A stretch of 64,000 bases of DNA from Cladosporium halotolerans (taxonomy: Eukaryota), in assembly GCF_011745625.1 (NCBI RefSeq), contig NW_027191469.1, positions 1-64,000 on the forward strand, given 5' to 3'. Positions 1 through 64,000 of the stretch are shown one piece after another. The notes under the pieces were generated by a model. The model was not told the DNA's origin, ran no database searches, and saw only the letters and a program-made list of their open reading frames with translations. Position 1 is the first letter of the stretch, and the number at the start of each line of letters is the position of its first letter. Made by a program: the position numbers and the translations under genes.

Positions 1-97
1 CCTGATTGCTGATTGATTTCTGATTGAGCGCCCACCTGACTGATTTGATTCCTGATTGAGCTTCACCTGATTCTGAATATTCAAGATTCAAGATCTA
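1..97. mobile_element. Probable DNA-transposon terminus (hAT-like) with dense subterminal TGATT repeats; truncated by the window edge
   Basis: There are 8 copies of TGATT in 3-72, duplicated CTGATTGAGC (20-29, 52-61) and CACCTGA (33-39, 64-70), and the palindrome TGAATATTCA (74-83). On the minus strand the block starts 5'-TAGATCTTGAATC at 97, abruptly ending coding-like sequence. No transposase is visible. Confidence 0.45.
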
Positions 98-1688
98 TGT
101 CGAGACCTCGGTTGCCGTTGCAGAGACAGAGGTCAAAGTCGCATCCTCATCGTTTGGGTCTCCCGTAGCTTTGCCCTTGCCCTTTCCCGCAGCTTCCTCT
201 GGATTGACGTGGAGCCGACGTGGGTGATGGGATACTCCAACCAAATCGGAAGGGGCATGCCCATTGCTTCGTACGAAGCGAAAGCATTGTATGCTGTTGC
301 AGAGTCGAAAGCACATGAGGGGCCACCGCTCGAGTCTGAGGAGATGGTACTTGTGGTCGTTGGATGTATATCACACCCTGTTACTGGTGTACAGGTTGTC
401 GTATAGCATGCAGTCATTGTAGTCGCGAATACGCCATCGATGGAAGTATCGGGGTGCGGAATTTCTGTGGGCTTGGTAGATATAGAACAGGCAATTCGAC
501 AATCTGAAATTGTCGTCGTTCCAGCAGAGCAGGAGCTTGTTGATGATGAAGTGGCTTCTTCCGTGGACGTGAGTGTCGAGCTTGGCCGGTTGTCATCGTC
601 ATCATCCTCCTCTTCTCCACCTTGGTCCCCTGGGTCGTCTTTGTCTCTGTCACTGCTTTCATCATCTTCGTCATCGCTCTCACCGTCGCTGGACGACTGC
701 TTGTCATCTTTGTCGTCCCGGCTGGATGGAGGGCTTGAGCAAGGCTTGAAAGGGAGGGGTATGCACGGGAAACTAAATTCTGGCAAGTGCAATGTGGGCC
801 ACTTGAAGAGAACGCCAGTGACTTCAGGAATGCCCCAGATTATGACCGCTCCGCCACATTCAGGGCATCAAATGACCGGAACAGTGGAGCTCTCGGCGTC
901 CCTTCTTGTCTCAATCCAAGTGTTCGTGGTCAGTCCGCCAGACGTGATAAGCTGCGTCGAGACTACAGCGGGGACCGTGGTCATTGTGGAGGTGATAGAG
1001 AGGAGCAAAGCCGTGTCGTCTGTTGTGGTCCCGCTTGAGGTATGCAAAGCCGGAGAGGTTCTTGTCATGGCTGGTCGAGGCGACGGCTCGAGCATGCTCG
1101 AGTCTGAGAGTGAAGACTCCTGAACAATAGCAGTCCTGGATGCTGAGCTGGATCCTGGCTTGGCAGTGGGCTTCGAGCCTGAGAACAATCGTGAAGAATT
1201 GCCGAATATCAATGGGTCATCGATTGGGTTGGAACCAAGACGCGACGATGGGAGCACCAACCGGGAGCCGCTTTCCGACGTATCAAGCTAGTCGGCACCG
1301 CTGCCGTCTTCTTTGTTGGAGCTTTCGGCAATGATGTAGATCTGGTGCTGTTCCAAGTAGCATTCATAGAAGAGAACATTGTGCGGGTCGAAGATGCTTG
1401 CTCCTTGGTGAAACTGAAGCCTTCCTCTGATGTCCTAGAATTCCTTGCATCACTCGAAGTTGAAGAGATATTAACCATCGAAGACCCTAGATCAAGTGGG
1501 TTGTGATCGCTGATAGGAAGTTTTGCAGATTTGGAAGTGTTGGAGCCGGTCATGTTGGCGAAGGCCAATCCATCCTTGTTTGCGGGAGGCGCAGTCGCAC
1601 CATTCCCAAACGAAGAATGCACTGTGCCACTCGTCGCAAGAACTTGGCAGAGCAAACTTGCCATACAAAGTATCGATGTTGCATGCAT
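95..1688 (-). pseudogene. Disrupted gene for a secreted Ser/Thr-rich, Cys-containing protein
   Basis: Signal-peptide-like start MHATSILCMASLLCQVLATS at 1688. Coding-like text continues through a frameshift near 1290, an in-frame TGA at 870-868 (VPVI*CPECGGAVIIWGIP...LPEFSFPCIP) and a second frameshift near 200-230, and ends at the repeat block at 97. Confidence 0.65.
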
Positions 1689-2503
1689 GGCGTAGTGAAA
1701 GACTTCATATGATGACTCTGGTCAACTTTATCACGAGATTGGCGGTCACAAAGAGACTCTTTATAGCAATACAAAGTCAGAAAGATGACTGTCCTAGGTT
1801 TCATGTAGGTCTATGCCAAGCCCCGCAGGATCAATGGTGAAACGCCTTGCTCAGGGCACCTACATGAGCCGGTCTCGCAAGGATGCGAACATCCGCAACC
1901 AATCTCTTGGGATGGAGAAAGCAGAGTTGTGCGGGCCAGCAATTTGTTAACAGCGATCTGGCTTATCTGTCCATTGGACACCGTTCAAGTTGCCCTAAAC
2001 TGTTAGTTTTGAAACAGAGGTGCCACTTCTGCATCTTCAACGATGGCTTCCCGCGCCCTACCCACAGCCTTGGTCAGTGCTGTTCAAGGCGCACCGGCAA
2101 AGTCTTCGGGCTTCACAAACCATTCTTCGATGCTTGGAACACTTGTCGGTGCACGTTCACACTAGCGAGTCTGAGACTCCAGCAAAAACGATCTAACCTG
2201 TCGGTGGCGTTCATTTCGGTGCATTCCGGGGTATTACTCTGCTTCGACTGTGTGGTGGCCGTTCAAGTGCTGCCTGCAGGCTCGTACTGAATAGCGCTTC
2301 GAATCCGCTCGCTCTCAGGACGAGAGTATGTAGCGACTTTGGTGTCACACTGCACGCTCCTTGAAGGTATTTTAGCTCAATCGTGAAGTCTTCTGCAACG
2401 TTGAAGTTATTCTTGTTTTGAACAGAGCACAAAGTTCCAAGCACCTAAGCTACTCAATTAAGGCACTGCCAAGGAGCCTTCGTACAATTGACTGGTATTA
2501 AGG

Positions 2504-3105
2504 CTAAATAATCTTCTGCTCATTGTAGGCCTCATCCCAATCTTCTCGAGCAAAGGTGACGAAAAAGACGCCTGCTTTTTGGAATCTGATTGGAATGGTC
2601 TCTGGCTCACCCTGCCCGTCAATCGCCTTGCATATCAAAAGTTGCTTACTATTCTCATATAGATCCTTTTTCAGCACGGCACAGAAGGTTTTATCAAGCG
2701 GTTTTGGCGGTTTCGGCATCTGACGGATGAATTCAATTGCATCGATAAGGGATTTCCCAATGAAAGGTGAGCGCCAGCTTAGATCGATCGGCGTGATAGT
2801 TCCCTCATAGCCGATGCCATCGAAGTCTCGCAGGCTTTCGTATTTGTCTGCCAGCCAAAGATATTGAGCGCCCGTTTTGTTTCCATTCTCGTTGAGCACT
2901 TCATTGACGATCTGTGAAGCATATTAGAACATTTGTGAGATCAAATATGTACCATCGCGACTGATTATACTTCGATAGGAACATCGTCAAGAACGATAAG
3001 TGCCATTAAGTCTCCGTCGCACTCGTCTTCCATACGTTTTGTGGGGAAGTGTCCCTTGAATCTCTCGAAAAACGCATCTGCATTGAAGCTCGGTGGTGCT
3101 GCCAT
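2504..3105 (-). CDS. Hypothetical protein, 180 aa, tandem paralogue A (exons 3105-2971, 2911-2504)
   Basis: The GTATAA...CAG intron (2970-2912) gives a continuous frame MAAPPSFNADAFFERF...GAQYLWLAD...WRSPFIGK. It aligns without gaps to the paralogue at 4200-4810. Confidence 0.85.
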
Positions 3106-4199
3106 GGTCGAGTTGGTGGCCTTGCAGGACGAAATTACTAGCAAATGAGGTGGGAATCTGGCTATAAAATTGACTTGAGCTGGAGACAGGATCCATCAGG
3201 GCAAGCAGCTCATGAAGGAGCACAAGACGCTTGATTCTGACAATTCGTGGTGAAACGCGTCGTTGATTGGCACGTTTTGACGCCGACGATCACCCGACCC
3301 GAACCGCTTGCATAGACTTGATGCAGCCATTACCTAGGTAGGTAATGTCCAGAGCACTGGTAAAGTCTGACCTCCAGTTCGCTCCAGACTCAAACATCCG
3401 AATCCTTCGAGTCCACTTGGCTGCCGCTTCGTAGTCATGTCGGCGGCCGAGACCGCTGGATCTACTTCCTACCAATGCAGGCCCATACACGTCTGCCGCC
3501 ACATGCGCACTCCGCACAGTTAATTGCAGGCTCGCTCCAACTGCGAAGGGTTCGTGTCCTTCATCCTTCCAGCTTTCAGTGTTTTAGGCATGACTATGCA
3601 TTATTCAAGGAATCAAATGTACGCCACTGCAAGGGGCCATGCATTTGGGAGGAATGTCACGATGCCTGACTGAGAGCGTAAGCCCTGTCGCATTGCAATA
3701 AGAGACAAGTACGTCCATGATGCTGTCAAGATATGTCTAGTACTTGTACCCAGTTGTTCCAGCTGCAATGCAGGGATCTCAGAGTCCCTCAATCCCGCTA
3801 GCCCATTTAACGGTGACACACGGCCCAGTGTTTGCGGCCAGGCCATGGCCCCCTGTGCACGTTTCGCGAGTCTGGAATTTGCACGATGACACACCATCAA
3901 GATTCTGCCAGGGGGTCTTATTTCGACACAGAGAAAAACTTTACAGGCCCGAGCATACTTTTCGGCGCTTAACGCGCGCATCTAGGGCTCTGATGGCTCG
4001 AAGATGATAGCGCAAGAATGACTGATATGCTTGACAGATCGCAGGACAGAAATTAGCATTTAGAAGCTACAAGCGGTGAAGGAAACACTCGTTTGGTACA
4101 AAGGATCTTCGTAGAATAACCGCAAACCAGTACGGACAAAGGAGGTTTGACGCTGACAGTCCCTTTGCGGAGAATATGATCGCGCATCTATGGCTATAA

Positions 4200-4810
4200 T
4201 CAAGGTTCCATAAGTTTTTGCTTCTCGTGACACTCGTCCCATTCTTCCCGTTCGAAAGCAACGAAGAAGAGGCCCGCTTCTTTACCTTCTATTGGAATCG
4301 TTTCTGGGTCACGCTTTCCCTCAATTACTTTGCATATTAGAAGATATCCCCTCTCCTCATATAGATCCTTCTGCAGTAACGCGTAATATGCTTTACAAAG
4401 TGGTTTAGGTGGTTTCGGGGTATTTCGGATAAATGCAGTTACATCTGCAGGAGTTTTGCCAACGAACGGTGAACGCCAAGCGGGATCTATCGGAGAACTC
4501 GTTCCCTCGTGAGTCAAGCCATCATAGTCGTGTAGGCTATCGTGCGTATCCGCTAACCACAAGTACTGGGCGCCAGTGTTGTCAGAGTTGTCGCGCAGAA
4601 CTTTGTTGATTGTCTAGAAGAAGGGTCAGGCTGTCTGAGAGTGGCCCGGATGAAGCGAAGTTTAAGGGACCGTACGTCGGTGGGCACGTCGTCTATGACA
4701 ATTAGTGCCATAAGATCTCCAACGCTCTCGTCCTCCATGCGCCTATTAGGAAATTGTTTCTTGAACTTCTCGAAGAATGCATCTTGATCGAACTGTTGTG
4801 GTGCCGCCAT
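4200..4810 (-). CDS. Hypothetical protein, 182 aa, tandem paralogue B (exons 4810-4676, 4613-4200)
   Basis: The GTACGG...CTGAC...TAG intron (4675-4614) sits after codon 45, as in paralogue A. Protein reads MAAPQQFDQDAFFEKF...GAQYLWLAD...WRSPFVGK. Confidence 0.85.
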
Positions 4811-5410
4811 TTTGAACTGAGTATGAGGATAAGAGAGTACTGGTCGTGCAAGAAGACGTGTCGCTTGAGAACCTTTGCGCCTCTGACACTGCAAGGCGAA
4901 AAAAAGGTGCAGAGCAAGCCTAGAGTTGCTCTCTTTTGTTGCGAAACTCACCGTTGCGTGAGATGTCTCCAGTCCGACAATCAGCCGGTCCGTTCCCGTG
5001 TGCAGGGAAGAGAACCCTAGGAAAAACACGGATCTAGAACATGGAATCGAATCCTCCGGATCCACTCCATATCGGCTTCATACTTCTGAATCCTTCGACT
5101 CCACTATGCTGAAACAAATCGATCGTTGAGATGACCGCAACTTGCTGCCAGAGCCACCAAAATTACTTTTGCCGCGGCACCCGCGCTCCACGCCTGACAT
5201 GATGGGCTCACGCTACCTAGTATGGAAATTGGCTCTTCTTCCTTCGACAATCAACCGTCATGATCAGGAATCAATCCTTGCACCGTACAGTTGCAGTGCT
5301 AGTAACAACGAAACAGCGCCCCAAGTCTCAAGCATTGCCCAAGTGCATGCACGATCTCGAGTCGCAAAACTGGCCACATTCTTGTATCGTTTTCATGGTA
5401 GCGTTTTCGT

Positions 5411-6531
5411 GTGGTGATCTCCATCTATTTCTTCTCGCTTTTCATACTCTCGATGGCATTCTCTTTGAAGCCCGCAATGATGCAAATCGCTATGCTTCCT
5501 GACGGGTGGCAGGCCGACAAGAAAGAGCAATATCTCGAGACAGATGAGTGGCCAATGGCCACGTTTGAGAACCCAGAGTTCGATGAGGATGCCGATTCTA
5601 TACAGCATAGCCTGAGGTGCATTACTGCTGCCAGCAACAAAGCAGGCGGGAACATGTGGGCCAATTTTCTTTCTGGGGCAGGCCCCTACAATTCGGACAA
5701 AAGTTCTGAAGGCTACAAAAAGCATCGTGGGAAATGGTCACACCACCGTAAGGTTTTGGGTGCTCTCGATCCTGGCGACTGGTTCTTTGCAAATCCGAAC
5801 TTCGACTCCTTTGACGCCAGCAACTCAACGCACCAGAACATCATGAAGTAACTTTATCAGCTCGTCTCGCAAGATGAGACCGCATGACTGACGTTAGCAT
5901 GTACAGGACACTTGGCTGGTGCAAGGCACCATTTGCCGGATGCAAGAATGACGGCCGACAATTTCACCTTACTCACCTCCGCCACAACGAGATCACTAGC
6001 TCTGGCCGTATGAACGCCGAGTACGACAATACAAAGCACAACACGTACCGTGTGGACGGCGAAGACAACGACATTCACCAATACCATGTTGTTCTGGAGA
6101 CCACAGGCACTGACGCCGACCAGGTAGCCGCCAAGGCTTTTGAGTACCAGTCCGCGCACGCCAAAGGCAAGAGCGAAGAGAAGGTGCTAGACACCAGGGC
6201 CTCCGCAACGATGCGCAATGGCCAATCGTTCGAGATGAAGGGCAAGCTGCCTCGGAATCTCAAAGTGGAGAAGAGCGGCAGCGGCTGCGGCACCTTCACG
6301 TTCACGTATGCAGACCCGAAGAAGGATGGGTACAGGGTGTTCCGGTTCAGCAGCAACGACAAAGGGCTGTCTGAGCATGCGAGGAGCAGCCCAGGCGAGC
6401 CTTTGGCTGGGCACTACTGCCTGCCAGAGATGTTGCCGGTGCTGGACGCCAAGGGGCGGCCGAAGACGGGGAAGGACAAGAAAGTGATGCGGGCAGGGAC
6501 AAATCTGCATTGCTCATTCCCTGGCTGGTAG
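5411..6531 (+). CDS. Putative secreted protein with a NucA/NucB-like nuclease motif; start uncertain (GTG 5411 or ATG 5453); intron about 5848-5906
   Basis: Hydrophobic N-terminus and the motif ETDEWPMATF...SLRCI...NKAGGNMW. A GTAACT...ACTGAC...CAG intron joins ORFs 5411-5851 and 5884-6531 in frame. The C-terminal half is Cys-containing and ends CSFPGW. Confidence 0.6.
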
Positions 6532-6856
6532 CAGAAACTTGGATGCAACGGAGAAACGCGCAGTCCTGGACTAATGGACCTTACGTGTACGAGCAAGGCG
6601 CTGTTGTTGTGCGATTCGGAAGCTTTCAGTCACGTGACCAACCTATCCCGGGCCAAGACAGTCAGCTCCGATTGCGCACGGACTCGCGCGTCGCGTCGGT
6701 AAGGCAGCCATTCCCGACCTCCTGAAGTTCTGCATCGCTCTCCTTCATCCCTCTCCCAGCTCCACGACACTATCAGCGTCAAAGTACCTGTCATCAACTC
6801 CATCGCATCCCCGAACCTTTCGGTCAACTCTTTGAATCCCTGTGCCTTCGTCCGTA

Positions 6857-9674
6857 ATGGCGAGGCTGGCTGCTTCTGCCCAGTCGGCTGCCCGTCAAGG
6901 CTCGACGCCCGTACGAAGCACTCGTGCCACGCGTGCTCAGAGCCATGAGCCTGACGAGGCGCACGCACAACGTCGCTCTGCGCGGAATGCGAAACCCGCC
7001 GGGGCCGAGAATGCCACATCCGTTGAGGTTCCAGAGAATGCTTCTGGCAAAGGTGCGTTCCATCACATTAACCCTAACCCTACCGCGGGGAGCCCCAATC
7101 CTGACCCTAACCCAAACCCCAATCACCCAATCCTGGACCGGATGCATGCGCCTAAACCGATCTCTCGGAGACGTTTGAGGACACTTTCGAGAGCCACGCC
7201 AGAGCGAAATGCGCGGAAATTTGGGTTATGCTCACGATATCCTGGCCTGCCCACGGCGCATTCTCGAAAGACCTCGTTCTAGGATCAACATGCTGACACC
7301 CATGCCTTTTGGCGCGATCGCGAGCGATGCGACTCTTCACTCGTGACAATGCTGACCGAGTCTAGACCTCATGACCGTCGACGAGGACGCCCTCGAAGAA
7401 GACCAAAACATCGACTTGAACCTTCACGGCTTCGATCAAGCCCAGCAGCACGCGCCCAACCATGGCATGTCACCCGCTAGGACCTCCGCAATCTCCGGCA
7501 CTACGATCAAAACATCTTTTTCGATGGAAGAAGTCGAAGAACTCGACTCCGATGTCATGCTTGACTCTCTCAAGAGCTTCAACGATGCCACTGAAGCCCT
7601 ACTGGAGATCCTTGTCCCCACTCAAGCGGAAGATCTCGGCGCCGTTTGGGAAGAGATCGCAACAGAAGGTACGAAAGCGTACAAGCTCTACCAGAAGCGC
7701 TTGTCCGCCTTCCTTCTCTACAAAAGCGACTACACGACCACGCAAGATTACGTTCGACCGCACAACGTGTCTCGCGCGTTGTTTGATGTGCGTTCGGTTG
7801 ATGAAATCCCGCCGGGTACACCAACACCCGATAGCGTTCTCTACAAGGCGAACTTGGCCTACTTGCTGCACTTGTTGCTCATCAAATTCGACGGTCCTGG
7901 CATCTCTGCGGCCGAGAGTACTGAGATCCTAGAAGGAGCCGACCAGGCATTCCCAACAGTTGTGGCCGGACCATTCTACGATCCCATGGCTTTGAACATA
8001 TCTCTTCAGATCACCCGCCAACTGGCTATCAATCGCATGGCTTCCTTCGTGGAGGATCCACAATACAATCCTCAGGGTTTAGCCACCCATGCGTTTTTTT
8101 CGGAGGACGATGAAGAAAACAAGCAGGTCTACCGTCACGGACACGCTCTGCACTTGGACTCTGTGAGCGATCAGGAATCGAGGGCAGCCCTGGATCGAAT
8201 CTACAGCATCGTCAATGCGCTTAAGGAGCCGTACGGCGATGACGCTTCCGAGATTGATCCAGTGGAAGCCGCGAAAGGCCTGCGCGAAACATTTCCTTGG
8301 AGAGCTTTTGTAGAGGACACTCTTGTCCAATACTTCGCGCATCGCAAATTCCAGCTTGATAGCGAGATGCAAGCAGCACACGGCATGAACAACCTCGACG
8401 TCCAAATCAAACATGCTGTGGCGAACAAAGAAGATTTGAAAGCACTGGGGTCCCTCACCGTGAAGGTGGCGCAGTCTTCTGGAAAGTCGAAGATGTCCGC
8501 CCCTCCGGACGAGATTAGGCGTCTCAAAGCGTTCGCTCAAGCAGCCAATACTCCCACAGTAGCAACAGCGAGAATGGCTCCCGTGGCGCAGATGACCACT
8601 TCGTCGACTTCAATCCATCATCAAGATGACTATCCGCAATCAGCTGAACATGATGAGCCTGCCACTGGACCATCGCGCAGTAGCATTCACGACCTATCTG
8701 AATTTCAAAACCTCCAAGCTGCGCAAAAACAGAAAGCAGGCTCGAAGGGCAAGGGCAGGTCCTTCAACGATCGTCAGGCTGGAGCACGTCGCGTTGAATG
8801 GGATGAAGACCCGCAATCTCAGTACACCGGCAGCCCGCAGACCCAAAGCGGCCTGGGCAAGAGATCCCGAGCGGGCGAGCAGCTTCGAAGCAGCCCCGCA
8901 AAGAGGAGCCGTGTCCATGAGGAGGACTGGGAACCCACGCAAGATGGTGGTCCGGATGATGAGCCCGCTTTTGAGACCAAAGCAAGCGACGACGCGGCTG
9001 CGGATGAGCGCCGCCGTCAAGCGCCGAGCGCTCATCAGAGTGCTCCTTCCGAGCTCCGCCAGCCATACTACACTCGTCCAGCAAGTGAAGTCGATGCGCA
9101 AGGTTTCCAGCAGAGCTCCCCTCAACGCCGCAATCCTGGTGCCGCTATTCCCGGGCCGGCTGATCCTCCGTCGACCACCAGCGAATACCCATATTCACAG
9201 CAATACGAGCAAGCCGCTCGGCTTGCGAAACAGCAGCGGGTTCGACATCATGCACCCGTAGCTCGTTCGCGACATGCGTGGTCGCCAGAAGAGACTAATG
9301 CGCTCATGAAGTACATCCAAGAGTGGCCGGAAGAGGACAGTCTGCACTACGCATCCATCAAGAGGATGGACAGTTCCGCGGATGGCTACAAAGCTTTCAA
9401 TTCGCCGACCGAAAGGACCGCGGAGGACATCCGATTCCGAGCAAGGAACATGAAGGTCAACATGCTTCTGTAAGCAAACATCACATCTAGATCAAGCTCT
9501 CGCGAGTACAGTCACTAACTTATCAACAGGTCTCGAGCGGAGATGCATCCCAACTGGAGCAAAGTCCAGCTTGCCAAAAAGGAGATCGATAAGCTGCATG
9601 GTCGGGGCATACCGTATGTCCAGAATGGTCTTCGCGGTACTGCGACCGCCGATTCTCTCGATCAGGACGCGTAA
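6857..9674 (+). CDS. Telomere-repeat-binding factor-like protein (TRF/Taz1/Tbf1-type C-terminal Myb telobox domain); exons 6857-7052, 7366-9469, 9530-9674
   Basis: Both introns (GTGCGT...GCTGAC...TAG; GTAAGC...ACTAAC...CAG) keep the frame. The C-terminal WSPEETNAL...YASIK...RTAEDIRFRARNMKVNMLL resembles the telobox Myb consensus (W..EE..AL...RT..DLKDK.RN.K). The helical N-terminal half and disordered linker fit TRF-like architecture. Confidence 0.75.
7069..7134 (+). repeat. Telomere-type (CCCTAA)n cluster inside intron 1 of the TRF-like gene
   Basis: Perfect TAACCCTAACCCTA at 7069-7082, followed by degenerate CCCCAATCCTGACCCTAACCCAAACCCCAATCACCCAATCCT at 7093-7134. Confidence 0.85.
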
Positions 9675-10314
9675 TAGCGCAGTGCTGCGCTGATGCTGTG
9701 CGGTCTGGAACTGGCTTGCAAGATCACAACAGCGATGTCTCTGAGATCAAATTGGGCTGACGGTGGTCGCGTCTCGAAGAATGTTATTTCCCTGTTGTTT
9801 CTTACTTTCTCGGTCTCTTGTGTGTATTCTTCTGATCATAGAATTGTTGGGTTTATTTCATTGGAATGTGACAAAACTCTTCAAAAGTACCATGACCTGG
9901 CATTGTACGCAACTGCTAGCTATCATCAGCAGCGCGTGCTGCCCATAGTTCTGATTCCATGTTTCAGGTGCACGTTCATCTCCTTGGGAGATGCCATGTA
10001 CGAGCACTCTTGATATTTTACGTTATTCGTCGTCACGGAATTTTTCGATCTCCCAACAGGACACTTCAATTTATCCTAGGTTCGAGAGGAAGTGAAATGA
10101 TAACTTCCTGAAACGGCATAGCGGAGTCGCTGGAAGGGCAAGCAGATGACGTCTGTTGGCTGGCAGCCGAGGAATCATCAAACGCCGCCTTTGGCCTGCG
10201 AGGGCTCTCGCGTTACGTCCTTCCATGTGCTCTACAATTTCAAAAGAAAACCCCAGCCTCGCATCCTGACCCACCAGCCTCTCATTGTCGGACTGGCCAT
10301 TCTCAGCTCACAAC

Positions 10315-11958
10315 ATGGCTTCCATGCCGCAGAGGCAGCCATCCAACCGCCGGGCCTCCCCAGAGCACACCTCTGCTGAGCAACCATCCCCAACAACCTC
10401 ACAATCACCCGTCCTTACTCGCTCTGCGAACTCAGAAGACTCTCAAGTCGTGATACTTGACCATCAACCCACCGAAACGACATCTGCACCAGCAAAGTCC
10501 GGCCACCGAACACCCGACGAGCCAGATTCGCAGGTTCAAAAATGCTGGATCTGCTTCTCGGACGCTAATGAAGACACACCCGAAACCTCGCCCTGGCGCG
10601 ACCCGTGCCCATGCGCCCTTGTCGCACACGAAGAGTGTCTGCTGGACTGGATCGCGGATACGGAAGCGCCCAAGAACAGCCGGAACCGGTCGTTCGGCGC
10701 GCCGCAGATCACCTGCCCGCAATGCAAGAGCGAGATCAAACTGGCCAGGCCGAAGAACTACATTGTGGAGGTGACAAGGGGGCTCGAGAGACTGGGCGGA
10801 AGACTGGTCTGGCCAACTTCGCTTACCCTGTTGTCAGGGTTGATATTGCAGGGAAACTCAGCAGTGGGCGTGCATACTCTATACCGCATCTTCGGGCGCG
10901 ACGATGCGTACAGGATTCTGCAGCCCAGAATGCGGCATTTGATCGCCCCGCATCTTGATCTCGGCCTGGGGGCTCGAACGCTCGCCGCCACGGTACTCTA
11001 CAACACGGCTGAAGCCCTGCGACATTGGCGGGTGACTTTCGGACTGCAACTGATCACGCCTCTCCTCATCCTGTCTCGAACGACGCTCGCAGACTCCGTA
11101 CTCCCAGCCCTGCCCGTCCTCTTCCTGGCCACCCAGGCGCACTCCGAGAACGAAGTGCTCGACTTCACCGCTTGGCCGCCTTCGGCTAGCATGGCCTTCG
11201 CCGTGCTCCCCTACGCTCGCTCCCTGTACAACTTCTACTTCGAGCGCGTCTGGGCCAAGAAAGAACAAGAGTGGATCCGCGAGGTGCAACCCCGGAACGG
11301 GCAAGACAACGGTGCCGACGGCGAGCAGCAGCCGGAGGACGGGGCAGCGGCGGCGCAGGCAGAGGAAGGCGACAACATGTTCGAGGTGCGGATTGACGGC
11401 GGAATCTGGGAAGACTGGGAGGGCGGCCGGCCGGCGCAAGAGCAGGAGCAGGAGCAGGAGCAGGAGCAAGTAGAAGCACAGCAGCCAAACGACGCTCCTG
11501 CCCAAGAGCAGAACCAAGATCAAGAGGCGTTGGCAGCCGCCGCTCCGCCCCCTGATGTCGCAGAGAACCGCGCAGCTCGACCCGCTAATCCCGCGGCGCA
11601 ACCTGTCGCGCAACAGCCGCAAAATAACGAACGCCGCCTGTCCTTCAGCACGACCGCCGTAGCCGAGACCGTGCTGGGCGCGCTCGCCTTCCCGACTATC
11701 GCAGAGCTCTCAGGCGAACTGCTGCGGCTCGCGCTGCCGACATCCTGGACGATCGCAAAGCCCACCGGCAACTTCTTGCGACCACAGGCGAGCGGGCTCT
11801 TGCAAGAGAAGTGGGGACGCAGTTTGGTAGGCGGGTGTCTTTTTGTGGTGGTGAAGGACGCGCTGATGCTGTACGTGCGGTGGCGGTCGGCGAAGATGCA
11901 CCGGGAGAGGAGGGTGTTGGATTATGACCGGAAGAAGGGGAAGGTGTTGCAGGCGTAG
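10315..11958 (+). CDS. RING-CH (RINGv) membrane-associated E3 ubiquitin ligase, MARCH5-like
   Basis: KCWICF...WRDPCPCALVAHEECLLDWI...CPQCK (C4HC3) followed by hydrophobic segments; ATG at 10315; single exon. Confidence 0.85.
   Translation: MASMPQRQPSNRRASPEHTSAEQPSPTTSQSPVLTRSANSEDSQVVILDHQPTETTSAPAKSGHRTPDEPDSQVQKCWICFSDANEDTPETSPWRDPCPCALVAHEECLLDWIADTEAPKNSRNRSFGAPQITCPQCKSEIKLARPKNYIVEVTRGLERLGGRLVWPTSLTLLSGLILQGNSAVGVHTLYRIFGRDDAYRILQPRMRHLIAPHLDLGLGARTLAATVLYNTAEALRHWRVTFGLQLITPLLILSRTTLADSVLPALPVLFLATQAHSENEVLDFTAWPPSASMAFAVLPYARSLYNFYFERVWAKKEQEWIREVQPRNGQDNGADGEQQPEDGAAAAQAEEGDNMFEVRIDGGIWEDWEGGRPAQEQEQEQEQEQVEAQQPNDAPAQEQNQDQEALAAAAPPPDVAENRAARPANPAAQPVAQQPQNNERRLSFSTTAVAETVLGALAFPTIAELSGELLRLALPTSWTIAKPTGNFLRPQASGLLQEKWGRSLVGGCLFVVVKDALMLYVRWRSAKMHRERRVLDYDRKKGKVLQA
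11440..11468 (+). repeat. Coding hexanucleotide repeat (CAGGAG)n encoding a QE repeat
   Basis: Tandem gagcaggagcaggagcag... translating as QEQEQEQEQEQ. Confidence 0.8.
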
Positions 11959-12661
11959 GATCGGTTGATGAAATGGGTGATGCTGAAATGCAAAAATGCC
12001 CTTTGTTTGACTTGCTGCGAGGGAAGCGTGGTGTTTGGGGGCATGGCAGGGCGTTGTGGACGTTTTTCGGCCGTCAGTGTTTTATTATTACTCTTCTCTT
12101 GATCACAACATGATATGGCTTCGACATGATCTGATATCAGTGATTTCAGCATGGCCCGGCACCGTTAATTTAAGGGTCCGGCAGTCGGTACGAGTCCCTG
12201 CTACGAAGCCTCTCTTATTGGAACTTCCACTTATAAAATCTGTATTGTCAACCATGCGAGGAGTCTTTTCCAGAAGACATCTCGAACTTGTCGCCACATT
12301 ATTGACGCACACCCCTCCATCACTTCTTCAGTGTGGCCGCACCAGACGTGTACTGCGCGGAAACACGCTACTCACTACTTACACCTAAATAATCAGACGC
12401 TCAACGCGGTTGGTGACGCATATATTAATGCTGAGCATTTCTGGAGAATCGAACGCTCATCAGACTCGAACGCAGCGCTGGGCTCGCGCCAAGCCCCGTC
12501 CGGCCCCGCGCGCCCACTGCACCACGCGTGCGCAGAGCGAGCAGCCGCCGCCCGCCCTCCGTCACTCCCGCGCCTGCAAAGGATTTTGCTCGACCACCAC
12601 CCACAGACGACGCATGCGGTAAGTGAGGCCAGGCACATCGCAGCCACGCCCCCGATCGACC

Positions 12662-15082
12662 ATGCCGCCTCGCCGCATCGCTCCAGGACGCCGGCCGGCC
12701 CTGCCAGGCGGCTCCCGCAAGAAACCCCAGGCCGCGCAGGCCAAGGCCAAGTGCTGCGACGAGCCCGACATCCAGGACCGCGACGGCGCCAAAATCTGCA
12801 CAAATTGCTTCACCCAGATCTCCGAGAGCAACATCGTCGCCGATGTCACCTTTGAGGAGGCCGCCAACGGCGCCGCCACCGTCCAGGGCGGCTTCATCGG
12901 CGAGAACTCGCGCCATGCCAACACCATCAACACCACCGCTTTCCGCCGCATGGGCGGTGGCGAACGCAACAACATCGAGGAGATCCGTCGCCGAGGCCAG
13001 CAGGAGCTCCAGACCATCTACCCGCGTGTCCCCATCACCGACCTGCAGATCGTTCAGCAGGCAATGGCCATCTGGACCATGGCCGCCAACAACAATTTCA
13101 CCGCCGGCCGTACCTTGTCCGAGGTCGTCGGCGCCTGCCTGTACGCCGCCTGCCGCCGGAGCGCCGACAACGAAGTTCTGCTCATCGACATCGCTGAGGT
13201 GATCAAGATAAACGTCTTCCGCCTGGGCGAGGTCTACAAGACGATGTGCAAGGAGCTGTACATCGGCAAGGGCGACCTTCACTTCCAGCACATGATGGAC
13301 ATTGAAAACCTGATTCTGAAATATTGCCGGCGGCTCGAATTCGGCGACGCCACAAACCAGGTGGCCGAAGATGCGCTCAAAATCGTACGTCGTATGAAGC
13401 GCGACTGGATCGCAACCGGTCGCCACCCTTCTGGACTTTGCGGCGCATGCATAATCCTGGCTGCGCGGATGAACAACTTCAAACGAACCGTACGCGAGGT
13501 CGTTTACGTCTCTAAGATTGCGGACGTTACCATCGCCAAGCGTATCGAGGAGTTCCGACGCACCAAAAGCGCAGCCCTCACCGTCTCGCAATTCCGCAAG
13601 TACGCCGAGAGACTGAGACACCAGCACGACCCGCCTTCGATCTACGACAGCCAAGTGAAAGTCAAGAAGTTGGAGGAGAAGAAGCGCAAGCGTCAGGCTG
13701 CTGCCAACGAGCGTCTGGGATCGGAGGGCCCGATTGTCGTGGACGATCAAATCGAACCTGATTCTGCGAATGGAACCCCGGCACCACCGACGACTGAGGA
13801 CGCCCAATCTATGCAAGAAGAGTCAGAAGAATCACAGCAACGGAAACGAGCAAAAACTTCAGCGCCAGCGGATGGTCAAGAGGCTCCGCGCTTTGACGCC
13901 GATGGCTTCGCCATACCAGCGCGCCCAGTCCCGGTGGATCCTGCGCTAAAGGAGATCTCGCAGGAGCAGAACGGAGAGCAAGCGACCCCGAAGAAACGGG
14001 GTCGCCCCAAAAAGGTGGCACCAGCGCCTGTGGAAATCACCGAGGAAGAGCTGATGATCGAAAGCGAGCTGCAGCAGCAGATCGAAGAGGCTCTCGACGA
14101 TGGCGAAGTAAACGAGCAGCGCGACAAGCTTTTGAAAGAGCACGAGGAGGCCAGGTCAAAAGCAAGCGCCGTCGCCCAGCGGGAGCTAGACGAGAAGAAA
14201 ATCCAAGCTCGTCGCGTCGCCAGCGGCATCACCTGGCACAATTCGACTGAGCACAACCAGCTGGAACTTGTGACTGCCGAGCAACTGGAAGAAGAATTCA
14301 AAGACGACCCTGAGGTGGAGAATTGTGTCCTTTCCGGTCAGGCTGCCATCGAGAAAGAAAAGATCTGGCTATTCCACAACGAGGACTGGCTGCGCGAGCA
14401 GTACGAAAAAGAGCTTCTGAAAAAGATCGCCGCCGCGAAAGGCGCCAACAAGCCCAAAAGCGGCCGCAAGCGCAAGACTAAGATGGGCGAGCCCCTCCTC
14501 ACCACCGCTGGTACTCCCGCCGAGACTCCTGCGGACGCAACAGCCGCTATGCTGGCCAGGCACGCTGGTCCTGGCTTCTCCAAGTTCGTCGACTACGAAG
14601 CGCTTGGCAAAGTGTACGGCAACGACTCTCGAGCCGGCAGTCGCGCTGGGTCTGTGGCGCCGAGTCAAGCTGGGAGTCCGTCGCGCGAAGCAACACCATC
14701 ACTCGGAGCTGCAGCTTCGCCTCCTGGGGACGGACTGCCGTCTCCAGAAGCAACTCAGCAGCAGCAACCAGCAGCTGCGGCGGAGAAACCAGCTGCCGCT
14801 GCCAAGATGCCTTCGCCACCGCCCACCCAGCAACCCGACGCAACCTTAGGCGCAGAGCGGGAAGACGAAACGGTGGCTGACGACGATGAAGAGGATGAAG
14901 AGCCAGAGGAAGACGAGGAGGACGAAGAAGAAGCTGCCCGTCCACGCTATCCCGGCGGCTACGACGACGAGGACGACGACGGCTACGGCGACCGCGAATA
15001 CGGTGGAGACGACTACGGAGACGATGGATACGACGAGGCGATCAATCCGATGGGCGGGGCGTCCATTGGCGGCGCTTGGTAG
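12662..15082 (+). CDS. BRF1: RNA polymerase III transcription factor IIIB subunit Brf1
   Basis: Zn ribbon CC...CTNCF...ESNIVADVTF, cyclin folds (ACLYAACR; MKRDWIATGRHPSGLCGACIILAARMNNFKRT), HDPPS, and the Brf1 block DDPEVENC...KEKIW...NEDWLR. Confidence 0.95.
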   Translation: MPPRRIAPGRRPALPGGSRKKPQAAQAKAKCCDEPDIQDRDGAKICTNCFTQISESNIVADVTFEEAANGAATVQGGFIGENSRHANTINTTAFRRMGGGERNNIEEIRRRGQQELQTIYPRVPITDLQIVQQAMAIWTMAANNNFTAGRTLSEVVGACLYAACRRSADNEVLLIDIAEVIKINVFRLGEVYKTMCKELYIGKGDLHFQHMMDIENLILKYCRRLEFGDATNQVAEDALKIVRRMKRDWIATGRHPSGLCGACIILAARMNNFKRTVREVVYVSKIADVTIAKRIEEFRRTKSAALTVSQFRKYAERLRHQHDPPSIYDSQVKVKKLEEKKRKRQAAANERLGSEGPIVVDDQIEPDSANGTPAPPTTEDAQSMQEESEESQQRKRAKTSAPADGQEAPRFDADGFAIPARPVPVDPALKEISQEQNGEQATPKKRGRPKKVAPAPVEITEEELMIESELQQQIEEALDDGEVNEQRDKLLKEHEEARSKASAVAQRELDEKKIQARRVASGITWHNSTEHNQLELVTAEQLEEEFKDDPEVENCVLSGQAAIEKEKIWLFHNEDWLREQYEKELLKKIAAAKGANKPKSGRKRKTKMGEPLLTTAGTPAETPADATAAMLARHAGPGFSKFVDYEALGKVYGNDSRAGSRAGSVAPSQAGSPSREATPSLGAAASPPGDGLPSPEATQQQQPAAAAEKPAAAAKMPSPPPTQQPDATLGAEREDETVADDDEEDEEPEEDEEDEEEAARPRYPGGYDDEDDDGYGDREYGGDDYGDDGYDEAINPMGGASIGGAW

Positions 15083-15725
15083 AGGATGGAGGGCGCAAGT
15101 GTTTGATTTTTCATAATGTTCTTTTGATACCAGGCGACGTGGCGAAAAGCCGCCGCCAACCACTATACTCCTCCGCAAAGGATATGGCTCGATGATGCCA
15201 GCAATGGATGGGAGAGCCAGCCTGGGGCGTACTGTACCAGGCACGCATGAACATACCAGCACTATACAGCGCGCTATAGAGAAACGCCTTCATCAACTCT
15301 TCTGGTCACTGCACTACCAACCATCGCTCCCATCACCGCGTCTCACCCAGCATTATCACCGCCCTTAACAAAGCCCCTCCCCACCCGCTTAACGCAAGGT
15401 CTCAGCTGCACGCACGGCCCACCCCCAGCCGCGCCGGGTCGCCGGTGCGCCTCGACGTTCTCCGCACGTCATCGTCGACGCAACGCAGAGCGCAGCGGCA
15501 CACGCGAACTCGATCGCCCGTCCGAGCTCAAGCTTGCGATTGCGCGCGCGCTGCCCTCCCCCAGCCGCCGCCAGTCCAGCCAGCCTGTCTGACCCTGCCC
15601 TGCCCACTTCAACCTCACCTCTCCCTCTCTCGTCCTCCCGCTCCATCTCACACACACTCTCCAATCGCAGTCGCATTCTATTCGACAGCCCATCGTCGCA
15701 GGAAACAGACCCCTCACACGCAACA

Positions 15726-16445
15726 ATGTCGACCCGCAGCACCCGCAAGCGCAAGCAGGACGAGCCCGAAGAGGAGCTCGTCGAGCTGCCGGAGGAGGGC
15801 AGCGATGAGGAGGAAGAGGAAGAGTAAGTTTCCGCGCCTTTTTCCCCCTCAATGCGCTTGACGCGCGACCAATGCGCCCGGCGCGACGAAGCAGCGACAG
15901 ATAGCTAACTCGGGCGCGCAACAGGTACGTCTCCGAGGGCGACGAGGCCGGCGCCAGCGACGACGATGACGACGAAGACGCCGAGGAAGAGGTAGAAGAG
16001 GAAGACGGAGAGGAGGAGGCGCCTGCGGAGGCTGGTGAGTTCAATCCCTTCCCGTCCATCGTTGCGCTTGTGCAGCGCGGGCGCTTCGAGACGACACGAA
16101 GTCGAGCTGACGCGCCGATCAAACAGCTCCGCCCAAAGCCAAGAAGCGCAAGACCGAGCAGCCGGAGGAAGTCGGAGACGAAGAAGAGGACGTCGAAGGC
16201 GAGGCTGAAGACGAGGTCGAGGGCAAAGAACTGGAAGACGACGACGAGGAAGCCGGGGACGAGGAGGATGAAGATGTGAGTTTGTCTCTGGTGATTCGCA
16301 ATGCCCATTCACGCATCGCTAATGGTTACAACAACAGGCGGACGAGACAGCCAAGAGCGGCGGCCCTGCCGCAGCGGCCAAGTCGGCCAAGGGCAAAGAT
16401 GTGCCCAAGGAGGCCAGCTTGGACGAGGTTGAGGAGGCAGAGTAA
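15726..16445 (+). CDS. Small, highly acidic protein with NLS-like motifs; exons 15726-15823, 15925-16034, 16127-16275, 16338-16445
   Basis: Three canonical introns with GCTAAC/GCTGAC/GCTAAT branch points give a continuous frame MSTRSTRKRKQDEPEEEL...PPKAKKRKTE...EVEEAE*. Confidence 0.85.
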
Positions 16446-18201
16446 AGGCTTTTCTCTCCAGGCCTCTGAATTGAGACGACGCTTCGGCTTGGAATGATAA
16501 TCTTCTGCGGTGAACCAGCTGGTGGCCACGCTGTATCGATAGACCACGTCTCGGTTATGATGGAAACACAAAATGATCTTCTGAACTCTGCCTTCTATTC
16601 AAAGCTGTCGATATGACGTTGCACCCTTGCTCATATACTTGTGCTGAGCTCGCAGTGAAGCTTTGGAGCTTCGCGTACCAATTATCCCAGGGAGGTCCAT
16701 TCTCCATGTCGTCGAGGCGGCTGGCCAGTTCTAGCCTTCGTGAATTCTTAAGACAAACGGCCATCTTCGCTAGGCCGTAGCTGTTTATGGAAGGCCAAAC
16801 GGACTTCTGAGACTGGTGAGAAAAGCTCGAGGACTTATTGCTCCGTAGCCACTGGAGCTGCCACAGCTCCCAGGACTTCCTGTTTGTGCTGACGTGAATG
16901 CATTGAAGCTCGGCACAGTGCTCGCAAGGCCGACTTGTACGGCATTGAGGAGGTCAATTCCAATCAGTCCTGGTCAGTTCGTAGAGTCCCGCTCTGGTGT
17001 AGTGCGCCGCCGAAGACGTTTTCTTGATGGGCTGATCTCCAAGGAACATGAAGGGAGAAGACTCGTCTGCATTTCCTATTGATGCGGAAATTTTCGCTCT
17101 CAATATCTTTTTGACGCTGGCGTCGAGCGTGAAGCAACGAGGGGCTGGCGCCTGCTGCTTCGCCTTACCTAATCTTTGTAATGAATCTCATGCAGTGAAG
17201 CAGTTGCAGTCTGATGTTCGGCTTCCGGTGAGAGAATATATTGCCATTGGCTTTTTGCCGGGAGGTGGTCCCCAATTCCCGGCTGTGCCTTCACAAGCCA
17301 GATGTTGGACATGTCCTTGTGGGCCGGCAGTTGAGTGTGCCCTGGTGACTGGTTCCGTCGGGTTTTTGAGATATGCGGCCCTGTCGTGACAAAAGACACC
17401 TTTATCAGATAACGCGGCTGCTATGTCCATCACAGCAGCGTGGCAGGAGATGAGGCCCAGCTAGACTGTATGCCGCGGCACGGGCAGGCATGATCGCTAC
17501 GTTGCATGCTGTGACTCTGACGGGGAGATTAGATGGCACACACGAGTTGACGCGACTTGATCTAGACACAATGATAAAGGACGTCAGCTGAAGCTGGACC
17601 GTGAGCGTCGGCGTCGGTATGGAACTTAAGTGAGGTTACGGGCGACGTTGGGCAACGCTTTGAAACTCCCTCTTAGCTTGGCGCGCATCTCATGCGCGAT
17701 TGCCGTTATGGGATGGTACTAAACACCATTTGGGCACCCTGAGAAGTCCACAATCGTGGTAGACCTCTTCTCACTTCTTCCGATTCTGATTACAAAGATG
17801 GAGTAAGTGAGTTTGCAACTGTTCCTCGGCACCTCAATAATGTTCTCTGCAGTGAACTTCAAGCCATAGCAAAGACTAACAATGCTCACTATGTGTAGAT
17901 ATTCAAGGCATACAATCACTGAAACAAACTGATCACCTCCGACTACCTCAGGTTCCAAGATGCTCAATCATCAACGCCCTTCCTGCCTTACTATCGTTGC
18001 GGTCTTTTTTGAGCGAAGGGTATCTCAAACAACGATTTCCTTAGCCTGCTTGAGATGGCTCGTGTCCGGTGGAGTCACAAAGCAGGCAGGGTGTCCCTCA
18101 TAATTCTACTGTAAGTCCATACTATGCTTATGTACAGTTTTCCCACGTAAGCAAAACACTGCCGGAAGTCGCAATCCCGATATAAACAGCAACGTGCGTC
18201 C

Positions 18202-19924
18202 TCACAGCTTCGCCCGCTCACCCGCCTTCTCCTTCGGACCCGCAAGCGGATCGTAAACATTCAAGCCAAGCGTATCACTCGGCACACCCGTCGTGTGCAT
18301 GCTCAAACCCCTCGTGTCCACGAACTCCGGCCCAAGCTGGTCGACGCTGCTGCAGCCGATGAGGCGCATGTTCATCTCCATCTCGTCCTTCAGCAGCTGC
18401 ATCGCGCGGTCGACACCCGGCAAGCCGTAGGCAGACATGGCGTACAAGAACGGACGGCCGATGCCGACGCCCTTCGCGCCCAGGCAAAGCGCCTTGATGA
18501 TGTCCGTGGCACGACGGACGCCGCCGTCGATGAAAATCTCGATCTGGTCCTGCAATCCGAGGCGGCGGAGCTCTGGCATGACCTCAGCGAGGACCTCGAT
18601 GCCAGAGCGGGCGAAGTCGAGCTGTCGGCCTCCGTGGTTGGAGAGAACGACACCCTGGCATCCGACGTTGATGGCGCGGATGACGTCCTCGACGCGCTGG
18701 ACGCCCTTGAGGATGATGGGCATCTTGGTCACGCTCTTGAACCATGGGATGTCCTTCCAGCTCAAGGCAGGGTCGATGAAGGACGAAATGGCGCGGGCAG
18801 CGCCCTGGGAACGGTCCACATTGTCGCCACCGGTGTCCTGGACGTTGGAGCCCACGTCGTCGAACTTCGAGCGCATATCCTTCTCGCGGCGGCCGAGTTG
18901 GGGCGCATCGACCGTGATGAAGAGACCCTTGCAGCCGCGCTTCTCGGCGTGCTGTATGATGCGCTTTGTGATGTCACGGTTCTTGTTCACGTAGAGCTGC
19001 AGCCATTGGACCTGGTCGCCCTCGGCGGCGTCGACAATCTCGTCAAAGGAGCAGGACGCCAGGGTGGGAATCATCTGCACCACATTGTGTTTCTTCGCGC
19101 CACGGGTGAGGACGACTTCGCCTTCGGGGTTGCCGAGCTTGCCCAGCGCGGTTGCGGTCACGTAGAAGGGGATGGACACCTTGCTGCCAAGCATGGTCGT
19201 AGAAGTGTCGATGTTTTCCACGTCCTCAAGAATTCGCGGTCGGAACCAGATCTTGTGGAAAGCAGAGTGGTTCTCGCGAAGAGTCTGAGCGAAAGGGAAG
19301 TGTCAGTCGGCATGTTCCCAGCATCTCAAGTATCAGGGCATAGACAAGGCGGAACTCACAATTTCATCGTCCGCACCGCTCGAGTAATAAGCCCAGGCGG
19401 TCTTCTTCATTGTCCTCTTCGCCACGGCCTCGAAGTCCATCAGGTTGTAGCATTGCTCCAAGATAGGCATGCGCGCAATCCGCGCCTGGCGCTCCTCCTC
19501 GTCCGGGTCGGCCGCCTTCTCTTCCTTTTCTACAGTGCCCATGTCTACTTCGCCCAGGTGCTTGCTCTTGTCAAGGTACTTGTCCAGCGTGTCAGGCGGG
19601 TGAATCGGTTCGTACTCTTCGGTGGCATCTTTTCCGGCGTACTTGAGGATGATCTTGGGGCCGCCGGGGTGTTCGGGGAGAAACTCGGTCACGTCGTAGG
19701 CTGGAAGGTGTCAAACGTTAGTAAATGGCTTTTGTGAACGTCCGTCTCGATTTGCAATCTTCAGGGCTGTTGTGGTGTCGCGCCCATTGATAAGACGGTA
19801 TGATACCAGACGTTCACTCACCTCTTCCGTGGATGATGACCCAGCAGTCGTCTTTGGAGCTGTGCTTCGCGACATCCTGGCCCGTGAGCTTGTTCTTTTG
19901 CGTGTCGTTGCTGTTGTGGTTCAT
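18202..19924 (-). CDS. CYB2: Flavocytochrome b2 / L-lactate dehydrogenase (cytochrome b5 + FMN-dependent alpha-hydroxy acid dehydrogenase); exons 19924-19822, 19700-19360, 19284-18202
   Basis: Cytochrome b5 motif [53 protein letters not shown]-terminus AKL*. Confidence 0.95.
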
Positions 19925-20939
19925 TGTGGCGATTATGGAGCGATCCCGCTCGGTCTGTTATATCCGGCAAGTAGTGCTCGACGCCTGTATAGCTCACTTT
20001 ACAGTGTCCCTCGCAAACAAGAAAGAAGTGAAGAACAAGAGACCTTGCCAGCCCGCCACCTGGAGAGAACAGAAGGAAGAGACACAGCTTAAGAAATGTC
20101 GGCCTCTCCAAGCCAAAAGGTACTAATGGGTAGACGCATCCGCATAGCGATCGACCCGTCCACTCCGCGACCACTGGTCCACCGACCCTTGCACCGTCTG
20201 TCAGAAGCCGCCCAGCGGTTGCAGATACCCGCAAGCTCGCCCCTCACTGCCCCGAGAAGCGCCATCTCCACGTTCTCGGCAGCTCGCTGGCCACTCAGCG
20301 GCGCGCAGATTATTCCCGCTGTCCGCTCGAGCGGAGCCCGAAGTCGGGTATTGCGGGAAGGTCAAGTGCGAGTTACCGAGGGCGAGGTGACCGATGGGAT
20401 GAAATGCAATGGACGGCACCGACGGCCTGCGTGGGGGGAAACCTGGTGATGCACTCTGCACGAGTGCCGGAAGAGTTTGGTGAGATTCCTATGTTATCCT
20501 TGATATATGGAGATGGGGGCCATTTGAAATGCTGGTCTGTTTTTCTTCAATGTTCGACTACTTGACGAATGGTGTGTGCTGCACAGGCTCTCAGCACCCT
20601 CATGGCCTTATCGCTGTACTATTTGACTAGGCCAGACCTCAAGAGAGGATCGTCTGGTCATAAACAATTTGCCAGGCATGTAATATGCTCTGCACGTGAT
20701 AAAATGCGTACGTGAGGTTGATTGAACGTATTATGCTCGTTATCATCGTAAGCTGAACCATCGCCGTTACTCCAGCGCCTCGAAACGGTGAATCTGAGGG
20801 AACTCGCTTTTCTGTTTTCTGTCTTCCAACCTCATCCCCAAATCAAAAGCATGCATTGGTATCAAGTGCAGCGAAAAATCACACGCGTCTCATTCGTATC
20901 ATCGTCATTTCCACTTTCTTCCCAGAAGGACTTCTCGTC

Positions 20940-21961
20940 TTAAGAAGCCTTGGAGCAACCAGAGCAGGCGCACTTGCCGGGCTCACAAGGGCACTTGCCA
21001 TCCACGCCACCACAGTTGCACTTCGTCTTCTTCTGGCCGTCGACCTCAACGAACTCCATCTCGGCCTCCTCCGCCGTGCGGGTCGTCGACTTCTCATCCG
21101 GGTTCTTCGGGCAGCTGCTGCAGCCGCACTCGCCGGGCTTGCAAGCGCAGATGCCGCCCTGGGCGCCGCAGTTGCACGCAGTGCGGTTTGTGCCCTCGAC
21201 GTTGTGAAGGTTCAAGTCGCCGGCTCCGGACTGCTTGCCCGTCTTCAAGCCCGCAAGGTGGCGGGCCTCGTTGTGCACGTCCAAGACCTGCTTCTGGCCC
21301 TGCGCGTAGAAAGCGCGGACACGCTGGCCGGTAGGGGTCTCGGCCGCCTTCTCGAAGTAGGAGGACAGGCCGCGCCAGCCCTGGTTAGCGCGCGCGGAGA
21401 TGCCGTATTGCTGGTCGACCGCCTTGGCCTTCTCGGAGGCCTTGTACTTGCTGTCGAACTGCTGCAGGGCGGTGGTGAAGCGGTTGGAGACGCCGTGCTG
21501 CTGGTCAAGGGCAATCGCGCGCTCAATCGCCTTGTCGCTCAACACATAGCCGTGGGCCAGGTACTCGGCGAAGATGCGGCTTCGCGGCTTGTCCTCCTGC
21601 GGGATGTCCTCGCCGGCCTCGTCGGCGTGTCCGGCGGTCTTGCCACTTGCGAGCTCGTCCAGCGACGCGGCGGAGCTGACGTGCACTTGGTTTGCGCCAA
21701 GCTGGGTGTTGTCCAGAAGGAGGGCGGTTTTGGCAGCGGTCTCTTTCTCGAAGGTCACGGAGGCGGACTTGGTAGCGTCGGTCTCGTTTGAGTCGGGGGT
21801 CACGGAGAGGTTGGAGATCTTGCCGCTGTTGGATACGTTAGTCTAGCTTTCTCCGACATGGGTTCTGAGGAGAGGAGAGCCTACCAGAAGCTGAAGAAGT
21901 CCCTGACCTCTTTCTCGGTGGTCTGGTGGTTGATGCCCTTGACATGGACGGTGCTCGACAT
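20940..21961 (-). CDS. vip1: Vip1-like RRM protein with two C-terminal Cys-rich repeats; exons 21961-21885, 21825-20940
   Basis: MSSTVHVKGI...EVRDFFSFCGKI...ASVTFEKETAAKTALLL; QEDKPRSRIFAEYLAHGYV. This is S. pombe Vip1-type, not the yeast inositol kinase VIP1. Confidence 0.85.
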
Positions 21962-22595
21962 GATGGCGGTGATTGAGATGTGTTAGAGTTCGTGTGCGTG
22001 TGAAAAGATCTTTGTTCAGAGAACTGGAAATGGAGGAGGGCGTGCAATAGATTATCTCAGTTTCGAAGGCCAGAAGGTGGAGTTATAAACAGGCAGCGTG
22101 GTCTCTGCGTTGCCCCTCTATTGCTGCGGTGTTTGTGCGCCCGCAGGCATGCGGTCACCAGCTACGTCACTGCTGCGTGGCTTAGCTGGCCCCAAACGTG
22201 GCGTCCCTGCCGTTCTAGAACCGCCGCCGGTTTTCGATCTGCATTACTTGAGCTAAGAATCACATGTCTCGCGACATCTCGCGACATTAGCCGCTGCCTG
22301 TTCAGGCTGCAGGATAACCAGAAAAGAGGTGCGATAGCGCAGAGAGGGAGTATTGTGTTCTGGGTTGCCTTAACTTCTCCTGAGGAATTCAGCATACCTT
22401 GCCTACAAGATTAGAGCTGCGAGACTGCCAACGAACCCGCACTATATGTGATGAATATACTTTTCATTACTGCCGAAACCAATGCCATGCTATATCGTGC
22501 TCTTTTTCCATCACCGACGTTGCTTTAACTAAAAATACCAACGCCTCATGCAAATCATGTCCAATCTACTGGGTTATATATATTTCGTCTCCTTC

Positions 22596-23771
<1,176 letters not shown>

Positions 23772-24367
23772 TGTGCGTGCGTGGGGGATGTAAGTGAGGT
23801 GAGGAAGTGCCGCGGGCGGGAGCCGTGGATGATCAAACAACCGGGCTGCAGGAGAGCTGGCGCAAGTGAGGTGTCGCTGGGGAGGAAACGAGGCTGTGAC
23901 TGGCAAATGCGCCGCCGCTACCTGGAAAAAGTTGAGTGTGGTAGTGGGGATTTTGGCTTTGGCCAGGGTCGCGGCGCCGATCTGCTTGTCTGCCAACAGC
24001 GAGGCGCCGACCGCGGGGCAACACACAGAGCGAGCAGCCAGCGGCCCGCCCACTCCGCCGCCCGCAGCCTGCACCTCAGCCCGCGCGGCCTGAGGACGAC
24101 ACAACACGCCGCCCTCAGGCCAAAACATCCGCCTCCATCCGTCTGCATCTCCCTGTCACCTGCAGCGGGCCACACGCCCACCGGGTCCGACTCTGCCTCT
24201 GCCATACACTGCTATACCACGCTTCCCGCCTCCTTCGCATGTTTGCCTTGTAGCTGCTGGCTTTGCGAGCCAGCCCGGTCTGACGCTTGCCTCCCACGGG
24301 AGTTTCTTCTTCCTGCACACTTCATCCCTTGACCCACCTCAGCCTTGCAGTGCTGCCCTCGTCCGCC

Positions 24368-25307
24368 ATGATGCAGGCCGCGCCGGTCAGGAAGCGAAGA
24401 CGCAGTAGCGACGCGGACGGCCATGGCAGAGAAATAGAGCCGGCGGACAAGGTGTGTTTACGAATTGCCTCAATCGGAACCGGAACCACACTCTGACCAT
24501 TCCCAGAAAGCTAGACCTACCCTGACCTCTCTCAGCTCGGAGTCACTATGGCAGCCTCAGCACATCTTCAGCAGTCCATCGCGTTCGTATCATTCCCAGC
24601 AGGACAAATACGACAGCGATGACCACTCCTCCATGCTGTCTGAGCCCGGCAGCCCTCAGGTCATTAGTGCGGACGAGGCCGACCCCGATGCCATGTCTGA
24701 GGACGAAGACCTAGCCAGCTTTTCTCAGCAGCGGGCTGGGAGTCCAGATTACGAGCCCGGCTCCCTCCAGACTCCGTGGAAGGCTCGCACCCAAGCCGGC
24801 CACCGCATCCCAACTCCCATGATCCCCCGGCCCAAAACCAGCCCGATTCAAACCCACATCCGGCGCCGCCATCCTCAGGAAAACATCGGCTCGGACAGGC
24901 TTGACGTACCTTCTCCGATAGATGAAGACGAAGTGCCTACGCCACCATCCGCAGCCGAGGCAGCTGGTTCACAGCTCGAGCTCCTCAGCGTTAGCGACGT
25001 CGAGATGCAAGGCGCCGATCCCCTGCCTCAAATCGCTGTCTCGCCTTCTCAACCGCCCCCGAACACGAGCCAAGCACCTCAGTATAGCGATGAGCCCGGG
25101 TCTATGATGGTGCGCAAGCAGAGGCAACGAAGCGGCGCGCTGAGTGCGGGATACGGCTCGCCCATGCGCGATCCATCCGCAATGGCGACAGACTCAGGTG
25201 AGGCGTCTACGGCTGGCGTCAACAAGCGTGGCATCAGCATGGGGTACCGGCCCGACTGTGAAAAGTGTAGGCTGGGGGTGCCAGGTCACTTAAACCATTT
25301 CTTTTAG
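24368..25307 (+). CDS. Disordered fungal protein with a C-terminal CxxC-x6-H-x2-H motif; exons 24368-24451, 24507-25307
   Basis: In-frame GTGTGT...CTGAC...CAG intron; N-terminal RKRRR; ends SMGYRPDCEKCRLGVPGHLNHFF. Confidence 0.8.
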
Positions 25308-26029
25308 ACCGAGCGGTGTTGTCTGGCTTACGAACGCGCTGTTGCATGATGTGACGACTTTCTTTTTAGCTCATCCTGGTTGTTCTGGGCGTGTAAACAT
25401 ACATCGAGCAACATGCTGGAAGCGGCGGCGTTTCGGGTCTTGCTTTGTTGGCGACGGCATGGAATGGCATTAGGCGTATTTTTGGAGCATTTGTACCTTC
25501 GCTTCACTGAATTGGAAGAATCTACAAGCCATTCTCTTTCCAAATCTGTCTCTTGAGATTTCTACTGGGACTTAGAAAATAGTGGCTGGCACATTGGTTA
25601 CTACTGAAGTAATCCTCGGCTCTGACTCGGAACCTCAATGGTTCATGCATTCTCTTTACCATTCGGCGATGGAATTGCGACTTCCTGGAAGGCTCAAAGT
25701 CAAACTCGGGTCGAACGAGATGGACTTCTCTCTCAAAGATCTCGGAATATCAATAAACAATGCTTCTGAGCCGCAGGACCGGGTAACTCATCACAGCAGT
25801 TGCAAGAATACCAAGCTTGAGTTTGGATGGATTCGTAAGTGCAGGCGGAAGCGGGCTGTAGCGAAATGCTGCGCGCTCCTACCTGTGGCCTCGTGTCATC
25901 ACCAAACACGTTACAAGATAAAATTCGACGTGAGCACAAGAGCGGTACCCAGGCAACATCTCATCCTCGTTGTCCCACGGTCTCAATCCCGTTTGTGCAC
26001 ACTACCTGTTCGGCTCCCAAGGTCGAGCG

Positions 26030-27107
26030 ATGACGACCCTGAATCACGAGGAGGCACTGCGTGAACTACGCTCAGAGTGCAAGAATGCCAACCTCCCACG
26101 CGTCATCGACCTCCTTGCGACTGTATTGCTTGAACCTGTCGATGCCAGTCAATGCTTGAATCACACGAGAGGTTGCGTCCCTGTCATGCGCTGTTTGTTC
26201 GAACTCGGTGCCGACCCCATGTCTTACAAGTTGGAACCGCGGACTGGCTCCTGCAGGAAAGGACCAGGCGATTTGTCCATAGAAGTGGTCAAGCTTCTGG
26301 TCGAATTCGGATACGACGTCAAGTCGACTGGGCATTTGATCCTAGAGTAAGCACTCAAGCAAGCTGCATGGGTGTGCGAGAACTCATCGCTCAGCTAGAG
26401 ACTTTGTGGACTCCCAAGAATCTCTTGACTGGCTCCTCGACCAAGGTGTGGACATCAATCGCACACGAAACGACGCCACGCTCGCACTCACAGGAGGCAA
26501 GAGGGGCTACGGCAGTTACAATCTTCGGCAACGCCAGTACTCCGTCGTGGTCCTCAACTACGTCGCCGCAAGGGGAGACATTCGGCTCTTCGACCACCTC
26601 GTGTCCCGCGGAGCGGATCCCCAGCGCAGCCTCGCGCTCCACTATGCGACTCGATGTTTAGAGACGGAGAAGTCTGTTGCCATGATTGACCATCTGCTAG
26701 ACCATTATGGTATGGACATCCACGCCGACAACGAGAAGATGCGGGATAGAAGTAATTCCGCCGACGATTCCGGGAAGCCGTTAAACAGCGCGGTTGTGGC
26801 AGGCAATCTGCCCGCAATACGCAGGCTCTTGGAGAGAGGCGCGCGGCCTGATTACACTGCGGTGGCATGTGCGATCGAGTGTGCTTATTTTAAGGATCTC
26901 CCAGCGGGTCTGAATGCTCTGCTCAAGGCGGGCGCCGACGCCGGTGATGCCCTTGAGCAAGCCGCTCAGAAAGAAAACGTGGACGCTGTGAGAATTCGTC
27001 TGGCGTATGGCGCTGATCGAGACAGGAGTCTGCAACAGAATCGCGCTTACTTCGAGAATAAGGCAAGAGATCTGGTCCCTAACGACCATTCGGAGGGGGT
27101 TTTATGA
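26030..27107 (+). CDS. Ankyrin-repeat protein, C-terminus possibly degenerate; exons 26030-26346, 26399-27107
   Basis: Ankyrin-like LDWLLDQGVDIN, HLVSRGADP, GKPLNSAVVAGNLPAIRRLLERGA, ALLKAGADA; in-frame GTAAGC...TAG intron. Confidence 0.75.
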
Positions 27108-29465
27108 TGCAGAGGAAGAGGAAGAGGAAAGATTCGCGCACTTCGAAGGCTCCTTGGACCATCAACGATGAGAAACCCGCGCCCTATGGTGAGCAGTCGC
27201 GCTGAACGATGTTGCTGGAGCTTTTTGAGAAAAATCACGACGCCTAATACACTTCCCACTTCGCGATCGCTCGCAGTCCATTCGGGATACGCCTAAGGAG
27301 CTGCAGGGATCTTTTCTACTGTCACCCGATATGCATTCGTATTGTGCTCCCTTGGCCTCCTCGCACTCGTTATCCAGATCAAGTTGTTGCACTTCAGCTT
27401 TGTGACCACTCACCAACCGCGGCTAGGGCTTCACAACATCCTTCGCAACACGCAGCTCTCCATCCGGTACACGCAGTCAGATGATGGCGGTGTGAATATA
27501 TGGCTTCAAACTCAATAGGCCCGAGGAGACTAAAGATGCCCAGACAAAAAGTCCTAGCTGAAGAGCCAAAGTCATCTTCGCGCTGTTTTGAGATCTGACA
27601 TAAGAAGCCACAAGGTTACCGCAAAAGGAACAAGCCAAGCATTTCCCGACAGGCTGGCTCGGCAGCATGGGGAAGCATCACTCCGCGTGATCCTCCATGT
27701 TTCCGTGCCATGCGAATCCGTACCATCCGGACCAAAAGTCTTTGTCACATTATCAAGGCATGCGTTTAAAAGGCGTTGAATCACTCATCAACTCAAGCGT
27801 CACAGGGTCTGTTCCATGCCGCGGCAACTGACTGTATGTCATAAGGGTCCGACCACAACCGACAAGACATAAAGCCTACTGCCAATTCTCCGGGATCGAG
27901 ACCGCCTCCGAGATGGTGACCAGGATGCTCGCTGTTCTCAATCATCACAAGGACAACGAGAGTGTACTGCATGGGTCAGACGCTCTCATGGTTGTTGTTG
28001 TCAAGAGCGTTGTTTAGCTTTGCATTACGTGTCTTGGCTACAAGTCGTTTCCATTCGTCGACCCGGACGAGTCGTCCAGATACTGGTCACTCGCAATCAC
28101 TATCAGCTGGCAGGTTATTATGGTCGACAAGCCTAGTGGTGACTACATTACTCCAAGCCATCTGTTCTGGATCACTGGTCTGGGAAAGCCTCATTTTAAG
28201 CTTTCGCGTAGAAAAGCGGGCGGGCAGCGCCATATGCACGTGAGAGGATCGAACAAGGTCGAGATTCGCCGCGAACCTTGACGCCATGTCATGGTCCTTG
28301 TTGAGGGATTGTTCAGACGGTTAGATGCTCGCACACACGCTGAGTTTGACCAGAAACCATCTCTAATATGCCCTCGGGACTTTTGGGCCGAGAGACGATT
28401 GGGTTGTGTGGCTGTGGCGATCGATCCAGATCGTGTATCTAACGTACTGGGCACATTAGAGAAAGCATTCTACTCACGCCTTGGCGGATTGATTTGTCGT
28501 CCTCCTGCAGCTCGAAGGCGGGGGGAAGTGCAAGCGTTACCTCACTTTGGCATTTGCACTGGTAAGGCGCATGAGGGCTCAACCGCGTACCAGCTCATCT
28601 CTTGATACCTATCGCAATCGATGACGACTGGATAAGCAGCGCTCCGAATGGCAGACAGTGGTCTCCTGTGCTGGTGGACTCATTCGGAGACTCGCACGCC
28701 GGTGGGCGGATTCGTATCATCTTGGCTGACTTGGCACCAAGCATACAAACATATCAGCCCACTTCCGTATATGGAAGACACGGGTTCACATGCACGCGGA
28801 TGGAGAAAACGATCGGCTTGCTGCAATCTGCTGAGTCTTCCTGACTGTTAAGCATGTTGAACAGGTAAGAGAACGCCAACGTTTCGATCATCAAATCAGT
28901 CTTATTCCCAATTGTCGGGTAGCGTCTCAGGATTCGGTACTGCTCATCGAGAATAAGTGCTTGAAGATTAGCTCCGCTCACTTCAGCCTCATACTTCCTT
29001 AGCCGCCTGGTTTCTTCTAGTGCATTACTCGCAGGCGGCATAGCACAGGCGCAACCCAGTGAGCAAGCCGTGTCGATGCGCCGCATATCTTCCGCAACGC
29101 TCCGTCGGTGCAGTGGGCGTCCCCTCGTGCATCATTGTACCGTCAGCTCTCACCAACATTTAGACCAGATGGTGGTCCAGCTACACGCCACACATGTATA
29201 CCTGCTGTGGCTTATTGTACCACTATCATATCCTGGTTGGAATGAGTCTTCTGAGCAAGCACGTGGCGTATATGCAGGCACGAAATGGTTCTCGATCAGT
29301 TGAGACCACCTCCATGAAGAGATTCCAGCCGCGAAGATCACGAGTGGTCTTTGGAACATGTTCCTCCAACGGAGATAAAAAGGTTAGTAGAGTACTCACT
29401 ACTTGATTTCAGCACTTCGGCAGCCTCGCTGAGATACTCATTTCATTCTTGTCAACATCTTCAAG

Positions 29466-31483
29466 ATGCCGAGATATCTTCAATCTGCTATCTGCGTCCT
29501 TGGGGCATTGACTGCTCCTTTCGTTTCCGCGAAGGACTGGGATAGCCCACCATACAGATTTCTCTATCAATTCGAGATGCCCATCGCTCCCATCAAGCAG
29601 CCCCTCAGAACATTCAACTTTCCAAACGCACCTCCGATTGATTACTACGAAATTGACGTCAAGCCGTTCGAATCACAAATTTACCCCAATCTGAAGAAAA
29701 CCCGCCTCGTGGGATATGATGGCCAGGCTCCCGGGCCTACCATCATGATCCAAAGGGGCCGCGAGTCTGTGGTGCGTTTCCTCAACCACGCTGATCGCCC
29801 AAATTCTGTCCATCTCCACGGATCGTATTCGCGCGCGCCATTCGACGGTTGGGCCGAAGACACTCTCCAGATCGGGCAGTATAAAGACTACTATTACCCA
29901 AATTCACAGAACGGCAGGACCCTCTGGTACCACGACCATGCGGTCGCGCATACGGCCGAAAACTCCTATTTTGGGCAAGCCGGCTTCTACCTGATCCGTG
30001 ACCCCGAGGAACAAAATATGCCAGGCCTCCCGCAGGGCAAATATGACATCCCGATCTCGCTCACTTCAAAGAGATATAACGAAGACGGCAGTCTTTGGAG
30101 CCCGGAGGCCAACGAGGAAGTCCAGAATTTATTCGGCGACATCATCCAAGTAAACGGTCAACCATGGCCATTTCTAAGAGTAGAGCCACGCAAGTACCGA
30201 CTCCGCTTCCTGAACTCGGCCGTCTCGCGGACTTTCGAGATGTACTTTCAGACTCCATCCGGCTCGCGTGCGAACATGAAGGTCGTTGGGTCTGACTCTG
30301 GTCTACTCTTGAACCCGGTCGACACTACCCAGCTCGATACCTCCGTCGCCGAACGATGGGAGGTCGTCTTCGACTTTGCTCCATTCAAGGGGCAGAACGT
30401 CACGCTGAGGAGTAACGCAGACATCGCCGATAACGACAAATACCTTCATACTGACAAGATCATGCGATTTGTGGTCGGCAATACCGTGTCCGATACGAGC
30501 AATAACGGCGATCTGCCCGCGAAGCTCCGCGACGTCGACTTTCCACCAGACCAGAAGACCGTCTCCCACGAATTTCAATTCGAACGTCAGGGCGGCCAGT
30601 GGGTGATCAACGGCGTGACATGGGAAGACGGGCCTGAGAAGCGTGTGCTCGCCAAACCCCAACGTGGCGCCGTCGAAAACTGGATTCTCAAGAACGGTGC
30701 CGGAGGTTGGACGCACCCCATCCACATGCACCTTATCGACTTTCAGATCGTAAGTCGTAGGGGAGGAACGCGGAATAACGTCTTACCCTACGAGAAAGTG
30801 GCTCTGAAAGATGTCGTATGGCTTAACAAAAACGAGGAAGTCAATGTCATCGCTCGTTATGCGCCGTGGGACGGCCTCTACATGGTGTGTGATCTCACTG
30901 ATTCCTGAGTCGAATACCCGGAGCTGACTTGTAAACCCAGTTCCACTGCCACAACCTCATACACGAGGACCACGACATGATGGCTGCCTTCAACGTCACA
31001 GCCCTTTCCGACCTGGGCTACGACGAAAAGACGACCTTCTTAGACCCGATGGAACCTCGCTACCGCCCGAAGTCCTTCTCAGACGCAGACTTCCAAGGCC
31101 GCACGGGCGACTTCTCGCCGTCAGCCATCGAACAAAAAGTGGCCTTCTTCAGCAACCTGGAAGCCTACCGTAACGTGGGCGCCGTGCAATCACGCCTCGA
31201 AGCGTACTGGAAGACGGCTTCGGCCAACCCAGGCGGCGCAGCGTCGTCGACGTCCGGGGGTTCGGGCTCAGGCTCGAGCACGCAGGCCACGACGCTATCG
31301 ACTTCGGTTGTGCCGTCAGGCTCCAACTCGGCAACCGCGTCTGCGACAAGCTCGCGTGCTTCGAGCTCGACGTCCACGCGGGCTTCGACTTCTACGCGTG
31401 CGTCTTCGACGACCACACGGGCTTCGTCTAGCACGCGGTCTTCCACAAGCACAAGGACTACTTCTACTACGACGAGGGCGTAG
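29466..31483 (+). CDS. Secreted bilirubin oxidase-type multicopper oxidase with Ser/Thr-rich tail; exons 29466-30884, 30941-31483
   Basis: Signal peptide and all four copper motifs: SVHLHG, LWYHDH, HPIHMHL, and MFHCHNLIHEDHDMM across the splice junction. Confidence 0.95.
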
Positions 31484-32658
31484 CGGTCGGGCATTCATGC
31501 GACTTGAGGTGGTTCCGGCGACATCCAACAACGGAGTCCTGGTTCTGAAACAACAAGGCCGGTGCATGTAGAGGCGGCGCGTTTGATGACTATTGGTGCG
31601 TTCATGAGATACGTAGTTACGAGAAACGGACAACTGGTTTATGAGTAGTCACAAAGGCAGCAGCAATCGTACAAATGTGAAATACGTTCATTCATTCTAT
31701 GCCACAGAGAGATATAAAGCGGGTGAAGTGAAACGAAAAGAGATAAAACGTGGGCCCAAACTCGACCAAGAAACACCAACATCTTCCTCCAACATGTCCC
31801 ATGCCCATCAAAAGCAAAGATGCGCCGTTCCCAAAATGCAGGTTCCTGCCCGGTACACATTAATCTTCCTCTTCGATTTTGTGCGTGTGTTGTGTATCTT
31901 TTCCCGTCATGCCAAGAGATTGGTTTGGATCTTTTTTCTGTACAAGGAACGCCGAGGAATGGGGGGATATCATTCGGATAGACAAAAAAGGTGCTAAACA
32001 AGGGAGAAGGTACTGTCGTGTAGTGGCTGACCGGTTCATCTGATTGCAGAGAAGGCGTGCATTTGGTTCACTGGAGATCGGAGTGAAAAGTATCCGGACA
32101 CCAAGATGGCTCCGTGAGAATTCGGCGACGTCTCTCCAGAAGTCCAAGTTATGCTTCGCGACCATTATACCAGTACTGCAAGACCATCGCAGCAAACAGA
32201 AGAACGACAGGCGTCAGGTAGTGGAGGAGGGCGAGTCATAAGATGCGGCATGAATTGCTCTGGTACCTACAATGTCGCAGAGAAACCGAAGATCAGTCAA
32301 AGAGTTTTGGGAACTCGAGTGCATGAGCAATAGTAGACAGGGACCACCAAAAAGAAGCAAGGAGCGCCATCCGCCATGAGTACCACTGCCCAAACGCCGA
32401 CCAAACTCCCAAGTGCGGGCGCCGCCTTGTGTGCAGCAGAAGGGTCGCAAGGTTGTCGAGAAACGTAGCCGCATGATCATGACCGTACATGTCGTGGGAC
32501 AAATAACCCAGCCCTTTTGCCGCGAACACACAGGCGGTTAGCTTGCAGTTGGCAGTAGCGACGCTAAGCAGCAGCAAGCAGGCATGAAGACGAGTGAAAA
32601 CATCGCCGAAGATCAATCGACGGAAGCAATGATAGCACGAAAGGAAATTGAGTAAGAC

Positions 32659-34365
32659 TCACCATCTTTGCCCTTCGATCCTCCGAATCCACCCAGCAGT
32701 AATTTTGAGCCGTTCTCTGACAGTCGTTGTCGGGAGCAGCTTGTACTTCTCCTCGTCGCTGATGGGTAACACGCTGGCAAACCAGAAAGGAAACAATGCA
32801 GGATCGCTTGGCGGCTGGCCATGGATGTCTAGGACGCGCTGCTGCAGCCAGTTCGCGCTTCTTGCACGCATACGGTCGATGAACGCGCTGCCGATGTCTA
32901 GTAAGGCACGTGTAGACATGCGATCGAGGACAGCTTCGGGCGTCTCGGTGGGTTGTGCGGGCGTGCCGTTGATGGTGGGCTGAGGTGCTGGAAGAGGCAT
33001 AGAAGTTTCAAGAGCTTCGATACGTTCTTCTTCAGCGGTCGAAACATCTTCGATGCGCTCCACGTTGCCGACTGCGTAGCCATCATGAAGACCATGAGCA
33101 CGGACGCGGAAGCGATAGGCACCGCGAGTCTCAATGAGACTGGTGCCGTCGGGCAGCATTTGGTTGTGAACAATCTCCATCATCGTGCCGTACTGATAGA
33201 AGTGCACTGTGCCCAGGTCGCCTTGTGGTTCATTGTAGCGATTGTACATCAGCATGCCAAACTGTCGATTACCTTCAAGGCAACGGCGAAGCATGAGACG
33301 GTAGCGTGGCTCGAATATGCGGAGGAAGGTTGGCATGCGAGGAAACCCAAGAGCGCAGACAAAGAGAGGTGTTGAAAGAGCGCCCTCGCCACCAGTCTCT
33401 TCAACGGCCACGGCTCGTCTTCGCGCAGCAACTGTTTGCGGACAGAGCGCATCCAAAAGCGCGGAAAGCGTCTTGTTGCTGGGATGTCCAAGCAACGAAG
33501 GAGGTAGGCCCAGCTCGCGACGACACACTGGACAGTGCAGAGAATGATCCAGCGTCCTCGTGAGACATATCCGGCACAAGGTGTGACCGCAAGGAGTTGT
33601 CACCGGGTCGAGGAGCAAGTTGTAGCAGACCTGGCAGTCCACATGGTTGTGCGTGGCTTCGAGCACGTCCTGCAGGATATCGTAGTCCAGCAAATGCTGC
33701 GCATCATCTGTTGATGGTGTCGAATGGTAAGCGACATCGTTCGCACGATAAAGCTCGCCTTTCGCGGCAAGAGAGTATGTCGCAACCAGACGGCCGCCAG
33801 GTAGCGTTTGTGCATTATCCTTCTGTAACACCGGTTCGCCACTCACGATTTCGTCCCAGCGTACCAGCTCTTGTACCAACGTCGTCGTGTTTCCGGCGAT
33901 TGAAAGCTGTCTTGCCACAATCTCCGCCACAGCATCCAGAATCTTGCTTGCAGTGACATCCACACTGCAATCCATAGCGGGGTGCTCATGTCCGCAGTCG
34001 GCAAACGGACACTCGATGGCGTGTTTTCGCCCAGGTAGGTCGGGGTAGGAGACGTTTTCTCGCTCGTGCAGCTGCGGCACACATTGTCGGCAAAGCGTGT
34101 TGCCGCAGGGAAGTGTGACGGGTGTCCTGAAAGGCCTGGAGCAGAGCGGACATTGTATCAGACGCACCAGCGCGCGAGCGTCCTCGTGGGCTGCTAGGCC
34201 GGCAGGCGCGTTGTTATCCGATTCCAGTGCATCTTGGCGCATAAAGTCTTCCGCGGGCGCCTGCGCCGTAGTCGCGTGTGTGCTCGTCGCTCTCGGCGGC
34301 GCCTCCTCCTCTATCGGCGAGGAATCGAGCGGCAGATCCCCAGAGGCGGCGTAGAGTGCGCTCAT
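32659..34365 (-). CDS. LON peptidase N-terminal domain and RING finger protein (LONRF/CrgA-like); a short terminal exon may follow the GTGAGT donor at 32662
   Basis: Two RINGs (CPLC...PVTLPCGNTLCRQC; CQVC...PVTTPCGHTLCRIC...CPVCR) and a LON substrate-binding domain (LRIFEPRYRLMLRRCL...FGM). Confidence 0.9.
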   Translation of the reverse strand: MSALYAASGDLPLDSSPIEEEAPPRATSTHATTAQAPAEDFMRQDALESDNNAPAGLAAHEDARALVRLIQCPLCSRPFRTPVTLPCGNTLCRQCVPQLHERENVSYPDLPGRKHAIECPFADCGHEHPAMDCSVDVTASKILDAVAEIVARQLSIAGNTTTLVQELVRWDEIVSGEPVLQKDNAQTLPGGRLVATYSLAAKGELYRANDVAYHSTPSTDDAQHLLDYDILQDVLEATHNHVDCQVCYNLLLDPVTTPCGHTLCRICLTRTLDHSLHCPVCRRELGLPPSLLGHPSNKTLSALLDALCPQTVAARRRAVAVEETGGEGALSTPLFVCALGFPRMPTFLRIFEPRYRLMLRRCLEGNRQFGMLMYNRYNEPQGDLGTVHFYQYGTMMEIVHNQMLPDGTSLIETRGAYRFRVRAHGLHDGYAVGNVERIEDVSTAEEERIEALETSMPLPAPQPTINGTPAQPTETPEAVLDRMSTRALLDIGSAFIDRMRARSANWLQQRVLDIHGQPPSDPALFPFWFASVLPISDEEKYKLLPTTTVRERLKITAGWIRRIEGQRW

Positions 34366-36046
34366 GTGCGCTTAGGTGGTGGTGTTGGGGAGTGTGGCGG
34401 GCTCCATAAGACCGCAAGCTGGCTCGCGGAGTTGACTGGAGGGTGAGGAAAGAAGGGTCGAGCGCGCGAATCGGAGTCTTGTGCGTCAGGCGAAGGCGAG
34501 GGTGTTTGTCTGGTATGTGTACCCTGCAGTCGCCTCGGGAGCCGTGTGTTTCTGGTGGGGGATCTGGGATCTCCGATATCGATGACGTCTGAAAGGGTCT
34601 CCGCCGGGAGCTGGCAGCATGCAGACCCAAGCAGCCGGGATGTGAAGAAGAAAGCGCAGGTCCGCGGCGGGCGGCGTTACTGCGCTGTCGATTGGGTGTC
34701 GGTGTGCAGGGATATGTGATGGAGAGAGGGTCGAGGGCAGGTCGGCGAGGAGAAGGTGGAAGATAGCACAGCAGATCAGGGCAGGAGAGGCGGCGGGCGG
34801 CGAATGCGAGGTTGGCAGCGAGGGACGGCGCGCTCGCGGTCGACGACGACACGACTGAGGCGGGCGGTGTCAGCGCAACCTGGCCGGGTACAGAGGTACC
34901 ACACTTGGAGGGCGCTTGCGCTGCTGGCGCTGGCGCAGGAGCTGCTCCTCACGTTTCGGGTGGGTGGATGGCGGTGCTTCCGGCCTTTGATCGCCCGCCC
35001 ACGCCGCGATGTGCACAGCCAAACACTGCGACCTGCGATCGAGCGCCGCCACATCGAGGCATCATCGCCCGGCCCGAGACTTGATGCTGCGCTTAAAGCG
35101 TCAGCCCTTCGGGATAATCGAAACAAACAGTCCGTGGATTCATCTCTGCGCACTGTCTGGTCGCGCGGTTGCGTAGGCTGCAAGATCAGAAGTGTAGTGT
35201 ACAGTCCACAATGTAATGTGGCTATTGCGGGCGGTAAGCAGAGAAGCACCGTTCGACCGTCTCTGGCGCGCCGCCTATTTCGTCCTAGCGGTATAGCATA
35301 CCTCTACGCTTTAACCTTATTCGCACTGCTCCGCTGGGACTGTACGCAGTTCACGTGTGCATCGATACAAACGCGACAAATGGTGGCCTAACAATAAGAT
35401 CAATCAAGTATTTGCATAAAATTGCCGACGGTGGAAACTATTTAAAATCATCTTCTGTCAGCGACGCAGATACTAGGCCATTTCGACATGGTGAATAGTG
35501 GCATTGATTGCTCGGTTCTCGTTACACTCGGTGATGGCGCGGCATCGAAAGCTCTCGATGTTGGTGCCCGCGTGCACCCCTCTGCATCGTGAAGACCCAC
35601 CCATGCCAGTGGCGGATGCCGGATTCTAGAAACGTTCGGCTCGTGGATGTTCCTGATCCGACGCGACCCTTGCGTGCTACGCGGCTGGGCGGTACCAACT
35701 CGCTTGTCCTACTCATGCCGAGCGGCATCTAAATCACCGCATCTATTGTACGAGTCAAAACGAAGAGGAATGCGTAGGGTCATAATCTTGAAATTGCGGG
35801 CGTCACTCGACCGCTGAGGTTAAAGGAAATGACAATCGTGAGTGATGTAGCTGTTCGACTAGCTGCCAGCCCTTGCCAACCCCGAATAGTGCCGAGAGCC
35901 AAAACCTGCTCGTCCCAGAAACGCCCCAATAGAGAGTGCCTATTCCTCGTGTAGACAACATAATGCGCGCTGCTGCCGCTCAAACAGTAAACGCCATAAA
36001 ACAAGCTCTTTCCGCGTCACACCCGCCTCATCTGAAATCTTCCTAT

Positions 36047-39000
36047 TCACTCACCCCCACTGCTCCCACTGTCCTCATCCTCCTCGAGCACAATCCGTCT
36101 CAACACGCCCTTCTCAAACAAATCGATGACAAACCGCCATTGCTGCACACCAAACCGATGTCCACTCAGAACATCCAGCGCACGGCGGAAAAGTGCCTCG
36201 CTCGCGAAGCCCGGTGCTTTCTTGCGGTGTTTGAGCGCATTGAGCTCGCCGACGGCCTTATTGGTCAGCACTGAGTTGCCGAGCTTGACGATGGCTGCGA
36301 GAATGGCGGCGTTGGCAGGATCGGTAGCGCGGGAGTCCGTAGCGAGGACGAGGGGCTTAGGCTGCTGCTGATTGCTGCGAGTACGGGTGCGGGCGCGCGT
36401 GAGGCCCGTTGAGATGGATGCGGGCTTCGTGGTGGCGGTGCTGGCGAAGGGTTGGAGGGAGAAGAGCTTGTCGAAGTTGAGGGGAAGAGAGTATCCCAGG
36501 CTCTCGCCGAGGACGTTGACGGTGCCGTCCCAGCCATGTTCAGCAAGGATCTCTTGACCGTGTAGGCTTCGTGAGATTAGACCGAGGACGAAGAATGCTG
36601 TACCACGAAGGGTCATCACTTCGGAGGTCTCCGCGATTTGCACGATGTATTTGACAATGTCTGTGTTCTCGAGAAAAGGGGCACCGCGTTCCATCGAGCC
36701 CACATTGCCCACGGCCCAGAGGCAGCCCTTAACCTTGAGAATGGTCTCGCAGTCTTCGCTTTCTGTCGCGAAGTCTTGGATTGTAGCCGCGAACTCCTCG
36801 AAATGGCCCTTTGCCTTGAGCAGCTCGCAACCTTCTGCAGTTCGGGAAAGCTCACGGTAGAAGTGTGGCGGCACGTGGCCGTAGTCTGCAGGTTCCACGT
36901 TTTCTTCGAATGTCGATTGCGGCTTCTCCGGGATGTCTGCCAGAGCCCGCGCGAGTGATGCCTCAACCAGAGTAACGTAAGAGTCGTTGCGACCAAGGAA
37001 CCAGTCGTCCATCTCTTTTGTGATGTAATCGAGTCCATCCAGGTAGTGGTAGCCAACCGAGGTCGACAAAAACCGCAACAGCAACGGCGCGCCAATTTCG
37101 CCAAGGTGGTCAAGCGCCGGCCTGCATTTGACGACATACTCCAAAGATGTGATGTTGTTGCAAGCTTCCTCCAGAATTTTGATAGCTACTTCACAGACCT
37201 CGATCTCAGGATCATACAGCTGGCTGACCAGCAGCTTGATCGACCACTCTGCAGCGCCTCCACCGAGCGTCTGAGGTTCTATCGGCATCATGGCATACTT
37301 TCGCAGAATCTTCGTAGCGGCCTCGCGCATGCTTTTGGAGCCCGCAATCATTGCCTTTGCAAGGATGATGCGCGGGTGGCTGTCCAGTGTATAATCAAGG
37401 TTCGTGAGCAGAGTCATGATCAGATCGTCGCGGTCTTTAAGCTCGACGATGTGGTATAGCATGTTAATTATGCGCCAGCGCTCGAGAATTTGCAGGCCCT
37501 TGTTGTCGCTGCAGAGAACACCTAGGAAAGCGAAATATCCGCCAGCCAGCGTCTCCGATAGCCGTTCGGGCGAGAAGAGGGGAGCGGACGAGGTGATACC
37601 GCTCATTGGATCTTTCTGCGCCAGACATTCCGCGATTTGCGGAATTAGCTTGTTGTCCGCGAGATATTTTGCGCTATCTGGTGTTTGTAATAGCGTGCGT
37701 ACGAGCGCGCAGCCGGCACGAACGTAGCGTTGGTTCACCTTGGTGTTAGGAGCATCCGAGAAGCGAAACTTGAATGGTCGTAAGAAGCCAAGTAATCGAT
37801 GAACGAACTTTGTTATTCGAGTTGCTTCATCCAGGCGCTTTGGGTTTTGCATAGGTCCATCGATCAATGATTGGATGAGAGACCAGTTCCACTTGTTATA
37901 GTTGACAGTATTCAAGACGCCGGTGTCGAGCATCTTTTGTCTGAACTGTGCTTCGTCCATGCTGGCCTCAACCTGAGACTTGGAAGCAGCACGAGTCCGA
38001 GCTGCGGAACCGTCCTCCTTCGTCTGAATTTGCGATGCCTGCCCGGCTACAGACCGATAGAGAGTTCGATTTACCCGGTCAACCTCGTAGACTGTTGCTG
38101 TGGCTTGAACCCGCCCTTCGGTATCAAAATTGATGGCCGACGAGAAGAGACCCGGCATCACCTGAAGCTCTGCGCTCCATGAGCTGGGGAGAAGATCACC
38201 TGCCATCTTCAACACCTTTGCCAACAAGAGCGAGGTCTTCTTGCGTAGCTGAACAGTTGGCGAGCTGCGCTCGGCATGCATCAGCGCCCTGAGCAAGCCT
38301 TGTCGCAGCAAAATGGCCAGTGCCACAGCCACAAAATGTTCGACCAGATTGCGCTTGTGCGGCTCGTCTTCTGATCTTGCATTCTCTTGCTGCGTGACAT
38401 CGTCGGATCGGAGGTTGGTGACCCGGCCGTAAGTTGTCAATCGCCTGCCGCCAATGAACGAGCTGGCCCAAGACGGAAACTGTATCCGCAGAATGTCCGC
38501 AATTAAGTCTGTGGCTGCATTTCGCACGGATGCGGTCGAGATGTAAAGCGAAGAGACCACCGATCGTACAGGCAGAAAGTCATGTAAAGAAAGTGTCATC
38601 AGGCCTGACCAGCTTTTGAACATTCCGGCGATGACTCTTGCGCTCGCTTTCAGCTTTTCGTCATGCCCATGTGAGGAATGCGGTTCAGTGAAGGACGCAA
38701 ACGCAGTGCTGAATTCGAAGCCTGAACGCAACATGCCACGTCGAGCCGGAAGATCCATGAGATGCATGAAGGGGGTGATGAGCGTCTCTGGGGCGTGGTA
38801 TGCGCCATTTCCCATGGCCTCCGAGAGCACGCTTACACCACCTCCTTCAACTATGATCTCTGGGTCTTTGAGGAGGATTTCTGCCAAGGTCAGGATGGCG
38901 ATACTGCGTAGCTGATCGTCGGGGTGATCTGCGACAGCGACAAGCACGCGTATCACCGATGATCCGAGCTCTCTTGTGCCTCCTTTGACATCCAAAAATG

Positions 39001-39955
39001 CGCGCACGAATTTCAGTGCCTGCTCGCGCTCAACTCTCGCTTTGCTTTCTTTGACCAAAGACAAGATGACCAAGTAGTCGGTATGGAGTGAGCGGATCGT
39101 CTGCAGGGATTGCCGGTCGGTGATCGCATATCGCAAGAGCCGATAACCTGCCGCGACAACTTCCCTGTTATCGTTAAGCAGGAGCACTTGCATACGAAGA
39201 CCGAATATTGACCAAGCCAGGTCATATTTGAGTGTTGGATGTCGTTTGAACAGCTCCACCAGTTCATTTGCATGGTTGACGTAGTAATCGGAAGGAAGCT
39301 CTACCGCTTCGAGAGCTTGCAGGATCTCGGCGAGAATGTATGAAGGCGATTCGGAGTCCGGGTCATATTCAGCATCTCCAGTGTCCTGGAGCATAGTCTG
39401 GGTAGGCGGTGATCGGAGAGGCGCGGCTCTGAACAGCTGCGCGGACAGTCTTTCTTGAGGACTACTGGCAGGTTGTTCCTTACTCCGTTGTATCTCAGCG
39501 TTCAAATCCAGCTTCAGTTGTGCGATCTTCCGATTCGACGTATTCAGCTCGGACTCCACTACCCGCCTTTGCTCCCTGATATGCTTCTCCTTCTTGGTAT
39601 TCAGGGCCTCGAGCAGGTTTTCCGTGCCGATCTTGATCTTCGTCTCCTTCTCGATCTTGTCTCTGAACTCCGCCTGTCGCTGCTCGGTCGTTCCATTGCC
39701 CAGCGCGCTTCCATCTTCCAGTACACTAAAGCTGCCGACCTCATAGCGAGGGACATCAGGCCGAGAGATAGTCCCCTTCAACTCCGAGGTAAAACTTCCA
39801 GGCGGCGGACCAGTTCTCATGAAGGACTTTGCTGTCGCGAAGCTCGCCGCCGCAGAAGGCGCCCGGCCGTCCCTGCTCGGCCTTCCCGGTGGAGCCAGCG
39901 CATCGTTGGAGTGTGTGCCCGTGTTGGGACCCGTAGGACGAGGAGTAGGCGTCAT
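36047..39955 (-). CDS. AVO3: TORC2 subunit Rictor (Avo3/Ste20)
   Basis: HR1-like N-terminus (IEKETKIKIGTENLLEAL); VVAAGYRLLRY; EREQALKFVR; LLLRFLSTSVGY; VPPHFYREL; KGCLWAVGNVGS; LRGTAFFVLGLIS. Single exon, 1302 aa. Confidence 0.93.
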   Translation of the reverse strand: MTPTPRPTGPNTGTHSNDALAPPGRPSRDGRAPSAAASFATAKSFMRTGPPPGSFTSELKGTISRPDVPRYEVGSFSVLEDGSALGNGTTEQRQAEFRDKIEKETKIKIGTENLLEALNTKKEKHIREQRRVVESELNTSNRKIAQLKLDLNAEIQRSKEQPASSPQERLSAQLFRAAPLRSPPTQTMLQDTGDAEYDPDSESPSYILAEILQALEAVELPSDYYVNHANELVELFKRHPTLKYDLAWSIFGLRMQVLLLNDNREVVAAGYRLLRYAITDRQSLQTIRSLHTDYLVILSLVKESKARVEREQALKFVRAFLDVKGGTRELGSSVIRVLVAVADHPDDQLRSIAILTLAEILLKDPEIIVEGGGVSVLSEAMGNGAYHAPETLITPFMHLMDLPARRGMLRSGFEFSTAFASFTEPHSSHGHDEKLKASARVIAGMFKSWSGLMTLSLHDFLPVRSVVSSLYISTASVRNAATDLIADILRIQFPSWASSFIGGRRLTTYGRVTNLRSDDVTQQENARSEDEPHKRNLVEHFVAVALAILLRQGLLRALMHAERSSPTVQLRKKTSLLLAKVLKMAGDLLPSSWSAELQVMPGLFSSAINFDTEGRVQATATVYEVDRVNRTLYRSVAGQASQIQTKEDGSAARTRAASKSQVEASMDEAQFRQKMLDTGVLNTVNYNKWNWSLIQSLIDGPMQNPKRLDEATRITKFVHRLLGFLRPFKFRFSDAPNTKVNQRYVRAGCALVRTLLQTPDSAKYLADNKLIPQIAECLAQKDPMSGITSSAPLFSPERLSETLAGGYFAFLGVLCSDNKGLQILERWRIINMLYHIVELKDRDDLIMTLLTNLDYTLDSHPRIILAKAMIAGSKSMREAATKILRKYAMMPIEPQTLGGGAAEWSIKLLVSQLYDPEIEVCEVAIKILEEACNNITSLEYVVKCRPALDHLGEIGAPLLLRFLSTSVGYHYLDGLDYITKEMDDWFLGRNDSYVTLVEASLARALADIPEKPQSTFEENVEPADYGHVPPHFYRELSRTAEGCELLKAKGHFEEFAATIQDFATESEDCETILKVKGCLWAVGNVGSMERGAPFLENTDIVKYIVQIAETSEVMTLRGTAFFVLGLISRSLHGQEILAEHGWDGTVNVLGESLGYSLPLNFDKLFSLQPFASTATTKPASISTGLTRARTRTRSNQQQPKPLVLATDSRATDPANAAILAAIVKLGNSVLTNKAVGELNALKHRKKAPGFASEALFRRALDVLSGHRFGVQQWRFVIDLFEKGVLRRIVLEEDEDSGSSGGE

Positions 39956-40923
39956 CTAGAAACCGCGCGTATGCGCAGCTCACCGCCCGCACCAGAGGTC
40001 GCTGGCTGTCGGACGTCTGCGTGCATGGAGGACGCGGTCTCGGGCGCCGGCGGGCATGGGTGGGCGCGGCGATGTTTGTGAGGGAGTCTCAGGTCGCGCG
40101 GGTTTTCCAGGCGCTCGACGGTGCGCGCGGTCCGTTGGTCGTCGTCAATGTCGGCGTGATGGTTGCCGGACAGATCGGCGGTGCCGTCCAGAGTCTGGCT
40201 GTAGGATCGCAGCAATTGACGACACTGCTGCTAACGCTGCTAACCGGCCGTTTACCGTTGGACGTGGGAATGGCGCGCCGAGGGGTCGAGGGTCCGTGCG
40301 GGCTGCCATGCTTTCAACCAAGGCCCAATCCCTGCTGAAGTGTTCAGGTCCCTTGGTCATCAAACCTCACCTTGCCTCTGCCTTGTATCCGTTAGTCTTC
40401 TGAAGACGGAATGTCTTCAAATGGTCTGACCGCTTTCAGCAGGAGGTTGCCAGTGACAACCGGCATGCGTCCACCCAATCGCCTATGATCTGCCAGGGTA
40501 TTTGTGGCGCAAGCCACATGATGGATGGAGCGAAGGGTCAAGCCTGGTTCTCATTCGATCCGCATTGCACTTTGCCTGTGACAGTATATGTCTGGACAAC
40601 AATCGATAGAGTAATGATTGCCCCGCGCCCATTCCACAATGCTTTGGCTTGAGGGGAGTTTCCCCGTGACTTTATCGGTGATGGGCGTCATGCTTCGCCC
40701 CGACATCTGTTAGCAGAGGACAGCGTGACTAACCCTGTATATTTGCATGATGAGGCTATGCTCTTCAGCCGCATGCATCGCCCCAGCTTGACACAGCCTG
40801 ACGCTGAGGCTCACATGTTCAGCACGTCCGGTCAAGCAGCCTCGCCGTTCTGGCTAACAATAATACTTCACTTCGATTACTGACTCAAGCACCAACTGAA
40901 TTTGATCACTACTGAATACAAAA

Positions 40924-43347
40924 ATGTCTGGAGCAGAAGTCATGCTCGGCGTTGTGGCCGGTGGCGCGGGCCTCATGTCGCTCTCGATACAGCTGGCAGA
41001 GAGCTCGGTGAAACTCATGAAGCTCTATCACAGCATGAAAGGAGCTCCCGATACACTGAGGGAGATTGCCAGCGAGATTCACATCATGTCCATGAGCCTG
41101 GAGCATCTGGAACGACACCGCCAGGCAGAGGGCCACGGAGCAGACATCATGAAGCAATGCATCCAGCAATGCCGACTACACGTTGCCAAGATCGAAAAGG
41201 TGACCGAAAATCTGGATCGAAAGATAAAGCAGGCAAACTTCACGGCTCGACTGTATGCTACGTTCCGGGAATCGGAGCTGAAGGATCTTTTGGCTGATCT
41301 CGATCGTGCAAGAGCGGCTTTGCACCTGGCAGTGGAGATGTATCATGCAGAAGAGCGGGAGCGTCGGTGGAAAGCACAGCAGTTGAGCTCTACCAAGCAC
41401 AGCGATCAGATTGTGGCATTACAGCAAACTCTGGAAGCGTATCAAATCGGATTGCAGCATCAAATTGACCTGGCTGTTCAGAAGATGACGGATGGCCGAC
41501 GTCGTATAGAAGGCTTTGATGACTCTGCATCTCCATTCGAGGGGGGTGAAATACGAAAGAAGGCCAGGAGCCGAGACACGATCTACGAACGGGAAAAGAC
41601 TTTTCGCTACAAGTTTAAGCTTCCGGCTTGGTTCTGTTCTACAGTTTGGGAAATAGCGCAAGTTCACTCTCATGGTGGATGGGATCTATGCTTTCGGACT
41701 TGGAACGAGCGCGATGTGAATTCCCAAATATTTCGCCTCGCTCGAACTGGTGACCTAGATGGAGTGAAGACACTCATTCGCAAGGGGGAGGCGTCTTTCT
41801 TTGACGTCTGCGAAGGCGAAAATCTGCTATCGGTAGGTCTGAAGCCATCCATGTTTATCTCTTCCGGCTTCATGCGCAGTGGTTGATTTGAGCTCGCAGA
41901 TTTCCATCGATTCTCTCCGACCACACATCTGCCGGTGGCTACTTGAACAATATTCACGGACTGGGAGATCCATTACGGAATGGTCAGAGCCAGCGTCATG
42001 GAAGGCTTGGCTTTGGGATGAAGAAACCGCGTCAATCTTCCTTGAGGAATTCGATCTGTGCTGGAGCCTCGAAGAAAGCTACAAGATCTGGGCGATATTC
42101 ACCCTGTTCGGTTCCTACAGCGTAAGTACGAGCATCGTCTTCGCAAGATGTCTGCAGTGGAGAGGTTCCGCTTCGGTGCCTATACCTTTGAGGCAAGCGA
42201 CTCCGTGTCTGTATACACCGCAAAAATTGGTTTCGGGTTTGATGCCCCGAAGCTTGCGCGTCTGTTTGCAGATGATGGTACCACTGCACTGCATCACATT
42301 GCTGAAGCTCTATCGCGGCCTGATCAAATACATAGGGACGACTGGTTCCGTGCTGGCGTCGCTCTGATATCGAACTGCGCCTATCTTTCTCCTCTTAGAG
42401 AATTCTCAGATGGAACAATGACTCCATTGCTGCAGCTTCTTTTTGCATCATCGAATTCTCTCAAACCAATTCAAGAATGCCTGCGCAATTTGAAGATCTG
42501 GACTCGGATGCTGGCACAAGCAGACGTCAATGTGCAAGAATATTACAGAGGAGAGACAAATATTTGGTGCTTAAATGAGATGGATACAACTTGCAAAGTT
42601 CACGAGGACAAAAATCTGATGAGGCACCTACTGAGCATATCCTTTCAGCCAGACACGCAATGTCTTTTGGTCTCTTGGCAGAACGAAGTCAGGATCCCTC
42701 TCCTGTGCCTACACCATGCCCCCGGCACTTTTGATAGGGGGAAGTCTGTGTCAAGCGAAGTTTTCTGGGAACCAAGCATTGAGGACAACGAAGAAGGTCA
42801 TTGGCTGCAAACCGAATGGCTGCACCTGTACGGCCGTGTTTCCCATGAGAACGTCGACCTTGAAGCGTCCGATGTCGATGATGCTCCCGCGTATCACCAT
42901 GAAAGTCTTTTGTCGGAGACGCAAGACGACAACGGAGCTCTGACGAGAATGATCGCGCGCTCACGGACACGTCGCGGTCCGAGACCCAGATCTTCGAGTC
43001 AACCTGTCTTGACGCACGGGAGAGAGATCTACAGAGAGTACTGTTCGCCGACGCATGCCTGGATGCCGAACTACCATTTCTGCATCTCCAGATCCGCGTG
43101 GATCTTGAGCTGTCAGCCACACCAACATGGCCACAGCTGCCTTCACCGTCAGCATGAGTTTGATTACAGCACTCGCGACTTGAGATGCGACGTTACCGAT
43201 CTCAGAAGATGCGTCAAGGTTACAGCTTCATCGACTGACCGGAGTGAAGTCATGCATGACACGATATCTTACGATCCATTTGCAAGAATTGGTTCGTTTT
43301 CATTGTACGACATCGAAAATTGGCAGCGGATCTTCACACATTTCTGA
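40924..43347 (+). pseudogene. Fungal N-terminal helical (HeLo-like) domain protein with ankyrin-like segments; apparent frameshift near 42060-42150
   Basis: N-terminus LGVVAGGAGLMSLSIQLAESSVKL...KGAPDTLREIASEI. The intron at 41833-41899 leads into the 41879 frame, but the long C-terminal coding region is in the 42058 frame, and no frame-correcting intron was found. Confidence 0.55.
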
Positions 43348-43580
43348 CATCGAGGAATAGCATGGACGGTCTGTGCCGTAGACAAAGTACATAGTTATGG
43401 ACAGCACTGCTCCTCAAACTCTCAACTCGAACCTCTCTCTAGCGGGTTTCTTCAACATTGAGCAACCTTAACCTGATGACGAATGCTAAAACGATGAAAA
43501 CAGGACTTTGAAAATGAGGAATCGTCTATTGCAATACGCTAAAGCTCTCTCAATCCCGCACAACAACAAATCAGAACAGC

Positions 43581-44832
43581 CTAATCACTGTCGCCCCCAT
43601 AGGTCTCCTCATACTGCTCCTCATACTCCTCCCTCGCCTCCTCAATATCACTCTTATCGCCCTCCGCCAGCGCATCCTCGTAATCATTCCTCGCGTCCTG
43701 GACATCTTCCCTATCAGAACTTGAAACGCTCTCCCCATCAGCATCCTCAGGAGGAAGAACGGCAGGTGGCTGGTCATACGGGTCCGCCGGAGGCTGGTTG
43801 TAAGATGCGTACGGGTCGGCGGGAGGAGGCTGGGAGTAAGGGTCCGCGGGCGGCGCGCCGTAGGAGGCGTAGGGGTCTGCGGCGGGAGCTGGAGCAGGGG
43901 CCGGAGCGGCGGCCGGAGCGGCGGCGGCGGCATGCTTTTCGTCGTCGGAGTCGTCGTCTATGAAAAGTCAGTTTTAATGTCCAGCTGTGATATTCCGTGA
44001 TAGGGGAATACATACTCAGCTCATTCATCAACAGTGCACCACCAAGCGCGCCCGCCGCGGCGCCACCGGCACCATACAGCCACTTGTTGGAACTGCCGTC
44101 CTTCTTGTCCTTCTCTGCCGCGCGAGCGGCGTCCGAGCCCGCAGGAGGCGGTTGCTCGGAGCCGTGGGAGCCAGGCGGGTAATGAGGCTGGGCGCCGTAG
44201 CCGCCGATGGCAGCCTCACTAGGGGCCTCCCAGGTGGTGCGGCCGGTGGCGTGCTCGAGGTAGTACCAGCGCTGTGAACCCTGGTCGTACTGGGCGGTCC
44301 AGCCGGGCGGGCAGGGAGGTGCGCCGGGGGGCTGACCGAAGGGAGGAGGGGGAGGGGCACGGTTGTAGTCGCCTGGGGGAGCTCCGTAGGGGGACTGCTG
44401 GCCTGGAGGGGCGCCGTAGGGGTGCTGGCCGGGCGGGGGAGCTCCATAGGGGTTCTGCTGAGGAGCGCCGTATGGGTCGTGAGGGGCACCGTATGGCGAT
44501 TGACCAGGGGGAGCGCCGTATGGGGATTGAGCGGGTGGTGGTCCACCGTAGGGAGACTGAGATGGGGGAGGAGCACCGTACGGCGACTGGGAAGGAGGGG
44601 GAGGGCCGCCGTAGGGAGACTGTGCGGGAGGCGGAGCACCGTAGGGTGATTGTGAGGGAGGAGGACCAGAAGGTGGAGGACCGCCAGACGGTGGTTGGCC
44701 GTAGTAGGAGTCCGACTCGCCTCTCGTGCCGGTCTGCTGCTGGCCCTGGGAGGAATCCTTTGGCTTGTCGTCGTCGGAGAACTTGGCCTTGAGGCCATCG
44801 AACTCCTTGGTCAACTTGGAGAAGAACGACAT
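43581..44832 (-). CDS. Pro/Gly/Tyr-rich WW-domain protein with acidic tail; exons 44832-44016, 43957-43581
   Basis: WW domain PPGWTAQYDQGSQRWYYLEHATGRTTWEAP; tandem QSPYG(A/G)PPP repeats; in-frame GTATGT...CTGAC...TAG intron; ends EEYEEQYEETYGGDSD*. Confidence 0.88.
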
Positions 44833-45966
44833 GCTTGTTGTGTTCCTGGGTGGGAGATAGAGAAGGGGAAGATGAGAGAAACACTACAAATACCTACCGT
44901 AACAGCTTTCTTTATATTTATCGAGCCGGCCCCTCCGTCGATGCCCCTCGCCCCTCGTAGGCGGATGGAGACGACAGATGCGGGTCTCGTCGCCCTTGCG
45001 GGTGACGGCGCTACAGGGCGGCGTGGGCGGGTGGGGCGGCGGGCAGTTCAGCTTGCACCGTCATGCCGGCCAAGACGCGCGAGATGAGTCGGCGGCGACA
45101 CAGGCGAATTGCAGCGGCCGCGCCAAAGTGCCGCAGAAGCGTATTGACATGTCGAGCAGGTCGCCCAGAGCAGGCACATGTGCAGCGGGTGATCTTGGCC
45201 GCGGATCGTCTTTCGTGCAGACGGTGCAGTACGTAGAGCTTGCGTCGCCGGCGAGTGCGGCTTTTTCGTATCAAGGGCCAATCGCCGGCTGCTTGTGCTG
45301 CCTTAGCCGACGGGTGCAGGTCATCCTGCTGCCCTGGGTTCAGTTGGTGGCCTCATGAGCCTCATAGGGAGAGGCACGAGGGCCTCCAGGGCTAGCACAG
45401 GTCGGCCTCTGCCCTACGGTCCACGCTCGGCCGAGCAAACATGCACGGCTACCGGGACGCCGCAGCCTGCCAAGCGAAGCGAGCAAACGTGGCCTGGGCG
45501 GTGGGAGCAGTCCGTCCGTGATTCCACACCTGATGCGCTGTCCGAGCTCGTGCCCAGCGCTTTCTGAGACGTTCTATCGCCAGCGGAGCTCGAGGCGGGT
45601 TGATGGGGATGGCGGCAGGGTTAGAGATGAAGTCGGGGTTGCTGAGACGGCTGCCGTGTCGAAGAAAGGTTGCGGGAGGGCTACGGCTCGGCGAGCGGCG
45701 TAGTCTACCAATCATTTGCGTGAACGCGTATAAGACAGCCTGTGCTATGCTATAGCGCGCTCTGAACGTCGTCTGCGTGTTGCTTAAACTTCTGTCTGAG
45801 GATATCAAAGCGGCAGCAATCCTTCGGCGGTCTGTTGTGCCGAAGCGCCTTGTAGGGCGGCGCCTCGATGCAGCCCCAGCGGCTAAAGCTGCCTCGCGCA
45901 ATCTATCTATGCAGCTATTTTACCCTTTCAGTACAGCCAGCCCTAAATGCAGCGCCTGACTCGCAA

Positions 45967-47585
45967 CTATGCCACGACACCTTCCGATTTCAAGCTCGCG
46001 ATTTGTTCTGGGCTCATCCCCAGAACCTCGCCCAGCAGCTCATCTGTATGCTGGCCCAACGTCGGAGGTGGCGAGCGAATGCTAGGCTCTGAGAAAGAGA
46101 ACTTGACAGGCGGGCTGACCAGCTTCATAGGGCCGCAATCAGGGTGCTCGACCTCCGTGACCATGTTTCTGGCTTGCACTAAAAATATGTCAGCCAAGAG
46201 CTTAAAAGATAATTGGGTGTTGTTCTGTGAGCTCACCATGCTCATGCTCTAAGGTCTGCTTCACATCGTTGATCCTCGCATAAGGCATGCCGCAGCCCTC
46301 AAGCACATCCAGCCACTCATCCGTCGTTTTCGTGACAGTGATCGCCTCAATCACATCCTCCAGCTCGTCGCGATGCTTGACACGGTCCGCGTTGGTAACG
46401 TACTTGGGATCAGTCGCCCACTCCGGCTTCCCAAGCTTCTGGCAAAGGATGCCAAACAACCTATCATTGCCACCACCCAGCATGATATTGCCATCCTTCG
46501 TATTGAATCCCTTGTAAGGCACAATAGACGGGTGGGCAGTTCCCCAGCGACCAGAATCAGGCTTGCCGGAGATGAGGACAGACGAAGCCAAGTTGGCGAG
46601 CGTGGCCACTTGACAGTCGGCGAGAGAGACATCGATGCGCTGGCCTTTGCCTGTGCGAGCGCGTGTGAGGAGGGCGGCCATGATGGAATTGCTGGTGTAT
46701 AGCCCGGTCGTCAGGTCGGTGACCGCCACGCCGACCTTGGCAGGAGGGCCATCGCGGTGGCCAGTGATGTGCATGAGACCCATCTCTCTGCGATCCGGTC
46801 AGTACGAATGGACTTTGCTCGCTCAATGGCAGACGTACGCTTCCACCATGACATCGTAGCCTGCCTTCTTCCTTAAAGGACCAGTTTGCCCATAGCCGGT
46901 GATGCTTGCGTAGATGAGGCCGGGGTTGATCTTTGATAGCGTTTCGTAGTCCATGCCATACTTCTTCAGCGCGTCTGGGAGGTAGTTCTCCACCAACACG
47001 TCGCATTCTTTCGCGAGCTTGTGTAGGATCTGAACCCCAGAGTCGTGGGCGAATGACAAGCCCAAAGATTTCTTGTTTCGATTTACCTGATCGAGGTCAG
47101 TACAACTTGAGTCACCTGAGCATCTTCCACACTCACTGCCAAAAAATATGCGCTTTCGCCAGAGCCTTTCTTGTCGCTCTGCTCACTGTAGGTGGCGTAA
47201 GGCGGACCCCAAGCACGAGTATCGTCGCCGCGAGTCGGGTGCTCAATCTTAATGACATCGGCTCTTTTCAATATTAGTTCTCTGAGTTACAAAGATCGAT
47301 GGTACTACATCTGGTCTAGTTTTAAGCATACCCAAGGTCTCCAAGAATTTGTGTACAATATGGCTGCAAAAGGTTAGCTTGTGGAAGCAATTCTTATGCT
47401 TGAGTCTATCATACGCCTGCTAACACTCTGGTCATATCGAGAACCTTGACTCCCGCCAAAGGAAGCGTTGAAGTATCCCCGGCGTTGGCTGCTGTTGCCA
47501 TACATCTCCGGTGTGCGAGTGCGGGTTGATAGTGTTGGAGGATGCCTCTCTGGCTCAGAAGCCGAAGTGGGCGTTGAAAAGACAT
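45967..47585 (-). CDS. CoA-transferase family III (CaiB/BaiF; succinyl-CoA:glutarate CoA-transferase-like), probable mitochondrial presequence; multi-exon
   Basis: [53 protein letters not shown]...[14 protein letters not shown]; several canonical introns. Confidence 0.92.
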
Positions 47586-47783
47586 TGGAGTCATCGACTC
47601 GACAAGAATATGGTCCCAAACAAAGTCAACTGACAATCTGAGGGTGTACGCACAAATGATCTGAGAAGTTCATACGGTTATCGAGGTCCAATGTTCCGAC
47701 CTCCAATCGTGCCTCGGCATGACATTCGTCCCCAAGCGGCATCGGAGCACGGCGCCTGCAGCCGAAAACCGTCCCTGCATCAT

Positions 47784-47800
47784 ACCCTAACCCTAACCCT
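47784..47800 (+). promoter_or_regulatory. Perfect telomeric tract ACCCTAACCCTAACCCT (candidate Tbf1/telobox site) in the divergent CoA-transferase/RIB5 promoter
   Basis: 17-nt perfect CCCTAA periodicity between the ATG at 47585 (-) and the ATG at 47924 (+). Confidence 0.6.
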
Positions 47801-47923
47801 TCCGGGACCATCCTTAGCGCCTGACGCAGGTCCCAGACCCCACCAACAGTGACACAATCGACATCCTCGACGATCACCCACCACCTCCACCACCGCCCAC
47901 CCCTCCCAAGAACCCCCGCCAAC

Positions 47924-48697
47924 ATGTTCACCGGCATCGTAGAAACAATAGGCAGTACGTCGCCCTCCGCTCTCGCCCCGCCCACCCTCCCGCCAGCGCG
48001 CTGACACCGCAGCCGCACAGCCGTCTCGCGCCTGGCGCAGCACGACGCCAGCTCCAGCGGCGGCGGCGGCACCAGCCTGACGATCTCCGGCTGCGGCGAG
48101 ATCCTCACCGACTGCCACCTGGGCGACAGCATCAGCGTGAACGGCACGTGCCTCACCGTGACAGAATTCGGCAAAGACGAGTTCAAAGTGGGCGTCGCGC
48201 CCGAGACGCTGCGGCGCACGAACCTGGGCTCCCTGAAAGAAGGCAGCGGCGTGAACCTGGAACGGGCGGTGAGCGCGCACACGCGGATGGGCGGGCACTT
48301 CGTGCAGGGCCATGTGGACACGATCGCGGAGGTGGCGGAGACGCGGCAGGACGGGAATGCGATCACGTTTCGCTTGAAGCCGCGGGACAAGTTCGTGCTG
48401 CGGTATATCGTCGAGAAGGGGTATGTGACGCTGGACGGGGCGTCGCTGACGATCACGGCGGTGGATGATGAGGAGGGGTGGTGGGAGGTGATGCTTATTG
48501 CGTACACGCAGGAGAAGGTTGTGATGGGGAAGAAGAGGCAGGGCGAGGATGTGAATGTCGAGGTGGATATGGTGGGCAAGTACGTGGAGAAGAGCGTGGC
48601 GGCGTATTTTGAGGGGAGCGGAGCGAGCGGTGGAGCCATGCTTGAGAAGATGGTGCAGCGGCTTGTGGATGAGCGGATGAACAGTGTAGCGAAGTAA
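47924..48697 (+). CDS. RIB5: Riboflavin synthase alpha chain; exons 47924-47954, 48021-48697
   Basis: Invariant N-terminus MFTGIVE; GDSISVNGTCLTV; RMGGHFVQGHVDT; KGYVTLDGASLT; VNVEVDMVGKYV. Confidence 0.96.
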
Positions 48698-49199
48698 CTC
48701 GGTCTGAGAAGGCCGTGTATTCACGATGACGAGGTATGTGAACACTCTCATGTCGTTCAATCTTCCGCAAGCCTCTTCAGAAGATTTATCAAGATGTGGA
48801 TCTGGACTCGTGCAGGTGTTTCCCTCCAATTGCCATTGATTCATTCATCTCGATGCTTCCATTTTGATATGGTTATGTGTTTATCTCACTCATGGCATGG
48901 ATGTCCGGGGACCCGCGGGTCGTTGCATTGCGAAACGGTAGTGCCGACTCCTCCGATGCACTGACGGAAAAGAATAACCACTGAAGTAATTCTGCATTCG
49001 CAATGGACAAAGGTCGATGTGAACTATGGTATTTCCTCACTCAAGTTACATATCTTACAAGCAAGGCGTGTGCCCCAGCGCTTTTCTATTATACAACCTC
49101 GCGAGGCGAGGCAGTGTATATACGAACACTCTTTACCTCTAAATACACCCCATATTTTGCAATAATACATCGCCAACATCTCATCACAAGTCGCAGAAA

Positions 49200-52100
49200 T
49201 CAATGCCTGTCACTCCGCTCAGGATCCCACCTGAAGGGACGATGAACAGTCTTTTGCTTCTTTCCTCTCTTCTCCTCCTTCTCCTCCTGATCTCCCTCCC
49301 CATCATCCTCGTCCGCCTCCTGCTCCTTCTTGTCCTCTCCTTCTCCATCGTCCTCCAATCCCTCACCCTCCGCCAACCGCGCGTCTAATTGCGTCTTCAC
49401 CCTCTCCTCAACAATCTCTAACTCCTCGCCATAGACTCCAGAATCCTGCAACCCACGCAGAACCGCTTTCGGTCGGAACCCGCCACGCATCAGCAAATCA
49501 ACCGCCCACACCAGCACCTCGCGGCGCTCAGCAGTCTTCTCCTCGCGCATCGCCTGCTGCACGACAATTTTTACCATCGTGACAGTCACGCGGCTCAGAC
49601 CGCCATACACAGCGACTTCAGTCGCGCGCTCATTCTGGATGCGCACGCGCTTGCGCGGAAGACTCTCCGCGCCAACGTGCGCGTGCAGCGAGCGCGGCAG
49701 TCCGCGCGCGAGCTTAGACTTGCTGTCCTCGGCGCGGCAAGGGGTGTACTGGACCGCTTCGCCGCGCTGGGGGAGGTCGTCGGATCCGCGCTCGGCGGGG
49801 AGGAAAGTGTTGACTAGGTCGACGCCGGCGGCGCTGCCGCGGGAGGCGACGACGCCGCGGAGGACGGTGTTGAAGACGCAGGAGCTGATGGTGAAGGGGA
49901 CGTGGGAGGGGAGTTTGCGGCGGGCTTCGATGAGGGCCGCGAGGCGGGCGTCGACGCTTGAGAGGATGGTGTAGAGAGTGTGGAGGCGGGCGGTGGCGCG
50001 GCTGTGGCGGACGCGGTCGGGGCCAGTGTGAGTGTGGCCGTAGGAGCCGGCGACGATTTTCGAGAGGATGGTTGACGCGCGGGTGTAATTATCGCCACCC
50101 GTTTCGGTCTCGAGCAGCATTTGCGTCGAGACTGTGGCGACGTTGTTCGCACTCCATTGGAAGCCTGGGGTGTCGCGCATGTATTCTAGAATGCGCTCGG
50201 CGGAGTCCCATTGCTTCAGCTCGATCTGGGCGTCCAGGAAAGCTTTGAGGAGCTCTTTGGGGATGGGACCGGCCGTGTCGGCGTCGTCGAGTTTTCCAGT
50301 GCCGACTTTCACGACTTTCATGAGCAGATCCATGTTGTTGGCGGCGGTGGCGAATCTAACGAGTGCGGCTGAGATGGCAGGGTTGCTGTACATGTCCTCT
50401 GTGATGGTAGGGCCGTCGACGTCCTGCGTAGTCAACATCCATGCACCCACATCAAAGGCTTTATTGTCAGTAGCAAGGTCCAGGAGAGCTGCGAGCGTGT
50501 GGACAGGCACCTGAGTATCAAACAAAGGAAACTCAATGCCAGTAAAGTTGCTGTTGAACAGTGGCCTGGACGAGGCTTCTGTGTCCACAGAGCCGACGCG
50601 CATGTGCTCGAAGAAATCCGCAAGGGAGCGGCTTCGGTTGTGATCCACTCGTCGTTGCAGGTATTCGAACGCCTTCAAAGCGCCCTCCAGGTTGCCGCTC
50701 TTGATTTCCGCACGCAAAGCACGATGCATGAATCCAAGAATTGCGGCGCTTCCATCTAGAACGTATGTGGGTAAGACCTGCGATCGGCGCGAGGCGAGCT
50801 CCTCTCCAATGTTTGGGGCCATTCCGGCGAAGCGTAACGAAGTGGATGCATTCCACTCAAGGTCGAACGCACCAGATTCGGCAATGCGAACTAGGATTGC
50901 GTCCCAAGACCCACCGCCCAAGTTGAGATTCGATCGCTGCAGAAGATTGCGAAAATTGCGGATCCAGGACAGAACCAAAGTCAGTGGCAGACCGCGAGTG
51001 CCTACACCGTAGCTGATATAATTCAGGATAGCGTCAATGTAAGCATCGACGACTTCACTGCTGATAGTGCCCTCAACACGCAATCCAGAACCATGAGTAT
51101 CTATTCCGTCCATGGTTGCGCTCGACTGAGTGTCGAATACGAATTTGATGCTGTCCCAGTCGAGTAACCTCTCCTCTCCAAAAGGCATGATCGATCTGAG
51201 CGTGTCACGCCAGGAAATCGCCTTCCATTTAGCATCCTTCTTCTTTCCTTTACAGGCGAGATCCAGCAGAGCGGCACCCTCTGAGATCCAGCCGCCGTGC
51301 AGACATGACCACAGAATCAACTCAAACCACACCTCAAGCTTGACCGAAGAGACCCTAACGCGATAGGATGATCCCATCGCCTCTAGCCGGCTGGGGTCCC
51401 TGCCTGATTGTCTCGCTTCCTCGACGGCTGTCATCTCACGGGCCTTCCAGGTTGCGTCGGACAGGGCCGTAAAAATGCGAGAAGAAAGGAGTTGCAAGGT
51501 CGGCGGCTGCTGAATGGCGTCCTCGTTCTGGGACGGCTGGTAGCTGTAGACGGAAGATGATACCAGCTCGTAATGGTGGAGGAGAGCGATCATCTCGAGA
51601 ATCTCAGGTTTGATCGCTCCGCCAGCGATCTGCGGATCATTCGCGCAGGCTATGATCAATCGGCCGATGCCTTCCCATACCAGACCAAGCACTTGATGTC
51701 GATTGACTTCCTTACTACTGAGGGTGTCTGGCCTGTCGTCCGTGAGTGCGTGGAGGCTGGGGGCTGAAGAGCGTTTGATGTGTGGCGTCTGCATTTGGCC
51801 ATCTCGGGGCACCAAGTAGAGGGGGTTCTGGGTGATATCACTCAGACTTTCGGTTCGCTCCCATTGTTGAACTGTCTGGGCAAGACGGTTCGAACGCGGC
51901 AACTCGGCGTGATAGCTTTCGATCAAAAGCTTCACGATCCAGACAGCAGCCTTCCACCGGCCGTGTCTGATAGCAAGCCATGGGAAGAAAGGCGTGAAAG
52001 ACGCATTGGCATCTTCGATGATTCTGACAATCCTCCGTGTGGTCGCAGTGGTGGGGAGAAACTCGCGCGCAGAATATCGCGTGTCATGGTCACCGGAATT

Positions 52101-52412
52101 GGATCGCAGATGGGGCGGCAGGCATTCGTCAAGGTAGTCGAGGAGTTCCCCTTCGAAGTGTTTGAAGGCGGCAGCATCCTCGTTGACTATCCTCTGTGTA
52201 GTTTCCGGACGGCGATATTTCTTGAGCCGGTCGAATTGTGGCTTAATGTCCCCAGGAAAGGCCGGTTGGATGGCGGAGGTAGGCCCCTGAGGCGCCGCAG
52301 TCGCGAACTCGCGCGAATGCCATGCTGTGGGCTTAGAGCACAGGAAAGAGAACTTCGTCACGCGAGCATTAACAGCCCGTCGTCTCGTATCCCGCAGCGC
52401 ACCGGGTATCAT
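49200..52412 (-). CDS. Large, probably mitochondrial helical-repeat (PPR-like) protein
   Basis: Long uninterrupted ORF; Arg-rich, presequence-like start at ATG 52412; PPR-like segments (LLKAFLDAQIELKQWDSAERILEYM; VFNTVLRGVVA). Confidence 0.65.
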   Translation of the reverse strand: MIPGALRDTRRRAVNARVTKFSFLCSKPTAWHSREFATAAPQGPTSAIQPAFPGDIKPQFDRLKKYRRPETTQRIVNEDAAAFKHFEGELLDYLDECLPPHLRSNSGDHDTRYSAREFLPTTATTRRIVRIIEDANASFTPFFPWLAIRHGRWKAAVWIVKLLIESYHAELPRSNRLAQTVQQWERTESLSDITQNPLYLVPRDGQMQTPHIKRSSAPSLHALTDDRPDTLSSKEVNRHQVLGLVWEGIGRLIIACANDPQIAGGAIKPEILEMIALLHHYELVSSSVYSYQPSQNEDAIQQPPTLQLLSSRIFTALSDATWKAREMTAVEEARQSGRDPSRLEAMGSSYRVRVSSVKLEVWFELILWSCLHGGWISEGAALLDLACKGKKKDAKWKAISWRDTLRSIMPFGEERLLDWDSIKFVFDTQSSATMDGIDTHGSGLRVEGTISSEVVDAYIDAILNYISYGVGTRGLPLTLVLSWIRNFRNLLQRSNLNLGGGSWDAILVRIAESGAFDLEWNASTSLRFAGMAPNIGEELASRRSQVLPTYVLDGSAAILGFMHRALRAEIKSGNLEGALKAFEYLQRRVDHNRSRSLADFFEHMRVGSVDTEASSRPLFNSNFTGIEFPLFDTQVPVHTLAALLDLATDNKAFDVGAWMLTTQDVDGPTITEDMYSNPAISAALVRFATAANNMDLLMKVVKVGTGKLDDADTAGPIPKELLKAFLDAQIELKQWDSAERILEYMRDTPGFQWSANNVATVSTQMLLETETGGDNYTRASTILSKIVAGSYGHTHTGPDRVRHSRATARLHTLYTILSSVDARLAALIEARRKLPSHVPFTISSCVFNTVLRGVVASRGSAAGVDLVNTFLPAERGSDDLPQRGEAVQYTPCRAEDSKSKLARGLPRSLHAHVGAESLPRKRVRIQNERATEVAVYGGLSRVTVTMVKIVVQQAMREEKTAERREVLVWAVDLLMRGGFRPKAVLRGLQDSGVYGEELEIVEERVKTQLDARLAEGEGLEDDGEGEDKKEQEADEDDGEGDQEEKEEKRGKKQKTVHRPFRWDPERSDRH

Positions 52413-53060
52413 TTGCGTGCTGTGGACATGCAAGCGAAGAGGTGGAAGTGGACGGGTTAACGATCGCCACAAATTTCTCGAGAGCCTCCCCGGGCGAGTT
52501 CCATTCAATGACGCACAGACTGGACTGTAGTTGTGAGACAAGACGCATATCGAGGACGTAGAGACCTCAAGTGACATACTACACTCGTTGGACACGGATC
52601 CATGCTACCCATTCACGACTTTTTCGCATTTAAAATCCGCATACAAATATCTCTACAAGCAATATTCTTCTACTGGGAACGCATCTCGCCATCCGGGCGT
52701 GCCTGAGGTGCGGAAACGTCTGCGCGCACCTCTGAGACCGGCTGCGTTGACGAGGGCAGGGCCGCTGCCTGCGCGCTCCAGGCTGATGTGAGACGCGACA
52801 AGCTGCGCGCGCGTGGAGTGACTTCATGTCTCCAGGTGCTTGAGACGGGCGCAAGCAAATTGCAGTTCGCATCCTCATTCACTCGCAACTACCACCACCC
52901 ACGCCTACCCGCCCGACTCTTCCTCTCACGTTCGTCGTCTGTCGGTTCCTCCAACACCCATCTGCGCGAGCAACAGCTCTCGTCTAAGCGTTGCAACGCG
53001 CATCGCTCGTCCGCATTCGCGCGTTTTTAACACCACAAATTGCGCGAACTAATTGCCAAA

Positions 53061-54210
53061 ATGTCGTACCGTATTGGTGAGTCTCTACCCATAGCTCACA
53101 GTATACCTAGATCTTCCGCCTCCATTTTTACTGACCATGCCCAGAAATCTCGCCCAACGCTCGCGCCGGCTGTCAAGCAACGCATTGCAAGAAGGAAAAC
53201 GTCAAGATCCAGAAAGGCGAGATCCGCCAGGGCGTGCTGGTCACCATCCAGGACCACTCGGGCATGAAGTGGCGCCACTGGTCAGTCTCTCGCTGTTGCT
53301 CCATTCCATTCCTTTCCACCCGCTAACCCTCCCGCAGGGGCTGCGTCACGCCTGAGGTCCTGCACAACTGGTGGGAGAATGCCGAACATGACATGGAATT
53401 GATCGACGGCTTCGACACTCTCCCTGAAGACGCTGCGGAGAAGGTCAAGCGTGCGCTGGAGCAGGGTCATGTTGATGATGAGGACTGGAATGGGGTATGT
53501 TCTGATGTCGATTGATGTGCTCCGCGTGCTCTGGCTGACTCATTTTTCAGGACGTCGAATGCAACCGCTATACTGGCAAGAGGGCTCAAGGAATGTTTTT
53601 GAAGGGCAATGCGAAGAAGGCCAAAGAGGTACGTGTCGCCACTTCCGCGTTGTAAACGATTAACACTAATGACAAACAGGGCGCCGAAGAAGATGGAGAC
53701 GACGACGACGACTCGAAGGCCAAGAAGCCTGCTGGCAAGAAACGCGGCCGCCCGGCCAAAGATGAGGCCAACGGCGACGACGAGAAACCTGCTCCGAAGA
53801 AGGCACGCGGCAAGAAGGCCGCCGACGCTGACGCAGACGATGCTGCTCCCGCGAAGAAGGGCAGAGGCCGTCCGAGGAAAACTGTTGCTGCCGACGAAGA
53901 CGAAGCTGAAGAGGACGTCAAGCCCGCTCCGAAGAAGGCTAGAGGCCGCCCGAGGAAGTCCGTGGATGCTGGAGTCGAGAAGGATGAAGAGCCTGCCGAG
54001 GCCGCCCCGAAGAAGGGCAGAGGTCGCCCGAAGAAGGAAGCTCCGGTCGAAGAGGACGCCGGCGATGAATCTGCTGAAGTCGAAGCTGCGCCTGCTAAGA
54101 AGGCTAGAGGCCGCCCGAAGAAGGCGCAGCCGCAGGCTTCTTCCGACAGTGTTGAGCCGAAGAAGGGCAGAGGCAGGCCGAAGAAGGCTGCATCTACCGA
54201 CGACGAGTGA
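53061..54210 (+). CDS. zf-PARP-type domain protein with multiple AT-hooks (5 exons)
   Basis: MSYRIE...RAGCQ...C...KIQKGEIRQG...KWRHWGCVTP assembled through four canonical introns; C-terminal repeats KK(G/A)RGRP(K/R)K. Confidence 0.88.
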
Positions 54211-55178
54211 ACTACCCGGCTCAATCTGGCCCCCGATCATTTGTCGCATGGCGCGACCATGTTTGCCATAGCGCAGCGTCAGACTGACCTTTGAACACCC
54301 CTGCCGCCTGGACTTCACGCTCAATGTATCGTCATTCTGGGTCCAAAGCCGCAGAGACCTGCTACCGCTCAGACCAAACACCTTCTTGTAATACGCTGGA
54401 TTCTTGCCTGCTCTCCACAAACCTGGCTTCACACTTCACCCGTCACGATGAGCGGGCCAAAAGCTTGAAGTTTTCTCAATTCTTGGTGATACGGACTTTG
54501 AGGAGCGAGAGCATTATGCTTGCATTTTTCCCTTTGTCACACATTCCAGCAAGCGGCAAGCGTGATAGTGTATAATAAGTAGATACGCACGTCAATCGTG
54601 CTCCATTGTGCCGGTCTCGGAAGACTTGCAAGGCTCAGATCGGAAGCGAAGTGATAACTTTGAAGATGGCAGCCGCCACAAGCACCATAAATACTGCTAT
54701 GAATCAGATTCCATTAAGGTAAGTCGATAAGTCAGCCGATCCTTCCGACTAGCCGTTTCGAGACAGCGCCATAATATGGTTTCAGCTGCAACTGGGGAAA
54801 TTGGGAGACCACGCCGCAGCGAACTTGTTATAAGTGTCAAACGACAGACATCGTATAACATTCGGCACGGCCAAGGTAATAGAAAGCATCGATTTCGTAT
54901 TGACGCACATCCACAACGACTATGTTCGGCTCCGGTTCTAACAATAGATACCTACTGCGAGAGCCAGTCATGCTTGCAGTCATGTGGCGGGCCAACACGA
55001 ATCCTGTCACCGCACTAGACGAGCTTGACACTAAGCGAAAAGCCATGTAGATATTAGAGTCACCACAACAGTCAACACTAAGACGATACGGCATTGAGGA
55101 AGCGCACATATCGATCGTTTCACCCTCATACACCATCTGTGGCGGTTCTCACAACAACGAATCACCACTCCTCGCTCC

Positions 55179-56357
55179 ATGATGAAGCCAGGATCACTCA
55201 AACGCATTTTTCAGGAGATTGAAGATGTCAACGCCGACTTCTTCAATCTCCGAACCGTACTTTCCCAGGACACCGACTCCGACGACCTCAAATTCTACTT
55301 CGTCATGCTCCCCAACGACGGCGCAATGGCCCACCTCCCACTCGTCGGAGCCCTATACATCCACGACAACTACCCGGCCTACCCACCCGTGGTGCACCTC
55401 TACACCAAAACCGGGCGATTCAACGTCGACGTCTACCGTTATGAAACGGGAAACATCACACGCAGTACATTATGCTTCGACGTCCTATCCTCAGAGTCCC
55501 AAGGTGGCACGTGGAAACCGGAGTACAGCATATCGCTCCTGTTCGCATCCCTAATGTCAGCCATCGTCTCCTTCTCCGTCCCTCAACAGGCCGGAGGAGA
55601 CCGCGACGAGCCCGTCTCGATGGGGAAGCTGCACGAAGTGAAAGTGGCCGCGCAGGCGACATTTCTAGAATACCGAGATCGCCTACCGCCCATTCCAGCG
55701 ATCCCCGCGATAGCAGCGACGCCCATCCCAGCCGAGCAAATGCCCTTTCCCAGCAAGATCACGACCAGCGAAGGGGAGAAATTCACCAGTGGGCCAATCT
55801 ACCTCCAAACAAAAAACTCAACCGCGCAAACCTTCGCCATGGACCTGACAGGCCTCCACCCGGGCATAGTCTTCTCGATCGTGCTGAGCAGTTCCACAAG
55901 CGACATCGCCGGGCGGAAACCAGACGTGATCATCGTGCGGAACGGCGTGACGGCGACAGCGGCGCGGAAGCGCGCGGGCGAGAGCACGAAGTGGTTCTAC
56001 CACGGCAAACCGATGGACGAGAAGATCGCGCGGCTGCACGTCACGATCGGGCGGGGGCAGATGACGCTGGCGTACGAGGCCGAGGGGCGGATGATCGTGC
56101 ATGGGGAGTCGCCGGTGTCCAGACTTGGGGTGTTCCAGATTGGGGATGTGAGCGGGTTGCCGTTCTATGTGCATGTGGTTATGAAGAGGAAGTCGGGCGG
56201 GGAGGCGTGGGTGACGTTTCTTGACACGGAGGGGAAGGGGTATGTTCATGATCCGACGAGGGAGGTGCGCGATGGTCTTCAGGGTAAGATGGGTCAGCTG
56301 GGGATCAGAGACGAAGATCGAGAAGAGCTTGCTGAACAAGGCTGGGACGTGGTATGA
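55179..56357 (+). CDS. Atypical ubiquitin-conjugating (E2/UBC) domain protein with a beta-rich C-terminal extension
   Basis: SLKRIFQEI, NYPAYPPVV, putative catalytic TLCFDVL, WKPEYSISLLF; intronless. Confidence 0.78.
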   Translation: MMKPGSLKRIFQEIEDVNADFFNLRTVLSQDTDSDDLKFYFVMLPNDGAMAHLPLVGALYIHDNYPAYPPVVHLYTKTGRFNVDVYRYETGNITRSTLCFDVLSSESQGGTWKPEYSISLLFASLMSAIVSFSVPQQAGGDRDEPVSMGKLHEVKVAAQATFLEYRDRLPPIPAIPAIAATPIPAEQMPFPSKITTSEGEKFTSGPIYLQTKNSTAQTFAMDLTGLHPGIVFSIVLSSSTSDIAGRKPDVIIVRNGVTATAARKRAGESTKWFYHGKPMDEKIARLHVTIGRGQMTLAYEAEGRMIVHGESPVSRLGVFQIGDVSGLPFYVHVVMKRKSGGEAWVTFLDTEGKGYVHDPTREVRDGLQGKMGQLGIRDEDREELAEQGWDVV

Positions 56358-57276
56358 TGAACTGTATGTTTGTCTTCGTTGGAGCTGCATCCCAATGGTT
56401 TCAAGATGCGTTTGGCCGCGCTATTGCGTTGTGCACTCCCTCGTACTGATCAGACATTTTCTCGGTGTGGGTACGTCGGTGGTGTCCTTTTGTCGAAGCA
56501 GCAGGAATTGAGATTGTCGATCTCTCCCCTGACGGATGCGATGGATATGTGTCTGTTGAAGATGTGGATACCTCATGTTCTTCACGGGAGTCGGCTACGA
56601 CATATACTTCGGTCTGGTCTGATCTAGGGCAGAACGGCGGGTTGCGCAATGGCCACAGCGCCAGCCCTGATCGCCGCATCCCTGCAAGCGCCAGGGCGGC
56701 GTTCGTCGCAAGCTGGTGCCGCCTCCTGCGCGTCGTACAATGGAGAGGGACAACACACCTACGCGCTGAAACGCCTTGAGAGTGATATTCGACGAGCGCA
56801 TGTACGCTGGAGGATGCGCAGGGGAAGCCAATGAACTTTCTACTTGACACACGATACTTTATGAAAATCAGTGCCGAGTATGAAGTCAATAATCCTCGGC
56901 CAATGCCTGCTAGCTGGCTCGTAAGATTGCCATCTACGCTCCCGTCTCCGGCCTTCATCATTAGCATCTCGCCTCCGTAGCCGTAACCCCAATGCGCTAC
57001 TGCACCAATCATATACTCACCATCTCTCCCCTACCGCGAACACAGTGCAAGTGACAGCGCACCAATACCATTGACCGCCTGGTAGCTCGCCCTTGTCGCA
57101 GACTGAGACAACCCGCCCGATCAGCGCTCGACCGCTTGCGACCTCCGGCGATCCTCTCTGTCCTCGCGCAAACAACCACCCACGCAATGTGGCCTTGAGT
57201 GCTCGAGCGTACTTGATACCAGGGCCTGTCGCAGGCAAACCCTCCCTGCCTCACGACTCGAGTCGATCCTACAAAA

Positions 57277-60200
57277 ATGCCCTGGCAACCGCTGCCAGCA
57301 GTCGCGTTCGCCATCTGCGTATACCCTTTCCACGCGACTCAGACACAGGACCTCCCGCTCCAGGTCGGCGACCACATCTACATTATCGAACAAGGCGGCA
57401 AGAACCAGCAATGGTACCGCGGATACCTCGTCGCATCGCCGTCGCTGCTCGCCGGCCTCACCAGCAATCGGGGTCAGCAGCTAGAACACCGCGTCTTCTC
57501 CGGCATATTCCCTCGCAACTGCGTTGAGGTAAGAGAATTCCTTGGTGAGGAGAAGAGCAATGGTAGCACAACGCGTCCGGCGAGTCCGGTCTCGGTTGGA
57601 GGCACAGATGAGGACAACATCAAGGAGAGGAGGATGAGCCAGAAGCTTGTGGCTCGAAGGTTGAGTAGGGCGCACAGCAGAAAGAGAAGTCAATCGAACA
57701 TCAAAGAGAAGGCAAGAGCACAGGGAATTGATTTGCAGCGCAACCCTCTGCCACGGCTTCCAAACGCGCCGAAACCGCTTGCACCGGTGCCGCTGCTCAG
57801 GGTGGGTGATGAGACCGTACAATCGGCCGAGGAGCCTCTGGTAGACGAAATCGCTTCTTGTCTGCGCGAATGGCACGATGCTCGGCTCCATGAGCTGCTG
57901 CTATCGCGCAGCTACCCTCAACTAGGACGGGTGCAAGATCTCATCAAGCGTCTCAGCACCAGCCGGCAGCAGCTGATGCACGACGTGATGACAACAAAGG
58001 AGCTCAGGAAGCTTCGAGAGGATACAGTATGGGATCTGGTAGCTGGCAACAAGCTCCTGAGTGACGAGGTTGTGGTACGCAGCTGTGCTGAGAAGGGTCG
58101 CCTTCTAACCGCCGACGACTCCGTGATCGAAATGACCAAAGATCAAGCCAACATGAGTACACTGGACCGACCGCCAAAAGCGCCTGCGGATATGCTCATG
58201 CTTTACCATATTATCGTCGATGTCACGAACTTCGTGTCCTCCGCAGATCAGCCTGCTACGTTGCAACTGTATCTCTGCTCGAAAGAATTTGGCGAGAAAC
58301 CACAGCCTTTGACGGAGAATTATGCAATCTCCCTACCGATTGTGGACGCAGAGTCGAAGCCCTCCGACGATGAGTCCAAGACCCTCTTCGTCAATCTTAC
58401 TGCAGCAGACCTTGGCATCGGACAAGAAAGCAATTCCCTTTACCTGGTGTTCAAGCTACTCAAGGACGAGCCTGTGCGGCAGACCCTCTCTCACCAGCCC
58501 GTACACGAACTCTCAAATCAGCCTTCCATGTCATCCATACCAAAGACACGCAACAGCTTGAAGAGTAGACGTAGCATGTTTGGAAGTCAGAAGAAGCAGG
58601 AGCCTCGCCCCGGAACAGCAAACTCAGAACGTCCACGTACAGGCCGCTCGAGCTCTTCTATGTCTGAACATCCTTCTATGCAAGAAAAGACCGTCAAGCG
58701 GACCGTTGGTGTCGGCGCCATTGACATCAGCAACGTTGCTCGTGATCAGTCGGAGCTCCGTACGAGCGTCACTATGTGGACGCCATCAACGCCTTCTGAC
58801 GACCGGAGCAACGAAGATGCGGGCTGGAACGATATCATTCGCGAACTTGGACGCAGTCCGACGGGAGGTTTCTCCAAAGTGCCTGCCGTCAAGCGCTTTG
58901 ATGTCTTTACGACAACCCTTCCTTCTCTCGATCTCGATTCGCTCATTCGCACCGCACCTACGCTCCTGCACAACATCCATACGACGCAGAAGCTTGGCTT
59001 TTCTGGAGTACCATCAAAGCCTCGAAGCGACATCTACCTCACCATCACGGAACCCCTGATCCCCAAGAACGCACAACTTGCCCACTCGAAATACGGCAAC
59101 GTCCCGCTTAGTCAGCGCTGCCAAAGCGCTCTGGCTAACCTGCAACTCACTCTCGAAGTTCGCAAAGCAAGTGGCGAGAGGGTGGAAGACTGCATCTTCA
59201 CATCGTCAAACCATCAAGGCCATATTGCATGGAGGACAACCGGCGTAGAAAAAGGCGAGGCTTGGAATCAGACGATCAGACTGTCGGTCCCTGCCGAAGA
59301 TGTTCCCGGTTGCCATGTTGTCATGAGCATTGCGGACAGCCCGAACTTTCCATTCGCACTCGCATGGGTCCCGCTATGGGAAAACGATGCTTTCGTCCGT
59401 GATGGCGAGCACCATGTCTCGCTTTACGTCTACGACGAGTACAGCTCAAGCATCATCGGCGGAAAAGGCGCATACCTCGCGTTGCCACCATGGGCCAGGA
59501 AGACCGATTTCACCGAGGCCTCGGCCGCCATGGTCTCGCTGCGGACTTATCTCTGCAGCACAGAGTACTCTCAAGATCCTAATCTTCTTGGTCTGCTCAA
59601 CTGGCGGGAATTTCACGGAGAGAAGCTTATTGAGATCCTCGACAAATTCTCCTTCGTGCCAGAGATCGAAATCGTCAAGCTCCTTCGACAAGTCTTCCAG
59701 TCATTGTTCGAGATTCTTGACGAATACGCCGGCAATGAAGTCTACGAAGATCTGGTCTTCTCAGACTTCGTGGTGCTGTTCCTGGTTGCCCGTGATCGCC
59801 GTTTCGACATGAAGAATGTCATCGAGGATTACGCCGCCACTCGTCATGATTGGCCACATGCGAGCCAATGTCTGGTCAGAGCATTCCACCGCCTGGTCAA
59901 GAATCCAATGGACTCTGAAGCTTCGAGAAAGCTTAGGGCCGCGCTCAAAGTCGGCGATCAAATGCTGCGATTGATTGTTGAAACAAGGCTACCATCGCCA
60001 AGTGAGCCGGATGTGCAGGAGGACGAAGCGAGCGCGCGGCATCCGGCTTTCGTAGAGGACTTGCAGAACCTCTTCGTGGCACTCATGGCGTTGATGCGCA
60101 ACCCTATGCCTGTCCTTCTCGGAACGCAGACACTCGTGATTCAGCACTTCCACTCATGGTTGCCTGAGTTAGCCTCTTTCATGAGCCCGGCCGAAATCCT

Positions 60201-63200
60201 GGAGATCGCCACCAACTTACTAGACGCATGTGCACACGCCCAAGGCAAGCTCATTTTCCACCGCTTGGTCCTCATCATCAACTTCAGCCAACTGGAGATT
60301 TTCAAGCAAGCAGAGATCCGAGAGGCATTCGTCGCGAACACCTATCGATGGCTGGCACCGTACTGGGGTGCGACGAACGAGGTGACTCAGCAGTGGCGCA
60401 ATCAGGTACGCCTCTGCTGTTCCGTTGTTGCAACTCAGACTTTCCAGCTTGGCGAAGAGAGCTGCCAGTACGTCCCAAAACTCGTCGAATCGTACGAAAT
60501 TTTGCAGAAAGCCGAGCGTACACCAAGAAGAACATTGAGCCTCTTGTTCCCAACGAGCTACCCGTTCCCGGAGAAACGATCGCCGACCGAGGTGGATGTT
60601 GACGAGGCGATGCTGGAGATGTCAGCCCTCCTGGCTGCGGCTCTGACAACGCAGAAACGGCTATACTTCGACGCAAGTGTGGTCGATGTCCCTGGCGTTC
60701 TTCTTCAGGCCTTGAAAGTAGGGCAGAGCATCTTGAACTGCGAAGCCTTCCCTCGCAGCTGGGTGAGCTTGCACGTGAGCCACCACCGATATTCTATCCG
60801 GTCTCTGCAAAAGATCTCGGAAATCCTACTGGAGTGGATTCCTGACATCTACGCGCCCAACGCCGACGAGGCCTTCGAGTTCGACAACACCATCTGGCGA
60901 CAATTCTTCGAGACGCTCTTCGCTGCGGTTAGCAGCCCAGCCCTAGCCATGGAGAGTTTTCCTGAACAGAAACGCAGAGCCATTTGGAAGATTGCGGGCG
61001 ACGTCAGAGAGGAAGGCGCCCAGCTGCTCAAGCGCGCCTGGGAAGCCATCGGGTGGGAGACCGACGAAGAGAGCCGAGCGCTGCACGGCTTCACTCGTAT
61101 GGGTGGCTACCAGGTCCAGTTCGTGCCGGATCTTGTCGCGCCTATCGTGCAGCTATGTCTCAGCAAACACGCCAGCCTCAGGAGCGTTGCTGTGGAAGTG
61201 CTGAGGAGCATGATCGTGGGCGCTTGGGAGATAGACCAAGACCTGGGCATCATTCAGAACGCCATGATCGACTGCTTGGACAGGTTGTGCCGCCAGAAAG
61301 CCGTGACAGAGGCGACCCTGCAGAAGACATTCATCTCGGAGATGATTACACGATTCGGCCGGCTCAAAGATTCCGGTGAGGACGACCTCTACCAAGCCGT
61401 GGTCGCTATGTTCAATAAGATTGAAGAGCTCCTCGGCATGCTTGACAACGTCCACACCAACGCGGTCGTTTCGAACGAGCCCGTGCAGATTATGAACACT
61501 TTGCGACTCATGGAGTTCCTTCGCAATGTGCAGAGTGAAGAAGCGTACATTCGATATGTGCACCAACTGGCTGATATGCAAGCCAACGCCGGCAACCACA
61601 CTGAAGCTGGACTGGCGTTGAAGTTGCACGCCGATCGTTACCAGTGGGACACCACGGCTCAGACGCAGGAAATGTTCGAGCCCAAGATGCCAGCTCAGAA
61701 GGCCTTCGAGCGGAAAGAAGCGCTCTACTTCGAGATGGTGCAGCATTTTGAACGTGGGCGTTGCTGGCACAAGGTTCTCGCAGTGTACAAGGAGCTGGCG
61801 GAACAGTATGAAACCAACATTTTCGACTTTGGCAAGCTGGCGAGAGCGCAGCGCGCTATGGCTGGTGTCCACGAGAAGATCGCGAAGAACGAACGCTCTC
61901 CACCGAGGTACTTCAGAGTCGTGTACAAGGGTCACGGCTTCCCGGTCAGTCTGCGCGACAAGGAATTCATCTTCGAAGGTCATTCGACGGATCGCCTTGC
62001 GTTGTTTGAGGATCGCATCAAGCAGCTTCATCCTGCCGCACAGGTCTTGCGGACCGGCATCGAGCCTGAGCTTGAGGGTCAGTACCTTCAGATCTTTGCG
62101 GTCAGCATCCACAAGGATCTTCATCACACAGTCTATCAGCGCACGAAGGTTGCTCAGACTGTCCGTGATTACTACTTGCTTTCGAGCCCGTACAGGTTCT
62201 CTACGACGTCGCGGCAGCCCTTGAAGGATGTTCCGATCACCGATCAGCCTGTGGAGAAGATCGTCTACACCACTGTTGAGGCATTCCCAACAATCCTGCG
62301 TCGTGCGGAGATTGTCAAGACGGATGTTTCAATGCTTTCTGCCGTTGAAGCCGCTGTCGAACGGACAGCAAGGAAGACGCAGGAGCTTACCGCCTTGGAG
62401 AAGCGCATCTCAAGCGGCGACGAAGGGGCCAGAGATCAACTGTCCGAAGCTATCCTTCTTTCCGTCGATCCAAGCTCTGAGAGCAGCGTCGCCAGATACC
62501 GCAGCCTTCTACCTGCGGTCGCCACGAAAGACGACGTGTCCGAAGAGGTCGATCCTAACAATGTCGATCTGACCGGCGCAGAGCAACCTCAAATGGACAC
62601 TTTCCAGTCGGCGCTCCACACCGCGCTCCTTGACCACGCACTCGTTATCCGCAGGTGTCTGTTCTTCTACAACCGCTCCGCGCACGTCGCCACCCGTGCC
62701 GAGCTCGTCCCCAGATTCGAAGCGACCTTCGAGCACGAACTCTCAATCTTATTCCCCGGGCAAGCGAACATCGTCGACTTCAGTGATATCCCGTCCCCCG
62801 ACGCAGAACAGCCCCCCGCGAACGGCCAGCAAGCGACCGACGGCGCCGCCGCAGCCAACGAATCCGCGATCATCGACGACGGCCAGCCGGGCGAATCGGT
62901 CTTCCGGCGTGGAAGGAGACGCTCGCTGTCCTTCCTTAAGCGCGGCTCGATCAGCTCGCTCCGCGGCAGATTGTCAGAACACAGCCAGCAGAATGGAGGC
63001 GCGGACGAAAACGGGCGGGTGTCGAGGAACGAGAGCCGGAACCGTAGCCAGAGCCGCGGCAGGCTGAGTCTATTCGACAGACGGCCGAGCGTGGACACCA
63101 GGCCTGGCAGCGCTGCGGGCGGCGGCGGCACGCTGAAGAAGCGGCTGAGTTTCCTGTCGAATGGTGGGAGCTGGGGACATGCGACTTACAATGACGGGTA

Positions 63201-63204
63201 TTAA
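57277..63204 (+). CDS. DCK1: DOCK-family Rac GEF (SH3, C2/DHR-1, DHR-2)
   Basis: N-terminal SH3 (MPWQPLP..AFAICVYPF...WYRGY...GIFP), PLVDEIASCLREW, RSDIYLTI, YIRYVHQL...EAGLALKLHA, YFRVVYKGHGFP; 1975-aa ORF. Confidence 0.93.
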   Translation: MPWQPLPAVAFAICVYPFHATQTQDLPLQVGDHIYIIEQGGKNQQWYRGYLVASPSLLAGLTSNRGQQLEHRVFSGIFPRNCVEVREFLGEEKSNGSTTRPASPVSVGGTDEDNIKERRMSQKLVARRLSRAHSRKRSQSNIKEKARAQGIDLQRNPLPRLPNAPKPLAPVPLLRVGDETVQSAEEPLVDEIASCLREWHDARLHELLLSRSYPQLGRVQDLIKRLSTSRQQLMHDVMTTKELRKLREDTVWDLVAGNKLLSDEVVVRSCAEKGRLLTADDSVIEMTKDQANMSTLDRPPKAPADMLMLYHIIVDVTNFVSSADQPATLQLYLCSKEFGEKPQPLTENYAISLPIVDAESKPSDDESKTLFVNLTAADLGIGQESNSLYLVFKLLKDEPVRQTLSHQPVHELSNQPSMSSIPKTRNSLKSRRSMFGSQKKQEPRPGTANSERPRTGRSSSSMSEHPSMQEKTVKRTVGVGAIDISNVARDQSELRTSVTMWTPSTPSDDRSNEDAGWNDIIRELGRSPTGGFSKVPAVKRFDVFTTTLPSLDLDSLIRTAPTLLHNIHTTQKLGFSGVPSKPRSDIYLTITEPLIPKNAQLAHSKYGNVPLSQRCQSALANLQLTLEVRKASGERVEDCIFTSSNHQGHIAWRTTGVEKGEAWNQTIRLSVPAEDVPGCHVVMSIADSPNFPFALAWVPLWENDAFVRDGEHHVSLYVYDEYSSSIIGGKGAYLALPPWARKTDFTEASAAMVSLRTYLCSTEYSQDPNLLGLLNWREFHGEKLIEILDKFSFVPEIEIVKLLRQVFQSLFEILDEYAGNEVYEDLVFSDFVVLFLVARDRRFDMKNVIEDYAATRHDWPHASQCLVRAFHRLVKNPMDSEASRKLRAALKVGDQMLRLIVETRLPSPSEPDVQEDEASARHPAFVEDLQNLFVALMALMRNPMPVLLGTQTLVIQHFHSWLPELASFMSPAEILEIATNLLDACAHAQGKLIFHRLVLIINFSQLEIFKQAEIREAFVANTYRWLAPYWGATNEVTQQWRNQVRLCCSVVATQTFQLGEESCQYVPKLVESYEILQKAERTPRRTLSLLFPTSYPFPEKRSPTEVDVDEAMLEMSALLAAALTTQKRLYFDASVVDVPGVLLQALKVGQSILNCEAFPRSWVSLHVSHHRYSIRSLQKISEILLEWIPDIYAPNADEAFEFDNTIWRQFFETLFAAVSSPALAMESFPEQKRRAIWKIAGDVREEGAQLLKRAWEAIGWETDEESRALHGFTRMGGYQVQFVPDLVAPIVQLCLSKHASLRSVAVEVLRSMIVGAWEIDQDLGIIQNAMIDCLDRLCRQKAVTEATLQKTFISEMITRFGRLKDSGEDDLYQAVVAMFNKIEELLGMLDNVHTNAVVSNEPVQIMNTLRLMEFLRNVQSEEAYIRYVHQLADMQANAGNHTEAGLALKLHADRYQWDTTAQTQEMFEPKMPAQKAFERKEALYFEMVQHFERGRCWHKVLAVYKELAEQYETNIFDFGKLARAQRAMAGVHEKIAKNERSPPRYFRVVYKGHGFPVSLRDKEFIFEGHSTDRLALFEDRIKQLHPAAQVLRTGIEPELEGQYLQIFAVSIHKDLHHTVYQRTKVAQTVRDYYLLSSPYRFSTTSRQPLKDVPITDQPVEKIVYTTVEAFPTILRRAEIVKTDVSMLSAVEAAVERTARKTQELTALEKRISSGDEGARDQLSEAILLSVDPSSESSVARYRSLLPAVATKDDVSEEVDPNNVDLTGAEQPQMDTFQSALHTALLDHALVIRRCLFFYNRSAHVATRAELVPRFEATFEHELSILFPGQANIVDFSDIPSPDAEQPPANGQQATDGAAAANESAIIDDGQPGESVFRRGRRRSLSFLKRGSISSLRGRLSEHSQQNGGADENGRVSRNESRNRSQSRGRLSLFDRRPSVDTRPGSAAGGGGTLKKRLSFLSNGGSWGHATYNDGY

Positions 63205-63739
63205 GATTGAGGAGACTGATGGTGTGATGACTTGGGTAAGCCTCTTTTTCTTTTCTGTTTCTTTTCTTCTTCTACTTCATGTTTGTGGATTGGTTAGGTT
63301 TGGTTTGGGGAGGCTTTGATACCCTGGGGCTCTCGAAAGTGTATCAGTATTGCGTTTATGGCATTGGGTGCACACTGCATACTTTGTGTAGGATATTTTA
63401 TAATCAGTACTTGTGTCAATTTCCCTCAATTGTTTGTAACTTTGACTCTCGAGTCCCTCCAGTCGGAGGTTGGCGATGCACTGTCTCAATGTCACACCAC
63501 GGTTATGATGTCGCCGCAGCGATCGCGCCCCACGTTGTCCCGCATTGTCAGCTCTCTGTCGGACTTCATCCAACGCTCCTTCCTTGATTAAGACCATATC
63601 TGTGTGCACCCGACTTCGAACAAGGACTCTAGTTTGCCCGTTCTTACATATTCCGGCTCAACCACAAGATATCAAAAGTCTGCATTACCCGTCCCAGAGC
63701 CGGTCTTTTCATCGCAAAGGAAGACACTTTCGTCCCGAC

Positions 63740-64000
63740 ATGTCACAACCCACCATCAAGACCAGAGTGCTCATCATCTCGGACACTCACAATGCGCCTC
63801 TCAGCGAGAAGGGCGACGGAAAACCCATCGCCCCCTTCAAATCACCGCTGCCGTCAGCAGACCTCCTCATCCACTGCGGGGACCTCACAATGACCGGCCA
63901 GCAAGACGAATACCACCGGACGCTCGACATGCTCTCCGAGATCTCCGCGCCCGTGAAACTCGTCATAGCCGGTAACCACGATCTCTCGCTGGACCGCGAC
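63740..64000 (+). CDS. Calcineurin-like metallophosphoesterase, 5' part only (truncated by the window end)
   Basis: MSQPTIKTRVLIISDTH...DLLIHCGDLT...LVIAGNHDLSLD. Confidence 0.9.
   Translation, partial: MSQPTIKTRVLIISDTHNAPLSEKGDGKPIAPFKSPLPSADLLIHCGDLTMTGQQDEYHRTLDMLSEISAPVKLVIAGNHDLSLDRD

Follow-up and report, generated by a model that had tools for sequence, protein, structure and literature searches.

A conserved telomere-repeat block in the first intron of a TRF/TBF1-like gene suggests a built-in feedback switch

Cells have to adjust the amount of duplex telomere-binding protein to that of telomeric DNA, and beyond the protein-counting models worked out for yeast and mammals little is known of how they do so. 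In the window, as the whole stretch of 64 kb analysed here is called, a gene for a predicted telomere-binding protein of the TRF/TBF1 family carries telomeric repeats within its own first intron. The question raised by this locus is whether these repeats take part in the control of the gene that contains them, as the first-pass annotation had proposed in the form of an autoregulatory circuit.

Gene structure and removal of intron 1

The gene is read on the plus strand and comprises three exons and two introns, with the following features:

6857..7052, plus strand: exon 1 of the TRF/TBF1-like gene, 196 nt (65 codons and 1 base), with the ATG at 6857; covered by spliced contigs
7053..7365, plus strand: intron 1, 313 nt, GTGCGT...CTGAC...AG, phase 1; supported by spliced contigs and partly retained in RNA
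7280..7282, plus strand: TAG, the first in-frame stop when intron 1 is retained (ORF 6842..7282; predicted truncated peptide of 141 aa)
7352..7356, plus strand: branch-point-like CTGAC, 9 nt 5' of the acceptor; its C, T, A and C columns (CTRAC) are invariant in 9/9 introns of alignment A2
7366..9469, plus strand: exon 2, ORF P0001, with a TRFH-like helical domain (~7518-8540), a disordered middle and a Myb-like domain (~9273-9469)
9273..9469, plus strand: Myb-like three-helix domain, predicted to bind DNA, with the variant recognition helix RTAEDIRFRARNMKVNMLL; from AF2 and Foldseek on the orthologous fragment P0068
9470..9529, plus strand: intron 2, 60 nt, GTAAGC...CAG, phase 2; joint of 9469 to 9530 in runs X3, X6 and X8
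9530..9674, plus strand: exon 3, C-terminal tail ..NWSKVQLAKKEIDKLHGRGIPYVQ.., with the stop TAA at 9672-9674

Exon 1 specifies a basic N-terminal peptide (MARLAAS...RRSARNA...SGK), the counterpart of which (MAKVSASA..TRATR.QSREPQQ.QRRSARNA) is encoded in 8/8 orthologous loci and in Cladosporium fusiforme P0004, and the tail encoded by exon 3 is conserved among full-length homologues. A word-index protein search with the exon-1 read-through peptide returned a 97% identical strain variant as its sole match, and another such search, with alignment A1 as the query, added just 1 further protein. The transcript may start near 6777, a weak hint given by contigs of X3 and X6 that end at 6777/6778, with an adapter-like loose end in X3.

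The sequence reads as a donor G/GTGCGT from 7053 and an acceptor AG up to 7365. Splicing was followed in 4 of the 24 runs listed, of which X1 is contiguous DNA and X3, X6 and X8 behave as RNA; in the latter three, which come from 3 studies, spliced contigs join 7052 to 7366. The joint was called as 7050 to 7364 with the cut at +2, which gives GT..AG borders and a skip of exactly 313 nt, and the removal keeps the reading frame (...SGK D/LMTVDED). Intron 1 is thus a spliceosomal intron by its borders, its branch-point motif CTGAC and its removal in RNA, and the earlier claim of a 313-nt intron spliced in frame between 7053 and 7365 is borne out by three of the four runs. It is ~5 times longer than intron 2, as evident from the lengths of 313 and 60 nt.

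Intron 1 is also partly retained. An unspliced contig that spans 7023-7393 (record 4 of X3) has a depth of 9.4 as compared to 43 for the spliced form, and another at 7137-7393 (record 8 of X6) has a depth of 3.4 as compared to 5.4, contig depths being poor measures of retention. Contaminating DNA is an unlikely source of these contigs, since the untranscribed flanks are at zero depth in X3 and X6. Intron 2, unlike intron 1, gave no unspliced contig in X3, X6 or X8. No Rfam family matched across 6600-7600 at E <= 1, hence no RNA gene borne by the intron was seen, and the RNA around the repeat block folds no better than its shuffles (z-score 0.50; 137 of 200 shuffles fold equally well or better), the block itself being predicted unpaired in RNA. 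A scan for bacterial promoters and terminators gave 0 sites, a result irrelevant to a fungus.

The repeat block and its conservation

Two elements make up the block:

7069..7082, plus strand: TAACCCTAACCCTA, a perfect run of the telomeric C-strand in which two AACCCTA units overlap; the one at 7070 matches ARCCCTAA in full
7093..7134, plus strand: decayed C-strand array, CCCAAT CCTGACCCTAACCCAAACCCCAATCACCCAATCC, plus one more ACCCTAACCC unit; 1-mismatch match at 7105-7116

The perfect run begins 16 nt beyond the first base of intron 1 and contains ARCCCTA at 7070 and 7076, the former extending to ARCCCTAA; the within-species variant P0169 retains it in full. The stretch at 7093-7134 is regarded as a decayed rather than a clean array because the sole array that Tandem Repeats Finder picks up is a weak one at 7110-7132 (period 8, score 32). 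When one mismatch is allowed, TTAGGGTTAGGG is found three times in 64 kb (7072-7083, 7105-7116 and 47785-47796), each time with the C-strand on the plus strand; shuffled sequences gave a mean of 0.03 matches, and none of 100 reached three. The letters and positions given in the first-pass annotation for the perfect run, the decayed array and the other tract near 47785 agree with the sequence. An opposite-strand TTTGGGTTA, which it had counted with the block, reads at 7220-7228 and was rejected as a part of the conserved element: relatives in X1 and X6 carry a 1-nt deletion at 7225, which appears as a frame change in P0169, and an antisense unit occurs in 0/9 of the introns compared.

The AACCCTA unit agrees with ARCCCTAA, the consensus of S. 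cerevisiae Tbf1 (PMC5416754). In the 64-kb window, ARCCCTAA is present only three times on the plus strand and 0 times on the minus strand. Besides the copy in intron 1, one lies at 45939, on the 3' side of a gene read from the minus strand. At 47785 the tract consists of ACCCTAACCCTAACCCTT in tandem, oriented as in intron 1, and lies ~125 nt before the ATG of a gene for riboflavin synthase (Lum_binding, E 1e-33).

The window was compared with eight distinct orthologous metagenome loci (L001, L002, L003, L018, L005, L006, L009 and L010), the proteins of which are 42-52% identical to that of the window and which represent three clades only, probably all Dothideomycetes. All eight share exon 1 as well as the position and codon phase of intron 1. 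Every one of the nine introns carries at least two sense-strand AACCCTA units within its first ~90 nt, the first CCCTA unit being placed 20-32 nt past the donor; the possibility that orthologous introns lack the repeats was checked, and the opposite was found. In total, intron 1 of the nine loci holds 18 sense and 0 antisense AACCCTA units per 1,966 nt, as compared to 7 sense and 0 antisense units per 113,150 nt elsewhere in these loci, a ~300-fold higher density per strand, and the unit count observed was reached by 0-10 of 5,000 shuffles per intron. Four of the seven units outside the intron belong to the promoter of the orthologous gene, in L001, L002, L003 and L018. Outside the TRF/TBF1-like gene, AACCCTA occurs 3 times in the 64-kb window and is absent from the flanks of the other 8 loci.

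The remainder of intron 1 is 26-54% identical between the three clades, which is no better than random alignment, and the ACCCTA columns are the sole invariant internal block of alignment A2 besides donor, branch point and acceptor. The ARCCCTA units kept in 9/9 loci thus form a phylogenetic footprint of a Tbf1-type site, and, as they occupy the corresponding position in each of the 8 other loci, they do not fit a lineage-specific insertion. The model P0004 of Cladosporium fusiforme reads ...GMRLSSSSSPLTLTPNPNPNF... through the repeat spot, as translated telomere repeats would; judged from this protein, the repeats are probably present at the orthologous spot of that species as well. Because position, strand and units are kept in 9/9 loci and the unit is rare elsewhere, the repeat block is, on comparison of the sequences, a selected element and not a chance repeat.

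Protein family and candidate binders

Identification of the product rests on structural models. The AF2 model of P0001 has an N-terminal all-helical domain, of the TRFH type predicted to mediate dimerisation, at residues ~50-390 (pLDDT ~80-97), for which Foldseek ranks 1-5 are S. pombe Tbf1 6k5s (E 3.7e-4 to 3.2e-3, TMt 0.66-0.74) and the N-terminal TBF1 structure 8x6e, the next match beyond the Tbf1 set being at E 0.024. The C-terminal domain, modelled on the orthologous fragment P0068 (pLDDT 87.9), is a Myb/homeodomain-like three-helix fold; ranks 1-7 are all Myb or C-terminal structures of Tbf1 (8x6d, 8ynu and 6k5u; TMt 0.52-0.76, E 0.011-0.47), and the Myb domain of human TRF1 is at rank 16. 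Since the AlphaFold models of both domains best match Tbf1 crystal structures, the gene product is predicted to belong to the TRF/TBF1 family, in support of the telomere-binding-factor assignment made earlier.

Profile searches gave weaker signals. The window protein scores 16.4 bits (E 0.01) with Pfam Myb, below the cut-off of 24.4, and has no match to Pfam TRF; P0118, a homologue linked by profile, passes the TRF cut-off of 25 with 28.1 bits, and P0004, P0005 and P0015 gave in Pfam a sub-threshold Myb match or nothing. Sequence searches of the PDB, run with the family profile and with the last 118 aa of P0005, returned no relevant match and none to a Myb domain.

The name telobox goes with a consensus recognition helix, ..LKDK.RN... 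The helix of the window protein reads IRFRARNMK (RTAEDIRFRARNMK) in place of the canonical LKDKARN, with Phe in the place of Asp and Glu in that of Val at positions which we take, from TRF1-DNA structures, to contact bases. Both types recur in the family: of the 98 homologues in which the helix can be recognised, 68 carry [ILM]RF[KR]ARN and 30 carry LKDKARN, and the core ARN[ML]K is common to the two. Of the telobox Myb domain proposed earlier, the Myb-like fold is therefore upheld by Foldseek, whereas the Pfam score falls short and the canonical helix is absent. As IRFRARNMK departs from LKDKARN, the specificity of the window protein itself for TTAGGG is uncertain.

Another factor may occupy the sites instead, since Neurospora possesses at least six duplex TTAGGG binders, and direct binding to duplex TTAGGG is reported for its ncTbf2 (NCU01991, described as having 'weak homology to Tbf1'; PMC4650311). 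That the window protein is the counterpart of Neurospora Tbf2 is a guess. For the block, a paralogue or a different TTAGGG binder is as plausible an occupant as the gene's own product. Filamentous ascomycetes hold two Tbf1-like sequence types that differ in the recognition helix, and cross-regulation between them is possible.

Regulatory reading, its rivals and its precedents

The reading preferred here is that TTAGGG-binding Myb factors recognise the block as a cis-regulatory DNA site and that the TRF/TBF1-like gene is thereby subject to feedback, a proposal for which we judge the case to be evenly balanced. The block would most likely work as double-stranded DNA, a landing site for dimeric Myb factors of TRF/TBF1 type, in which at least two sense-strand AACCCTA (= TAGGGTT) half-sites follow the probable start of the transcript at a distance of ~290-360 nt. 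The TRF1 dimer has two flexibly tethered Myb domains, and the variable spacing of the half-sites among the orthologues suits, by analogy, a dimer of such a build. The candidate binder is the gene's own product and/or a canonical-telobox relative, and the output of the gene would be set by the free nuclear pool of TTAGGG-binding protein. Because the sites are transcribed and adjoin the 5' splice site, their occupancy could affect elongation or the removal of intron 1, and retained transcripts would end at the TAG at 7280-7282. We infer the action at the DNA level, the identity of the binder, the feedback and the direction of the effect. Of the autoregulation proposed at first, the protein family, the reality of the intron and the conservation of the repeats hold; the gene's own product is a candidate binder, and a roadblock, an effect on splicing and titration by telomeres would be possible further steps. 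In a narrower form of the proposal, which we consider unlikely, the block would act as a dosage sensor: protein not soaked up by telomeres would bind the half-sites and stall Pol II or hinder the removal of intron 1, so that transcripts are diverted to the premature stop.

The same sites may instead be a general promoter-proximal element, as the repeat is also found upstream of the unrelated riboflavin synthase gene at 47785, in the same orientation. They would then be ordinary sites, without feedback, for canonical Tbf1, a Tay1/Teb1-type factor or a zinc-finger TTAGGG binder that keeps the 5' region nucleosome-free or enhances transcription, as at housekeeping genes, and the TRF/TBF1 host would be incidental. 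This explanation, to which we assign a rather low probability, is favoured by the variant recognition helix, which leaves self-binding uncertain, by a CACGTG box upstream of the gene in the window and 4 orthologues, and by Tbf1-like motifs at ribosomal-protein promoters of C. albicans and N. crassa (bioRxiv 10.1101/2025.02.27.640643; PMC2834713). It fits less well with a unit so rare (3 copies outside the gene in 64 kb and 0 in 8 flanks) and yet clustered in 9/9 orthologues, with a transcribed location next to a splice donor, where a plain promoter element would not usually lie, and with a yeast family member that does bind its own gene (PMC2834713). That all units share one orientation also fits an RNA-level element, and this counts against feedback at the DNA level. 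Such a CCCUAA-type run, 16-80 nt past the 5' splice site, would control the splicing of intron 1 through a C-rich-RNA-binding protein or by pairing with G-rich telomeric RNA or DNA, retention leading to the premature stop. The strict conservation of strand and donor distance (with antisense units 0 in 9 introns), the partial retention of intron 1 but not intron 2 and the predicted unpaired state of the block speak for it. However, a single orientation is also expected from the decay of one ancestral tandem array, the conserved part is a 7-nt Tbf1-type unit of variable spacing and not a longer RNA motif or fold (z-score 0.50), Rfam holds no family that matches across 6600-7600, and AACCCTA recurs in the untranscribed or 5' promoter region of 4 loci; we regard the RNA-level explanation as quite improbable.

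Two further explanations fare worse. A neutral interstitial telomeric sequence, left without function as a scar of break repair by telomerase or as a slippage microsatellite, would agree with the decay of the array in the window. But the repeats occupy the same spot in 9/9 loci from three clades with otherwise unalignable introns, and P0169 retains a perfect run, so that this explanation is already contradicted by conservation, as far as sequences tell, and has a very small probability. The smallest of all, close to nil, is given to the repeats as coding sequence, an Asn-Pro repeat (INPNPTAGSPNPDPNPNPNHP) of a longer exon 1. The frame of exon 1 is indeed open through the repeats up to 7279, and in C. 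fusiforme the corresponding stretch is translated in the NCBI model. Against this, the stretch is spliced out in RNA contigs, the length of intron 1 cannot be divided by 3 in 9/9 loci, and the donor GGTATGTGA puts a stop codon immediately past the splice site in 8/8 orthologous loci, which together refute the Asn-Pro repeat for the main transcript. Since the repeats read as Asn-Pro codons, many public models of the TRF/TBF1-like gene omit exon 1 or read through the intron.

Several known systems resemble parts of the cis-regulatory reading. Yeast Myb-type factors Reb1 and Rap1 combine auto-regulation with roadblock of Pol II, and their binding within or just past a promoter can lower the output of a gene, their own included; these are different factors and sites from the present case, for which an elongation block is an analogy only. 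Plant telo-boxes (AAACCCTAA) in 5' UTRs and introns are bound by TRB Myb proteins. Like the window block, they are few, orientation-biased units just past the transcription start with telomere-repeat-binding Myb proteins as readers, but they belong to another kingdom and another Myb architecture (N-terminal Myb and H1/5 domain), and we know of no description of them in the gene of their own binder. Vertebrate introns contain short interstitial telomeric sequences, some of them bound by TRF1/TRF2, so that there too intronic telomeric hexamers can serve to recruit Myb proteins of the shelterin type; these tracts are mostly lineage-specific neutral insertions, whereas the window block is a short one, reduced by decay to the minimal unit, and kept among distant orthologues. 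Ribosomal-protein genes of the RPL30 type control the splicing of their own first intron. As in the case proposed for the window, the product acts on its own intron 1 close to the 5' splice site and the unspliced form is non-productive, although in the RPL30 type an RNA-binding protein acts on RNA, as compared to a Myb protein of DNA-binding type and a conserved unit that is a DNA site.

A close precedent is Tbf1 itself. S. cerevisiae Tbf1 is bound at its own promoter with probable auto-regulation, and self-binding was not seen in C. albicans, according to Lavoie et al. 2010 (PMC2834713). The yeast gene, like that of the window, carries the family consensus ARCCCTAA in its own 5' region; its sites are in the promoter, as compared to a cluster of predicted sites in intron 1, past the start codon, that is kept in three clades. 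To our knowledge, yeast TBF1 is without such an intron. The earlier statement that the arrangement lacks a description therefore needs to be narrowed, as probable auto-regulation of Tbf1 through its own promoter is published (PMC2834713), while the intronic position of the repeats in a TRF/TBF1 gene and their conservation were not found in print. Tbf1 also acts as a general regulatory factor, at the promoters of snoRNA, ribosome-biogenesis and ribosomal-protein genes (PMC5416754; Preti 2010, as cited in PMC7952879). At such promoters, as in the window with its second tract upstream of an ordinary gene, the same short unit lies outside telomeres; it is upstream of the transcription start there, whereas the intron 1 cluster is transcribed and adjoins a splice donor.

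If the dosage-sensor form of the proposal were true, expression of the gene would track total telomeric DNA, and telomere-length counting would have an arm, conserved within a fungal class, that runs through transcription and splicing. As judged from sequence, the conserved repeat block in a TRF/TBF1-like gene suggests a built-in feedback switch. Being conserved and easily mutated, the element offers a handle on whether the free pool of a TRF/TBF1-family protein feeds back on its own synthesis, and it would also allow the elongation route of any such effect to be told from the splicing route.

Intron 1 and its telomere repeats

The exon/intron model of the TRF/TBF1-like host gene (6857-9674, + strand) is adopted because contigs of the sequencing runs X3, X6 and X8 splice out 313 nt and 60 nt.

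Features of the host gene (window coordinates)
6857, +: start codon ATG (sequence reading)
6857-7052, +: exon 1 (spliced contigs)
7053-7365, +: intron 1, donor G/GTGCGT at 7053, acceptor AG at 7364-7365
7069-7082, +: C-strand run TAACCCTAACCCTA, 16 nt past the donor
up to 7134, +: decayed C-strand array, following TAACCCTAACCCTA
7352-7356, +: branch motif CTGAC (sequence reading)
7366-9469, +: exon 2, beginning AC CTC ATG ACC after the acceptor
9470-9529, +: intron 2, 60-nt skip with the joint 9469 to 9530
9530-9674, +: exon 3 (spliced contigs)

Four runs (X1, X3, X6 and X8) were examined among the 24 listed. X1 is unbroken DNA of a relative ~97% identical, and X3, X6 and X8, which come from three studies, cover only ~6780-9815, with zero depth in the flanks. 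One contig in each of these three displays the exact 313-nt skip (7050 to 7364; cut +2, GT..AG), as evident of a real intron 1 at 7053-7365, where the first-pass annotation had placed it; the 60-nt skip is also present as a contig in each. Intron-1-unspliced contigs were recorded in X3 (7023-7393, depth 9.4 vs 43 spliced) and X6 (7137-7393, depth 3.4 vs 5.4 spliced), and the same RNA-like runs hold no unspliced contig for intron 2. This suggests, with contig depth as a rough measure, that splicing of intron 1 is less complete than that of intron 2. When intron 1 is retained, the exon-1 frame stays open across the repeats (..INPNPTAGSPNPDPNPNPNHP..) and then meets the stop TAG at 7280-7282. Translation from the following ATG (7371) would yield a protein without the basic 65-residue N-terminus. 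The contig ends of X3 and X6 at 6777/6778 give a weak hint of the transcript start, which would lie ~290-360 nt from the block.

The sequence of donor, repeats and acceptor described in the first-pass annotation was confirmed on re-reading, as was its second multi-copy tract at 47784. Allowing ≤1 mismatch, TTAGGGTTAGGG has three matches in the 64 kb (7072, 7105 and 47785), all three with the C-strand on +; shuffled controls gave a mean of 0.03, and three matches were reached in none of 100. The window shows no excess of lone hexamers (9 CCCTAA and 1 TTAGGG at 55.6% G+C), and only the clusters are conspicuous. With Tandem Repeats Finder, only a weak array at 7110-7132 was reported. In the strain variant P0169 (97% identical) the perfect run is kept and the frame changes at the antisense TTTGGGTTA, inside which a 1-nt deletion at 7225 is found in X1, X6 and P0169. 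The antisense copy is thus free of constraint, so that of the earlier claim of repeats on both strands the sense run stands, and the opposite-strand variant does not belong to the conserved block. Intron 1 past the repeat block varies within the species.

Conservation in orthologous introns

With the family alignment as query, 18 loci were identified among metagenome contigs; they belong to three clades, probably all Dothideomycetes. Leaving out L012-L017 (without 5' end), L007 (100 nt upstream only) and the duplicates L004 (part of L018), L011 (part of L005) and L008 (upstream text identical to L009), eight distinct loci were counted (L001, L002, L003, L018, L005, L006, L009 and L010), whose proteins are 42-52% identical to that of the window. 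The same exon 1 is encoded in each (MAKVSASA..TRATR.QSREPQQ.QRRSARNA..) and ends in phase 1 at G/GTATGTG, followed by an intron of 154-226 nt ending CTAAC..YAG/AYCT. Telomere-repeat units on the sense strand begin 20-32 nt past the donor in every one of them, so the orthologous introns carry the repeats at the same position as the window. Runs persist in the L005 group (e.g. CCTAACCCTAAC and ACCCTAACCCTA), and in the L001 group the array has decayed into isolated AACCCTA-type units with spacings of 8-20 nt.

Across the nine loci including the window, AACCCTA occurs 18 times sense and 0 antisense in intron 1 (1,966 nt), and 7 times sense and 0 antisense in the remaining 113,150 nt; four of these seven are AAACCCTAAG in the same gene's promoter (L001, L002, L003 and L018). 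ARCCCTA is present as 2 units per intron, a number matched by 0-10 of 5,000 shuffles for each intron. Comparison across the three clades gives 57-67% identity for exon 1, and 26-54% for the intron past the first 90 nt, a level no higher than that of random alignment. Besides donor, branch point and acceptor, ACCCTA forms the only invariant internal columns of the nine-way alignment.

For Cladosporium fusiforme (Dothideomycetes), the gene model at NCBI translates through intron 1 (..GMRLSSSSSPLTLTPNPNPNF.., repeats as TLTPNPNPN), which, judged from the protein only, would correspond to the donor GGTATG and telomere repeats in translation. The public models P0003, P0004, P0005, P0006 and P0014 are inconsistent, and several begin in or after intron 1, without exon 1.

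Family of the encoded protein

Pfam detects Myb in the window protein only below threshold (E 0.01, 16.4 bits vs the cut-off of 24.4), and PDB sequence searches gave nothing relevant. In the AlphaFold prediction for the product of exon 2, residues 50-390 form a confident helical domain. The top five places among its PDB matches are taken by the helical domain of S. pombe Tbf1 (6k5s; E 3.7e-4, TMt 0.74) and by 'N-terminal TBF1' (8x6e), and the first hit after them has E 0.024. The C-terminal domain was modelled on the orthologous fragment P0068 (80-sequence alignment, pLDDT 87.9); its best seven matches are all Tbf1 Myb/C-terminal structures (8x6d, 8ynu and 6k5u; TMt 0.52-0.76, E 0.011-0.47), with human TRF1 Myb at rank 16. 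Exhaustive profile search yielded 632 homologues, of which P0118 exceeds the Pfam TRF cut-off (28.1 bits vs 25). Because of the Tbf1 fold matches and the Pfam TRF match of P0118, the modelled protein is a TRF/TBF1-family member by architecture.

The third Myb helix was recognisable in 98 stored homologues (P0001-P0168), being of the [ILM]RF[KR]ARNMK type in 68, including the window protein (IRFRARNMK), and LKDKARNMK, which we take to be the canonical Tbf1 telobox, in 30. Of the earlier assignment as a telobox Myb protein, the TRF/TBF1 family is hence borne out by the Tbf1-type folds; the Pfam Myb match is below threshold and the helix is of the non-LKDKARNMK type. Common to both types are a TRFH-like domain, the motif TR.TRSQSRE at the N-terminus and the conserved tail LP.NF..V.L.KK....L...GI.Y.Q. 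PMC4650311 describes two Tbf-like proteins in Neurospora crassa, ncTbf1 and ncTbf2 ('weak homology to Tbf1'), with direct duplex TTAGGG binding demonstrated for ncTbf2. By analogy, the two helix types are probably paralogues like Neurospora Tbf1/Tbf2, and it is tempting to regard the window-type protein as a candidate ncTbf2 equivalent.

Interpretation of the repeat block

AACCCTA is the core of ARCCCTAA, given as the S. cerevisiae Tbf1 consensus in PMC5416754, and in both C. albicans and N. crassa the promoters of ribosomal-protein genes are marked by Tbf1-like motifs (bioRxiv 10.1101/2025.02.27.640643). Most likely the block would act as DNA, as a site bound by dimeric Myb proteins that recognise TTAGGG, a reading that fits because there are at least two conserved half-sites, the spacing drifts with a constant 7-nt unit, and one clade has a promoter unit.

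Putative promoter sites
47784-47801, C-strand on +: tandem ACCCTAACCCTAACCCTT, ~125 nt upstream of ATG 47925
6641-6646 (window): CACGTG box, ~215 nt upstream of the start codon
L001 ~3417, L002 ~776, L003 ~1455, L018 ~3415: CACGTG box, ~215 nt upstream of the start codon

The gene at 47925 encodes riboflavin synthase (MFTGIVETIG; Lum_binding E 1e-33), and ACCCTAACCCTAACCCTT has the same orientation to it as the intronic block to the host gene; the tract is likely a promoter site for a TTAGGG-binding factor. In the L001 group (L001, L002, L003 and L018), AAACCCTAAG follows CACGTG by ~30 nt; the L005 group has CATGTG instead. Cbf1 and Tbf1 are paired at C. albicans ribosomal-protein promoters, which the arrangement in the L001 group recalls. 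Both factors are treated in PMC2834713.

The tract before the riboflavin synthase gene would also suit a general promoter-proximal element without feedback meaning, but the unit is rare elsewhere. An element acting at the RNA level would account for the single orientation and the fixed donor distance; however, its fold is unsupported (z-score 0.50), it matches no Rfam family, and decay of one ancestral array likewise gives one orientation. A neutral interstitial telomeric tract is contradicted by conservation, and a coding Asn-Pro repeat by both splicing and conservation.

For the block as a DNA site, feedback on the host gene, by its own product or a canonical-telobox relative, would be the natural reading, since the gene itself is of the TRF/TBF1 family. 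Since the block is transcribed close to the 5' splice site and intron 1 is retained in part, there is room for occupancy of the block to act on elongation or on intron-1 splicing, as the first-pass annotation proposed. The principle of Tbf1 self-regulation is already known, because S. cerevisiae Tbf1 binds its own promoter ('probable auto-regulation', reported as absent in C. albicans; PMC2834713). The earlier statement that no description was known therefore holds for the intronic arrangement and not for self-binding: telomeric repeats in the own intron of a Tbf1-type gene were not found in full-text literature, a coverage outside which most subscription journals lie. Unlike the own-promoter sites of S. 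cerevisiae TBF1, the present sites are transcribed, lie 16 nt past the splice donor, and are conserved in place. What is new here is the conserved intronic position of a Tbf1-type factor's own consensus sites, through which the factor itself or a member of its family would regulate the gene.
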